A stretch of DNA of 64,000 nt from Salisapilia sapeloensis CBS 127946 (GCA_023334545.1 JAADVB010000054.1:1-64000); one strand, 5' to 3'; positions 1 through 64,000 are shown, numbered from the stretch's first letter. Made by a program: numbers and translations. Notes: generated by a model not told the origin, from the sequence alone.

Positions 1-294
1 CATTTTTGTTTTGCTCCGGCAAGCATCTACCCTTTCCTCGCCGCCGTGCCATGCGCCACAAGTGGCCACGCCACATAGGCATGCTTTATTTATAGCCCTT
101 TAGCTTCTTTTTACTTTAATGGATCCCGTACACAAAGGTAGGTCCTTTTGGTGGATAGCTGTAATTAGCGCTGTCTAATCTTACTCGAACTTGCAGCGTA
201 TGTTTACGCTCTATACAAACATTAACATCTTGCGCTGATTAATTCGACCCCATTTTCCCACCAAGCACCAGATCCGCGTCAAGTGACAACGAAT

Positions 295-1666
295 ATGACG
301 CTTTCAGTCGCAACCGCCCAAGCACAGCTCGACAAGCGCGTGAACAATGCTCAGAACCTTGGCATCCGCACCGTGACTATTTGCGGCGGTGGCAACGGTG
401 CCCATGTTTCTGCAGGATACCTCGCAGCCGCAGGACTCAAGGTGAACGTACTCACGCGTCAGCCGGAGCGGTGGGGAGAGACGATTGACATCACGACCAA
501 AGGTAGCAGTTGGGAGTACAAGGGTGATATCAGCGGCCACTTGCACCTCGTATCGAAGAGCCCGAAAAGTGTCATCCCGGAAGCTGACGTGGTGATCGTC
601 GCTGCCCCCGCTAATGCGCATCCGGCCCTTTTGGCCAGCATTGCTCCATACCTCAAGCAAGGTGTCCACGTCGGTGCATTATTCGCTCAAGGTGGCTTCG
701 ACTGGGCAGCGAAGAAAGCTCTTGGCACCAACTTTGACCGTGTCGACATGCTCTTTGGTCTGCAGAACATCCCATGGATTTGCAAAGCCTACGAATACGG
801 GTATTCACTTCCTTTCTACCTACTGTATTTGCTCTGTATTAACGTCTACTGTCTACAGCCACAAGGCACGTATCATTGGCCCCAAGCAAAGTCTGTACGT
901 GGCTTGCTACCCCGTGGAGCGTAAGCTGGACGCCGCAAACCTCATGACCGCCCTCTTCGACATTCCGTGTGAAACGGTCGCCAACTTCCTCAACCTGACG
1001 CTAACTCCGTCGAACCAGATCATCCATCCTGCTCGTTACTTTGCCATCTTTAGCGATTGGGACGGCAAGAAAGCGTATACGATGCAAGAGCTAAAGGAAC
1101 GTCGAGGTCTGACGCTGTACGCGGACTTTGACGAGTGTGCTGCGGAGCAGCTGGCTATGCTGGACAATGAGTTGCAGCAGGTGAAGCTCGCTTTGCTGCA
1201 GCGTTTCCCAGCGCTAGATCTGTCGGACGTGCTACCTATTGGTCCTCGTGTCGTGAAGCAATACGGAAAGGATGTGGCCGATCGATCATCTCTTCGTCAG
1301 ATCTTCGCGACGAACCTCGGCTATGCCGGAGTCGCGACGCCGTTAAAGCAAGTGGGTGACGGCAAAGTCCAGCCGGCGACGGAAAGCCGTTTGTTCTGGG
1401 AAGACATTCCGTACGGTCTGTGCATTCTAAAGAACATGGCGGAGATGCTAGGTAATTTCCCGACACCAGCGATTGACTTTATGATCCGCTGGCATCAGCA
1501 ATTCATGGGTGTCGAGTTCCTCAACGCTGATGGACAATTGAACGCGAGAGAATTGTACCGCACGGGTGCTCCGAACAAGTATGGTATCCATGGATTGGAA
1601 GATCTCGTGTCTACGAGTCTCCCAAAGGAGATGCAAGGATATCGTCACCCTCGTTCCCGTATCTAG
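295..1666 (+). CDS. NAD(P)-dependent opine dehydrogenase (octopine/tauropine dehydrogenase family), 2 exons
   Basis: ATG at 295; Rossmann motif TVTICGGGNGAH; intron 801-858 (GT..AG, 58 nt) joins YEYG to HKARIIGPK in frame; C-terminal octopine-DH-type motif RLFWEDIPYGL and TPAIDFMIRWHQ. Confidence 0.85.
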
Positions 1667-1717
1667 ACTTTCGAGAATAGATGTCAACAGGACGCTTTTG
1701 TCGGTCTTTTGTTTGTA

Positions 1718-3576
1718 CTAGTGAAAGAAATGAGGAAGCGTGTGGTAGGAAGCTTGTCGGAGTAACTCTACTTGCTTGGTCACTTGTCGATCGGAGCTGC
1801 AATTGACCTACAGGATGTTGTTAATTGGAGACAAGTGACGTGGGGATAGAGAAGCGTACTGTTGGGATGATACGAGTAGGTTTAAAGGCTTTTAAAAAGT
1901 CGCATAGTTCAGAGAAACTCGAGTGTTCACTGTATGGAATGCCATACACCTTGATGTTCCCCGTGGCATCCGAGCGACATGTGGACATGCCTCCGTTGTT
2001 ATTAAATGTCCATCCAGTGGGACGAAAGGCAACGATCTGTCGATACACTAGTCTCTTTTCCGTCATCATTGCCATGAGTTTATCCATTGCTAGGTCTTGC
2101 ATCGGCACGACTTGAAAGCTACTTGTATCGTCAGTAGAATGAAAGTGGAAGTATCATAAGAAGAGAATACTTGGTCATCGTTTCTGTCGTGAGGTATTGA
2201 AGATCCTGTGGAGACCACTGACAAGCTTGTAAAATCTTAAGCTTACGTTTAGACACAGAGACCTTTTGATTGTATTTCTTGGCAACTTCCATGAACAAAC
2301 GTTCTTTGCCGATGGTGTAGGAACCAAAGAGGAAGAGGATTTTGTGGATCGGATGATGCTCTAGATGCTGGTCAATTAAAGAGACCGTGTGACGTATCGA
2401 TGCTTCCTGAGTCGGGAAGGTGTATTTCGGATTCGCGTACGTCGTATCGAGATAGACTGTATCTAGTTGCTTCTCCTTTTTTGCGAATGGTTGCAAGCAA
2501 CTATACGTAAGCATAGACGGATGGTATCGAAAGTCACCAGTGTGCAGTATACTCTTTCCATTCGGTAGTTGGAAGAGAATGAGCATTGCGCCTGGACAAT
2601 GGTTTGCATCTACAAACGTCACTTGGACGGAAGCAATCGTTGTTGGTGTGTTCATCGGGACAGGATGGACGTATTTTTCCTTCACACCAAGCTCTTGGAT
2701 CACCAAGTTGGCTGTCACTTGATTGCAGTAGATGATGCCAGCGTCAAAGCTCGGATAGAGACCACCATAGTGGTCTGCATGGAAGTGAGAGAGAAAGTAG
2801 ATGCTTGATAGACCAGGAGAAGCGTATTGGAAACCATCGACGACAAAAGGAGGACTTGTACCCTGGATAACCTTAAATGCAGGACAAGCTCGTGGCGTTC
2901 TCTTGTTGTTGTCGTCATTCGAGCGATAGGAAGATGGGAACTTGCGCTTGCGATAGGCTGGCTGCATACTGTTCGACGAGTTGAACTGGATGGCCTGTGT
3001 TTTCGAGCTCTTCATCATGACTTTAAAGGCATCGCTTCCGGGTGGATGCTGGACGATGGATGTCTGCTTGGATGAAGACGTCTGCATCATGACAGAGAAT
3101 GCATTCGATGGTGTTTTGGCATCTACGCTGGTGCTTTCTGCTTGTTCGGATGATTTCTCTTCCGTATGTGTATCTAGATCCTGTGGAGTGATGCCATGAC
3201 GTTGGCCACATTGCTTGGTATGGCGTATACGAGCCGCTAGACTCATGTCCTGGAGCTCAATGCCGCATATTTTACATGGGCATTGAATAACCTTCGTGTC
3301 CTGTGTGTCCTGCAATGGTACAATTGGTTCCAATTGATCGATGCAACGATTAACATGCACGGAACGTCTTTGCTCATTGTATTCGGTCAAGTCTTTAGCA
3401 CAAGTTGGGCAGTGGAATACTTCCTGTTGTTCTTGCTGGTCAAGACATGCATTTAAGTGTATCAGACGGTCCTGTAATGTCCAATCGGTCAAGTTGCGTG
3501 AACAGACTTCACATGAGACTTTTGTCACTGTTGGGATTGATGGAGCTTTCTGTGTCGGCTCGAGCTCGTCCTCCAT
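1718..3576 (-). CDS. SNM1: DNA cross-link repair metallo-beta-lactamase/beta-CASP nuclease (SNM1A/PSO2-like), 3 exons
   Basis: Motifs FLSHFHADHYGGL, DANHCPGA, HTGDFR, LYLDTTY-like VYLDTTY, PYSEHSSFSEL and IIPTVN (completed by splicing). Introns 2119-2170 and 1808-1859 (52 nt each). Three N-terminal CxxC...HxNxC zinc-finger-like repeats. Confidence 0.9.
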
Positions 3577-4410
3577 AGCAATACTTTGCACTTTTATAAG
3601 ATTAGCTCAGTGATAATCGTTCCTTAAATCCGTTTGGTCGGGCGAGGAGCATGATCATGCATTTTGAAACGAATGCGAAATGGCCATTCTTGTGCGGAGG
3701 ATGGCGAAGAGGATTATATAGTTCGCATGAAAGGCTTGCAAGACATATTAATATAAAAGTACATGTACTCTTGTCTATTGTTTCGAAGAGCAGCATCTAC
3801 AAGGGCTGATACTTAAGGAGCTGACCGATTTCTATGAATGGTATTGGAATGGTAGAATAGAATGGTCAAGAAGGCAATGACATCTCGAGTATAAATCTAC
3901 TGTAGCGATAGCTATTGCTGTAGAAACACACTTTAGGAAGAGAAGGGATGCGAAGAGATAAATATACCGAGTGATGAGGTATAGTGATATGCATAAAGAG
4001 AAAATGGTAATCTGATCAGGCACGTTTAGCCTCAAGGTAGATGGAAATGAAAAGCTGCGAGAGGACCATTGCTATATCCGCAACATAGCAAGGCTGATAC
4101 TCTGTTCTACTTGCTGTTGCCAAGAGATAGGAAGTATAAGATCGACGTGCATACCATAGACTTCTTCAGCAGGCATGTACACATAGAGGTATACAATTGC
4201 AACGCAAATGTAAGCAACAGTTTTAATACCAAGTCATCCTTCACTTTCAATTTTCTAATCACAAGTACTGGTCGCTTTGCTCTACCTCTAGCAATCACCA
4301 GATACCCAGAAGCATCCTTCCAGACACCGATAAAGATCGGGCATACTTTACTCAAGTCAATAAGCTTGAAGGATCGAAAACGCGACTTTGTGATCACTAG
4401 AGACGCGAAC

Positions 4411-5733
4411 ATGACCAAGCATCTTCTCGTGCTTTCCACCGGCCAGCATGTCGGCAAAACGACTGTGAGTCTCGGACTCGTACGTGCACTACAATCTCGT
4501 TTCCAAGGCTCAGAGAAAAAGGTCGCGTACTGCAAACCTGTGGGTCAGCAGCACGTTCCAGTCGGTGACAACCTTCGTGTCGATAAAGACACGTATTTGT
4601 TCAAAGAGCACTTTGGTCTCGTGCATGACTACAACAACATGTCCCCCGTCCTCTTCCCGGACGGCTTCACACGTGACTTTATTGATGGTAAAGTCACGGA
4701 AGAAGAGCTTGCCGTCAAGATCGAACGAGCGCATAAAGAATTGTATGACCATAGCGATTTCCTCATCTGCGAAGGCACTGGACACACCGGTGTGGGCTCT
4801 ATCTGTGAGCTAAACAACGCTCAAGTCGCTTGTATGCATTTTTATTTATGATAGAATGATATATGGCTTATGTATTGTGTAGCGAGATTGGGCATGGACG
4901 TCGTATGTGTGGCGTTAGGTGGACTCGGCTCCTCATTTGATCAGCTCGCAATGAACCGTGAATTGCTGCAGAAACACAATGTACGATTGCGTGGCGTCAT
5001 CTTAAACAAAGTGAATCCGAAGAAGATGGATATGGTCCAGGTACGAGTCTTTCCTATGCTACATCTACATTCTTCCTAAATAGGTCTACAGGACTATTTC
5101 TCCCGAGCGTTAAAACGCTGGGACGTTCCTCTCGTCGGATGTATCCCAGAGCTCATGGATCTAGCCTGTCCGACGATTGCTGACTTTAGCAAGCTCCTTC
5201 ACTCGGAACTCATCTCTGGTACGCTTCACCCTATACATAAATGTAGTGGGAGACTAACAGATAGGACAGGTAAGGATGCCAAGTTACGATACTTTAAGAG
5301 CATTCGTCTCGCGCTGGCGCCAGTGGATCGAGACAATCTGTTCAAACCGATTCCGAACCAGCTCATCATCACTGTACTTTACGCCTCTCTTACTTGTGTG
5401 ATATGGTTTCTAATATAAAGATAGCATAGCGGACGAACGGATGTGATTGAAGCGATATTGGGCAACCAAGAGCAGTCGATCCCACAAGGGGTGAACCTTA
5501 AGCCAGGTCTCATCTTAACTGGTTGGAACCCGCCGACAGACGAACTGGCTAAGCGATTGGATGCAGACAATATCCCATGCATCTACGTCTCACCGGATAA
5601 AGCTGATAGCTACACTCTAACGGCTCGTGTGGCGAGTTTCACTGCTAAACTACGACGTGAAGATACAAAGCGATTGGACATGGCAGCGGATCACGTGTCT
5701 CGCCACTGTGACTTTCGATTCCTCGATGGATAA
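4411..5733 (+). CDS. Phosphotransacetylase N-terminal-like protein (BioD-like P-loop AAA_26 domain plus DRTGG domain) without the Pta catalytic domain, 5 exons
   Basis: P-loop STGQHVGKTTVSLGL, YCKPVGQ, LICEGTGH, RGVILNKV and DRTGG-like HSGRTDVIEAIL. Four GT-AG introns 4832-4882, 5041-5091, 5219-5269, 5374-5424 restore one frame. Confidence 0.75.
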
Positions 5734-5805
5734 TACAACGTATGTTTGGAATGGCCAGTTTATTGTTGGTAGAAAGCAATGTGGTCGTACGAGAGATCAT
5801 CATAC

Positions 5806-6614
5806 TTACGACGGAAGCGTCATTTTCTTGCCATGGTACTTGCTACGAAATCGTTAGTTTTTATATTTCATGTCGGAGAGAAGAGTAGAGATACCTGATG
5901 GCGTAATAGTAGAAAAAGTCAACGTAGAGAGCAGTTTGGACCATCCCGGCGATGAACATGAGCCAGATCATGTGGTACGTACGTTCCGTGGCGGCGCGGT
6001 AGATCCAGTTGAGGACGTAGCATCCGCGGTAGAGTCCGAGGAGGACGACGTAGTTACTGGTCAAGTTCTCTACTTCGCCATGACGCTGCAGTAGAATGAG
6101 CTGCGGGATGATAGCCACAGCCTCGAGGTAGATCGAGAACGTCCATAAGATCTATCGAAAAGCTAAGTTTCCATCATTCTTCCCGATAAATACCCGTCCT
6201 ACCTCGTATACTTCAAAGCGCTCGTTAAAGATGAGTGCAAGGACGGCACACGGAGCGACAGCGAACTTCCAATGGAGAAAAGCGTCGTGGGATCTGTCGT
6301 AACTGCTTCGGAATGGCTCCTTGTATCGAATGACGTAGACGATAGCACCGGAGAAGACGAGGAACAGGAGCTTCATGACTGAGTTGTAGATGCTCACAAA
6401 ATGTGTGAACAAATCCACGTATCTTGTAATGAAGACGAGGAAGAAGAGTTCCTGGGTTTTTAATGAAATTCCTATAACAGAGTTAGGATCGGATGGAAGA
6501 TTAGGACCATGATGGACGAGTACCAGCAGCAGATCGAGCACCGAGGAGTTGAAGTAGTAATACGAGGAAGCTTCCAAGGTGGGACATGTCCCCGACGAGC
6601 CGGAAGACATTCAT
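5806..6614 (-). CDS. ERD2: ER lumen protein-retaining (KDEL/HDEL) receptor, 4 exons
   Basis: Starts MNVFRLVGDMSHL; GISLKTQEL, RYVDLF, WTFSIYLEAVAIIPQL, LYVDFFYYY. Introns 6472-6523, 6152-6202, 5843-5894. Confidence 0.95.
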
Positions 6615-7189
6615 TGTGGGCTAAATGCTGGAGAATCCGGAGAAACGTGCCACTCAAGTGTTTGATCCCGAAAGAGTTTTTAAACGACACGTAGTCAGTG
6701 GCATTCTGTGGCTTACTTTTGGTTCTAATTTGGGTGCTGGTAGATCTTGAACAGGTGTATGCTTCGTTGTTGATGGAAATGGAAATCTAACTGGTCCTTG
6801 CAAAGTTGCATGGGTGTAGAAGAGGTCTGTGTGCATGGATTTTAGTTGCTACTTGCTAGTAGCTAGCGTTTACGTTCATCGTCTTTAACATTCCCATTCG
6901 TCGCCGCTTCCTAAATTAGTGCGAGTATGACTTCTGAAGCAAAGGTTGTTGGTTTCCATGCCTTTGCTTCGTGTTGTAGAAGTATCTACCTTTAAGGGTT
7001 CGTGAAAATAACCTAGAAAGATGCAAGTATGGCTTAGGATGCAGTGTATCATACAAGATAGTCAACACGGATGTAATTTCTATGATTGGCATGGACGGAC
7101 TAGAGCTAATCTACATGAAAACCAACGATGGTTACGCTGATATGAGCATAAAAGCAGACCTATAAGATGCATTTATTAACTCAAAGCGC

Positions 7190-10100
7190 CTAGATGATAT
7201 CATCCGCCATTATTTGATACTCTGCAGCTTCCTCCGGTCGGCCTATTGTCGACAAAAGCTTGCTGCACTGGAGGAGGAGGTTGCGTTTCTCCTGCAAATC
7301 CGTCATATCTTTCAGTGAGCTCTTGTACTCCATCAGAGCTTCTTCTGTAGAGTTTTGTGCTGCAAGGACATCACCGAGTGTTTTGCGAGTAAGTATGGAA
7401 TCCTGTGCTGCTAGTGAGCGACGAAGCAACCGTTCAGCTTGTGCGAAACGATCGATTGCCATGAACGCGTTACCCAGTTCACGAAGTAGCAGAGGATTTT
7501 CTAATCCACATCGCAGACCTTGGTCAACGAGATACTGTGCCTTGGCAACGAGCCTTTTAGTTTCTACTTCAGCTATGCGTTCTTGCTGCTCGAACGTATG
7601 TAGAGTCACGAGAGCAGTGTACCCCCATGCCTCTCCGTTTGTAGCATCGAGTCGAGTTGCTTTTGCCAATGATGCTAAAGATTCGTCCGCTTGATTCAAA
7701 CGATAGTATGAAATGCCAACACCAAGCCAGCATGATGCAAGCGAAAACTCTTCACAAGCTGCAGCGAAAACAGAATTCGCTTCTTGGAAGCGAGTGCTCT
7801 GCATCAAAAGCATTCCAAATTGCAAGTACAATTGGAGCTTAAACTTTTTACTTGGCAGTCGATCTCTCGATTCAAAGGCATGCTGATAGGCAGTAATTGC
7901 AGCCTCAAGTTGATTGCTTTCACCATCCGCGTGAAGATAAATTCTAGCTAGACCCATCCAAACGAGCGGATGCTCTGCATCCATGGAACTTGCACTCTCT
8001 AGATATGTTTTAGCTGTTTTGACATCTTGAAGCTGCACGATGGAAACATTAGCGCGTAGAATAAGTTCACTCACACTCTCTTGCGTCGACAGCATATCTC
8101 CTGTCGCTCGAGATTGTTCGTCTAATTTGAAGATGGCTTGCATTATTTTATAGAGTGATAGCTCTTGAGCATACTCTGCGAGGATAATCCAGACTGAGGT
8201 GATGCTTGCACTCAAGTACGCAACGCCTCCCTCCGTTCGTAAGATTTTTCGGGCAGTAAGAAGTTCGACAAGAGTCAGGTTACCAGTCTGATCGACTTCA
8301 AAGTAAGAGTAGTAAAAGCCAAGCAAGGCGTGCGCTAGAACACGATCCTTGAAAGTAGTGGCATTCGAAGTAGTAAGGATATGAGTACAAGCTTGCTTGA
8401 CCATCTCTTCTGCCTGACTCTTGCTACCTTGATGGCATAACAGCGCTGCGAAAGCCAGAAGAGTTTTGGTGTCTTTCGGATTAAAGCTCAAGCAACGGCG
8501 TAGATTAGCCGCAGCTTTCTCGATATCTCCCTGAGTAAAGGCAAAGATGGCATAGTTATACCAGGCATTAACCAGTTGCTCGGTACAAAACACTTGAGTC
8601 TTTTTGTCCGTTTCACTACATGACAATGCCAAGTCCTCAGCGTGAGAGGTTCGGTCAATGTGCAGCCACTCGCTCTTAGCAATATGGCCAGTCACTTCAT
8701 TTTCTAGCGCTTGCATGCAAAGAATAGATAATGTACGTTCAAAGACTTGAAGACTGCTTTCTGACTGGGTCTCAGAGACATTCGTCTCTTGAACCCCAAG
8801 TACCACTTGACGAATCTGGTCATTTACTTCTTCCGTTAAGACTTTGTACAGCTCCGCAAAATGAGCACTTTGTTCAGGAGATTGAGGTTCTTCTTCATCA
8901 TTTTGAACACTCTCAGTTTCGCTTATCTTTGGCATATACTCACGAATGACAGGAATGACACGGTATTTAAGCGCTTCTTTGAATTGCTGATACGAGCCGT
9001 CTGAGTTCAATTGAAAGATCAAATGTGATCGCCGCTCTTGCTCACTTTTATCATTGCTACACTCCATATACTTTTCGAATAGGGAACGAATTGTTAATCG
9101 AAGTTCCTTGCGTAGTTCATTTTTTGGATCCCATTGCTGTTCTCGCTCTCGGTCCAAATTGCGTACGTTAACAAGAGCTTCTATGCTCTTAGAAGGAGCA
9201 ACAAGTGGTGCTGGATATGATGGAACGATTGGAGTACCCACTATCTCTAAAACAATTTCCATCCTGGTTGATTCTTGTTCTATCGATTGCGAAATCTCTT
9301 GAATACGCTCGACAATCGTCGTGTATTCTGCAATAGCTGCCTGCAACTTTTTCTTTTCGTCTGCAGCTGTAGCTCCAGCTAACTCTGTCTCCAGTGATTC
9401 CTTTGAGCGAAATTCAAGCGGTCCCAATGAAGATTTTGCCGTAAAGACTTGAATACCAGGCTTGACTAGTTCTTGGATATCAAATTCAACAGCTGAAGTT
9501 ACCACCTCTGTGATTTTGGTAGCACTTGATACCCGCCGCTGAAGTTGACCGGGAAGCCGCTTGTAGACGGTGATGTAGTCTACTAGCTGCGGTTTTTGAT
9601 GCTGTTTAACAATTAGTTTATGATTCTTTAACTCTTTGCTATCATCGAAACAATACCGATAGGAAGATGACTCGAGCTACTTGGTTACTTGGAAATTCTA
9701 CTTGCCAGGTTCCCGTGCGGAGGACAGTTTGAGGTGCTTCTTCATCTTGGTCATTATTTTCCAATTCTGGTGTACTCTCCTCTGTCTGAGCTTCCACCAC
9801 ATATTTGAGTTTACCCCCTTTCATAGCTACCGGTGTAGTTTCGTTAGCGGAGTTAGCTCTTGGCAGCGATAATTCGAGGTCGTAGGTTGCAGCATTAACG
9901 TCGGAGTCCACAAGAGTTCGAAGGGCATTATCATCATCCTCGTCGCTTCCAAGTTGCCATTTGGGTGGGATCTGATGAATGGCAATGTTTTTGAGGTACA
10001 GTACCCTCATACCAACGACATAGCTCGACAGGTTCATATCGATCTTTGCTTGAACGTCCATAGAAACAGTACCTTTACGAACAACTTCCTCTGAATCGGA

Positions 10101-10523
10101 TACAGTAGACTCTACCGGGAAGGAGATGGATATTTGTCTTTCTCGATGCAAGAGCAAGTCTAGTAACGATATCTTTTCCGACCCGAGACAAGCATCCGTT
10201 TCCATCGAATGGTCATTTCCTGTGTAGATGGACACTTGGATGCTCGAGTCTGCGAGAGCAGTCACCGTGTCTTCATTTAAATCAATTCCTTTAGACCTCT
10301 GGTCATACTCTAGTTCGACTCCTTCCGAGCTCAAGTCTACGATACTACTCTTGCTGTGATCGTCCGTAGATGGAAACCACCAGTCACTCAGTTCAGTCGA
10401 TTCGTTATTCGATTCCCACTGCACGCATGCCCATACTGGTAATTGATGTTCATCACCACCTTCTCCTTCTTTATGCCATTGAGCACGATCGATGCGTATA
10501 GCGATGCTCCCTTGCTGACTCAT
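7190..10523 (-). CDS. CFAP70: CFAP70/TTC18-like ciliary protein (C2-like N-terminus, TPR repeats), 2 exons
   Basis: Intron 9602-9656 (55 nt) joins the 293-aa and 771-aa ORFs in frame. Multiple TPR-like helical repeats ([30 protein letters not shown]) and the segment [20 protein letters not shown], which resembles a conserved CFAP70 segment. Confidence 0.7.
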
Positions 10524-10603
10524 GTTCGGAAGGCCCGTGCCAAGTACGACTCGAAACGACTATTGAAGATCGAAATGTAAAACGTCCAAGCAGCAAAACC
10601 ACC

Positions 10604-13600
10604 ATGCAGAGGCGACCTCGGTCGATGCAACTACTAGCTCGCCGATGGCTGAGTACATCCGGAAAAGATCGCCAGCATTTAACTCAGGAGATGCTACAGT
10701 CTCAAGAAGAAGCTCGACAAGTCTTATTGCTCATCCGGACGTTCAAGCAATACGGTCATTATGTGGCACAGATCGATCCGCTAAAGAAGAGTGAGCGTCT
10801 ACCGGAAGTAGAGAAAGGAATTAGTGGAGACCGATGGGTCGAAACACCGTTCTTTGATAACTTTAACTTGCGCGGGCTGGCTTCGACAGGTCTCCTGGAG
10901 CTGTCTAACTATGGTCTTGCTGATGCTTTGTTGACATGAGAGATGCATCCTAACGCCGCTTCTTGCCATTGCGTAGGTTTCCAATCAGAAGACTTGGACC
11001 GTGAGTTTTTCGTCGGTGACGACTTATCCATTGGACCTGTCGCGACGTTACGTGAGGTATCATGCTTCTTGACATGTCTATCGTACTAGAACTTACCCTT
11101 CTTCACAGATATTTACAGAGCTACGAGAACTCTATTGTGGACCTATTGGGACGGAATACATGCACTTGCGCAATCGAAAAGCAGCTCTGTGGATTCGAGA
11201 GCAATTAACACGTGAAAAGAACCTGTCTCTCACGTCTGATGAACGTATCTACATCTTCCAAGGTCTACTGGAAGCACAGCTTTTTGAACGTTATCTCGGC
11301 CGTCGCTTCTCCGGTGCCAAACGATTTTCGATCGAAGGCGGTGAAAGCTTGATCCCAGGCCTACGACAGCTCTTGCAGACGGCGAGTGAACTAGGCGTCG
11401 AAGCTGTGCACATGGGCATGGCCCATCGCGGTCGATTAAATGTCCTCGCGAATGTCTTGCAGCGTCCTCTACGTGCTATCATGTCTCAGTTCCAGCCTTA
11501 TCTTCCTGATGAGCCAGACTATCCGAATAACTCGGATGATGTGCGCTATCATCTAGGTGCGACGTCAGTTTTAGAGATGCCAGGTGGAAAGACATTAGAT
11601 GTGACACTCGCCGCGAATCCGTCTCATCTAGAAGCCGTGAACTCTGTCGTGTTAGGACAGACGCGTGCTCGGCAGTTGCAACTAGGTGACGACGGACAGC
11701 GTGTGATGCCAGTGCTACTGCATGGCGATGCGTCCATGTTCCAAGGCTCTGTGCGTGAAGCCTATGGCTTTGGTGCATTAGCTGACTTTGCGACTGGCGG
11801 CACTGTGCATGTGATTTTAAATAACCAAATCGGTTTTACGACACTACCCAAGCAAGCTGACTCAGCCGTGTATTGCAGTGACGTCGCGAAGATCTCTCGA
11901 TCGCCTATTTTCCATGTCAATGCAGACAGCCCCGAAGCTGTGACGAAAGTCATGAAGATCGCGATGGAGTATCGACAACGCTTCCGCTGTGATGTGACCG
12001 TCGATCTCGTGTGCTATCGTCGCCACGGACATAATGAACAAGATTCTCCTGAAATCACAGCTCCAGTCATGTACAATCTGATCAATAGCCACCCGACGGT
12101 CGTGGATCTATATCGAGATAAGCTGAAAGAGACGGAAGTCATGTCAGATGATGATTTCTACCGTCGCTGTTGGGAGTTTGAACAGCATCTCGCATCGGAG
12201 TATGAACACTCGCGAGAGATGCCATCGCCGTGGGATGATCGTGGAGACATCTCGTGGAAGGAAGAATGGTATGACATGAATGGCTTTGGCAATCAAGAAA
12301 AGAATGAGATTGGTGACTTGACGAAAGCGTCGGATGGTAAGACACCATCGAGCTGTAGCATCAGTAGCATGAATCAAAAGTCGCAGTATGATCGTGCGAC
12401 TGGTGTCGACCGAGGCTTCTTGGAAGCTGTCGGCAAGCAGCTCTTCCGGATACCGCAGTACTTTTCAGCACATAAGAAAGTAGAAGCGATTATGAATAAT
12501 CGATTGCGAGCGGTGGAGACAGGAGATCGAGTTGATTGGGGCACAGCAGAGATGCTTGCATTCGGTTGTTTACTTGTGGAAGGTGTGAATGTGCGAATGA
12601 GTGGACAGGATTGTGAGCGAGGAACGTTTAATCAACGACATGCTGTGCTATATGACCAATTCCAAGCGCTTTCGGCTCGAAATGTCGCTTATACACCGTT
12701 GAATTCACTTGATGTAAGCAGCATCAAGCGGCGATTGGATCTGACGCAGCTAGAAAAGGTCCCTCGAGGCCGCTTCGATGTGTGCAATAGTCCTTTGAGC
12801 GAGGAAGGTGTGCTTGGCTTTGAATTTGGATATGCACAGCAGAATCCGATGGCACTTACCGTTTGGGAAGCCCAGTTTGGTGATTTTGCAAATGGTGCAC
12901 AGACCATTATCGATACGTTCATCATGTCGGGTGAGCAAAAGTGGCAGCGACAGTCTGGCTTAGTCCTGTGTCTACCGCATGGGTATGAAGGTCAAGGTCC
13001 AGACCATAGTAGTGCTCGCATCGAAAGGTTTTTGAACATGCATAACGAAGATAGTGATGTGTTTGTGGATGGAAAAGATGTCCCGAGTGCGATGGAGAGA
13101 GCGAACTTCCATGCAGTCATTCCTACGACTCCAGCGCAGTACTTTCATGCATTGCGAAGACAAGTAGCGAGGACGTATCGTAAACCACTGGTGATCTTTA
13201 CACCCAAGTCGTTGCTACACCATCGACCGTGTAACTCGGACCTAGTGGACATGGCACTTGATACGTCGTACAAGAGTGTCTTGCCGCCTCATCCGGATGA
13301 TGAGAAGAACATGGTGGCGGATGAAGAAGTAAGGAAAGTAGTCCTATGTGCTGGTAAGATCTACTTTCCGTTCTTGCACGCGATGCGAGGTCGAGGTGTC
13401 AAGAACATTGCGACGGCACGAGTCGAGCAGCTAGCTCCGTTCCCATTCCACGAAGTAGCGGAGACGTTGCAAAAGTATCCAAATGCAGAGCTTGTGTGGA
13501 TGCAAGAGGAGCCGAAGAACATGGGCGCATGGACCTTTGTGTCCTCTCGATTGCAGACAGTGCTCACGCATCTGGAGGATGAGCGCCCTGTAACGTACGT

Positions 13601-13691
13601 CGGTCGACCTCCTTCGGCGTCTCCTGCGACAGGACAATATGAGCTGCATCAACAAGAGATGAGAGCGATTGTGCAGGAAGCACTTGCCTAG
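10604..13691 (+). CDS. Mitochondrial 2-oxoglutarate (or 2-oxoadipate) dehydrogenase E1-like subunit, 3 exons
   Basis: Transit-peptide-like N-terminus; [33 protein letters not shown]...[42 protein letters not shown]. Introns 10914-10976 and 11057-11108. Confidence 0.9.
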
Positions 13692-13716
13692 ATTCGAATC
13701 AAAATCTTTTTCTTTC

Positions 13717-15552
13717 TTAGTGGTAAAGCTTCTTATAGAGATCGTCTTGGCCAGTTCGAGCCTTGAGGTACTCCTTATGCGCCTCGTCGTTCGGTTCACT
13801 TACTTCTAAACACCCAGAACCTTCATGATCAAGTTCTTCAGAACGTTTAAGTGTTTCGAGACCCAAGTAGCTACCAAGGAAGGCAGCCACACCTCTCGAA
13901 GTGGCTTCCGTGCTACTGTTCTCTAGCATCACTTTATGTCCGAGACAATCTGCCATCATCTGTCTCCACGCAGCAGAAGAGGATAAGGCAGCACCACTAG
14001 CGACGATCGTGACGTCTTTCTCAGCGTACGGAGACACTAGTGAGAAGAGAGCGCCCATGCGTAACGCGATAGACTCCATGCCAGCTCGTAGCAATTCGAT
14101 CGGCGTTGTCCACTTTGTCAAGCCAGAAATGGTGCAAGTAGCATCTTCTACCCATCCAGGAGCACGTTCGCCACTGAGGAATGGCAGGATGGTCAAGTTG
14201 TGCGCCGTTGGTTTGAGCTTTTGCAACTCCTCTTCGATCTTCCCAGCATCCGACAATTGCGTCAAGTTGCGCATAAACGAGTAGACAGAGCCACCGTCGG
14301 ATAAGGCACCACCTAACAGGAGCTGCTTTTTACCAATGCGATAGCACCATAGTCCCTCAGGTACGTTGGCAGATTCGAGAACATGATCGTCTAGTACGAC
14401 ACGCAAAGCAGCACTCGTTCCGACAGTCACAGCAATTCTCCTACACATTTATACACGACATGAGTCATCCCTATTATGTCTATAGGAGTTGGAATGGACT
14501 TACGTGGAGTCCATGCACTTGGAACCGATGTTGGCTGCCGCTCCGTCACCGATACCAAGGAAGAATGGGACATTCGAAAGCTCAGGCCATCGCTTTTCAT
14601 AGTTCGAACGGAGACCTTTGAACGGTGTGGACGAGTCGGCTAGTGAAGGCATTTTGTCCTTGTCCATTTCGATCAGATCGAGCATCGGAGCGTACCATTC
14701 GCACTTGCGAAAGTCAAAGAGACCAGTCCACGATGCTTCCGAGTAGCTCATTGGCACACCCACGGTAGACGAATCATCTTGGCGAAGCCACTTGTTGAGT
14801 AAGAAGCCAGAGATACTTTGCCACTTGGCGACTCGATCGATTGCATCCTTATCTTCCCTGTGCAGACGGAGGAAGTTTGCAGGGGCGTATGCCGGGTGGA
14901 TGACGGTACCTGATACACATACTTAGCAATTGGAATGTGAAAGGAGAGTAGATGACGATGGATATACCTGTTCGGTTATTAAATTCATCCAAGGAGCCTT
15001 GGTCTTGTAGTTGCTGCTTGAGTTGTTTGGCGTACTCGGCAGTCGAGGAATTCCTTCCAGCGTACTATGCTCATGATGAGTAATCTGTAGCTCTACCTAC
15101 ATTTTATGAGAGAGTATTACAGTGTACACGGGTGTCGCGGCCTCTCCATTGTTGTCGATGCCAAGGATGTTCATGGCAAACGTACTAAAACCGACGCCGA
15201 CAATCTGATCTGCTAGACCGGCAGCACGAGCATAGTCGAGTACCTTGTCGAGCAAGTCTTCCGTGTCCGCAGCAAGCTTTTGCATATCGGCATGACCGTT
15301 CTCGTCAATAGAGGCAGCATGTCGCTGCTGCATTGATCCATCTACTTGTTTATAATCGTCTTCGTAGAGTGCGAGGCACGAAGCTCGAATCGAAGAGCTC
15401 CCGATGTCCACAACGACAATGATCGGACAGTCGCCAAATTTCCATCTTGCAGCAATGGCATTAGGAGCATCCGTACGGGCTAATGGGGAGTAGTAAAGCA
15501 GTGATCCAGCCGCCATCGCCGCTGCTGCCGCGCTTGCTACGTTCGAGTTCAT
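13717..15552 (-). CDS. FGGY-family carbohydrate kinase (gluconokinase-like), 4 exons
   Basis: VVVDIGSSSIRA, GVGFSTFAMN, IHPAYAPA, MSYSEASWTGL, GIGDGAAANIG, TVGTSAA, LPFLSGERAPGW, EATSRGVA. Introns 15065-15120, 14910-14967, 14441-14503. Confidence 0.85.
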
Positions 15553-15928
15553 GATTTAATTTATGAAAAAAATCGAATTATTCTTTTGAATGATTACGTC
15601 AGCAGGTTGAAGTGAGTAGACTGCGAACTTTTGTATTGATCATTCTAGGCGTCAATCGAAGCCCTCGCGATCGTTCGTCGATGCAGGAAATGCACAAAAC
15701 CAGTCAAGCCTCTATAGAGGACCAGTCATGACGAGCACAACGAATTTCTTGCTCTATGCGGGATTTAGTTGGGATCCAAACAAAATAAAAGTGAACGCTT
15801 TGTCATAAAAAGACAGCTTTCTTCCTCGTACTATACTTCACTCTTTGGCACCAAGAGGAAGCTTGTGAACTTGGTTTTTGTATGCTCGGAATAGGACCAG
15901 CGTCTGCACATACAATCAGAGGCCGACA

Positions 15929-16540
15929 ATGCTGCTAAACAGTGTCCGTCGTGGGACGCGATATTTGCATACGAGTCACGCGCGACTCGCCGTGCAGACC
16001 GTCAATGTACCGAATATGGGAGACTCGATCAGTGAAGGCACTGTCGCGGAGCTCGTGAAGCAGGCTGGCGAAAGTGTCCAAGCGGACGAAGTCGTGGCGA
16101 TCCTTGATACGGATAAAGTGAGTGTGGACGTCATGAGTCCCGTTGCAGGTACCGTCGTCGAGCACTTTTCTAGTGTCGATGACAATGTCGAAGTGGGCAA
16201 AGCGCTCTTCACGGTCGACGACAGCAACGCCCCGGCCAGTGCCGCATCGACGCCGACGAAGCCGTCGCCGTCGCCCCCAGCAAAGGAAGAGAACTCCGAG
16301 CCTGTAAAAAAGGAGAAGCCGGAAGGAGCCTACAAACCTTTGATCCAATTCCTTGGTAAGAGATCGCTACTGCCATCGAAGCCGTCGCCACTGTCGCAAC
16401 CGAGGCAATCGGAGGCACCGAGCCAGGCACCGCAGACACAGCCGTCGAGCCCAGACGTGCTTCCTTTCACGCATACAAAGAAGCCTGCTATCAGTAAAGA
16501 AGAGGTGGAAGCCATCAACTCTGGCTTTTTCATGCTCTAG
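15929..16540 (+). CDS. Mitochondrial lipoyl-domain protein with KGD4/MRPS36-like C-terminal motifs and no acyltransferase domain
   Basis: Transit-peptide-like MLLNSVRRGTRYLHTS; E2o-type lipoyl domain VPNMGDSISEGT...LDTDKVSVDV; Pro/Ser linker; YKPLIQFLGKR and KKPAISKEEVEAINSG; stop at 16540. Confidence 0.75.
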   Translation: MLLNSVRRGTRYLHTSHARLAVQTVNVPNMGDSISEGTVAELVKQAGESVQADEVVAILDTDKVSVDVMSPVAGTVVEHFSSVDDNVEVGKALFTVDDSNAPASAASTPTKPSPSPPAKEENSEPVKKEKPEGAYKPLIQFLGKRSLLPSKPSPLSQPRQSEAPSQAPQTQPSSPDVLPFTHTKKPAISKEEVEAINSGFFML

Positions 16541-16587
16541 ACAATGCAAAGTGGACGACAATACACCGACTCGGCTTGTTTGTTCTT

Positions 16588-17535
16588 TCATCTATTTGTT
16601 TCTGCATGATCGCTACACTTTTCACTGTCGAGTGCCCACTTTCGACAACCACTGACGTCACAACGACGACCACCGCCATGTAATTTACACCGACCACCAC
16701 CGACGCATGCTGTCGTGCATCCTTCGACGGAGCACTTTTTCCCTCCGCCATGCGAAAGACATCGACCTCCTCCTTTATCCTTTTTACTACACCCATCTAC
16801 TTTGCACAAGTATCCTCCGCCATGACCTTTACACTTGCCATGACCACGATCCGTCTTCTTACACCCGTCAACTTGACACTTGGCACGTCCGCCATGATGA
16901 CTGCAGTAGCCATATCGGACCTGCTTCTTCTTGCATCCGACTGCCTTGCATAGACGGCCACCTCCATGAGCAAGACAATGTCCTTTTCCAGCGTCAAACT
17001 TGTCACAACCTTTGGTCGTGCACTTGGACCCTCCGCCATGTCGACAGCATAGACCTTTGTATCCGAGAGCCACTTTGGTGCATCCAGAGACATGACATCG
17101 ACGAGACCCGCCGTGATCTGGGCATGTACGAAGGCGGTAGTGAGTGCAGCTCTCGACGAGGCACATGTACCCGCCTCCATGCTGCAGGCAAAACCCGCCT
17201 GCTTGTGCTGATTTGGTGCAATTCGGCGACTTGCAAGGTCTTATGTGTTTATTTGGCGTAGAAGATACAGTGTGGATGGAGTGGAGTTGTGGCGAGTCCG
17301 TGCGTAGAGTGAGCTGCAGTGGGAGCGTATGGTGATCACCAATGTCGAGTAGTGCATCGTTTTGCACGGACGAGAAAGCAGTGGAGTGGATGGGACCGAG
17401 TGGAAGATGGATGGAGAAAGGTGATGAGAGGCCAGAGACATCGCTGATATCGACGTCGTCGAACTGAGGACTGTTTTCATCCGCGAAAAACTGCACCGCA
17501 TGATCCGACTCCATTCGGACGTCGAAAATGTTCAT
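16588..17535 (-). CDS. WRKY19-like C-x4-C...C-x2-H-GG zinc-finger repeat protein
   Basis: Nine tandem repeats such as CKVDGCSKKDKGGGRCLSHGGG after an acidic low-complexity N-terminus; no WRKYGQK motif. Confidence 0.85.
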   Translation of the reverse strand: MNIFDVRMESDHAVQFFADENSPQFDDVDISDVSGLSSPFSIHLPLGPIHSTAFSSVQNDALLDIGDHHTLPLQLTLRTDSPQLHSIHTVSSTPNKHIRPCKSPNCTKSAQAGGFCLQHGGGYMCLVESCTHYRLRTCPDHGGSRRCHVSGCTKVALGYKGLCCRHGGGSKCTTKGCDKFDAGKGHCLAHGGGRLCKAVGCKKKQVRYGYCSHHGGRAKCQVDGCKKTDRGHGKCKGHGGGYLCKVDGCSKKDKGGGRCLSHGGGKKCSVEGCTTACVGGGRCKLHGGGRRCDVSGCRKWALDSEKCSDHAETNR

Positions 17536-18225
17536 TCGTTGTCAGCGTACCATATTTGTGCCACTACATTAAAAGTTACTTTCCGCAGAGGAAACCTAGC
17601 ATGATTGCAATGGATTCTTGCTTGAAGAGGGGGAAGTGGAGTAGCCAATTGTATAGAAAAGTACTAGTCGAATGTAAATTCATTATCTGATTGTAGATGT
17701 TTCTTTTCTAATTTAGTGCCGTTGTTTTTAAGTTCAACCATCTTGAATACCCCGAGTGATGTGGGAATGGATGCGAGATGTCGTAGTGGATTCCATAAGC
17801 TCCTGCGCATAACTTCACTTGGCGAAGTAGCTGCGGTATTAAAAACCAAGTGGAAGTATGTAGTGAAAAGACCCTGCGTTCACGCCAAAGTGTCTCGTCC
17901 ACATCACTGCGAGCCAAGTCGGCATCTTTTCTTGACCATGACACATGCTGGAAATCTAAAACAGCCCTCCGATCGCCCTTTCCTATGTAGACTTATAAGG
18001 TAAGGTTGATCTTTCCTCATGCCTCAATATGCGTGCTCTTTGACACGAAAAGGTTGATGTAACCTTGAATGTCTACTAAGGTAATCACAGGGAAGCAACT
18101 GCAATCAGAAGCTAACTGCAATCCGAAGGCATCCCTCCTCTTACTAAGCGTAGGCAACCACGAAAGAGCAAGGTTATCTAGAATCCAGGCCTGCACGTCG
18201 CATGAGCAAGCGAGTGCGCTGGACA

Positions 18226-18241
18226 CTCATTTCCAAACTTT
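18226..18241 (+). promoter_or_regulatory. Oomycete Inr/FPR-like core promoter
   Basis: CTCATTTCCAAACTTT resembles the YCATTYY-N-CAWTTT consensus, about 55-70 nt upstream of ATG 18294. A related element ATCACTTCTAAACTCT is at 19735-19750 before ATG 19796. Confidence 0.5.
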
Positions 18242-18293
18242 CGACTTCCAACACAAGCCGCCTCCAAGTTTCCATCAACTACCCACAAGAACA

Positions 18294-18530
18294 ATGCTCG
18301 GATTGGAATTTATTCTCTCGTCTTTTGGCTTGGTCGCGATCGCCACCTTTGGCACCGCCTCGGCTGAAGAAATCGGAGCTGCCCAAAGTCTACGCCATCC
18401 AGCGACGATGGGGGAAGCCTTCGAGGACAATGCGAACATGCCAAGTATGCCCGCGCCATCCTTCACGGAGCAACCAGGCGAAAACACTGGATCTGGAAAG
18501 GAACGGTTCCGTACTGGATTTCCATGGTAA
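18294..18530 (+). CDS. Small secreted protein A (78 aa)
   Basis: Hydrophobic signal peptide ending TASA, then QSLR, an acidic/Pro-rich middle and C-terminal KERFRTGFPW; Inr/FPR-like element upstream. Confidence 0.6.
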   Translation: MLGLEFILSSFGLVAIATFGTASAEEIGAAQSLRHPATMGEAFEDNANMPSMPAPSFTEQPGENTGSGKERFRTGFPW

Positions 18531-18567
18531 TTTCGCCGTCCAAGGTCAACAACTTTAATACTCGTGA

Positions 18568-18823
18568 TCATCACCTCGTCGAACGTAGTACGAGAGGATT
18601 CAATGGAACAACTTTTTTGCTTTTCTAATCATTGTTTCTTGTTTTTTGCTTTGACTCATCTTCCGTTAATTTGTACATGGAAAGCGAGCGCCTGCAATAT
18701 TTTACCCATTTCATAGGCTCAGCAAGTGCCTATCAGGTCGTATCCTTCACATAAACTATTGGAGAACCATGGGGCTGGAGATATGCCCACTCTCTAGCAT
18801 TCACACAACACACACCAGGATTT
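18568..18823 (+). repeat. Diverged direct repeat, copy 1 (3' flank of secreted protein A)
   Basis: Collinear blocks shared with 20166-20398: CATCACCTCG, GTTA(A/G)TTTGTA(C/T)ATG(G/A)AAA, CCTATCAG..CGT.TCCTTC.CATAA and CACCAGGATTT, with similar spacing (97 vs 95 nt, 64 vs 59 nt). Confidence 0.75.
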
Positions 18824-19795
18824 GGGACAACTCAATTGTCTACTAACGGATCTACTAAACCCAGTTGTACCAATAAGCACATTTATTAATCATGGGTCTC
18901 CGATGAGACGATAGATGGTGTGGAAGTTCAAGACTTTCGAAGTTGATGTACTTGTTCAAAGTAGGTAGAAAGGCTTCCAATGATATATGTACAACTTCCC
19001 AACCACTTCCTTTTTCAATCTATCCTTAAAATCTTGGTCTGTTGGCTATGGCGAAGCTACTGTTGGATAATGCATGTAGTGCTTAAAGCAGGAAGTTGAT
19101 TGTATCGGAGATCAACATTGAAGTAGAAGTGGGGATGCACATTTGTAACTCTTTATTCATAGATTTGCTTGTAGCTATAGACTTCCAGAACTAGGAGACA
19201 TTCGGCTTTAGCCATCGTACGTTTATCGACGTCTATATGCCTTTGTTTTAAAACAAAACAAAGGCATTGAGGAATTTTAAGCCTTGGGTAGAGATCGTTG
19301 CAAAAGTAACAATCTCTAATCGCTTCGTAATAGTCTTAACTCGAGCTATAAACGAAAAGTAGCTGCAATTGAAGAGATATCAAGTAGAAATATGCAGTCA
19401 AAAGACCCTGTGCTCGCGCCAAAATGCCATGCTTATCATAAGTAACTTTACATTGGTGTACCTCACTTATTAAATAAAATAAAAGTGCCATCTTCGTCAG
19501 TAATAGTCCAGACACTTGTTATCCGTGTATCGCATACCAAGATTTATACCAGACATGCATCCAAAGCCGCTTGCTGTGGCTAACGGATGGAAGACTAGAA
19601 GAGTGTTTTGATTGCGACTGGGTGAAGCATACCAGTGATTATGAACAATTGACAATCAGGTAAGATCAAGCTTCTGCAGGATGGATGCACGTCCTAGGCC
19701 AGCACTTCGCATGCTTATACAAGTGTATCGGGCGATCACTTCTAAACTCTACACCTCCTGCACATATTTCTACCAAGCACTATAAAACCGTTTAG

Positions 19796-20065
19796 ATGAG
19801 AATGCGATCTGCTCTTCCAATCATCTACTGTATCTTGGGTATCGTCTTTCTTGCGAGAGCGACAAAGGCTGCAAACTTTAAAACCCAAGTCGAGCCAAGG
19901 GGATTGGATAAAGTGGTAGCGGACGATGTGAAGCCGACGGTTAAGCCCAAATTGTCACCCGTGGAGAAGAATCGCCATTTTGGCATCTACGGCCTCTTGA
20001 ATAATCTATCGATGTGGGATGACGAATACGAAGGAGCACATATTCGTATGCATAGCGATAGATGA
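19796..20065 (+). CDS. Small secreted protein B (89 aa)
   Basis: Signal-peptide-like LPIIYCILGIVFLARATKA, then PRGLDK, a Lys/Pro/Val-rich stretch and EKNRHFGIYG; Inr-like element upstream. Confidence 0.55.
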   Translation: MRMRSALPIIYCILGIVFLARATKAANFKTQVEPRGLDKVVADDVKPTVKPKLSPVEKNRHFGIYGLLNNLSMWDDEYEGAHIRMHSDR

Positions 20066-20165
20066 AAAGTCAAACAGAGTAGTAAATTTTCATCCAAGAG
20101 GAAACAAATTTGGGTCGGATTCGTATGACAACTTCTTTCTAGATCGAATGCCTCAGTGCTAGTCA

Positions 20166-20398
20166 CCATCACCTCGCGGAAGATAATGCGGGAGGTGTAA
20201 TGAAAATCTTTAATTCTTCTTTACTCTTTTTTGCTTGCTTTGTACTTTAACTCGTCGTTAGTTAGTTTGTATATGAAAATCAATTTACTATTCGACCTAC
20301 CTCGTAGGCGACAAAAATACCTATCAGACCGTCTCCTTCTCATAAGTTCCTAGAAAAACACGACCTCTTATATAGTTCATCCACAAGCACCAGGATTT
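20166..20398 (+). repeat. Diverged direct repeat, copy 2 (3' flank of secreted protein B)
   Basis: Same ordered blocks as 18568-18823. Confidence 0.75.
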
Positions 20399-20708
20399 AA
20401 AATAAATAATTAATTGAATATGATTGTTATCAGCATTGGCAAGTTGCAAGCCTAGAGTTACAGACCGCATAACTAAATGGTAACCTGGGTAGCACGCCAT
20501 AGTCAGTCTACCAAATGGATATTATATCACAATAATATGCATAAATACGCTATTATAACATTTTAAACAACTAAAATTAAACAGAATAATGTCTATCTTG
20601 TAACCTAGTTTTCAATCATTCAATGTATTAAGTATCATACTCATTCCAAGTCATTTAGGGTTGAAACTTTTCAAACCACACATTTTCGACCGTCGCGCCC
20701 TGGACGAC

Positions 20709-21830
20709 ATGTCAAGTACACGCAGAGAAGACGAGCCGACGGAACCTTTTGCAGGACGTAAGCCGAATCCCCGCAATGCAGGGCGCAAGCGAGGCCCGAT
20801 CTATGACCACTTTAGCTCCGTCGCGTCGAAAATGAGGCGTGTTGCTTGCAAGTTCTGTGGCACGGAGCTCCAACAGGACCCACGCCGTATGCGCAGTCAC
20901 CTCGGCTCTCGCTGCAGCCAAGTGCCACCTTCTGTGCGGGAGCATTTCAGGCACCTAGTGGAGTTGGAAGCTCAGACAAATGCTGCACAGCAACCGCCTC
21001 GCAGCGCTTCGCCACCAGCACCGCAGCGTTTCGAACCAGGCCAGACGCCGTTAGCACCTCGTCCCAATACCAAGTTCATGCCACCGCCAACCTATTCCAA
21101 ATTCATGCCTAAACGAACAGGCTACACGATGCAAAACCTTCGCGCTGGGGCATCCAAAAGTGCAGAAACTTTGCTGGCGATGCTGCCCCAAAGCGTGTCG
21201 AGACTGCAGGGGCTTCAGAACAAACACTTTCGATATAATCAGCCTGGCCAAGTACGGCTGATGCTATCCACGGTGGATTTCACCACGAATCAGGATCCAT
21301 TGTACCTTAAGACGCTAATTAACACGGTCGAAGAGGAGCTGCAGACGGTCGTGTCAACGTTGCAGGCACTCATTTCGTGGTGGCAATTGCAAATGGTTGG
21401 AGATGACAGGCTGGACGCATCGAGAAAGCAAGTCGCGTTTCAGCTGGAAGAAGGGAGGGCACGATGGCAACAGGCGTGGGACCACTTGCCTCAATTTTAC
21501 GTAGATAAAGCACGATCTGCATCTTCCAATCCGTTCCAGTCATCTCCAAATACGAACGAAGGCCATGAGTCAACGACTGGATCCGTGCTGGACGTTACGG
21601 AAGATGATACTAGTGTCGAACTTCCGCACGACACGTACGCCGACTTGGAAACGACCAACTCGTACCGTATCGCAGTGGAAGTCAAGTGGTACTTTAACTT
21701 TTCACGTATCATTGATGGTATTCGAGATCAGTACTTTGTTATTTCCGAGTTGGTGAGTGGGAGTGGACTCGAGATGGGGGACACAAGTAGAGCGACTGGC
21801 GTCGAAACGACGGTTAGCAACCTCTTTTAA
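20709..21830 (+). CDS. BED zinc-finger protein
   Basis: First ATG at 20709; IYDHF...ACKFC...RMRSHLGSRC is a BED-type finger; Pro-rich linker; no hAT DDE or dimerization domain recognised. Confidence 0.7.
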   Translation: MSSTRREDEPTEPFAGRKPNPRNAGRKRGPIYDHFSSVASKMRRVACKFCGTELQQDPRRMRSHLGSRCSQVPPSVREHFRHLVELEAQTNAAQQPPRSASPPAPQRFEPGQTPLAPRPNTKFMPPPTYSKFMPKRTGYTMQNLRAGASKSAETLLAMLPQSVSRLQGLQNKHFRYNQPGQVRLMLSTVDFTTNQDPLYLKTLINTVEEELQTVVSTLQALISWWQLQMVGDDRLDASRKQVAFQLEEGRARWQQAWDHLPQFYVDKARSASSNPFQSSPNTNEGHESTTGSVLDVTEDDTSVELPHDTYADLETTNSYRIAVEVKWYFNFSRIIDGIRDQYFVISELVSGSGLEMGDTSRATGVETTVSNLF

Positions 21831-21871
21831 GTAAAAGAATCAATTCACGTGCTAGTGTTGCGTGTACACAC

Positions 21872-24800
21872 TCAATCTATTTGCTTTATTGGATCTTCAT
21901 CTTCCGTGATACTATCCATCACGTCTTCTTCCACCAACTTCTCTTCCCGCTCTTTACTCATCCTTTGCAGCTTGTCCAACGCTTGTTTATAATCCTCAAT
22001 TGAGCTCTCATCTGCTTTATCGATGAACTGTTCTCGTAATTCTTCTTCGAGGGCTGCTATGTCAGCTAAAGTCGATTGCTTTCGTCCACGCACGAGTCGA
22101 TCTTCTACGACTTGACTGAACTGCGATTGTCTTTCCTCCATAGGTGGCTCTAAGCTGCTAGGTACTAGCATTGATAGCCTTTCCAATCGCTGAACGGATC
22201 GTACGGCCATAACAGCTCTTTTAAAGCTCTCTTCCTTCTGCTGCATTGTTACGATCTGTGTCTCTGTCAAGTCTTGATACTTGCTGATCTCACGCATGAT
22301 TTGTCGATGGCATAACCACGCTGTCTTGGAATCGACACGCTTCTCGAGCAATTGAGTGAGGAAGGAGATGCGGAAGGAGATGGAAGTCGCTGTTGGCTTG
22401 TGCGTAATGGACGATAAGGCTAGCTTGACACTTGCAGAGTCATTTTCCCATGTTTCTTGGAGTAGACGGAACTGATACATCTCATCGTCTTCGTCGTTGA
22501 CGGACTTGAAGGTATCGCTTGTCATACCTTGAGATATCGCTCTCTTCTCTGCAAGACTATTGGATATGCTACGGGTAGTATTCAACACCTTTTCAAGCAA
22601 TATGACGTCCAAGAACTGGTCGAATGATATGCTGGGTGGATCTTTACGATCGTAAGTAGCGTTGAAAATACGAGTAATGAACTTGTCATCGATTGAAGGT
22701 GAAAGTTGGTACATGACAGTCGTGAACTCACTATACTCGAGACTTCCGTCTCCATTGACATCACCTGCGTTGTAGATAGCTTCTAGTAAGTGCTCTACCT
22801 TTCGTCGATGCTCTGCCCAATGAACTAGTGCAATCTGTAATACCTCTCTTTCGAGGACGTACTCTGTTTCATCCGGAAGAGCGTGATCTTTTAGTTGATT
22901 GTGTAGGTATTCGCTCGTTCGAAAATACACACCAAATCTCTCTGTCAAAGCATCATGGACGCTCGAGTAAGCATAGGCCACGCGAAGTTTAAATTGTCTC
23001 GGGACATGTTCGACGCGATACTTGGATTCGCCAGAGAATGACCCAGAGGACCAGTTCGCTAGCAAACCTAGGACGAATTTCAGCTCATGATATCCTAACG
23101 CATTTTGGATACCAAGGAAGCGGAGACACAAGTCACATTGGTACACCTTTTGATCATACTTCCGCAAGGAATGGATGAACTTGAAAGCGTGCTGCTGAGC
23201 TAGTGTCTTTAGCCCATACCTACGAATATGCCAGTCGTACACGAACTCACTAAAGTTCATCCGCTTGCTGCCGTACTGAGGTGTCGATAAAACACCTTCA
23301 TAGAATTCGCGATAGAGCTGATCGACAAGTCGAAGCAGTAAACCAACATTAAACAGCTTTACTTGTCGACTTCCTGCTCCCTGCTTAAACTGCTGCAGCA
23401 TAAGATTCGATCCGCCTCTCTGACCCGAGCTGGCCCTGCCTTCATCATCCAGCGTAGCCAGCTCTTCTCGGTCCTTTCTATTTGCCTTCCTCCTTCGTCG
23501 GCGTACTGGTTTTTCAATCCGTTCGTCATCTTCCTCTTGTTCAGGACTTGACTCAGACACATCCACCTTGTTGGCTAATGGCGATCGCACGCTCACGTGC
23601 GATGCCTTCCTCCAGAACTCTTCACAGCTTGCAGCAACAAGGTCATTTTTCCTAGTATCCGATTTATCTTCCTCATCTTCATCTCCATCTTCCTCATCGT
23701 TATCATATACATCATCACCTTCATCACAAATAGCAAGACGTTGCGGATTCTTCTGCTTTAGTAATGCAAACTCTTGGCAAGTTGCTAGGATCATGTCTGG
23801 AATAATCTCCATTTGGTCATTATGTGTAAGCGAGTCTAAGTTCTTTATAAACTTCTTGGACTCTTCTTCCTCCTTTTCCTTTCGACTCTGTTTTTTACTA
23901 CTAGGATGGCATTGACTCGATCCAGTGGCATGCATCTCGTTGGCAAATTTAGCCAAAGCAAAAGGGTCGTGCTGTCCGTGAAGTTCCATCAAAGGTACCA
24001 AACTTTTGACAGCCTCGGACATGCGCACGAGGAGATATTTAACACCATTGACAAGTTCATTGTCATTCACAGATAGCCGCAAAGACTCTGCTTCCTCCGC
24101 AGCGACAACCATTGTATATGTTTTCTTTCTTGCAGCGTTCTTGCTCAGTCCTGCTGCCTCATAAGTCTTCTCCATGACATTTGTAAACAACCGAGTGAGG
24201 TTTGGCATCCGCTTGTAGATGGCAGACACAACTTCAGTGCTCATCTCGTATATTTTGTAGTTATTTAGATTAGTTAGTTGAGAATGCAGTTGATCCATTT
24301 TCATAGCAAACTGTTGTTCAGGAGTCAAATTATCACCAAGAGCAGCTGCCAAAACTTCCCTGCTTTCCGTCTTACCTTCGTCCTCATGTATTGGAATGGA
24401 AACTTCATCGTCATGATAGGATGGTTCGGGAGGGGGTGCTGAAGTTTCCACTGGAGCTACATGAACGACAGAATGAATTGCAGCAATCTCTTTTTTCCTC
24501 GGTTGCTTCCCATCAAGTAGTTCAATCAAATCCCATGCCGCCTCAAACGTAGCTGGAGTGATTCCATTCTGAACTTGTAGACTTTTATCGGTTGCATCAT
24601 GCTCAACAAATTCCATGAGAACCTTTTGAAGTTTTTCTTTTGCGATGTCTCGATTCTTCACAGCGACCAACGCTGGGTCTTCCTCCACTTGTACTTCCGG
24701 TCGCATGGTCGGATGGACGGCAAAATCGCTATACGATCTTCCCCTCTGAATATTGACACTATGGAAATGATGTGGAGCCGGTTCCCGTCCTCTTTCGAGA

Positions 24801-25987
24801 ATGTGAACCTTTGTTGCTTTTACAGGAGCAGCCTCGACTTCTTCTTCACTATTTTCACGATGATCTTCAAATGTCTCGGTGATCTTATGAAGTCCCACGA
24901 GTGTGCTAGGGCGCTGTCCGCTTTCGGTAATATTTAGAAAAGGAAGTTCATTTTCTTCTTTCTGTTCATCTACTTTGAAGTCTTCTCCTCCTGAATCGTC
25001 TTCTTTAAGCTCTGCAGCAACAGCGGCTTGTAAAGGCTCATACAACGAAGATGTCTGGTCGAGATTTTGCAGCAAATTGGACATGCTTGATGAAGGAAAG
25101 CGCTCTACAAGTGCATGTGAAACTTTGCTCGCGCTTTCCTGGTCAAGATCTACGGACATTTTGGTGAAAAACTCGATGTACTGAGACTGTGGTAGATCCC
25201 AGAAATGAAGTAAAGTATCCACTATCCGCTGATTGACTTCATCAATTTTGACTGTCTTCTGACTACGTAGCTTTTCATTTTCATCTAATAAGGCTTTGCT
25301 TGCTTTTTCCATGCGCTGGCAGTATATATAGTACGGAATTCGCTTTAAGGATCCATCATTATCGTCTTTGCACACTGTGAGCGCATAATCATCAGGGTGA
25401 TCGTCCATGCTTACATCCTTGTACAGTAGCATTGCAAGCAAGTCTCGAAGTGAATGCAGTGTGTCTGCGTAGCGAAAGAACCTCTTTCCATCACTAGCAT
25501 CACTATCTGAAATGACGAGGGGTAGACTTCGAAAGAGCGTATCGAGGACTTCCCATACCAAGTCACTTTCATCTGCATTCCCGAGCGTACCTTTCCACTG
25601 CCGAAAGAACTCTTTCAGAATGGCATCCCCTCGATCACTTGTAAATAATTGCCATACACTGTCCTTTTGTTGCCGCCTTGGTGACTTTAGAGGTGATAGC
25701 TGTTCCTCCTCGACTTTCGAGGATGGTAACAAACTTTCCAAGTTACCACCTCGCGAGGAGATGGATGCGTCTCGTAAAAGTTGATGAAAGTGCAGTAGCT
25801 CGTGGTGGAAATTGGATGAAATCTGCGTTTGCATCGGCAAGTGAAGCGCGTATGGTTCAATCCGCTGCAGTTTCACTTGTCGCGGAGACAGACGCGGGTG
25901 ACGACGAGGTCGTGGTCCATCTGCACCTCGTCTTGGATCCCGAGGCGATAGGGCGCCAAGCCCATCTTTCGTTGGGAATGAGGCCAT
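21872..25987 (-). CDS. Large acidic/coiled-coil EF-hand protein (about 1370 aa)
   Basis: Single ORF; canonical EF-hand loop DVNGDGSLEYSEF and a second degenerate one (PSISFDQFL); acidic tract; first ATG at 25987. Confidence 0.7.
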   Translation of the reverse strand: MASFPTKDGLGALSPRDPRRGADGPRPRRHPRLSPRQVKLQRIEPYALHLPMQTQISSNFHHELLHFHQLLRDASISSRGGNLESLLPSSKVEEEQLSPLKSPRRQQKDSVWQLFTSDRGDAILKEFFRQWKGTLGNADESDLVWEVLDTLFRSLPLVISDSDASDGKRFFRYADTLHSLRDLLAMLLYKDVSMDDHPDDYALTVCKDDNDGSLKRIPYYIYCQRMEKASKALLDENEKLRSQKTVKIDEVNQRIVDTLLHFWDLPQSQYIEFFTKMSVDLDQESASKVSHALVERFPSSSMSNLLQNLDQTSSLYEPLQAAVAAELKEDDSGGEDFKVDEQKEENELPFLNITESGQRPSTLVGLHKITETFEDHRENSEEEVEAAPVKATKVHILERGREPAPHHFHSVNIQRGRSYSDFAVHPTMRPEVQVEEDPALVAVKNRDIAKEKLQKVLMEFVEHDATDKSLQVQNGITPATFEAAWDLIELLDGKQPRKKEIAAIHSVVHVAPVETSAPPPEPSYHDDEVSIPIHEDEGKTESREVLAAALGDNLTPEQQFAMKMDQLHSQLTNLNNYKIYEMSTEVVSAIYKRMPNLTRLFTNVMEKTYEAAGLSKNAARKKTYTMVVAAEEAESLRLSVNDNELVNGVKYLLVRMSEAVKSLVPLMELHGQHDPFALAKFANEMHATGSSQCHPSSKKQSRKEKEEEESKKFIKNLDSLTHNDQMEIIPDMILATCQEFALLKQKNPQRLAICDEGDDVYDNDEEDGDEDEEDKSDTRKNDLVAASCEEFWRKASHVSVRSPLANKVDVSESSPEQEEDDERIEKPVRRRRRKANRKDREELATLDDEGRASSGQRGGSNLMLQQFKQGAGSRQVKLFNVGLLLRLVDQLYREFYEGVLSTPQYGSKRMNFSEFVYDWHIRRYGLKTLAQQHAFKFIHSLRKYDQKVYQCDLCLRFLGIQNALGYHELKFVLGLLANWSSGSFSGESKYRVEHVPRQFKLRVAYAYSSVHDALTERFGVYFRTSEYLHNQLKDHALPDETEYVLEREVLQIALVHWAEHRRKVEHLLEAIYNAGDVNGDGSLEYSEFTTVMYQLSPSIDDKFITRIFNATYDRKDPPSISFDQFLDVILLEKVLNTTRSISNSLAEKRAISQGMTSDTFKSVNDEDDEMYQFRLLQETWENDSASVKLALSSITHKPTATSISFRISFLTQLLEKRVDSKTAWLCHRQIMREISKYQDLTETQIVTMQQKEESFKRAVMAVRSVQRLERLSMLVPSSLEPPMEERQSQFSQVVEDRLVRGRKQSTLADIAALEEELREQFIDKADESSIEDYKQALDKLQRMSKEREEKLVEEDVMDSITEDEDPIKQID

Positions 25988-26178
25988 CGAACTCAAAACC
26001 TGGAGCTGGAATAGAAATGAAGTCGAGTCTAAATATATCTTGGAGTCTATCTAGTAGCTCTAGCAACTAACGCATCCATGATTCGTACTTTCGTATCTTT
26101 ATTTCTTCATGTTAAGTCTTGAAACAAATGACCTAGCTTTGTACAGCAGTCCTACGACGTGGCTAAGCTAGACCTCTC

Positions 26179-27348
26179 TCATGCAAAGGACGGCGAACGA
26201 GTCTTCTTGCGAGTCAATGTCTTGTCTGTGACCGTCCAGTTGCCCATGAGACATAGGTAGTCTCCTTCAAATGTCGTGCGTGTGTACCCTCCTTTCCGCT
26301 TGTACGAGATATGCTCATCAATGGCAAGAATGTCATTCGAAAACAAATCGTTCTTCTCATTCTCGAGCGCATGACGATCAGCGTACACACTGACCGTGTA
26401 TCGAGATGGACGGAAGCATCGCAAAACATTTTTCAAAAGAGATTCGTAGCGTCGAAGCCTAGCATTCGTCTCGAAACTGACATAGCTACAGTGACTCTCC
26501 GGTGTGATGTGGATCGTGTAGTATGCGTCGAATAAGATGCCGTTCATCGAGTATCCACAAGGGTCAAAGGCAAAGTCATCCAGGATAGCACCAGGGACGA
26601 GGTCGCGGATGCCACTCTTGATGGTCATCTGACGAGAGGTTAGGCCCGGGTTTTGTTCCTTGGAAAACTGTTCCGACACACTCGGGTGCATATCCTGCAT
26701 CAGAACGTGCAGCGTCGATTCGTCCGCTGGGCCTCGCTTTATCGCAGGCATTCCGAGCGGAAGCATCGAAGGCGATTCATGGCTTTCGCTGTCCCAGACG
26801 TAGAGGTACCAGTGGTCACGGTTCAATGGTCCAAGGACGTGGGCTGAACCATCCGGAAAGAAGGAATTCAAGTAACCCACTTCCGTTTCGAAGGACGTGT
26901 GTGGGAACTCTTGGCCTTCCGGGAAGGTGTAGTTCTTCCTACTGTAGCTCACCCATTCAATGGACATGCCGAGAGACTTGGCATACTCTTGGATGAACGG
27001 AATTGTCTTGAGTAACGTCGTCGTACCGCACGTCTTTATCACGACCTTGTGTGCGTAGACGAAGAGACTGGATTCCGACAGGACATACGCGTCGATGTGA
27101 GCATTCTCCACTTTCGACAGGATCGTGCACTGAGCAGCATCTAGCATGGCATCGATATCTTCTCGTCCGACAGCTCGGAAACCGAGTTCATGACCGACAC
27201 CGCGCTTAAAGTCGATTTCAAGGTTCTTTTCCGGCCCTTCAAAGCTCGTGAGCACGGACGTCGTATCGGACGCTTCGGACTCTGTCGAAAAGTTGTCTTC
27301 ATCCGAGACAGGAGGCAGTGTAATAGCTCCTGGGAATTTATTCACCAT
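26179..27348 (-). CDS. SAMDC: S-adenosylmethionine decarboxylase proenzyme
   Basis: FEGPEKNLEIDF, autocleavage motif YVLSESSLFV, KTCGTT, FDPCGYSMN, TIHITPE, YVSFETN. Confidence 0.97.
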   Translation of the reverse strand: MVNKFPGAITLPPVSDEDNFSTESEASDTTSVLTSFEGPEKNLEIDFKRGVGHELGFRAVGREDIDAMLDAAQCTILSKVENAHIDAYVLSESSLFVYAHKVVIKTCGTTTLLKTIPFIQEYAKSLGMSIEWVSYSRKNYTFPEGQEFPHTSFETEVGYLNSFFPDGSAHVLGPLNRDHWYLYVWDSESHESPSMLPLGMPAIKRGPADESTLHVLMQDMHPSVSEQFSKEQNPGLTSRQMTIKSGIRDLVPGAILDDFAFDPCGYSMNGILFDAYYTIHITPESHCSYVSFETNARLRRYESLLKNVLRCFRPSRYTVSVYADRHALENEKNDLFSNDILAIDEHISYKRKGGYTRTTFEGDYLCLMGNWTVTDKTLTRKKTRSPSFA

Positions 27349-27366
27349 CTTGCGTCTAGTCGAGTG

Positions 27367-27474
27367 TTAGGCTGGGTCGTCGCAAGCGCCAATATAGAAA
27401 AAGCCAGTGAAGATCGTAGTCTGGTCAACGATGTCGTCGGTTGCGGAGTCCCAGACAAGTAGTGCCAGCGGCAT
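27367..27474 (-). promoter_or_regulatory. Candidate upstream ORF (35 aa) in the SAMDC leader
   Basis: ATG 27474 to TAA 27369-27367 encodes MPLALLVWDSATDDIVDQTTIFTGFFYIGACDDPA; ends 18 nt before the SAMDC ATG; only minus-strand ATG between 27749 and 27349. Confidence 0.55.
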
Positions 27475-27835
27475 GAACGAGGAAACAGAAAAGCGGCTAG
27501 TACGCCGAGGTACGTGAACAAAAGCTGAGGCTCGGATGGCTTTCAGCTAATGGGATGCTAGTACGAGCACAATGCAATTATTCGACAGCCAACAAAAAGG
27601 AACAGCCGAGATAAAGACAAATGCTCTAGGATCTACAAGGACAGACAAAAAATCCAAAGTAGAAGGATTCGAGTGATTGGTAGGCCGAAAGTATCGAAGT
27701 GAGACGAATTTCTAGATTTCAAGATTTGTCCTGTTGTGGCTTTTGCCACCATGCAAATTTGACTGGACTTTCGTATACCGTGACAGCTGGATCTTCAAGC
27801 GTCATCATCTTATTCCGAAGGGTTGTGAACAGTCA

Positions 27836-29119
27836 CTACTTGGCAGCGATTGCGGTTGGATCGAGCGGGAGGCAATGGATGCTCTCAGTCGTGTCTTCTC
27901 CACGCTGGTCGTGGTTGATGAAATGCGGATGGTCACATACGGCTGGTGTCGATAGTTTTAACGTGTAATCACAAGTCTGACCTTCTTTCACGGATAAAAT
28001 GTGCTGCGTCGACCCGCCTGGACTGCAGTAGTAGTACACGGTAGTTTTACGTTGGGTGACGACGTCGAATTCTCTGCACGGAGTACCTTTTGTATACACT
28101 TCAACAAAAGCCGGTCTGGAAACGTCGTGCGTGGCGTCAATGTGTTCCATCACCAAGGCTGCTCCATTGGCCTCCATCTGCGTATTCTTTTGCTGGTCGA
28201 ACGTCCCGAGGTTATAGTCTGTTACGATACGCCCATTTCCGTTGCGATGGTATTGTCGGACGCCTTGACCGATACAGAACTCGTACGTCCACCATCCGTC
28301 ATTCCGTTTCGAGCAGACATGGGCATCTGCTAATGGTTTTAAGAGAGAACGTACGGGGAAGAGCGTGTGATCCTTTAATCCAGCAAATTTGGCATCACAA
28401 AAGACATGGGAGGTTACAAGGAATGCTGAAATGGATCTTGTTCCATCCATTTCAACGGCAGCAACGGCATTGTCCGATTGCACGTCACTGCACATGAATT
28501 GAACACGAATGTGGTGGTCATCTTCGACAAACGTTTGGGTAAAGAGAGGCCTAGAAAGGCTCTCAAGTCTACTTTTGATCGTAGGATCGATGAACTCGTT
28601 GTAACTTACAGCGGTCTCGATGCCATCGGATGTGAATTTTCCGAGAGAATGGACGGTGTGGCTGGATGGTTGCTTGCTGCCTACACCAGAGACAGCACTG
28701 GAGCCGTAGTTGTACGGCTTAAGATTGATCTTTCGAAGTAACATAGTCGGACAGACCTCGTATACCCAATTACCTTGGACATCAGCGTACTGCACACACC
28801 TCGGCATGATTTTACCGACGGCCGTACGTGCAAACGAGACAAACGCACGGTCCTCTTCTTCCTGCAGCTTCTTTGTTCGAGCTTCCTCTGATGACATACT
28901 ATCTTCCTCGGACTGTATGGACGGAAAGAAGCATTCAAACTGCTGTCCAGACGCGAGCGTCATGATTTCAGGCTGCAATTCACCCCAATTCGGCGGCTGC
29001 ACGAAGCTCTCGCGATCAGGGTGCATCTCCACGACATACGAGAGGTCATTCCCACTTAAAGCATGTACATACGAAGCTCCAGCGACGAGCAAAGCGGCAT
29101 AACGTAGTACATGCATCAT
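27836..29119 (-). CDS. ER lectin with two MRH/PRKCSH domains (OS-9/ERLEC1-like)
   Basis: Signal peptide MMHVLRYAALLVAGASYVHA; WVYEVCP and GWWTYEFCIGQGVRQYH; GTPC...QRKTTVYYYC...EGQTCDYTLKLSTPAVC. Confidence 0.85.
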   Translation of the reverse strand: MMHVLRYAALLVAGASYVHALSGNDLSYVVEMHPDRESFVQPPNWGELQPEIMTLASGQQFECFFPSIQSEEDSMSSEEARTKKLQEEEDRAFVSFARTAVGKIMPRCVQYADVQGNWVYEVCPTMLLRKINLKPYNYGSSAVSGVGSKQPSSHTVHSLGKFTSDGIETAVSYNEFIDPTIKSRLESLSRPLFTQTFVEDDHHIRVQFMCSDVQSDNAVAAVEMDGTRSISAFLVTSHVFCDAKFAGLKDHTLFPVRSLLKPLADAHVCSKRNDGWWTYEFCIGQGVRQYHRNGNGRIVTDYNLGTFDQQKNTQMEANGAALVMEHIDATHDVSRPAFVEVYTKGTPCREFDVVTQRKTTVYYYCSPGGSTQHILSVKEGQTCDYTLKLSTPAVCDHPHFINHDQRGEDTTESIHCLPLDPTAIAAK

Positions 29120-29203
29120 CCTCGGCTTCCGCGTTTCGAAACGTGTATTGGTGTAGATTTGCAAGACATTAACTTCAATTACAAATGTGCATTTAGAAAC
29201 AAA

Positions 29204-30265
29204 ATGAATTGGATCGTGATCGTGGCTGTGGCGAGTGCTGCTGTATCTGCGACTGCAGCAGTAGTACTAGCACGAAATGTAGCTAGGCATAGACGTAGCG
29301 ATGTACTATGCCAAGTCCCCCTTTCAACGTACTTGAGATTTGTCTTGGCGACTAAATTGCAAGCCTTCGTGATTCATCTCTCGGGCGTAGCGAGTGAGTG
29401 GGAGCATTTGCCTCCTGTCACTCGACTTTCACCTGAAGTTGTTCGTGTCATGGGACATAACCCTGGAAGAATGACTTTACGCGGTACGAACACGTACCTC
29501 ATCGGAACTGGATCCACTCGTTTGCTCATTGACGCTGGCGACGGGAACGATGCTTTCATCTCGTCACTCCAGCAAGCAGTCAAGGCCGAAGGCGTGACGG
29601 AGATCTCGGACTTGCTCCTTACCCACAGCCATCTTGACCATATCGGTGGCATCTTGCGTATCAAGGAGATGTACCCTGCCATGCGTATTTGGAAGTGCTT
29701 CCCAGGACAAGAGCTTTCGAACGCTATCAAGGTGTCTTCATCGGATTGTCAGGCTCTAGGTGTCCAAGAGGTGGTCGACGGACAAGAATTTACCGCCCAA
29801 GGAGCTCATCTGAAAGCTGTTTACACGCCAGGACATTGTGTGGATCACATGTGCTTCCTCTTTGGCTCTTACCTCTTCTCTGGCGACTGCGTTCTTGGCT
29901 ATGGCAGTGCTGTCTTTGACTCGCTACATGACCTGATGGCGTCTTTGAGAAAGCTACTGGAGTATAAACCGACAGTCGTGTATCCAGGACATGGTCCTGT
30001 GGTATCTGATGCCCAGAGCAAGGTACAAGAATACCTCTCTCATCGAGATGAGCGAGAGCAGCAGATCTTGACAGCATTGGATCAATCGATTGGAAAGACT
30101 GTCGACCGGATTGTACAAGACGTGTATGGTGATTTGAATTGGTTACTCCGCATCGGTGCGAAACGCAGTGTTCGACAGCATTTGGATAAATTGCAAGTGG
30201 AGAAGCGAGTGGCACGAACGGAAGCAAGTATGTTTTCGAACAGCAAATATCACTTGATTATATAA
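29204..30265 (+). CDS. LACTB2: LACTB2-like metallo-beta-lactamase with N-terminal membrane anchor
   Basis: NPGRMTLRGTNTYLIG, THSHLDHIGG, TPGHCVDH, FSGDCVLG, YPGHGP, YLSHRDEREQQI. Confidence 0.85.
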   Translation: MNWIVIVAVASAAVSATAAVVLARNVARHRRSDVLCQVPLSTYLRFVLATKLQAFVIHLSGVASEWEHLPPVTRLSPEVVRVMGHNPGRMTLRGTNTYLIGTGSTRLLIDAGDGNDAFISSLQQAVKAEGVTEISDLLLTHSHLDHIGGILRIKEMYPAMRIWKCFPGQELSNAIKVSSSDCQALGVQEVVDGQEFTAQGAHLKAVYTPGHCVDHMCFLFGSYLFSGDCVLGYGSAVFDSLHDLMASLRKLLEYKPTVVYPGHGPVVSDAQSKVQEYLSHRDEREQQILTALDQSIGKTVDRIVQDVYGDLNWLLRIGAKRSVRQHLDKLQVEKRVARTEASMFSNSKYHLII

Positions 30266-30333
30266 ACCCTAAAAAAGTAAGAGGACACTACTACACGTCG
30301 TCTCGCTTCCAATGGCTTGGACGTACCATATAC

Positions 30334-32058
30334 TTAGTCTCGACCGTACGCACCAGTGTACTGTCGATTCTGTTTCACTAGTCGATTCGAATCTTCCGCA
30401 AGTTCATTCATACGCATGATTTCAGCTAATAGCTTGCGTGTATCCCACGGCTCTTGCTGATTCTCAGCCAAATCAGATGCACTAAGAGCTGACTTGAGCG
30501 TCTTCTTATTCACAATATTCATACTGCCATAGTCATCGACAAAGGCTGCCTCTGGTAGACGATTCAGTGCCATCTCATCACTTACGCTAGAGTAACCATG
30601 TAAAGCCATGTTTTCACTCGACATCGATGTCTTCGTTGACGAAGACCTTGCATCGGACATATTGCGCTTGCGTAGACTTTCCAATGGGACTTGTGTACGC
30701 ATTGGATGGCGCATACGTCCAGAAGTATTCGAGCTCCCACTGCGGACACTTGAAGCATCACTTCGACTGCGTGCATATGAGTCTTCGATCGCTGTGCCAT
30801 AGTTCGATCCGGCATACGGATCCGACTGATAGTCCGAGCTATGATACGACTCCACTCGTTGAGCGCTATGGAAAGAGCCTTCACGTGGACCACTACGGTA
30901 GCTGGAGCTATGTTGAGACTTCTCGTACGTATCACTGTACGCTCCAGTGCGGAAGGATGCAGGCGTCGCAGATGTCGTGGAAAAGTAAAAGGCAGAAGAA
31001 CCGTTGACGACTTGCTCACACATCGAGTCGAGACTCGTTGGGTCACGCAGATCGACGTTTCGGATGAGCTGAACACACTTTTTACACATGTCGTGCATCA
31101 CGACGTCTATAAAGTCTTCTCCTTGTGCGAGCACACGCTTTCGAATGACACATTGCGTACATACAGGTCGGTGGCAGACAGCACATTCTTTATGCGAACG
31201 CATCATCCGGACTGGGCGTTGGTGGCAGATCTCACAGCGACCACTCGAAGCGTTTGGTTTCGGATGCATCGTGCCGTTGGCTGCTTTCACGAGAGCAGCG
31301 CCAATCCTCGCGTGAGCGCAGTCCATTGAGCGCATGACCTTGCACCACATGACGGCGAACTTGAGGTCAGCAATCCAGTCGACGACTTTCCCACCAGGTT
31401 CACAAGACCCGAGCATGTAGACGGAGACGCCGCCTGTGGCATTGCGAAAGTAGAGGTAGCACACACTTAGTTTCGCTCGTACACACTCTTTGAATGGCGG
31501 ACAGGTAGCTAGTTCCACGGACTCAGTCACAGTGTACCCGATCTCTTCGCCACGAGGTGTGCGCATGAGACCGCACTGCTCATACCAGCAGTGGTCTCGC
31601 TTCTTGACCAGACCTTTGGATGGACTGGTGACCGTCATCCACTTAAAACCTGCCGAGTAGAACGGGTTTTCCGGTGATTGGCGAGCGATGGAGCCGAGGA
31701 CAGCGCAGTCGACCAGGTCGTCACGGTATACGGCGCTCACTCGTCGGAAGTCTCGCGTGTTGTCCGCGTATCGGCCGTAGAGGACTTCATCGAGCGTACC
31801 ATCGATGGAACCGGAGCAGAGGAAGCGAGGTGCATTGGGGTCGTCGTGACCGCGACGTCGGAAGACGGTGAGTCCGCCGCGTTGCTTGAGTGCCTTCCAA
31901 CGCTTCCCACGCTCTTCCGTCGGCATCGACTGTTCTTCCAGGCACATATCTAACGTTCGCTGTACGAGCGAGTCGCCCCAGTTTTGGAAACCCTCGGCAT
32001 CTTCTTGGGATAATTGTACTGGTTCGAAATAGTTTTCAGGTAGTGGAAACACACTCAT
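30334..32058 (-). CDS. START-like domain plus FYVE-like zinc-finger protein (oomycete-type architecture)
   Basis: N-terminal PLPENYF, START-like core (FKWMTV, KKRDHCWYE, RAKLSVCYLY), then CEIC...CAVCHRPVCTQC...CKKC and a Ser-rich tail. Confidence 0.8.
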   Translation of the reverse strand: MSVFPLPENYFEPVQLSQEDAEGFQNWGDSLVQRTLDMCLEEQSMPTEERGKRWKALKQRGGLTVFRRRGHDDPNAPRFLCSGSIDGTLDEVLYGRYADNTRDFRRVSAVYRDDLVDCAVLGSIARQSPENPFYSAGFKWMTVTSPSKGLVKKRDHCWYEQCGLMRTPRGEEIGYTVTESVELATCPPFKECVRAKLSVCYLYFRNATGGVSVYMLGSCEPGGKVVDWIADLKFAVMWCKVMRSMDCAHARIGAALVKAANGTMHPKPNASSGRCEICHQRPVRMMRSHKECAVCHRPVCTQCVIRKRVLAQGEDFIDVVMHDMCKKCVQLIRNVDLRDPTSLDSMCEQVVNGSSAFYFSTTSATPASFRTGAYSDTYEKSQHSSSYRSGPREGSFHSAQRVESYHSSDYQSDPYAGSNYGTAIEDSYARSRSDASSVRSGSSNTSGRMRHPMRTQVPLESLRKRNMSDARSSSTKTSMSSENMALHGYSSVSDEMALNRLPEAAFVDDYGSMNIVNKKTLKSALSASDLAENQQEPWDTRKLLAEIMRMNELAEDSNRLVKQNRQYTGAYGRD

Positions 32059-32472
32059 AGTGCGTGTGTGCAGTAGGCAGCAGATAAAGAAATGATATGA
32101 GGTATGGAGAGAACGACGTTGCGATGGAGAAACATTTGGTGACGTGCAACAGTATCAGGGGCATCCGAAAAAGATTAGTAAGAATCGCGTTCATGACGCA
32201 AGTTATTATGCTAGGACATGTATATAAATAGATGCCAGACATTCTTGCTCCGAATCTACTTTGCTACTTTTATCGGATCTCTTGACTAGCCGGGGCTGAT
32301 CCTGATAAGCAAGCAGCATGCTGCGAGGTACTGGGTCGAATTAGATCGTGCATAAACGAGTGCATACAAGACGTCATGTAGATAAGTTGTTCCGACAAAG
32401 AAGAAATTACCAGAAGGTATCAAGATCGCTCGTCGAATTTGGACCCAGTGGATTCTTACCAGTCAATCAGAT

Positions 32473-33078
32473 TTACGTCTCTACACGAGCGTAGGCGTGT
32501 AGTACTAGGTAGGTTTCTTGCGCTAGTCTTCGAGTGGTCGAGTCTGTCGACCGATGTTTGGCCTGTAAGATACTGCACAGCGGTAGGATGGCACGATGGT
32601 ACTCCGTTAGCCCTTCCCCGGCGCAAATGGCGATCTGCTGCAACAAAAGCAGCATACGTTGATTCGCAGCATGTTCCCGCGTCCGCAGTGCCTGCTTAAA
32701 TAGTGGTACGATCTGAGGTAACGCATTCACTAGCCTTTCTTGTTCTTTCTGATCCATATCCTGCAATTCCTCCAGTAGGCCCATCGCTGCATCGAACGCA
32801 AAGGCAGGATACGGTTCGAGTGTATCTTGCACACCGCCGATGCAAATGGTCAGGTAATGCCCGAACACATCCTCCGGTACTCGCCTTGTCCACCGAACAA
32901 GATGACCTTCGAAGTCACCTTTTTGCTGCGTAATGCTTAATGGCAACTCTCCTTGTTCTAATTGCATACGAAAAAGGGTCTGTTTCTTCGATTTCGTACG
33001 ACTCCTTGATGGGGTTGTTGGGTGCGATGACGACGCCTTGGATTGCTCTTCCTCCGCTCGCCATACCTGAGTCGCCAT
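32473..33078 (-). CDS. PACRG-family (ParcG domain, PACRG-like) protein
   Basis: GELPLSI...VRW...YLTICIGGVQDTLEPYPAFA...LPQIVPLFKQALRT...YHRAILP matches the ParcG pattern; the 3' end may involve an unrecognised intron. Confidence 0.65.
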   Translation of the reverse strand: MATQVWRAEEEQSKASSSHPTTPSRSRTKSKKQTLFRMQLEQGELPLSITQQKGDFEGHLVRWTRRVPEDVFGHYLTICIGGVQDTLEPYPAFAFDAAMGLLEELQDMDQKEQERLVNALPQIVPLFKQALRTREHAANQRMLLLLQQIAICAGEGLTEYHRAILPLCSILQAKHRSTDSTTRRLAQETYLVLHAYARVET

Positions 33079-33276
33079 CGTTTCCTTCTCCTCCCACCCA
33101 AAGCTAAAGATAGTGCGATCGTCGTGTCAACCAGCACATGTCAAGTTTACGTCATGTGGATCATGATGGGTACAAACGTCACAGAAATATAAAAAAACCT
33201 TCAGAACACATAAATTAAAAGGTTGTACGAAGCGGTCCATTTCGCAACTCGATTTCGGAGGAGACGAGTAGCTCGG

Positions 33277-34167
33277 ATGATGCAGGAGCCGGAGGAAGCT
33301 GAAACCGCGGCTGACCAAGCGTTGGAGCTCGTGCGAGACAGGTCGGACACGGAGGAGTTCCCGATGCATGAAGAGTGCACGGCCATTCTCACGATGAAGT
33401 GTGGCGAGCCTCGCATGGCTGTTCGGAAGAAATTGCATGAGGAAATTCCAATCACGTTTCGACCAGACGAAGGCTTTGGCGTCTTCCAGAGTAAAGTCGA
33501 GCGTCATTTCTCGAAAATCAGTCCGTCGTACGTCCAGGAGAAGCGTGGTATCTACCTAAAGCCATCGACGAACGCGACGCAGAGCAAGTACGTTTTACTG
33601 ACCAAGGACAATTTCATGGCGTTATTACGAAATCGATGGAAGATGTGCAAGAGTATGAAAGTTGAGTTAAAGTACGACATCTTTTGCTACTTTGTCGACG
33701 CGACAGAACGACGTGGGAGGAAACCCACCAAGACGTTCCAGAAACAGCTTCTCGCATCGCAGAATACGACACCAGCGTCTGCAATCGCACCGGACAATGC
33801 TACCTTTTTATCCATCATGTCGCCTCTTTTGTCAGGTCATTCGATCTCTCAAGCCGTACAAAACTTTGGCGAGGCAGCAGCAACCGGTGCGCCGATGCTT
33901 CCATCAGATAAGAAGTTACACGGCAGTGACTCACCGTCGCTGTCTGCCAACGGCCGTGACACGACCGGCTTGTCGAATTTGCATGAAAGTGATAGTGACC
34001 GGCCGCGGAAAGCCGCGCGAGTAGAAGGTCGCTTCCAGAGTATCCCGTTCCGAGTGAACGGCGTTGTGCTGCCATTGGAAGTGGATGTGATTGCACTTCG
34101 AAGGGCGATTGGACTGGAATTACCGGAAGGACAGGATCCAGAGACGACGCCAGATGCAGAGATATAA
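33277..34167 (+). CDS. Hypothetical protein, probably a lineage-specific family
   Basis: Long ORF with globular blocks IYLKPSTNATQSKYVLLTKDNFMALLRNRW and FRVNGVVLPLEVDVIALRRAIGL; no function recognised. Confidence 0.6.
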   Translation: MMQEPEEAETAADQALELVRDRSDTEEFPMHEECTAILTMKCGEPRMAVRKKLHEEIPITFRPDEGFGVFQSKVERHFSKISPSYVQEKRGIYLKPSTNATQSKYVLLTKDNFMALLRNRWKMCKSMKVELKYDIFCYFVDATERRGRKPTKTFQKQLLASQNTTPASAIAPDNATFLSIMSPLLSGHSISQAVQNFGEAAATGAPMLPSDKKLHGSDSPSLSANGRDTTGLSNLHESDSDRPRKAARVEGRFQSIPFRVNGVVLPLEVDVIALRRAIGLELPEGQDPETTPDAEI

Positions 34168-34212
34168 GATTTTTTTCGAATGAAACAGTTTACGACAAAG
34201 AGTTGACCATGT

Positions 34213-35471
34213 TTAGGCGAGTTGGCTACGGATGAAGGTGGAGCTGAGGGTGCTGCTCTCCGTTCGTCGACATACGTAGATCGACACGTCCGGTAGTTGT
34301 CGCTCACGTCGAATGTCATTGATCTTCCGCGCGCCGGAGATGGTTTCAGACGATACGATTAAAGCTGCTGGATATGGAATCGTGATGGCTGGACCGAAAG
34401 GGTCTTCGATCGTCACGATCTCTAGCTCGAGATTCGGACGAAGGAAACGAAGGTATGATTCGACCTTTTGTTTCCGTGTGACGATTGACTCGATTAGATG
34501 GGCATACTTTTTCTTTTGTAAGAGTGCGTCGGACGTCACACCGACCACCATCTTCCGTTTACAGACGCTTAGTGCGAGCGACAAGAGCTTCTTGTGACCG
34601 TTATGGAGATGGTCGAACGTTCCGCCGAGGATAGCCTACTATATGATTAGACTAGAGATAGACATAAAGAGAGTTTAGCGTACAGTATCGTTTGGTGTGA
34701 GTGATTGACTTTCGTCTTCAAAGTAGTGCAGGTCGTTGCCGAGACGACGTTCGATGTGGATGGCTAAGGGATGGTAGGTGACGGCGTAGAGACCGTCGTG
34801 TTCAAAGCGTTTGGCATTTAACCGTTGTACGTCTTCGTATGCGTCTTCTCCAAAGACTGCGTTGAGCTCAGGCAGTTCCACTAGCTCTTCCCAAGACCGA
34901 TATGGAGGAGAGGTAAAGCCTCCGATGATCCTAGTTGCATGCTTTAGTGTCATTCGAGATACGCATAATAGAGTATAGTACTTGACGTCTAGCAGAGGTC
35001 GACCTTGGGTGCATAGAATGTCCCATACGAGTGCATAGAGCTCGCTAGTGTAATTGACGATCTCATGTCGGTCTGCTCCATCAACAAACACGAGAAGTGT
35101 CTGAGATACTCGATGGATGGACTGCTCTAATAGGACATCATTCTTGACCAAGTCACTAGGACAATGCTTAGATTATTCTGTCTTGGATTAGGATAGGATA
35201 GGAAGGAGTACCGAAAGTTGCGAGGAACGTGGACACGCACGAGACCGGTTTGGACACGAGACGCATCGTTCGAGGAGTTACTGGCGTTCTGGTGACGGCC
35301 GACTTTGTGTTTGTGGAAACTGGAGATGCCGACAACCGTGCAGATACCCAAGGCCACTGCAACGAGCGTTCCTGGACTCCCGAGCGCAGCAGACGAAGCA
35401 CCTGAGCCTGATACCTTCATTAGTCGTTTATGCATTATCTTCTGGCCGACAGCATAGCTGTTTAAGGACAT
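34213..35471 (-). CDS. Phosphopantetheine adenylyltransferase (CoA biosynthesis), 4 exons
   Basis: Spliced nucleotidyltransferase motif AILGGTFDHLHNGHKKLL, VGVTSDALLQKKKY, DPFGPAI, VSSETISGARKIN, SSTFIR. Introns 35156-35211, 34931-34981, 34636-34683. Confidence 0.85.
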
Positions 35472-35719
35472 TTGCTAACGCCACCGACCACTTGTACCCG
35501 ACAAAATAGATTTAGAAAATGTTTTCCAGTCGTCATCTAAAGTAATAACGAGAAATGAAGACGCATATATCTACCTGTCAAAGCACATCTGGTACTTCTG
35601 CATGTAGTAGAGATTTATACGAGTACGAAATAGTGGTCCGTCTCATATTGGTCGGTATTCGTAGCATTCCTAACTAAAACTATCCATCACACGAAAGAGT
35701 TTGTATCAAAAGTAGCCTT

Positions 35720-37495
35720 ATGATCAAAGTAGAAAGCGGAAGCGGACGAAGGATGAGCACAACGGCCTTTTCCATCGGACCACGCTGGTCGCACGATGAG
35801 CTGTATCTATTTTTTCGTCTTGTGAAAGAGTTCGGACCGCGCTTTCAAGACATTGCCGATAGTCTTCCGCTCCGGACCGAGGCCATGGTCTCGTCGTTGT
35901 ATGAAATGCATCGTGGTTATCTTTCGCTGTCGGAAGCCTCCGCGGAAGGCTTTTGCACCATCTTGAAGGACTATTATACTGCACAGCAGTCTCCCCATCC
36001 ACGTGCTAGTGAAGATGGCACGTCAGACAACTCGAACGGGCAAAATCAGCAGTCAAATGATGCTACCACAGCTCCGATCACCGTATCCTCTGTCTCGAGA
36101 GAGCCTCTACTACGTGGAAAGGTATTTATCTGCATACATTCCATTGTATCTATTCGTATCTAAGCTTCCATGGGTAGAGTAAGCTTTTAAAGAGTCGAAA
36201 CCCAAGTCCATCACGCCGATACACGGATCTCGAGGCGCTTCTATCGCCCAAGTACGACCTTCCATGGTTCTACTGGTTTGATTCTTTCCTCGACATGGGT
36301 TTCCTCTCTGTCAACGAATTCCAAAGCTGCCTGCATTCGATGGGCATTGCGAAATTAACCAAGGCTCCAAGACCTGTATGGGCATCGATTCGAGCATCCA
36401 TGGGCAAGCCACGTCGACTGAGCAAGAGCTTTCTAGAGCTCGAACGAGGCAAATTAGAACGAGATCGAATGAAGCAAGTATTCATCGAAGACGCATCGAA
36501 TGTACGCCATCTATAATGCCTAGCTAGTCTACCTGATCCTCATAAGAGCTAATAGGGATCTAAGAAACGCAAGACGAGTCGGAGCAAGCTACTGCCGGAA
36601 CAGCAACCTGTAATCGGTAAGTTGGTTCTGAACCGTCACCTAGCGCGTACTTATGATCTGAATAGTTCAATTCATGCCGAACGATCCTGCGTATGCATCT
36701 GTGACACCAACTTTCCATCCCGTCCGCTTCCATGTCGGCACGGTTCTTGATCCGAACGTCAGGCATGATCAGTGCTTGGTACAATTATCAGATCCGTCGG
36801 TCGTCGTCACACGTCCTCTATCGACCGTTATGCCGTACAATCCTCGGAAACGTCGGTTACGCAAGCAGGAGATGATAACGGATGAAGTGGCGGTGCCCGC
36901 GCCCTCGTATCCAGATGTTCTGCATCAATATTTGACCGCGAAAGATTTGTTAGCGAGGAAGTGGAGTCTCCTGCAGCATCTTTCGCGGTTAAATGCTCAG
37001 CATCAAGCCGTACATCCGCGTCCGTCAGCTCCTGTCGAGCAAGTGCTGCAATTTGCCTGTGCGCACGTCGAGTCGACGGATGATCGTGCGTGGCTTCTAG
37101 CAAATCTAGATGCGACCAACCGAGCGTTACGGTCTGTGCTGCAACAGCTGCGTCATGCGCATGCAGAAAACGAGCGGGACGAGAGCCAGATGACTTTGAA
37201 TTTACACGAGATGCGGTGGGCGAGCACCTTTCTCGCGAGAAGCCAGCGCCAGGCGTTGGCGATGGCAAGGCGAATGCAAAGCGATCGTGAGGCGGGTCTC
37301 GGGGACAACATCACGGAACTTATTGCCAATTGTGTCTGTCTCATGAGCGTTATCCAAGTCTGTGCGAGTCAATCCATCCCGCAGAATGTTGAAGCGAAGC
37401 TTGTAGGCCGTGTTCTGGAGCTACTAGCGCCGGTGCACGGTGATAATGTAGGGTTATATGAGGAAGTACGGGGTGCCGTGGCAGGGTTTCTCTAG
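35720..37495 (+). CDS. LIN9: LIN9/ALWAYS EARLY-like DREAM/MuvB subunit (SANT plus DIRP domains), 4 exons
   Basis: GPRWSHDELYLFF...LYEMHRGYLSL (ALY-type SANT); DIRP block NEF...WASIRASMGKPRRLSKSFLELER. Introns 36122-36177, 36502-36555, 36617-36665. Confidence 0.75.
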
Positions 37496-37855
37496 CTATC
37501 AAGTGGGCATGTAAATAGAGGCAGGACGATATTTTCATGGATGCGATGTCCCATTTTTTCATAAGCCATCACAGGTTTCTGAACGCGTTCGCGGGTAGTT
37601 CGAGTGGAAAGAGACTGACCAAACTTCCCCATCGTTCGGTATCACGCTTCATCACTGGCTTCTTTCTCTCTTGAGTTTGTATACACTAGCGTGAGCATCG
37701 TCCTGTTGCTGCCACGATCTTCGACATCCACAGGGATAAAGAAAGGAGGTGGAGGAGTAAGTCACATTGAATTCCAAACGAATTGTGCTCAGCTTTACTT
37801 TTGAAATCAGCGGCAAATCGCTACCGTCAAGTGAAGAATAAAGAACAGCGAGACC

Positions 37856-40147
37856 ATGGCGAGTGGACCAATGTGGATACTTTGCCTCGCCATTGTCGCA
37901 ATATGGACTTGTAGTTCAGCACAAGAGTCGGCTAGTAATTCTCAATCGAGTGCCTCAAGTGATGACGACATTGCAGGTAAAGACCGGAAAGTCTTGGACG
38001 TGTTAAAAACGACGTCGGGGCTCGAGCCTTGGGTCGATATCAATACCCCGGATGACGTCAAGACCTACCAAACGTCGCGAGGTGAGACTTGGCATCTCGT
38101 CATGTCGGACGAGTTCACCGACACCAATCGCAGTTTCAAGCCCGGGGAAGATCACTTTATTACTTCATTAGAGAAACCGGACGGTGTCAATGGCGCCGTT
38201 GAAATCTACTCGCATAACATGACGAGCATCCAATGCGACGAAGAAGATGGGGAAGAAATGTGCTACTTGCAGATAAAAACCATTGACGAAGTGACTGTCT
38301 TGTCCGTCTACAATCTGTACACGCGTCCACCTTCGTATCAGAATTCGACTTTCTACTATCGCTCCGGCATGCTCCAGTCCTGGAACAAGTTTTGCTTCCG
38401 AGGAGGCATGCTCGAGTTCCGAGCCAAGATGCCTGGTGCCATCACGGAAGAAAGCGGGAACCCAGACATCTACCTCGGTTCGTCTGGTCGAGCGCTTAAT
38501 ATCGAGTACTACCCGACCTGGCCTGGTCTGTGGATTATGGGGAACCTCGGTCGAGCCATTTTCTCTGCTTCCACCTACCGCATGTGGCCATTTACGTATG
38601 ACGAGTGCAATAACAAGGCGTTTGACTCATCCAACCAACGCATCAGTGCCTGTGATTCGAATCCTGGCCATGGCTTGAATCCGAACCAAGGACGTGGTGC
38701 TCCTGAAATTGATATCCTAGAAGGTGGCGGGACAGAGATCTCGTCGTCGATTCAATTAGGACCAGGCATGCCGATGAAATACCGTCTGAAGACACCGAAC
38801 AAGACGTACGACGGATCGGACGAGTCATGCTTTTACGCTCGAACGTGTAAGACGCCTGGTGCGAATGATCCGAATGTCCCGACGAAACTGTACAAGGAAC
38901 GAGATTATCAGACATGGTATGCTGGTATGCGCTATGCTCCAAACCCGTACTGTGTCCTGTGGGGCAACTGGACTCAGAGTTGGGATGTCGTGAAGAACAC
39001 GATGAAGACCGGGATCACGGAAAACAAGTGTGACTTGACGAATTGTCCGTTCTCCAAGGACGTTCTCGGTGATACGGGCTACATTGACGGAGATAAGTCG
39101 AAAGGTCGATGGGGTATTAACTCGGAAGGTGCTTGCTATCCTGTCATGAACGGATATAGAGGAACGTACTTGTGTGATCCGGATAGCACGGATGAGAATT
39201 GTCCTGAGCCGCGAAATTCGTCGACGCCAAAGACAGATACGATGGAGCCATTCAACTACCGTATGGATGCTCTGTCTGCGAATTGGGATGCCCATATGGG
39301 TGTCTACATGGACTTCCAGAACTATCAGTTGGAATGGGTACTTGGTGACGAAGGGTACGTTCGTTGGCAGTTGAATGGCGTTCCGATCTACGAGATTCCA
39401 TCCGAGACGATCACGAATATCGGACAAGACGCAGACGAAACGAATCCGAATAAGATTCCAGTGGAAGAACCCATGTACATTATCATGAACGTTGCCATTA
39501 GTCAGCAATGGGGTGCCTTCCCACCGAACATTGGTAAGCGTTGTCGAGGCGATGGGAAGGATGAGAAGGCGAATCGTATCTGTGACTCGTTCCCCATGTA
39601 CATGAAGGTCGATCACATTCGGCTGTATCAGGACAATAGTGGTAGCATGAGTCTCGGCTGCGATCCGAACTCCCATCCGACTCGCAAGTGGATCCAGGAC
39701 CACATTGACGACTATGAAGACCCAGACAATCTGCACATCGACGTCCATGGCGGAGCAACGTGCAAGACCAATGACGATTGTAGTATCCCATACACTCCCT
39801 CGACCATGTTCCAGACAGGCTACTGCGGTGACAACGGCCGATGTTCGTGCTCGACGCAGTACTATGGCGGTCCACGCTGCACGACGCAGCTGGAGGAAGT
39901 GGACTCGACGGGTCTCGTCCAGATCTCGAGCTACGGCCCGCCTATGTCCTTATCGATCGCGTACGCTAGCTGCGCGTGGATCGCGACGATCGTCGTGATC
40001 ATCATATATAGTATCAAGCGCAGGAAGGAACGATTAGCCAAGTTTGAAAAGGAAGAGAAGCTGCGTATGCGCAAAGAGTATGACATTACGCCATCGAGTG
40101 CCAAGACTCCAAATGGTTTTGACAAGTTCGATGAGCCACGTACGTAG
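37856..40147 (+). CDS. Beta-glucan synthesis-associated SKN1/KRE6-like GH16 protein
   Basis: Signal peptide; WHLVMSDEF, YRSGMLQSWNKFCFRGG, WPGLWIMGNLGRA, GRGAPEIDILE, FPMYMKVDHIRLYQ; C-terminal transmembrane helix. Confidence 0.9.
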   Translation: MASGPMWILCLAIVAIWTCSSAQESASNSQSSASSDDDIAGKDRKVLDVLKTTSGLEPWVDINTPDDVKTYQTSRGETWHLVMSDEFTDTNRSFKPGEDHFITSLEKPDGVNGAVEIYSHNMTSIQCDEEDGEEMCYLQIKTIDEVTVLSVYNLYTRPPSYQNSTFYYRSGMLQSWNKFCFRGGMLEFRAKMPGAITEESGNPDIYLGSSGRALNIEYYPTWPGLWIMGNLGRAIFSASTYRMWPFTYDECNNKAFDSSNQRISACDSNPGHGLNPNQGRGAPEIDILEGGGTEISSSIQLGPGMPMKYRLKTPNKTYDGSDESCFYARTCKTPGANDPNVPTKLYKERDYQTWYAGMRYAPNPYCVLWGNWTQSWDVVKNTMKTGITENKCDLTNCPFSKDVLGDTGYIDGDKSKGRWGINSEGACYPVMNGYRGTYLCDPDSTDENCPEPRNSSTPKTDTMEPFNYRMDALSANWDAHMGVYMDFQNYQLEWVLGDEGYVRWQLNGVPIYEIPSETITNIGQDADETNPNKIPVEEPMYIIMNVAISQQWGAFPPNIGKRCRGDGKDEKANRICDSFPMYMKVDHIRLYQDNSGSMSLGCDPNSHPTRKWIQDHIDDYEDPDNLHIDVHGGATCKTNDDCSIPYTPSTMFQTGYCGDNGRCSCSTQYYGGPRCTTQLEEVDSTGLVQISSYGPPMSLSIAYASCAWIATIVVIIIYSIKRRKERLAKFEKEEKLRMRKEYDITPSSAKTPNGFDKFDEPRT

Positions 40148-40202
40148 GGTAAGAAACAAGCTTGTATTTCTTGTGTTTTTCCTTTTCAATCATCATGTTT
40201 GT

Positions 40203-41777
40203 CTACGCGTGGAGCTTTTCCGCTCGACGGAAGAGTGTGTCGACAACACCACCAACATTTTCAATCACGCCGAGACCTGTTGTATACGTCTGATCGTCTT
40301 GCGTGTCATCGTACACGATGAGTTGTCCTTTGCCTTGGTCCAAGATGCCGTGGAACTTGTGGTCCAAGATCATTTGAGACAGCTTGAGCTGCACTTGCGT
40401 CAACGGCAGTTGGATGAGCTCCGCGACGTGCGAGATTTCGACACAGGAGAACGGCTGGATGATCTTGATCAAGTTCGTTTCCAACAATTGTTCGTACAGC
40501 TTGTCCAAGTGCGACTTGATAAGAGGATCATGCACGAGCTGCGCTTCGTACTTGCTCGTAGCAGCCTCAAACATCTCGAGAGATCGCTTCTCGTGCGCCT
40601 TGCCGACTGCCTGCAGCGCTTCGACGTCAATACCGAGGAACTTGAGTGCCTGTTTGCCATTGACGATGCTGTTGAGCTCGCTCGCGCCGCCACTGGCCAC
40701 CTTGGACAGCATCATGTACTTGAGGCAGCGCATGGCTTCGTCTTCATCCATGCTAGCGAGTGCCTCGAAGGCTTCGAAAAAGTACGAGTACGCCGTCTTG
40801 TAGTCGTGCTCTTCGGCGTGGAGAATGCCGGACATTTGATCGATTTGCGCCTGCGTGCGTGGCACGATATAGATGGCGTTCGAGATACTGCGTGCAGCCG
40901 TAAGGGCTGCCTTGGCCTTGGGGATGTTACGCAAAGCGTGCTGGAGTTTGCACTCGACGAGATGGATCTCAACGAGCAGTTGCTTGTCGTCCAGTTTTTT
41001 AATCTCGCGCAAAAGCTTGTCGATCAATTCAAGCGCTGGCTGATACTTGTGCTGCTGGAAGTAGCTGTGGCAATTGTTTAGTTAGGTTTGCACAGTAGTG
41101 GAAGACGGTGGGACGTACATGGAAGCGAGACGAGATTCAACACGCTGACGAAGGAACGTGTGCTTCTCTTGGTTGCACCATTCGATCGAGTCGAGGCACA
41201 AGTCGGCTTGTAGCTGCAATGCTTTTTCACTGTCGAGCACTTGGACCTTGGCGACCATATCGATGACCGTGCGGACTAGTAGGCATGCGTGAGGTCGACA
41301 ACGGATAGAAAAGTATATGATAACATACCGATTTTGCCCGTTTTGGCTTTCGGAAGTGTCATGAAGAATGGACGTAGAGACTGTAGTAACGTCGCAAGCT
41401 CCTTTTCACGTCTATACATGCTGCATGAGTACATTTGAATACAATCGAGTAGAAAATGCAACCAGTACCCGTATTGGATGTAAAGCTGGCTGAGCTTGTA
41501 GATGGCATGTTCCTTGACACGCTGTACAACTTCCTCCGAACCATCGTCCATCTCCTCTGTTCAAGTGTATTTATAAGTATACGAGATAGCATGGTTGTCT
41601 CGGACTGAAGATCTTACCGTAAGCAATGATCGACTGATAGCTCTCAATGGCCTTCGATGGGTCGGATGACGCCGTTAGTGTATCCGTGATTTCGTTCGTG
41701 TCCTCTAGACGAGTCTGCAATGGGTGCTCTTCTTCCCCTGTCGAGATAGTCATCTCCACGTCCTGTACTTCAGCCAT
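40203..41777 (-). CDS. RPN6: 26S proteasome lid subunit RPN6/PSMD11, 5 exons
   Basis: KEHAIYKL, FFMTLPKAKTGKIVRTVID, TFLRQRVESRL, DDKQLLVEIHL, DYKTAYSYFFEAFE, PCI domain KLSQMILDHKFHGILDQG. Introns 41557-41617, 41412-41468, 41276-41328, 41065-41118. Confidence 0.95.
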
Positions 41778-41918
41778 GGTCGACGCTTCCTTCTTCGTGC
41801 TTTTCTGCTTGTTAGTGTGTCGGATAGATCGTTCTCATGTCACTGGCTAAAAAGATAAATTAAAAGCTATGATTGGAGGATATTAGATTTCCGAAGAAAA
41901 GAAAAACATTTATTTTCT

Positions 41919-44879
41919 TTACAAGGCTGGTAGGGATTGGGAAGTTACCATCGACCCTCTTTCTCCGCTTACTTGATTTGCCCATGTTGCATTCACATCT
42001 ACAGATGGATCTCCATTTGTGTTTGGAATACTAGTCTTGGTGTCGAATCCAGGATCCGCGATGTCTTCATCAGGAACGGACTCGAGACCTTCCAAAACTT
42101 CCAACTCATCTCCTCGACTGGAATTTGATATCTTGGATGCAACGCGACTACTTCCTGTCGCTTTTGGCATGCGAAAGCCTCCACGATATACACTAGTAGA
42201 ATTTGGCGAGAATGCAGATCGACTAGATTCCAAATCACTCAATAGTTCCGGCGTCGATATCGAATCTGATGAGCCAGAAAACTTTCGTCGATTGGACATG
42301 GAGCTCACTCTTCTAGAATGACTACTGGCTATTGGCGTAGCTGCCAGACGCTTGGCATCCAAGAAGGTAGCATTCTGTAGCAAACTTGTTTGACCATCGT
42401 CTTCGCCGCCAGCACTACCTACGTTAAATCCTCCCATCGTCCTGCGTTTCATACTTGCATCCATCATGTTGTAAAGCGTTTGAATATAAATCTCTCGTCT
42501 ATCAAGTGAACTTTTGTCGAATTGCTCTCCGATGTTTTTGTTGTTCATGATCTTGGCCTTGATCTTCCCTTTGATCCGATCGATCAACGTCGTCTGGTTC
42601 TCCAGCATCAAGACCTCCATCTGGTTCTGATCTACTACTTCCTTGTTGCTTCCCGTCAGCAACACTTCATGTTCTGCACGTGCCACGATCAGGTCAGCAA
42701 AGAACTGACAGTTCTTCACTATGAGCTGTTGCTGCCGTTCATTGAACTGCTTTCTGGTCACCGAATTGTGCTTGTTATTACCCTCGCCTGATCGTGTGCT
42801 TTGTTTGCTACTACTTCTCGCGGAAATCTCAAACTTCCAACATTCACTTACGAAGCTGTCACTAAGTCGTTCTAGCTCTCGGTTCATGTCGACGAGATCC
42901 ATATTGCGGACAGACGACCTTGCTACTGTTTCCTGAAATTGCTCTTGTTTGTGCTGGAACGAAGCATACAACGCCTCAACTCTATTGGATTCCTTGTCTA
43001 CAATGGCCACTAGCTTATCTGTGCACTCCTGAAGCTCCGTCCGAATTTCGGTTTGAAATGTAACAATACAAGCGTCGGTTTTATCTTGTCGACAAACCAT
43101 TTCTTCCTTGGCGGTATGTAAGTCACTTAATGATTCGTTTATACGCATGTTTTCTGTATGCTGAGTACGAAAGTTCCGGTCGACATCACTTTGGGTTGAC
43201 TCCAAGTCTCGTCTGATAGCCGAGGTCGTGTCTTCTAACTGAAAGACATTTGTCTTGAGCATAGAAATCTCGGTATCTGTGGTTGCAAACGACTTATCCA
43301 TATCATCTTGCATCCCTTGCGCAGTGCTTTGTATGATTTCAATCAAACCATCCGTTGTCGTTCGATACTCCTGATTTTCTCTGGCCATAGTGTTCGTTGT
43401 TTCCACCAAGCGTTGGAGACCGTATGCAAGTCTCATGCTTTCTTCAGATAAACTGCTCATGTTCTGTTGTCCTCGTTCAACTGAATCGAGCAGATTAGTG
43501 AATTGAGTCGCGTTCTCAGCATCTTGCTCGGTTGTATGTTTATGCAATGCAGCGAGCTTTCGGGAGGTATCAGATATGCTCAATGTCGTCAGGTCTACTT
43601 TTGTGCTTATCGACTTAAGCTCACTGTCCAAGTTGAGATCCTGCACTTCACTCAAGGCATTGTTTATAACGCTAATTTCCTCACGCAATGTCTCCACAGT
43701 TTCCGCGACCTTGTCCGAGACGTATTGCTCTATCTCATTTCGCATGGAAGCTTGAGTCGTTTGCATGGTTCGGACTTCGTCGATTAGCTGCTCGACCAGT
43801 TTCTCTGTTTCCTCAAAACTTACAAGCTTTTCTTCAATGACATTTACAGCACTCGTATTAATCTCCACTTTCGTATTTGTGTCTTGTAATTGACTAAAAA
43901 TATTTTGAGTTCGCTCATCTGCATCAGCTTGAGCTTCCGTAAGGCTATTGAACAGATCTTCTAGTCGATTGTGCCTTCTATTCATAATTTCTAGACCTTC
44001 AGCTGCATTGCTATTGATATCCTCCTGCTCTGAACGCGATTTTAGCAAGTCTTCGAGAATTTTGTTTGACCGGTCTTCAACTTCGTCCATCATATGATGT
44101 CGATCGGTATCTAGTTGATGGGCTATACGCTGCTCAGCACTGATCAAATCATTCGTTGTTACACAAGCTCGAAGGCTTTCGTTTAACTTGTCCATTTGTG
44201 ATTGCATCATGTCTTCATGCTTATTGTTTCGAGCCTGGACGACTGCATCACGGCGCTTAATTTCTGACTGAAGTCGATTAACCGTGTCTTTTGCTTCCTG
44301 AAATGCACGTGTAAGTGAAGAAAACTCATTTGTTTGCTTGTGAAGATGATCCCAAATCGGTTTGATAAGTTGGTCGAAATTCTGCTTCACGAGAATCGGA
44401 GCTACTCCTTCCTTATTTTCTGCATTCAATTTAAGGATACCAGCATCGCTCTCAGTCGATGTTCCATTAGCAGCATCTGACGGAGAAGCTTTTAAAGCGA
44501 CTGAGTTCATCTTGGATATTCCAGTTGACAGTCGATGGTGCGGTGTTGGATTGTACATGCCAGTGTTTGCTCCACTTCCCGCTGTACTTCGCTGTATGAG
44601 CATTTCATGCCGAAGATCAAGTATTTCCTTCTGTAGCTGAGATACCTGTTCCTTGAGAGCATGGCACTCAACCACTGCGTCCACATTGCTCGCCACTTCT
44701 GTTAACGCTTTCAGTAACCAAGAAGGAAGGGCAGAGCCGCTCAAAAGCTCGTTGCTTTCCAGTGCCTGAACTCTACTCCGCAGCTTCTGTATTACTTCTA
44801 CAAGCGATTCTTCGTTAATCAGCAGCTCTGGAGCACTCCTCCATACGAGATGTGTCGAATTTTGACTCCCAAATTCCAT
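41919..44879 (-). CDS. Long coiled-coil protein of unknown function (986 aa)
   Basis: Single long ORF rich in E/Q/K/L heptads with a Ser-rich tail containing YRGGFRMP. Confidence 0.65.
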   Translation of the reverse strand: MEFGSQNSTHLVWRSAPELLINEESLVEVIQKLRSRVQALESNELLSGSALPSWLLKALTEVASNVDAVVECHALKEQVSQLQKEILDLRHEMLIQRSTAGSGANTGMYNPTPHHRLSTGISKMNSVALKASPSDAANGTSTESDAGILKLNAENKEGVAPILVKQNFDQLIKPIWDHLHKQTNEFSSLTRAFQEAKDTVNRLQSEIKRRDAVVQARNNKHEDMMQSQMDKLNESLRACVTTNDLISAEQRIAHQLDTDRHHMMDEVEDRSNKILEDLLKSRSEQEDINSNAAEGLEIMNRRHNRLEDLFNSLTEAQADADERTQNIFSQLQDTNTKVEINTSAVNVIEEKLVSFEETEKLVEQLIDEVRTMQTTQASMRNEIEQYVSDKVAETVETLREEISVINNALSEVQDLNLDSELKSISTKVDLTTLSISDTSRKLAALHKHTTEQDAENATQFTNLLDSVERGQQNMSSLSEESMRLAYGLQRLVETTNTMARENQEYRTTTDGLIEIIQSTAQGMQDDMDKSFATTDTEISMLKTNVFQLEDTTSAIRRDLESTQSDVDRNFRTQHTENMRINESLSDLHTAKEEMVCRQDKTDACIVTFQTEIRTELQECTDKLVAIVDKESNRVEALYASFQHKQEQFQETVARSSVRNMDLVDMNRELERLSDSFVSECWKFEISARSSSKQSTRSGEGNNKHNSVTRKQFNERQQQLIVKNCQFFADLIVARAEHEVLLTGSNKEVVDQNQMEVLMLENQTTLIDRIKGKIKAKIMNNKNIGEQFDKSSLDRREIYIQTLYNMMDASMKRRTMGGFNVGSAGGEDDGQTSLLQNATFLDAKRLAATPIASSHSRRVSSMSNRRKFSGSSDSISTPELLSDLESSRSAFSPNSTSVYRGGFRMPKATGSSRVASKISNSSRGDELEVLEGLESVPDEDIADPGFDTKTSIPNTNGDPSVDVNATWANQVSGERGSMVTSQSLPAL

Positions 44880-45064
44880 GACAAAAGTATCCTCGGCTGA
44901 CTGCTGAGCTACTGGTACATCTAAATGACAATTGATGTATGATTTAATCGCTCCTAATTTAGAACTTCATCCGTTTCCACACTTTCTTTTCTGCCTTCAT
45001 CAGCTCAGTTCTTACTTTCATTTCTCCGCAACAGGCGCCTGTGATTGCGCTAGATCGGTAGAAG

Positions 45065-48000
45065 ATGAGTGATGAGAGCAAGGCAGAAGCAAAGAAGCGT
45101 GAGGTATGTTGATGTCTTCTATAATTTTGATCGTATCGTTTCTCAGCAGTTGCAAAACGATCTTACTGTGATGTGCTTATAGGCGAAAGATTTGAGTCCC
45201 CGCCGCCTCCCTCCCTCAACAAGTCCATCTAAAGCTGCACTTCGATCACCTACTCGAATTCTGAATTTCGAACAGGGCGGTACTAGGTCGATCGCCCGAA
45301 CATTGCAAAGCGAAGCGTTGGCTCATCATATAAATTCCCCTGTTGGATTTTCTGTCTCTGATGGGGAAGCACTTGTCGAAGTAAAAGCACCGCTGCGTGA
45401 GGTTGGTACAATCGACCCCAAAGTCTTTGTACCGTACGAACGTGTCGCCGGGTTTCCACCTCGACAGGTGGAAGTAGAGCGCAAGAAGAGACTTTATGCC
45501 TCTGTCAATGTCGACGCACTCATGAAAGAACGGATGTCCATTTTTACTAACTCGCCAGCATATCAACGTATTGCTCGAGATACAAGTGGGATAGCAGAAC
45601 AAACTTTAAATAGCTTACCATTGCACTGGTTTGACGATACCACATACGAGGTTCATTTGCCAGAAGAGTGGGTTCGATTGGGTAAGCGTAATGATGGGAG
45701 TGTATGGATACCGGCAACGGCTCGATATACTTCTAAACATCTCGAAAATGATGCCTGGTGTGAAGCACATGTATCGGGCTACAGTAAAGTTACTGGTGAC
45801 TTTACTGTTGTTTTCATGCGTCACAAAAATGAAGAGGTACAAACTCTCAAGCGTATAGACATTTGCTTCAAGTCAGAGGACCCCAAAAATTATGCAGACA
45901 GGTATATGGCTGCTCAGCATTCCCGACTAAGAGTGCAAAATTGCTTGCTACAAAGCTTTTATATCGATTGCATGCCGATAGAAGAGTTACACAAGGTAGG
46001 AAATGAAGGATTAAGTAAAATGACACGCTTGGCGATCGCCCCTCTTGTGAGTAAGGGCATTCGGGTTCCTGATACAACGCGAGTGACACAGGAGATTCAG
46101 CTGGACTACCTCCGTGCCATGAACAGAGTTATATTCCATCATCACCGACATGCCAATCGAAACACTGAAGTTTTTGCGCAATTTATGCATCCTGACGAAG
46201 AACTTCCTGTCGGGCCTTGCCATCGTGTGGTGGTCCGATCCGCGCGAGGAGAAAAAGAGGTAGTTCCTGCTTTAGATTACGCAGACCAGTACATCGCGTT
46301 TTCGTTCCAGACCTTTTTGACTTCACCGGAAGCATTGGCTGCACTAATTAAGGTCAATGATGAGTGTTTCCGCCTTCAACATTTGGAGCTATTCAATGTC
46401 AAGTCTGGTGGGAAGAGCACGAAGTTGGAAGACTTTATGCAGCGACAATCGACACTTGAAAGGCAAGTTCTAAAAGCTGTGAAGGAAGATTGGCCCAATA
46501 AGATTACTTCCCATATTCGGTCTTCTTTGTCCGGTGTCGGTAAAGGATGGTACTATCTACAGGAGACGCAACAAGATACTTATGAATTCAGTAAGCTACG
46601 TGCTCTGCTTAAGCGTGTCAATTTTGCCATGAAAGACTCTTTGCGGTTCTTAACTGAGTCTTCATTGTACCAGTTTCGAGATTACATTCAGCATGCTGCT
46701 AGCGGTGACATTCACATTCAAGACACACGAAATGCAATCGTGTCATATCCAGACTTGCGACGGATTGATCTCGGTGAGATCAAATGGCGCTACATGTGTG
46801 AAGAGCGACAGAATGAAGATCCGTTAGCACTATTTATGGTTCATCTGAGCGTGACGAGCGAAAAGGTTGTCATCAATCAAACTGAAGTCGATTCAACCGC
46901 TGCAAAAATTGCTGCGTGGAAACCCAAAGACCCTGAAGATGCTTCCGAAGTATGTCCTCATCATCCCGTGGAACCCATGTTGGGTAACGTGTTTGGGTAT
47001 AACACAAGCATGTCAACTTTTAAAGACGCAATTCGCAGTATTCCAATCAAGATGCTGGAGACGCTGAAGGGGATTCCTCAAATTGAGCCTGCTGTCATGA
47101 ACAAACTGTTTTGGAGCAGTCGTCCGTCGATTCCATCCGTTGGAGCTACGGAAACTTGGGTCGTCCAGGTCAAAGAAGAAATTGAAAATTTTATGGACAA
47201 AGCGGCGAAGCCTCTACAACAGTACCTGGCACATTATGACAAGTACATTCTCTTTTTAAACGAAGATGAGGATAAATATGTCGCTGATATCGCCGCTCAA
47301 CAGCCGCCCAACTTGCAGCGTATGCAAGATTCCATCAAGGATCACTTCCAAGGTGCAATAAATATCGAAGAAGATATACCAGAAACACTTGTCGAGTTAG
47401 GAATGTACTCTGTCAATTGCATTGACATTCGGAAGCGCTTAGCTGAAAAGCATCGCCGAATAGCACAAAAGCTTTTGGATGTGCAACTACAGAATTGCTT
47501 AGCTCTAGCTAGAAGCTTATTGGAGAACTTTGCAGCGATTGATCGACAGCTCCAACGTGTACCAGAGAACATTGAAGAGGTCTGTGAGATGGAGGCGTAT
47601 GTTGAGAGTGTTCCGAACCATCTAGCTCCGCTGCTGACCCAGTCGCAGCAGCTTGTGCGCTTTCGAGCGTTGTTGGACCAGTTTCAATTCAGCTACGACC
47701 GAGATGACTTCTTTACGATTTGGAAGGTCCGACAATGTCCAAATCACACGAATGAGTTGGTAAAGAAGATGAATATTATTCTTCAAACGCAACGAAGTCA
47801 GTATTTCACGAATATGCGTGATGATCAGGAAGACTTTGCGGAGCACCTCCGTGTGTTATATAATGAGGTCGATGGGTTTCGACAGTATTCAGACATTGCA
47901 CGAGTTGACCAAGTGTACAAGTATGTACAGAACATTGAGCACAAGATCATGAAGGCGGAAGAAGATGCTCGTTTGTTTAATTCTCGTGAAGCGCTTTTCG

Positions 48001-51000
48001 ACCAAGAGGTTACAGACTATGACGAAATTCAAAAAATTCGTCGCGACTTTGAACCATATTCACTTCTCTGGAAAACAGCGCATAGTTGGATGAAAGAGTA
48101 TGGAAAGTATATGGATGGTGCCTTCCTTGATATTGACGGTGAAGAAATCGAAACATTCGTCGAGTCGAATTGGAGCTCTATTCAAAAGGCATTGAAGCAG
48201 TTTGATAAGCTTGGATTGAAAGGATGTACGGACATTGCAAGTTCTATCAGGGATGAGATTGCCGCCTTTCGTCCTCATGTTCCCTTGATTTTGTCACTTC
48301 GCAATCCAGGCATGCAAGAACGTCATTGGAATGACATGAACCAGCAAATACAAATGAATTTCCGTCCAGATCGAGGCATGAAACTTAGCTACGTTTTGGA
48401 ATTGGGTCTCGAAAAGCATTTGGAAACGATCACGCATATCTGTGAAAAAGCTGGTAAAGAATATCAGATCGAGAAGACATTAAACCTCATGGAGGAACAG
48501 TGGAAAGCCATACAGCTGACAGTAGTGGACTATCGGGAAACGGAGACGTTTGTTTTGAAAAGTGTCGATGAGATCCAAGCATTGCTGGATGAACAAATTA
48601 CGACTACGCAAACGATGCAGTTTTCTGCTTTTAAAAAACCATTTGAAGAACGGATTACTCGATGGGAGCGGACACTAACGACTGTTTCCGATGTCTTGGA
48701 TGAATGGATTCAAGTGCAGCGTAGTTGGTTGTACTTGCAACCAATTTTTGATTCACCAGATATCAACAAGCAGCTTCCAACAGAAGGTAAACGCTTTGCC
48801 ACTGTCGACAAGAATTGGCGCCAAACGCTAGCAGCGGCCAAGGCGAAGCCTGGTGCTATTGCTTTTTGCAATAATGATAAACTGTTAGCTAGGTTCCAGG
48901 AGAGCAATCATTTCCTGGAACAGGTACAAAAAGGTTTGAGCGATTTCCTCGAAACCAAGCGTTCTGCGTTCAGTCGTTTCTACTTCTTGTCCAATGAAGA
49001 GTTGCTATCTATTCTGTCCGAGAGTAAAGATGTCAAGTTAGTTCAACCGCATCTAAAGAAATGTTTCGAAGGCATCGTTTCTGTCGAGTTCCAGGCTGAC
49101 TTGACGATTACTGCGATGATATCGGCTGAAGGCGAAAAGGTATTGATGGAGACGCCAGTGAACCCAGTTGGTAAGAACGTGGAGCATTGGATGACAGAAG
49201 TGGAAGATATGATGCGTATATCTATCCGTGATGTGATGTGGAGATCTATCGAGGACTATATCAAGATATCTCGCACAAAGTGGATTCAAAAATGGCCTGG
49301 TATGTGTGTACTAAACGGCAGTCAATTCCACTGGACAAGAGAGATGGAGGAGGAGATGCAAGCGGCTGGAAACAAAGGTGTTAAAAAGATGATGGAAAGA
49401 CAGCTTTCACAACTTGCTGACATGGTCAAAATGGTTCGTGGACCGCTCGATAAACTCGCACGTGTGAGCGTAGGTGCTTTGACGGTCATTGACGTGCACG
49501 CTCGAGATGTGACAGCTCGACTCGTCGATCATGGTGTAAGTACGAAAGAAGACTTTATGTGGTCCAGCCAGCTTCGATATTACTGGGTGGATGATCTATT
49601 TGCCGACATGGTCAGTGCACGTCGTCCATATGGATACGAGTATCTCGGTAACTCCTTCCGACTGGTGATCACGCCGCTAACAGACAAGTGCTATATGACG
49701 CTAATGGCGGCCTTGCAGATGATCCTTGGTGGTGCTCCGGCTGGCCCGGCCGGAACAGGGAAAACGGAAACAACGAAAGATCTTGCAAAAGCCCTTGCAA
49801 AGCAGTGTGTTGTGTTCAACTGCTCTGATGGTCTAGATTACATTGCGATGGGGAAATTCTTTAAAGGACTTGCTTCCTGTGGCGCATGGGCATGTTTCGA
49901 TGAGTTCAATCGTATCAATATCGAAGTGCTGTCTGTGATCGGGCAGCAAATTACCACACTACAACTCGCCATTCGAGCTGGCGAAAAACGAATTGTCTTT
50001 GAAGGGTCCGACATTGCCGTTAATCCTCAGTTTGGTGTTTTTATTACGATGAATCCTGGGTATGCTGGACGATCTGAACTGCCTGATTCGCTTGCCGCAC
50101 TCTTCCGACCTGTAGCAATGATGGTGCCGGACTATGCCATGATCGGAGAGATCATGTTCTTTGCTTACGGTTATGAAAAGGCAAAGCAGTGTGGAGCGAA
50201 GATGGTGACCACTTTCAAACTCTGCTCCGAGCAGCTAAGTTCCCAGTCGCACTATGACTACGGCATGCGTGCCGTAAAGACTGTAATTACTGCTGCAGGA
50301 AACTACAAACGATCAGACCCGGATATTGATGAAGAAGTGCTCTTGCTACGAGCGCTTCAGGATGTGAATTTGCCTAAATTCCTTGCTCATGACTTACCAT
50401 TGTTCGCAGGTATTATAAACGATCTCTTCCCAGGTAAGAGTCGACCACAATTGAACTTAGGCTCGCTCAATCGTGTCATCAAGCTTACCATTGAGAAGCA
50501 AAACCTTCAAGTGCATCCGTTCTTCTTTATGAAGGTTGTTCAGCTGTACGAGACGCTTTGTGTTCGACATGGACTCATGCTCGTTGGAGCTACAGGTGGT
50601 GGAAAGTCTGCGAACTTAAGCGTACTGGCAGAAGCGTTGACGCAATTGAAGGAAATGGGGGAGACTGGACCTGCTTTTGAGCGCGTTCATCGCTTCCAGC
50701 TCAATCCCAAGTCAATTACGATGGGCCAGTTATATGGCGAATTTGATATGAACACACACGAGTGGCAAGATGGCATATTGTCCACTCTATATCGTGAAGC
50801 AGCGAGTGATCCAAGCCCAGATCGTAAATGGGTTATCTTTGATGGACCTGTCGATGCCATCTGGATCGAAAACATGAACACAGTGCTCGATGACAACAAG
50901 AAGTTATGCTTAGCGAGCGGAGAAATTATCCAGATGTCCAATGAGATGACGATGATGTTTGAGGTCGAAGATCTATCGGTGGCTTCTCCTGCTACTGTCA

Positions 51001-54000
51001 GCCGAACAGGAATGGTGTACATGGAGCCTGCGTCTCTCGGATTTGATCCTTTGATTCAAAGCTGGATGGATAAACTAGAAAAGGAGCTCGGTGGCGTAGA
51101 GGCGACTGGAAATCAAGGTGTGGACCCGTGGAATGAAAACTTGTATCGGCTTTTCGATATATACTTGAGACCAGCGCAACAGTTCGTGGTTCAGTACGTT
51201 AAAGAGTGGCTGCCCCAAATTCCTCCAAACCTTGTCCAGAGCCTACTTCGGCTTATCGACTGCTTTTTGGCACCGATTAAACTAGTGGAAAAGAAAGATG
51301 CAAAGCAAGAGCTTATTAAACGATTTGCACGAAACGTTGAGAGTATCTTTCTCTTTTGTCTAGTGTGGTCCGTCGGTGCCACAGGAAATGATGCTGGACG
51401 TGCTCGTTTCGATGCATATTTACGCGGAGAAATACACGCATACGGTGTCCAAAAGCCATTTCCAACCAAGGGAACTGTGTATGATTATCTGTTTGACCAA
51501 GAAACTGAGGAGTGGATTCCGTGGCTAGAAACCATTGGCAAGTACACTATTGATAACAACGCCTCATTCTCCGAAATTGTGGTACCTACAAGCGACTCGG
51601 TGCAAGCGTCTTTCATCATGGACTTGGCTCTAACCCAAGGTGTTCACATGCTCATTGTGGGACCCACCGGTACTGGTAAGACAGTGAACATCAATCAGTT
51701 TCTAGAGCATTCGGATCCAGATCACTTCATTCCACTTAATATGTCGTTTTCTGCTCAATCAAGTGCAAACCAAACGCAAGACTTTATTGATTCAAAGATG
51801 GAGAAACGCCGGAAGGGTGTCTTTGGTCCAGCTGCTGGAAAGAAATTTATCATTTACGTCGATGACTTAAATATGCCGAAGCAAGAGGAGTACTTTGCCC
51901 AGCCACCGATTGAAATCTTACGTCAATGGTTTGACCAAGGAGGTTGGTATGATCGAAAGCTCTTAACGTTCCGATCGATTATCGACGTTGTCTTCATATG
52001 CTCTATGGGTCCACCAGGAGGAGGTAGAAACCCGATTACACCCCGTTTTGTTCGCCATTTTAATATCATGGGCTACACGGAGATGTCGGACGCGAACAAA
52101 GCGATTGTCTTTGAAACGATACTGACCAACTTCCTCTCTAAATTCCCAGATGAACTCAAGTCGAAGAATATTGCTAAACAATTTGTAGCTAGTACGATCC
52201 AAATCTACAATACGGTAATTGCTGAGTTGCTCCCGACACCGGCGAAATCGCATTATACATTCAATCTTCGCGACCTTGCAAAGGTATTCCAAGGTATGCT
52301 TATGGGTGATCCCAAGCGCATCACCAAACTGGACCAGTTTATCCGCCTGTGGATTCATGAAAACATGCGCGTCTTTGAAGATCGTTTCACAACGGTGGAG
52401 GATCACGAGTGGTTCCAAGACCTATTGAAGACCCAAGTTACATCGGCCTTTGGGCAAGCGCTAGGTGTGCCCAATATCACTTCTCGATTCAAGCCTGACA
52501 AAGAGTCAAAAGAAGCAGTTTGGAACATGGTGCACCCGATGCAGACACTCTTCTTTGGAGATTACATGATACCAGGAGCAGATCCGAAAGTGTACGATGA
52601 GATAGTCGATGTGGAAAAACTCCAAGCGCAAGTAGAGGAATACTTGGGTGATTACAATGCTGAAACGAATGCGCCAATGAACTTGGTAATGTTTATGAAT
52701 GCCATTCAGCACGTGTCTCGCATCTCACGTGTGATCCGACAACCTCAAGGAAACGCCTTGTTACTAGGTGTCGGTGGAAGTGGCCGACAGTCTTTAACTC
52801 GGTTGGCTGCATACATGGCAGAATACTCTTGTACTCAGATTGAGATTACCAAGGGATATGGTGTCACAGAGTGGCGTGAAGACTTGCGCAAATGCCTCAT
52901 GAAAGCTGGTATTGATGAGAAGGCAACTGTCTTCCTCTTTTCAGACGTACAGATCGTAAATGACGTGATGCTGGAGGATATTAACAATATCTTGAACAGC
53001 GGAGACGTCCCAAATCTGTATGGCCCAGAGGAGCTCGATCAAATTGCGACGCACTGCAGACCTATATGCGTCAAAAAGCGTCTCCAGCCGACGAAACTAA
53101 ACATGTTTGCACAGTATCTCTTGCTCGTGCGACAGAACTTGCATCTTGTCCTGTGCATGAGTCCACTCGGTTCACTCTTCCGCGACCGCATTCGCATGTT
53201 TCCGTCTCTCGTCAATTGCTGTACCATCGATTGGTTTACAGAGTGGCCAGCAGAAGCATTGCAGTCCGTGGCAGCGAGAGCATTGACAGCAGGAGATTTC
53301 CAACTTTCACCACCACCGGAATCGACTGGAGATAAGGAAACATCAAGTAGCGCACAAGCGGTGGATACTAATGCAGTTGTAAGTATCTTCCAAAAGATAC
53401 ATCAAAGCGTCGAGCATGCTTCGGTTCAGTTTTATGAAAACCTTCGTCGATATAATTACGTGACGCCGACGAGTTACTTGGAGCTATTGCATACGTTTAA
53501 GACTGTATTGCTTGCCAAGAGAGAAGATGTATACTCTAAGCGCAGTCGCCTGCAGAATGGTGTTGATAAAATCACAGCGACAAAGTCACAGGTTGCTGGG
53601 ATGCAGGAACAGTTGGTTGCTCTCAAACCACAGCTCGAGAAGACACAGATCGAAGTAGAGGAGATGATGAAGCAGATTACACTGGACAAAAAGGATGCAG
53701 ATGAAACGAAGGCAGTGGTGGAGAAGGAGGAGCAAGTGGCGAACACCAAGGCAGCAGCAACGAAAGAGATTGCAGATGACGCTCAACGAGATTTGGACGA
53801 GGCATTGCCAGCACTCGATGCTGCTGTCCAATGTTTGAATAAGCTGAAAAAGTCAGATATCGACGAAGTGAAAGCCCTAAAGAATCCTCCTCATGGTGTA
53901 AAGCTGACGATGGAAGCGGCTTGTATCATCTTTAACATCAAACCGACAATGAAGGTAGATCCGGACAAACCTGGCCAGAAGATGAAAGATTACTGGGAGA

Positions 54001-57000
54001 GTGCGCAGAAGACGATATTGGGAAATGCAAAGAAGCTCATGGAGGACATGGTTAAGTTTGACAAGGACAACATCGATGATAAGATCATCCAACAGCTTGA
54101 TCCTTACATTGAGTTAGAGGAATTCCTCCCGGCTGCCGTACGGAAGGCTAGCGTCGCATGTGAAGCTATTTGCATGTGGGTGCGTGCTATGCATACGTAT
54201 CACAACATCGCCAAGATGGTCGAGCCGAAGAAGAAAGCACTAGCCGAAGCGCAAGCAGAGTTGGATGTTACCATGGGTGTTCTCGCGGACGCGAAAAACA
54301 GGCTACAAGGTGTTGTGAACAAACTTGCAGAGCTTGAAGCCAACTACAATGCTGCGGTGGAAAAGAAAGATCAATTGGTGCAAGATGTCCAGCAATGTGA
54401 GATTCGACTGGAGTCAGCTTTGAAGCTCATTGGATTGCTTGGAGGAGAGGAGACTCGATGGGCAGCTACCATTCGCCAGCTTGACGATGACGTTGCGAAT
54501 CTCGTTGGTGATGTTGTCATCTCGGCTGGAACTATTAGCTACCTAGGTGCTTTTACAAGTGAGATTCGTGAAGATTGTGTTGCCGAATGGTACGCCGGAT
54601 TAAGTGACCTCCATATTGTTCATACACCAGGCTGCAATGTGATTACCACACTTGCAAATCCTGTGACAGTTCGTGGATGGCAGATTGCAGGTTTGCCCAC
54701 TGACATGCTGTCTGTTCAAAATGGTATCATGATCGAACGAGCACGACGTTGGTCCTTGCTCATTGATCCACAAGGACAAGCTAATCGGTTTGTAAAGAAC
54801 TTGGGAAAAGATGCTTCCGAAAATGGTATCGATGTCATTAAACTGACTGATAAAGGCTTCTTAAAGACATTGGAGAATGGTATTCGATTCGGCAAGTGGA
54901 TTTTACTCGAGAATATTGGCGAGACTTTGGACGCAACGCTAGAACCTGTGCTACTACAGAGTAAATTCAAGCAGGGCGGTCAAGTTATGATGAAGCTGGG
55001 AGACACGACTGTGCCATACAATCCAACTTTTCGTTTTTTCATGACGACCAAATTACCAAATCCTCATTATCCACCCGAGACGTCTGTCAAGGTTACGCTT
55101 GTCAACTTTACTATCACACCAAAAGGCTTGGAAGATCAGGCTTTGGATGTTGTGGTACAGGAAGAGATGCCAGAATTGGCGGAGAAGAAGAACTCATTGG
55201 TCGTGTCCAATGCACGAATGAAAGCTGAGCTTGTGGAAATTGAAAACAAAATACTGTACATGCTGGCTAACTCCAAGGGCAACATCCTAGATGATACAGA
55301 ACTCATTAACACTCTGGGTAAGGCCAAGGTCACTTCGGAAGACATTAATGAAAAGATGGCCGAGGCCGAGGTTACTGAAAGAGCAATCGATGAGTCTCGA
55401 GAAGGCTACCGTAGTGTAGCGTTCCGAGCGTCCTTGCTGTTCTTCTGTATTGCAGATTTGGCTATGGTAGATCCTATGTACCAATATTCCTTGCCTTGGT
55501 TCGTCTCGCTCTTTATTAAGAGTATCAATAATGCACAGGAGAGTGAGGAACTGGAAGAGAGGCTACTAAACTTGATGGACTCTGCGACATACTCGCTCTA
55601 TCGCAATATCTGTCGGTCTCTCTTCGAAGAACACAAGCTCCTCTTCTCTTTCTTACTCACAATTAAGCTACTACAAGGAGATGGAAAGATTGATAATTTG
55701 GAATGGAGGTTTTTGATTTCAGGATCGACGATCAAGGCTCTAGACGTGTCGAACCCCGATATTACATGGATCGAGGATCGCATGTGGCGAGAAGTTTGCG
55801 CTCTATCGACATTGCCAGCGTTTGAAGCACTTGCTGGTAGCATGCAAAACGATACGATAATGTGGCGAAAAATCTTTGACTCTGCTGATCCGCATCTTGA
55901 ACCGTTACCAGATGCCGACTTGGAGCTTGGTCTGAACAGTTTCCAAAAGCTTTGTGTCCTTCGTTGCATTCGACCGGATCGAATGACTGAAGCTATTCAA
56001 AACTTTGTCGTGGAGCATGTAGGTCAGCGATTTATTGAACCACCGCCATTCGACTTGGCAGGATCCTTTGTGGACTCTACCTCTATAACACCGATTATTT
56101 TTGTCCTTTCGACCGGTTCTGATCCCGCTAAGGAGCTACTAAGCTTTGCCGAAACGATGAAGATGAACCGAAAACTGAATTCAATTTCCTTAGGTCAGGG
56201 ACAGGGCGTGTTGGCAGCAAAGATGATCCAGGAAGGCGCAACTAGTGGCAAATGGGTATTGCTACAGAACTGTCATCTAGCTATTAGTTGGATGCCGCAA
56301 CTGGAGCGTATCTGCGACGAGTTTAATGCTGACACCATCCATCGAGACTTTCGTTTGTGGCTAACTAGTCGACCTTCGAGCTTCTTCCCGACTTCGGTTT
56401 TACAAAACGGAGTCAAAATGACCAAGGAGCCTCCCAAAGGAGTGCGAGCCAACTTGAAAAGCTCGTACATTAAGCTTTCGAATGCCAGTTTAGATGCAAC
56501 ATCTAAGCCAGAGCAGTTCCAAAAGCTCTTGTTCGGATTAAGTTTCTTCCATGCCATCGTGATTGAGCGCAAGCGATTTGGTCCACTTGGCTGGAACATC
56601 CCGTATGCATTTAATGACACGGACTACGACATCAGTCGAGCACAGCTTGAAATGTTCTTGGACTTTTATGATGAAGTGCCGTATCAAGTACTTCGTGTGA
56701 TGACTGCAGTGGTGAATTACGGTGGACGAGTGACGGATGATAAGGACATGCGGACGATTGATGTCATCTTGGAAGGTTTCTTCAACCCCGGGATCCTCGA
56801 ACCAAATTACCAATTCTCATCTAGTGGAACGTACTACTCTCCAAATGTTGACCCGAATGATCCGCATGGAAGCTACCTGAGCTACATTGAATCCTTGCCG
56901 CTGAATCCTGAGCCTGAAGTCTTTGGCATGCATGACAACGCAAACATTACGTGTGCCTTAGCTGAGACGTTCAACATGTTCGATATCATTTTGGCGCTTC

Positions 57001-57941
57001 AACCTCGAGTGTCAACTGGAGCTGGACAGTCGAGAGAAAGTATCATCGAGGAACAGGCCAAGTCAATTGAAAATCGACTTCCGCCTTTGTTTGATATTGA
57101 AGCGGTTAGTGTCAAGTACCCAGTTATGTATGAAGAATCCATGAACACTGTGCTGGTGCAGGAGTTACAGCGCTACAATAGTCTCTTGTCCGTGATGAAA
57201 GTGTCTCTACCGAATCTGCAAAAGGCATTGAAAGGTCTCGTAGTCATGTCATCAGAATTGGAGACCATGGCCAACTGCCTATTCAACCAAAAGGTGCCTC
57301 CGCAGTGGGAGAAGAAGGCATATCCTTCTTTAAAAGCACTAAGCTCGTGGACGGACGATCTGCTGGAACGAGTGAAATTCTTGACGGCATGGGTGGAAGA
57401 TGGTATTCCGACAGTCTTCCTCCTATCGGGATTTTTCTTCCCACAAGGTTTCCTGACGGGCATCCAACAAAACCATGCTCGTCGGTTCCACTTACCCATC
57501 GATTCGCTCTCGTTTGATTTTATCATGAAACCGGAAGCGCCAGAGCAACTGACTAGTAAACCTGAGCAAGGTGGATGCTACACATATGGTCTCTTTATCG
57601 AAGGAGCAAGATGGGATCGAGGTGCCCACTCACTCGTAGATCCACTACCTAAAGAGCTATTCGCTAGGATGCCTGTCATCCATTTGCTTCCTGTGGAAGA
57701 CAGGAAAGCACCACAGACTGGTATCTACAGATGTCCAGTGTATAAGATCCTGACGAGGACAGGTACATTATCCACGACCGGACATTCGACAAACTTTGTC
57801 TTTTGGATTGAGATCCCGAGCAACAAGCGTACCATCTTCCGTAACTCTCTAGTGTCGGAAACAAACCAGCAAATCCAATTTGCTGACCAAGACTACTGGA
57901 TCAAAGCTGGCGTAGCTTGCTTCCTCTCGCTACGATACTAG
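45065..57941 (+). CDS. DNAH1: Axonemal inner-arm dynein heavy chain (DNAH1-like), 2 exons
   Basis: Exon 1 45065-45103, intron 45104-45182, then one exon of about 12.76 kb. P-loops GPAGTGKT, GATGGGKS, GPTGTGKT, GVGGSGRQS; CFDEFNRI; N-terminal LPLHWFDDTTYE resembles DNAH1. Subtype assignment is less certain than the dynein call. Confidence 0.85.
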
Positions 57942-58156
57942 ACTCCTGATAAGACTTTATAAAGTACTATGAATATATATAAAAACTTCCATGATGAAAA
58001 TGTCTAAAGGATTTTATGCCTACTGATCCAAGTAGGAGAACAAGCATACGATAAACAGAACAAGATATGACAATAAGAGTCAGAAACTATGCACAGCGTT
58101 CCACTTTCGTTCTATCCTACCTTCCTCGCTGCAGTTCCTTGGAAAAAATGGTACCC

Positions 58157-60419
58157 TTACTTGATCGGTTTGCGTTCAATCTCTTCGCCCTTGAGGATCT
58201 TGCCAATCTCAGCACCTGTAAGCGTCTCGTATTCGAGCAGTGCAGATGCCAAATTGTCCAATTCCTTCTTGTGCGACTCTAAAATCTTCTTCGCGCGTTC
58301 GTACGACGCATCACAGATCTTCTTCACTTCTTCATCAATCATCTTCCGCGTCACACCACTCGTGTCGTTCTTGTTCAGATCGTGGAAGACCAGACCGACT
58401 TCATCGCTCATACCGTACTTGGTCACCATGACACGAGCAATGTTCGTGGCTTGCTGAATGTCCGACGACGCTCCACCCGTCACTTCCTCTGTACCAAATA
58501 TCATCTCCTCGGCAATGCGGCCACCCATGCACACATCCAGCCTTGCCAATAGCTACAGCACTCGTGAGATATCGAGAGGAATATGTGTATATGGTCTGTC
58601 CTACCTGCTTTCGAGAGATGCTTGTCTGGTCTCCTTCCGGAAGCTGCGATACCATACCCAACGCCTGTCCTCTTGGCATGATCGTCGCCTTGTATACAGG
58701 ATGTGCGCCAGGCGTGTTCATCGCCACGAGCGCATGACCACCTTCATGGTACGCCGTGAGCTTGGCTGAGTCGGGTGTGATGAGCGCCGACTTGCGCTCG
58801 GCACCCATGAGGATCTTGTCTTTCGCGTACTCGAACGAGTCCATGTCCACGACCTCGGCATTCTTCATAGAAGCACGCAACGCGGCTTCATTGACAACGT
58901 TCGAGAGCTCGGCACCAGACATACCTGGCGTAGCACGTGCCAAGACATCAATGTCCACGTCTTCTCCAAGTGGGATTTTACCTGCGTAAAACTCTAGAAT
59001 CTCCTTCCGACCAGCAACGTCTGGAAGCGCAACGTTTACATGCCTGTCGAAACGACCTGGACGGATAAGTGCATTGTCCAGAACGTCAGGGTAGTTCGTT
59101 GCGCCGACGACAATGATTCCCTTGTTCTGGTCGAAACCATCCATCTCAACAAGAAGCTGGTTCAACGTCATCTTCATCGCCTGTTGCTCCTTGAGCTTCC
59201 GCGTACCTCCGATGGCATCAATCTCATCGATGAAAATGATGCATGGGCCTTTACGCTTAGCCTGTTCAAACAACTCACGCACGCGACGTGCACCGACACC
59301 AACGTACATCTCTTCAAACTCGGAACCAGAAGAGTAAAAGAACGGGACACCAGCTTCTCCGGCAATCGCACGCGCTAGAAGGGTCTTACCAGTTCCAGGC
59401 GGACCAGTGAGCAGCACGCCCTTGGGTAAATTACCACCGAGACGCGTAAACTTGCTCGGGTCTTTTAGGAATTTGACAATTTCTTCGACTTCTTCCTTGG
59501 CTTCATTCGCACCTTTCACGTCCGAGAATCGCTTGTCACTGCCGGATGGACCCATGACGCGAGAACCACCGCCCATCTTGCCCACTTTTTCATCCAAAAG
59601 CGCACCGAGAGCAGACACGACGAGGAAGGCGACGCCGAGCGTTCGCACTGTCTTCCAGAGGTTACTGCGGAAGCTGCCTTCGACCATGGAGACGTAGACA
59701 GGGTCGTTAGGGCTTCCTGACTTGAGGGCAGATGCAGCCGCACCGCCAGCACCACCCATGGAAGACGAGCCGGAAGAGAAACCTTCCATGGCTCCTAGAC
59801 TTGACCGCATTTGCTGACTGCCGGCGAGTGCTTGGGGCATATCCATAGCATCGATCCGTCCAGTTCTACACCAGATCCAAGTCAGGTATGGTGTTGTGTG
59901 TATTTAAATGTACAACGTACTTGACAAGGGCCTTGAGGTATTCTTTCTGTACGGCTTCATCTACAGCATAACGACCTTCTTCGACGCGTCGAATGACTAG
60001 GTTCGGATAGTCCTTGTTTAGTTCTTTGAGGAATCGGAGTTGTCGGTATGCGTCCTCCGAATTGCGGTTGGCATCCTGTTCCAATTGCTTTAGATGCTTG
60101 ACCTTGCTCCTCTTAGTCAAGTTCAGCAACGAACGCGTAGAACCGATGTTAGATGTCGGTACGCTTTGCTTTGTCAGGAGATTAATGCCGTTTGCTACAT
60201 CGCGACGACCGGCATGAATCGTTCCTATAGCCACACCATCATTATAGTTAGTCCTCTGCAGCATACGACTAGTTTGCAAGCATGATGAAGCATGATATAC
60301 CGATCGAGATCGGATATGAATGCAGATAGGAGAATGTTCTAGAGTCTAGTGTGTGGCGTGAATGTACCTGTAGGAATCGTAGCAGCAAGTCGATTGATGA
60401 GGGTTCGAGGGCCTAGCAT
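58157..60419 (-). CDS. YME1: Mitochondrial ATP-dependent zinc metalloprotease (FtsH family, YME1/i-AAA-like), probably 4 exons
   Basis: [50 protein letters not shown]. Introns 58553-58604 and 59866-59920; the first exon (ATG 60419, intron 60225-60367) is tentative. Confidence 0.85.
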
Positions 60420-60556
60420 CACGGTCGTTTCCAGTCGCAGAGAGTGTAGGTGGCCGACGCAAGGGACTTGACGACGATGTCTTGCCTTCCAACGATCGCG
60501 CGGTGAGAACGCTTTGAGTGTGCTCGATTTTATGCTATCGACATTCGGCGTTTGTC

Positions 60557-60567
60557 ATTGGCTGAAA
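60557..60567. promoter_or_regulatory. CCAAT-box-like element
   Basis: ATTGGCTGAAA about 140 nt upstream of the putative FtsH ATG, with further GATTGG copies at 60584-60594. Confidence 0.45.
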
Positions 60568-61282
60568 TGCAGAAGTCATAGGAGATTGGATTGGCGCGAA
60601 TGTTGGTGAGTCGCATGGAGTTATCTTCATAGCAACTTCGTTTATCGTTGATTTGGATCGAGTTTGTTGATGAGGAGACTTGAATTAATGAACGACGGGG
60701 TTTTTATATGGATGCTTAGTGGTGATTGGATGCTTGAGCGTCGATTTTAGTTAGATAGGAATTGAAGTATATTGATTTGGTAATTTGGATATGATTTCGG
60801 ATTGATTAGCTACTTGATGATTTATAAGGGAAGAGCATTGGAGTAGATGTGGTACGTCAGCGCTCTTCCTACAAAGACAAATAGTGAAGGCTAGTAGACA
60901 CATACAAGGGAACTAGCGGATAAATGTAGCTTCTTTCTTGGTTGTGAAGTTCCCACGTTAGTGCCTCCCGCCAACCATAGGCCAAGAGATAACAAGAGCC
61001 AAGAGGTACAAAGCAAGACACTGTCTAGGAGATCGAGATAAAAAGTGTGTGTGAGTACAGCACAATCTACGTTTGACTCCATTCTGGAGACATGTTTACT
61101 GAGGTGAAGCGTGATTTGTTGTTTGCTAGTCTCTGGATGTGATGAAAGCCAAAGACTGACCTTATGCATGCATTTGCAGCTTGTGTCAATCTCCAACCTT
61201 CTTCAAATAGCCTAAAAGATAGAAATGGACAGAAGAGACTATGTTGATGTGAAGAGCGTGGGGTATGTCGTAAGCTGTCAAA

Positions 61283-62296
61283 ATGCCGCTCAAGTCCTTT
61301 CAAAGAAAGCACGGCGTACTTTCATCGTCACATTCGTTCTCACGTCTTTCTGCTTACACCTCTTTCATGACGTTCCCAAACACAAGCACCTGCACGACGG
61401 AGAAGAACAGACCTGGGGGGAACTATCGAGATCCGATGTCCAATAATGACAGTAGCGAGTCGTTTAAAAGCGATGCCAACACTCCATCTCAACTCGCGCG
61501 GCCTTCATCTCCTCCTCAGCCAGCTCCATCGACGACAATCATAGCGGCTGAGCTACAAAGTCTCAGTCATGAGCTTGAGATGGAAATGCGTGATGCAATT
61601 AACACCATTCCGAGAATGTCGCTACCTATGACTTCGCCACTTCATACGACAGTGGAAGCATCAAGATCTCGTCTCATGGCAGATAAGCACATGCAGAACT
61701 TGGCTCTTCGCCACGACTTACTTTCATACGAACGATTCCTTCCTAGCAATGGGCAAGATTGGAGCATGCCTAGTACATCAAGAACAACCAGCATGGCCTC
61801 TCTTCATGGTGCGGACGAAACGAAACTAAAGGAGCTGTTAGCTGGATTGAAAATGATCGACGACTCTAAAGTCAAGTCAGCTTACGAGATCGAAGCAAAG
61901 GCGATACTAGAGCGTATCAATGCCCAGCAATCGCGTAATGAGCAGGTTACCGCGAGGACGATGAATCGATCGATGTTCGCAGGTGCGCTCAATGACTCGC
62001 AGCCAAGGCGACGAACGAGTCTTTCCAAGCATGCAAAACAAGTGCTGCGCTCGTGGTTCGAAGACCATTTGCATCACCCGTACCCGACAGAAGACGAAAA
62101 AGAGACGCTTGGACAGGATGCAGGTATCACGTTGGACCAGGTGAACAACTGGTTTATCAACACGCGAGGCCGGAAGTGGAAACCCATGCTCGCGAAGCTT
62201 TTGCAAGAGAAGGAAGCTGGCTCAAGTGAACTGTACGACCAAATGATCGATAGGATCCAGCAGCCATATCGCCAGACACCAGGCGCACGAAAATAA
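61283..62296 (+). CDS. TALE-class homeobox transcription factor
   Basis: RRRTSLSKHAKQVLRSWFEDHLHHPYPTEDEK...QVNNWFINTRGRKWKP, with the PYP three-residue loop extension. Start is ATG 61283 or 61436. Confidence 0.88.
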   Translation: MPLKSFQRKHGVLSSSHSFSRLSAYTSFMTFPNTSTCTTEKNRPGGNYRDPMSNNDSSESFKSDANTPSQLARPSSPPQPAPSTTIIAAELQSLSHELEMEMRDAINTIPRMSLPMTSPLHTTVEASRSRLMADKHMQNLALRHDLLSYERFLPSNGQDWSMPSTSRTTSMASLHGADETKLKELLAGLKMIDDSKVKSAYEIEAKAILERINAQQSRNEQVTARTMNRSMFAGALNDSQPRRRTSLSKHAKQVLRSWFEDHLHHPYPTEDEKETLGQDAGITLDQVNNWFINTRGRKWKPMLAKLLQEKEAGSSELYDQMIDRIQQPYRQTPGARK

Positions 62297-62364
62297 CTAG
62301 CGATTGTAATCAGATTTGCCCATTCCTCCATTTTTCACTCTAGTCTCCGTGACGCTTAAGTAGC

Positions 62365-63620
62365 ATGATATCATGTCGGTCGATCTATGCGACGCATCAA
62401 GTTCTGTTGCTTGGTCAATTCATCTCGGTGCTTATAACGTGCACAGGCATCTTCACACAGATTCTGAACCAGTCTTATGAGGTAGAGATTGATACAGGCT
62501 ATTGGTTGTGGAGATATCGATGGTTGTCGTGACATGCTAGATTCAAATCCCAGTCACCCAGAGCGCTGGTAATTACTTGTTGTTATGTATGTACTTGGTA
62601 TATCCTGTATGGCAGGCTACGCGCAATGCAGACTACAAACTCGAGGCAGGAGTCGAGTACTTTGGAGCGTAGATGTGTTTGTCTAATGCATTTAGTAGAT
62701 TGCATGGTGGAAATACTTGCTGCTAGCCCTCGCGGATGTCGAAGGAAACTTTTTAGTTGTCTGTGCCTATAAGTATACATCTATCGCCAGTGCGATGCTG
62801 CTAGATTGCTTTACTATACCCGTCGTCATGCTCCTCTCCGCTATATTCCTCCAAGCCAAGGTGACCATCCTCTTTCCTTCCAATTATGGCCAATTCTCAC
62901 TTTTGGTCCCAGTACACGCCGAACCACTATGCTGCTGTCTTACTCTGCCTCCTCGGCATTACCCTGTTGGTGTACTCGGACTTGGAGAACCAACCGCATA
63001 TCGGAGCAGCAAACGATACCTCTCTTCCGTCCAAGATCTACGGAGACGCTTTGTGTCTGCTAGGAAGTGCCATCTACGGCTGCTCGAACGTTGGGCAAGA
63101 GTATTTGGTGAAGAAGAAAGATCGACGAGTAGAGTTTCTAGGTATGATTGGTCTCTTCGGCTTTCTCGTCAGCAGCATCCAAGCTGCTGTCTTTGAAGAG
63201 CACATCCTCGCTGGCATCCACTGGTCTTCTATCTATGCCTCTCTAATATCCAAAGACTTACCAGTGTCTATAGGACGGACGGTAGTGCAGCTTGTCTCGC
63301 TGGCTACGTGGTAACCTTGTTCATCATGTACACAAGCACCTCGGTACGTCTTCCTATATAATCCTGCAGCTTCATGGACTACAGCGCACGAGTAGATCTT
63401 CCTACAGTCAGGTGATGCGGCTGTGTTCAATCTGTCTCTCCTCACCTCCGATTTCTTTGCAGTCGTTGCGGCCAAGTTTCTTTTCAACGAAGAGCTCACG
63501 AGTCTCTACTTTGTCGGCTTCGTTCTCATCATCCTTGGTATCGGTCTGTACAACAACGTTCCGACAGTGCAGGCGGTAGAAAGTGAGGAAGTAACGACTC
63601 AACTCCTTGTAAAAACGTAA
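62365..63620 (+). CDS. SLC35F1/F2-like solute carrier, about 6 exons
   Basis: LLLGQFISVLI, ADVEGNFLVVCAYKYTS...LLDCFTIP, KIYGDALCLLGSAIYGCSNVGQE, AAVFNLSLLTSDFF. Introns about 62482-62540, 62652-62698, 62861-62912, 63224-63273, 63344-63395. Confidence 0.85.
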
Positions 63621-63684
63621 ACGAAAGCATTGGATTAAAGATTCAAATGGATTGAATCAAAAGCTCTACGCCTTATCAAATGCA

Positions 63685-64000
63685 TCATTCCTCTTCCTTC
63701 TTGACGTCCAGGCCTTCGAGAGACTTGGCAGCTTCGTCGCCGGCGGATGTGTCCTCAGCATCGGCGCCTTCCTCCAGCTTCTTGTTGTTCTCCTTGGCAT
63801 CGTCGTGCGCTTCCTTGAACTTTTGAGCGTTCTCGGCGTTGGCGAAACGGAGGGCAAAGACCTGCGTCTCGATCTCCCCTTCGCTAAAGTCATAGCAGGA
63901 GAAGACCCACGCACGGTCGCTGCCCATGTTCGGCGAGAGCTCCGTACGGCTTTCCACGACGTGGTTGATGATAATTTTATGCGTACGCTCCTGACGCATG
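63685..64000 (-). CDS. RANBP1: Ran-binding protein 1 (3' part; truncated by the window end)
   Basis: MRQERTHKIIINH, NMGSDRAWV, DFSEGE, FALRFANAENAQKFKEAH, acidic tail. Confidence 0.9.
   Translation of the reverse strand, partial: MRQERTHKIIINHVVESRTELSPNMGSDRAWVFSCYDFSEGEIETQVFALRFANAENAQKFKEAHDDAKENNKKLEEGADAEDTSAGDEAAKSLEGLDVKKEEE

Follow-up and report, generated by a model that had tools for sequence, protein, structure and literature searches.

The leader of the S-adenosylmethionine decarboxylase (SAMDC) mRNA of the oomycete Salisapilia sapeloensis contains a 35-codon upstream open reading frame (uORF) which, on the evidence of its conservation in relatives, is with high confidence a cis-acting conserved-peptide uORF. 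It was identified on the minus strand of the window, the whole stretch of 64,000 nucleotides analysed here. By analogy to its plant and mammalian counterparts, the uORF is very probably a translational brake on SAMDC synthesis. The full model, in which polyamines stall ribosomes on the uORF, is carried over from the same systems and is considered likely.

SAMDC is rate-limiting for the synthesis of spermidine and spermine, and in mammals and plants its control by uORFs is a textbook example of translation that senses a metabolite. Oomycetes include major pathogens of crops and animals, and to our knowledge almost no translational control elements have been described for them. By sequence, a deeply conserved uORF of the arrest type is present in oomycetes on SAMDC, a gene under uORF control elsewhere, and it provides a testable example of nascent-peptide sensing in these organisms. 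The uORF belongs to a known kind, the SAMDC uORFs including those of diatoms; the oomycete version is apparently new.

The SAMDC locus and its transcript

The following features were assigned in the window:

26179..27348, minus strand: SAMDC proenzyme coding sequence, 389 aa, intronless (Pfam PF01536, E = 1.3e-105; RNA-like contigs colinear with the genome)
27345..27351, minus strand: SAMDC start codon in the strong context AAG AUG G (the N-terminus MVNxFPxxIxLP aligns with orthologues)
27349..27366, minus strand: 18-nt spacer from the uORF stop to the SAMDC AUG, in frame and stop-free (from the sequence)
27349..27689, minus strand: 5' leader of the SAMDC mRNA, ~330-341 nt, 5' end approximate (from the ends of RNA-like contigs)
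27365..27369, minus strand: uORF stop UAA followed by CA, conserved termination context (TAA-CA in 9/9 oomycetes)
27367..27438, minus strand: C-terminal core DDIVDQTTIFTGFFYIGACDDPA plus stop, putative ribosome-arrest segment (13-17 invariant columns)
27367..27474, minus strand: conserved-peptide uORF, 35 codons plus TAA (from the sequence; orthologous uORFs precede SAMDC in all oomycetes fetched)
27471..27477, minus strand: weak-context uORF start codon (uAUG), UUC AUG C, with U at -3 and C at +4 (U-3/C+4 in 9/9 oomycetes and in Chattonella)
27544..27546, minus strand: in-frame CUG, first codon past the upstream stop (role as a start unsupported, the extension being conserved neither in length nor in sequence)
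27836..29164, minus strand: PRKCSH/OS-9-like upstream neighbour, given for context and outside the element (Pfam PF07915, E = 2e-17)

The uORF encodes the peptide MPLALLVWDSATDDIVDQTTIFTGFFYIGACDDPA, with the ATG at 27474-27472 and the TAA at 27369-27367. The initial annotation had described 35 codons with a weak start and a Pro-Ala-stop end, placed 18 nt before and in frame with a strong SAMDC AUG, and the sequence agrees with this in each part; six sense codons lie between the uORF stop and the SAMDC AUG. The downstream reading frame, named there as SAMDC, was confirmed as such by its Pfam match, and the closest database relatives of the protein are the Pythium/Globisporangium-type oomycete enzymes with ~72% identity. 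The uAUG had also been described as the sole AUG in the ~400 nt before SAMDC, and the next ATG upstream is indeed found at -404, beyond the mRNA. In the 341-nt leader, one AUG compares to a mean of 4.1 in shuffled sequences (P(<=1) = 0.07), a depletion which, taken alone, is only suggestive. That the uORF is more than a chance occurrence follows from the comparative evidence, its conservation across relatives, and not from AUG depletion. Upstream of the AUG, the frame of the uORF stays open for 24 codons, to the CTG at 27546. The stop codon of the upstream gene (27836) and the SAMDC ATG are separated by 487 nt.

Four small assemblies were placed on the region 25400-29300, three of which (X2, X3 and X5) are from the window organism, while X6 is from a relative with ~96% identity. 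That these assemblies represent RNA is a guess, which is backed only by the sites at which the contigs break and by steps in depth: the contigs end in the gaps between genes at 26058-26081 and about 29129-29207, and the depth of X5 changes stepwise between genes (171, 27 and 17). In X5, SAMDC is covered by a contig of its own at 26082-27689, and the upstream gene by another (27774-28887). In X6, the SAMDC contig covers 26161-27677 and carries 8 additional unmatched letters. The 5' ends of these two contigs are independent and only a few nucleotides apart, and they are contig ends, not mapped transcription starts. They place the 5' end of the SAMDC mRNA approximately at 27677-27689, with a leader of ~330-341 nt in which both the uAUG and the CUG are included. 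The initial annotation had named a transcription start downstream of 27474 and an intron as two ways in which the uORF could be lost from the mRNA. The RNA-like contig ends lie upstream of the uAUG, and no joints are present inside 26082-27689, so that no intron takes out the uORF. For another oomycete, five Logan transcript contigs (L005-L009) have leaders of 265-395 nt, with the orthologous uORF included. The gene models are hereby corrected, in that the long "intergenic" spacer represents a leader, predicted to be a regulated one.

In X2 and X3, SAMDC and the upstream gene share one contig, since little sequence separates the 3' end of the latter (about 27705-27774) from the 5' end of SAMDC. 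Across 27690-27835, the two genes are thereby in one contig in 2/3 assemblies, and overlapping or read-through transcription is possible in this stretch. At 27853-27913, at the 3' end of the PRKCSH/OS-9-like gene, one X6 contig of low depth skips 59 nt. A PRKCSH-like gene on the same strand upstream of SAMDC is also present in Globisporangium splendens, Pythium brassicae and Phytophthora sojae, with spacers between the two genes of about 1.2-1.6 kb, far above the 487 nt in the window.

Conservation of the uORF in oomycetes and other stramenopiles

SAMDC loci were fetched from two Logan genomes (L001 and L003), Globisporangium splendens (L002), Pythium brassicae (L004), Phytophthora sojae (L010), Albugo candida (L011) and Saprolegnia diclina (L012), together with the transcripts L005-L009. 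In 8/8 other oomycetes fetched, the orthologous reading frame is the last or only uORF before SAMDC and has a length of 33-42 codons. The peptides have a common end, ..(D)DIVDxTxI(F/Y)TGFFY(I/V)GACDEPA-stop, and Pro-Ala-stop is found in every oomycete uORF compared, in line with the conserved P-x-stop end that the initial annotation had proposed to look for. The N-terminal third of the peptide and the length of the uORF vary among oomycetes. A word search with the peptide alignment, for which the 42-aa Saprolegnia peptide was used first, identified eleven further peptides among tiny-gene calls in Logan, JGI and ENA assemblies, and all matches to the uORF peptide were of the oomycete type.

Over the last 16 codons of the nine species, variable sites are distributed over codon positions 1, 2 and 3 as 2/4/13. 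When the window was compared to each other species over the last 22 codons, 8-11 synonymous and 2-7 non-synonymous codon differences were identified, and the median pairwise dN/dS is 0.086 (NG86; dS is often saturated). Going by this codon pattern, purifying selection is acting on the uORF peptide and not on the RNA. The main reading of the initial annotation, a conserved regulatory uORF with a weak uAUG, a strong main AUG and a Pro-x-stop end, is strongly supported by this conservation, both in the presence of the peptide in relatives and in selection at the codon level.

The nucleotides around the start and stop codons are conserved as well. T at -3 and C at +4 of the uAUG are found in 9/9 oomycetes, the sequence being TTC ATG C except that TTC is replaced by TTA in Albugo and by TGG in Saprolegnia, and the stop codon is TAA followed by CA in 9/9. 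The spacer between the uORF stop and the SAMDC AUG ranges from 11 to 189 nt, and the frame of the uORF relative to SAMDC in the nine oomycetes is 0, 2, 1, 0, 1, 0, 1, 0 and 2. The in-frame arrangement pointed out initially is thus true for the window but not conserved, and it is a coincidence, since spacer and frame vary in the relatives. A similar result was obtained for the open frame up to the CTG at 27546, which is present in the window, but whose extension is not conserved: in Saprolegnia, Chattonella and L001, in-frame stops are located 2-11 codons before the uAUG. A CUG-initiated N-terminal extension was rejected as a conserved feature, as the upstream open frame varies. In the Albugo candida assembly (GCA_040437565.1, L011:1577-2035), the uORF and the first ~11 SAMDC codons are present twice, with a run of N between the copies; this is probably a scaffolding duplication of the assembly and not biology.

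Among other stramenopiles, the SAMDC transcript of the raphidophyte Chattonella subsalsa contains the uORF MRTRTSLGELEVDDIIDSSFMHLQFLYIAVDCDPS-stop, with the start TTA ATG C and the end TGA CA. JGI metagenome and metatranscriptome contigs were scanned with a stramenopile SAMDC alignment, which gave 80 further loci. The types of uORF were assigned to taxa by a quick SAMDC tree and by cluster names (for Chattonella subsalsa, by cluster names). In the 80 JGI leaders, recurrent terminal uORFs of four kinds were identified:

Raphidophyte type, ..VEDIVDxxFMHxKFLxIAxxxxPS: SAMDC clade with Chattonella and Heterosigma
Diatom type, ..DIVFVxPILLAVPSAKSYPS: one locus matches Skeletonema sp. RCC1716 exactly, and other loci group with S. 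marinoi and S. potamos
Pedinella-like type, ..IVDDTSIYTGEPVVATILEVA: SAMDC clade with Pedinella
Chrysophyte-like type, ..SDIS: SAMDC clade with Chromulina

An HMM built only from oomycete peptides was used to search 1426 ORF segments, which had been extracted from the non-oomycete leaders on both strands. Matches were obtained for the Pedinella-like type (E = 1.5e-4), L024 (E = 0.006), Chattonella (E = 0.08) and two other raphidophyte-type loci (E = 0.25 and 0.5), with the top reverse-strand control at E = 0.95. In the oomycete, raphidophyte and Pedinella-like peptides, the 30 residues before the stop form an ungapped alignment with the pattern [DY][IL][VI]D-x-[TS]-x-x-[FYH]...[DE]-x-[AS]-stop, and the uORFs of Chattonella and the Pedinella-like type have their start and stop contexts in common with the oomycete uORF. 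The types differ in the middle of the peptide, which is FTGFFYIGAC in oomycetes versus HLQFLYIAVD and TGEPVVATIL in the raphidophyte and Pedinella-like types. The Pedinella-like uORFs end in E-x-A-stop and are devoid of the penultimate Pro of the oomycete type; to judge from this end, the penultimate Pro may be dispensable. In the literature searched, no earlier description of raphidophyte or Pedinella-like SAMDC uORFs was found.

For the diatom and chrysophyte-like peptides, no significant similarity to the oomycete peptide was detected by HMM searches. The diatom profile matched the oomycete peptides at E>=0.1, the iterated oomycete profile matched the diatom peptide at E = 20, and a search with the diatom-type profile gave nothing significant against the oomycete, raphidophyte and Pedinella-like peptides. 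What the diatom and oomycete types share is limited to their nucleotide contexts, their position and a P-S/A end.

The nucleotide signature extends across the classes. Within the 38 classified stramenopile SAMDC uORFs, T is present at -3 in 29 (A in only 1) and C at +4 in 32, compared to 28% and 32% of control uORFs, respectively. The stop codon is followed by CA in 34/38, versus 9/129 (7%) of the other uORF stops in the same leaders. The window uORF (TTC ATG C; TAA CA) fits this signature. In all stramenopile classes compared, no further uORF separates the conserved one from SAMDC, although its peptide changes in sequence from class to class. The occurrence of stop-CA and U-3/C+4 throughout the classes suggests that initiation and termination contexts are integral to the putative sensor, and these signatures constitute a small new observation.

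Since homologous uORFs are present in ochrophyte leaders and the start and stop signature is common to both groups, the oomycete uORF is, by these comparisons, the form taken in one lineage by an element that dates back at least to the split of oomycetes and ochrophytes. The uORF had initially been regarded as independently evolved in oomycetes. In the narrow sense of an oomycete invention, this view has to be given up, as related uORFs are present in Chattonella and in the Pedinella-like type, and diatom SAMDC uORFs with a penultimate Pro are already listed in PMC2811004. A broader scenario, which we regard as speculative and rather doubtful, would make all stramenopile SAMDC uORFs (the oomycete, raphidophyte, dictyochophyte-like, diatom and chrysophyte-like types) one ancient module, with invariants at the nucleotide level (the weak U-3/C+4 uAUG and the weak stop-CA) and an arrest peptide that is replaced from class to class. 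In this scenario, the module and the small uORF of plant and algal SAMDC would be homologues, so that polyamine feedback by a uORF with stalling at termination would be older than the supergroup split or would have been carried with a gene of the algal endosymbiont.

Some additional observations were made in these leaders. In the Chattonella subsalsa transcript (L015:136-144), a two-codon ORF, ATG TAT TGA, precedes the AUG of the conserved uORF by 12 nt; this ORF is reminiscent of the 'tiny uORF' of plants and was seen in this one species only. In Ectocarpus siliculosus (L013:2615-2773), an upstream ORF ends in ..WLPACKQPS-stop, resembling the plant ..C[AS][RK][KR]PS end; Pfam and HMM searches gave no support for this ORF, and 5'-UTR introns are possible at this locus. 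In the upstream region of L024 (1501-2586), the Pedinella-like 'IVDESNIYCGEPEE' segment continues without the expected stop; the contig may be genomic, with its leader interrupted by an intron.

Proposed mechanism and alternative readings

In the proposed model, most scanning ribosomes (43S complexes) would leak past the weak uAUG and initiate at the strong SAMDC AUG. The ribosomes which do translate the uORF would have their exit tunnel occupied by the nascent peptide ..IFTGFFYIGACD(E/D)PA. At high polyamine levels, termination would be slow at the weak UAA-CA, with Pro as the penultimate residue and peptidyl-tRNA-Ala in the P site. C at +4 and the CA and CAR stop contexts are associated with inefficient termination, and both the penultimate Pro and the +4 C/CA context would favour stalling. 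A stalled ribosome would sit 18 nt before the SAMDC AUG and obstruct the scanning ribosomes that follow; it may additionally increase the use of the uAUG by queuing, and it may set off decay of the mRNA. As net outcome, the synthesis of SAMDC would drop. The model predicts that mutation of the uAUG, the frame, the Pro or the stop context would each alter the effect. The mechanism is carried over by analogy, because the uORF peptide is without detectable similarity to the plant and mammalian SAMDC uORFs.

The conservation evidence fits equally well to a peptide-dependent brake of another kind, which would be constitutive, would respond to a different ligand such as SAM, decarboxylated SAM or methionine status, or would set the basal output or the stability of the mRNA. 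Nothing in the sequence names the ligand, and the peptide is unrelated to the polyamine-responsive peptides of plants and mammals. However, every SAMDC uORF studied so far is polyamine-responsive according to PMC2811004, and such a brake of another kind is considered unlikely. Product feedback is the simplest expectation, since SAMDC catalyses the committed step for spermidine and spermine. The strong purifying selection on the peptide and its hydrophobic core, IFTGFFYIGA, would also be expected if the 35-aa product acted in trans in a bicistronic arrangement, as a small hydrophobic membrane peptide or a partner of SAMDC. This micropeptide is improbable: conservation is confined to the last ~22 residues and the stop context, which is the pattern of class I arrest uORFs, whereas the N-terminal part and the length vary. 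Moreover, the uORF remains the last one in stramenopile SAMDC leaders despite the turnover of the peptide between classes, the conserved weak start makes little sense for a peptide needed in quantity, and no Pfam family was matched at E<=10.

Read-through of UAA-CA would fuse the uORF peptide to SAMDC and generate an N-terminally extended isoform. In the window, uORF and SAMDC have the same frame and the six spacer codons include no stop, and stop-CA resembles known leaky contexts; however, all three frames and spacers of widely different length occur in the nine oomycetes, and a read-through fusion therefore cannot be the conserved function, which makes this reading very improbable. Short ORFs often arise by chance and the leader is only marginally depleted of AUG, so that a chance ORF had to be considered, together with conservation caused by an RNA structure or a DNA element. 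These readings are ruled out by the codon-position pattern and the dN/dS given above, and their probability is close to nil: the variation is mainly at third positions with invariant amino acids, the start and stop codons are kept in all species, and the leader gave no Rfam match. A cis-acting brake responding to polyamines is the preferred reading.

Comparison with known SAMDC uORFs and other arrest peptides

SAMDC uORFs have been compiled by Ivanov, Atkins & Michael (2010; PMC2811004), including those of diatom AdoMetDC and of other algae, and were reported there to have arisen at least three times. A penultimate Pro is described in this paper as general in SAMDC uORF peptides, with the exception of vertebrates and sea squirts. 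Polyamine-responsive stalling on SAMDC uORFs and the penultimate Pro have precedent in PMC2811004 and PMC12758896. Oomycetes are not mentioned in the main text of PMC2811004, and full-text literature searches gave no description of an oomycete SAMDC uORF.

Among the known uORFs, that of diatoms is similar to the window uORF in being the last uORF of the SAMDC leader, in its length of 25-42 codons and in its stramenopile host, as well as in the U-3/C+4 start, the stop-CA and the penultimate Pro followed by a small last residue. The two differ in the spacing from DIV to the stop, which is 2 residues shorter in diatoms.

The small uORF of plants (PF08132, CPuORF homology group 3) likewise lies in the leader of SAMDC; it belongs to the class I CPuORFs, and its C-terminus is conserved. 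In the window uORF, this trait has its counterpart in the last ~22 residues, on which purifying selection acts between distantly related species. The plant peptide ends in ..C[AVS][RK][KR]PS-stop and has the penultimate Pro in common with the oomycete uORF. Without statistical support, two further resemblances can be pointed out: an acidic-hydrophobic motif 21-25 residues before the stop, IEDV in plants and DDIV in oomycetes, and a Cys five or six residues before the stop combined with a Pro-small-stop end in both. For the plant small uORF, polyamine-responsive stalling at the stop codon has been published (cited in PMC9305500 and PMC2811004). It consists of 48-55 codons and overlaps a tiny uORF, in contrast to the 35 codons and the single AUG of the window leader, in whose 341 nt no tiny uORF occluding the uORF AUG is present. 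At the one plant locus examined (Arabidopsis hybrid), the start is ATTATG|ATGG with the tiny uORF overlapping, and the stop is TGA-GT.

With respect to sequence, the assignment of the window uORF to PF08132 fails. The window, Saprolegnia, Albugo, Chattonella and diatom-type peptides gave no match to PF08132 at E<=10, while the Arabidopsis control was at E = 1.8e-27, and no meaningful match of the uORF peptides to other Pfam families was found at the same threshold. Fifteen plant leader peptides from the database were aligned for comparison. Comparing the stramenopile and angiosperm leader-peptide alignments by hhalign gave a probability of 0.2% and no similarity. The plant HMM detected nothing above reverse-strand noise in the 1426 stramenopile leader ORF segments, and its matches to the oomycete peptides were at E>=1.3. 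A look-alike SAMDC cluster, which is dominated by Bacillariophyta and contains PF08132 in 22% of its members, was dropped as a link to plants, as the scanned diatom-type uORF peptides are without PF08132.

The MAGDIS uORF of vertebrate AMD1 is, like the window uORF, a single uORF in a SAMDC leader with a weak uAUG that permits leaky scanning. It differs in having 6 codons instead of 35, in lacking a penultimate Pro and in showing no sequence similarity to the window uORF. Its stalling at termination is peptide-dependent and stabilised by polyamines (PMC2811004).

The arrangement proposed for the window uORF also has parallels outside SAMDC. In the fungal arginine attenuator peptide and the gp48 uORF2 of hCMV, the C-terminal part of the nascent peptide is conserved, and ribosomes arrested at the stop codon hold back those that are scanning. 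Both systems differ from the window uORF in gene, ligand and sequence and serve as a working analogy only. Among the few arrest peptides of eukaryotes, ..IFTGFFYIGACDEPA-stop adds a peptide sequence class, for which arrest is so far putative.
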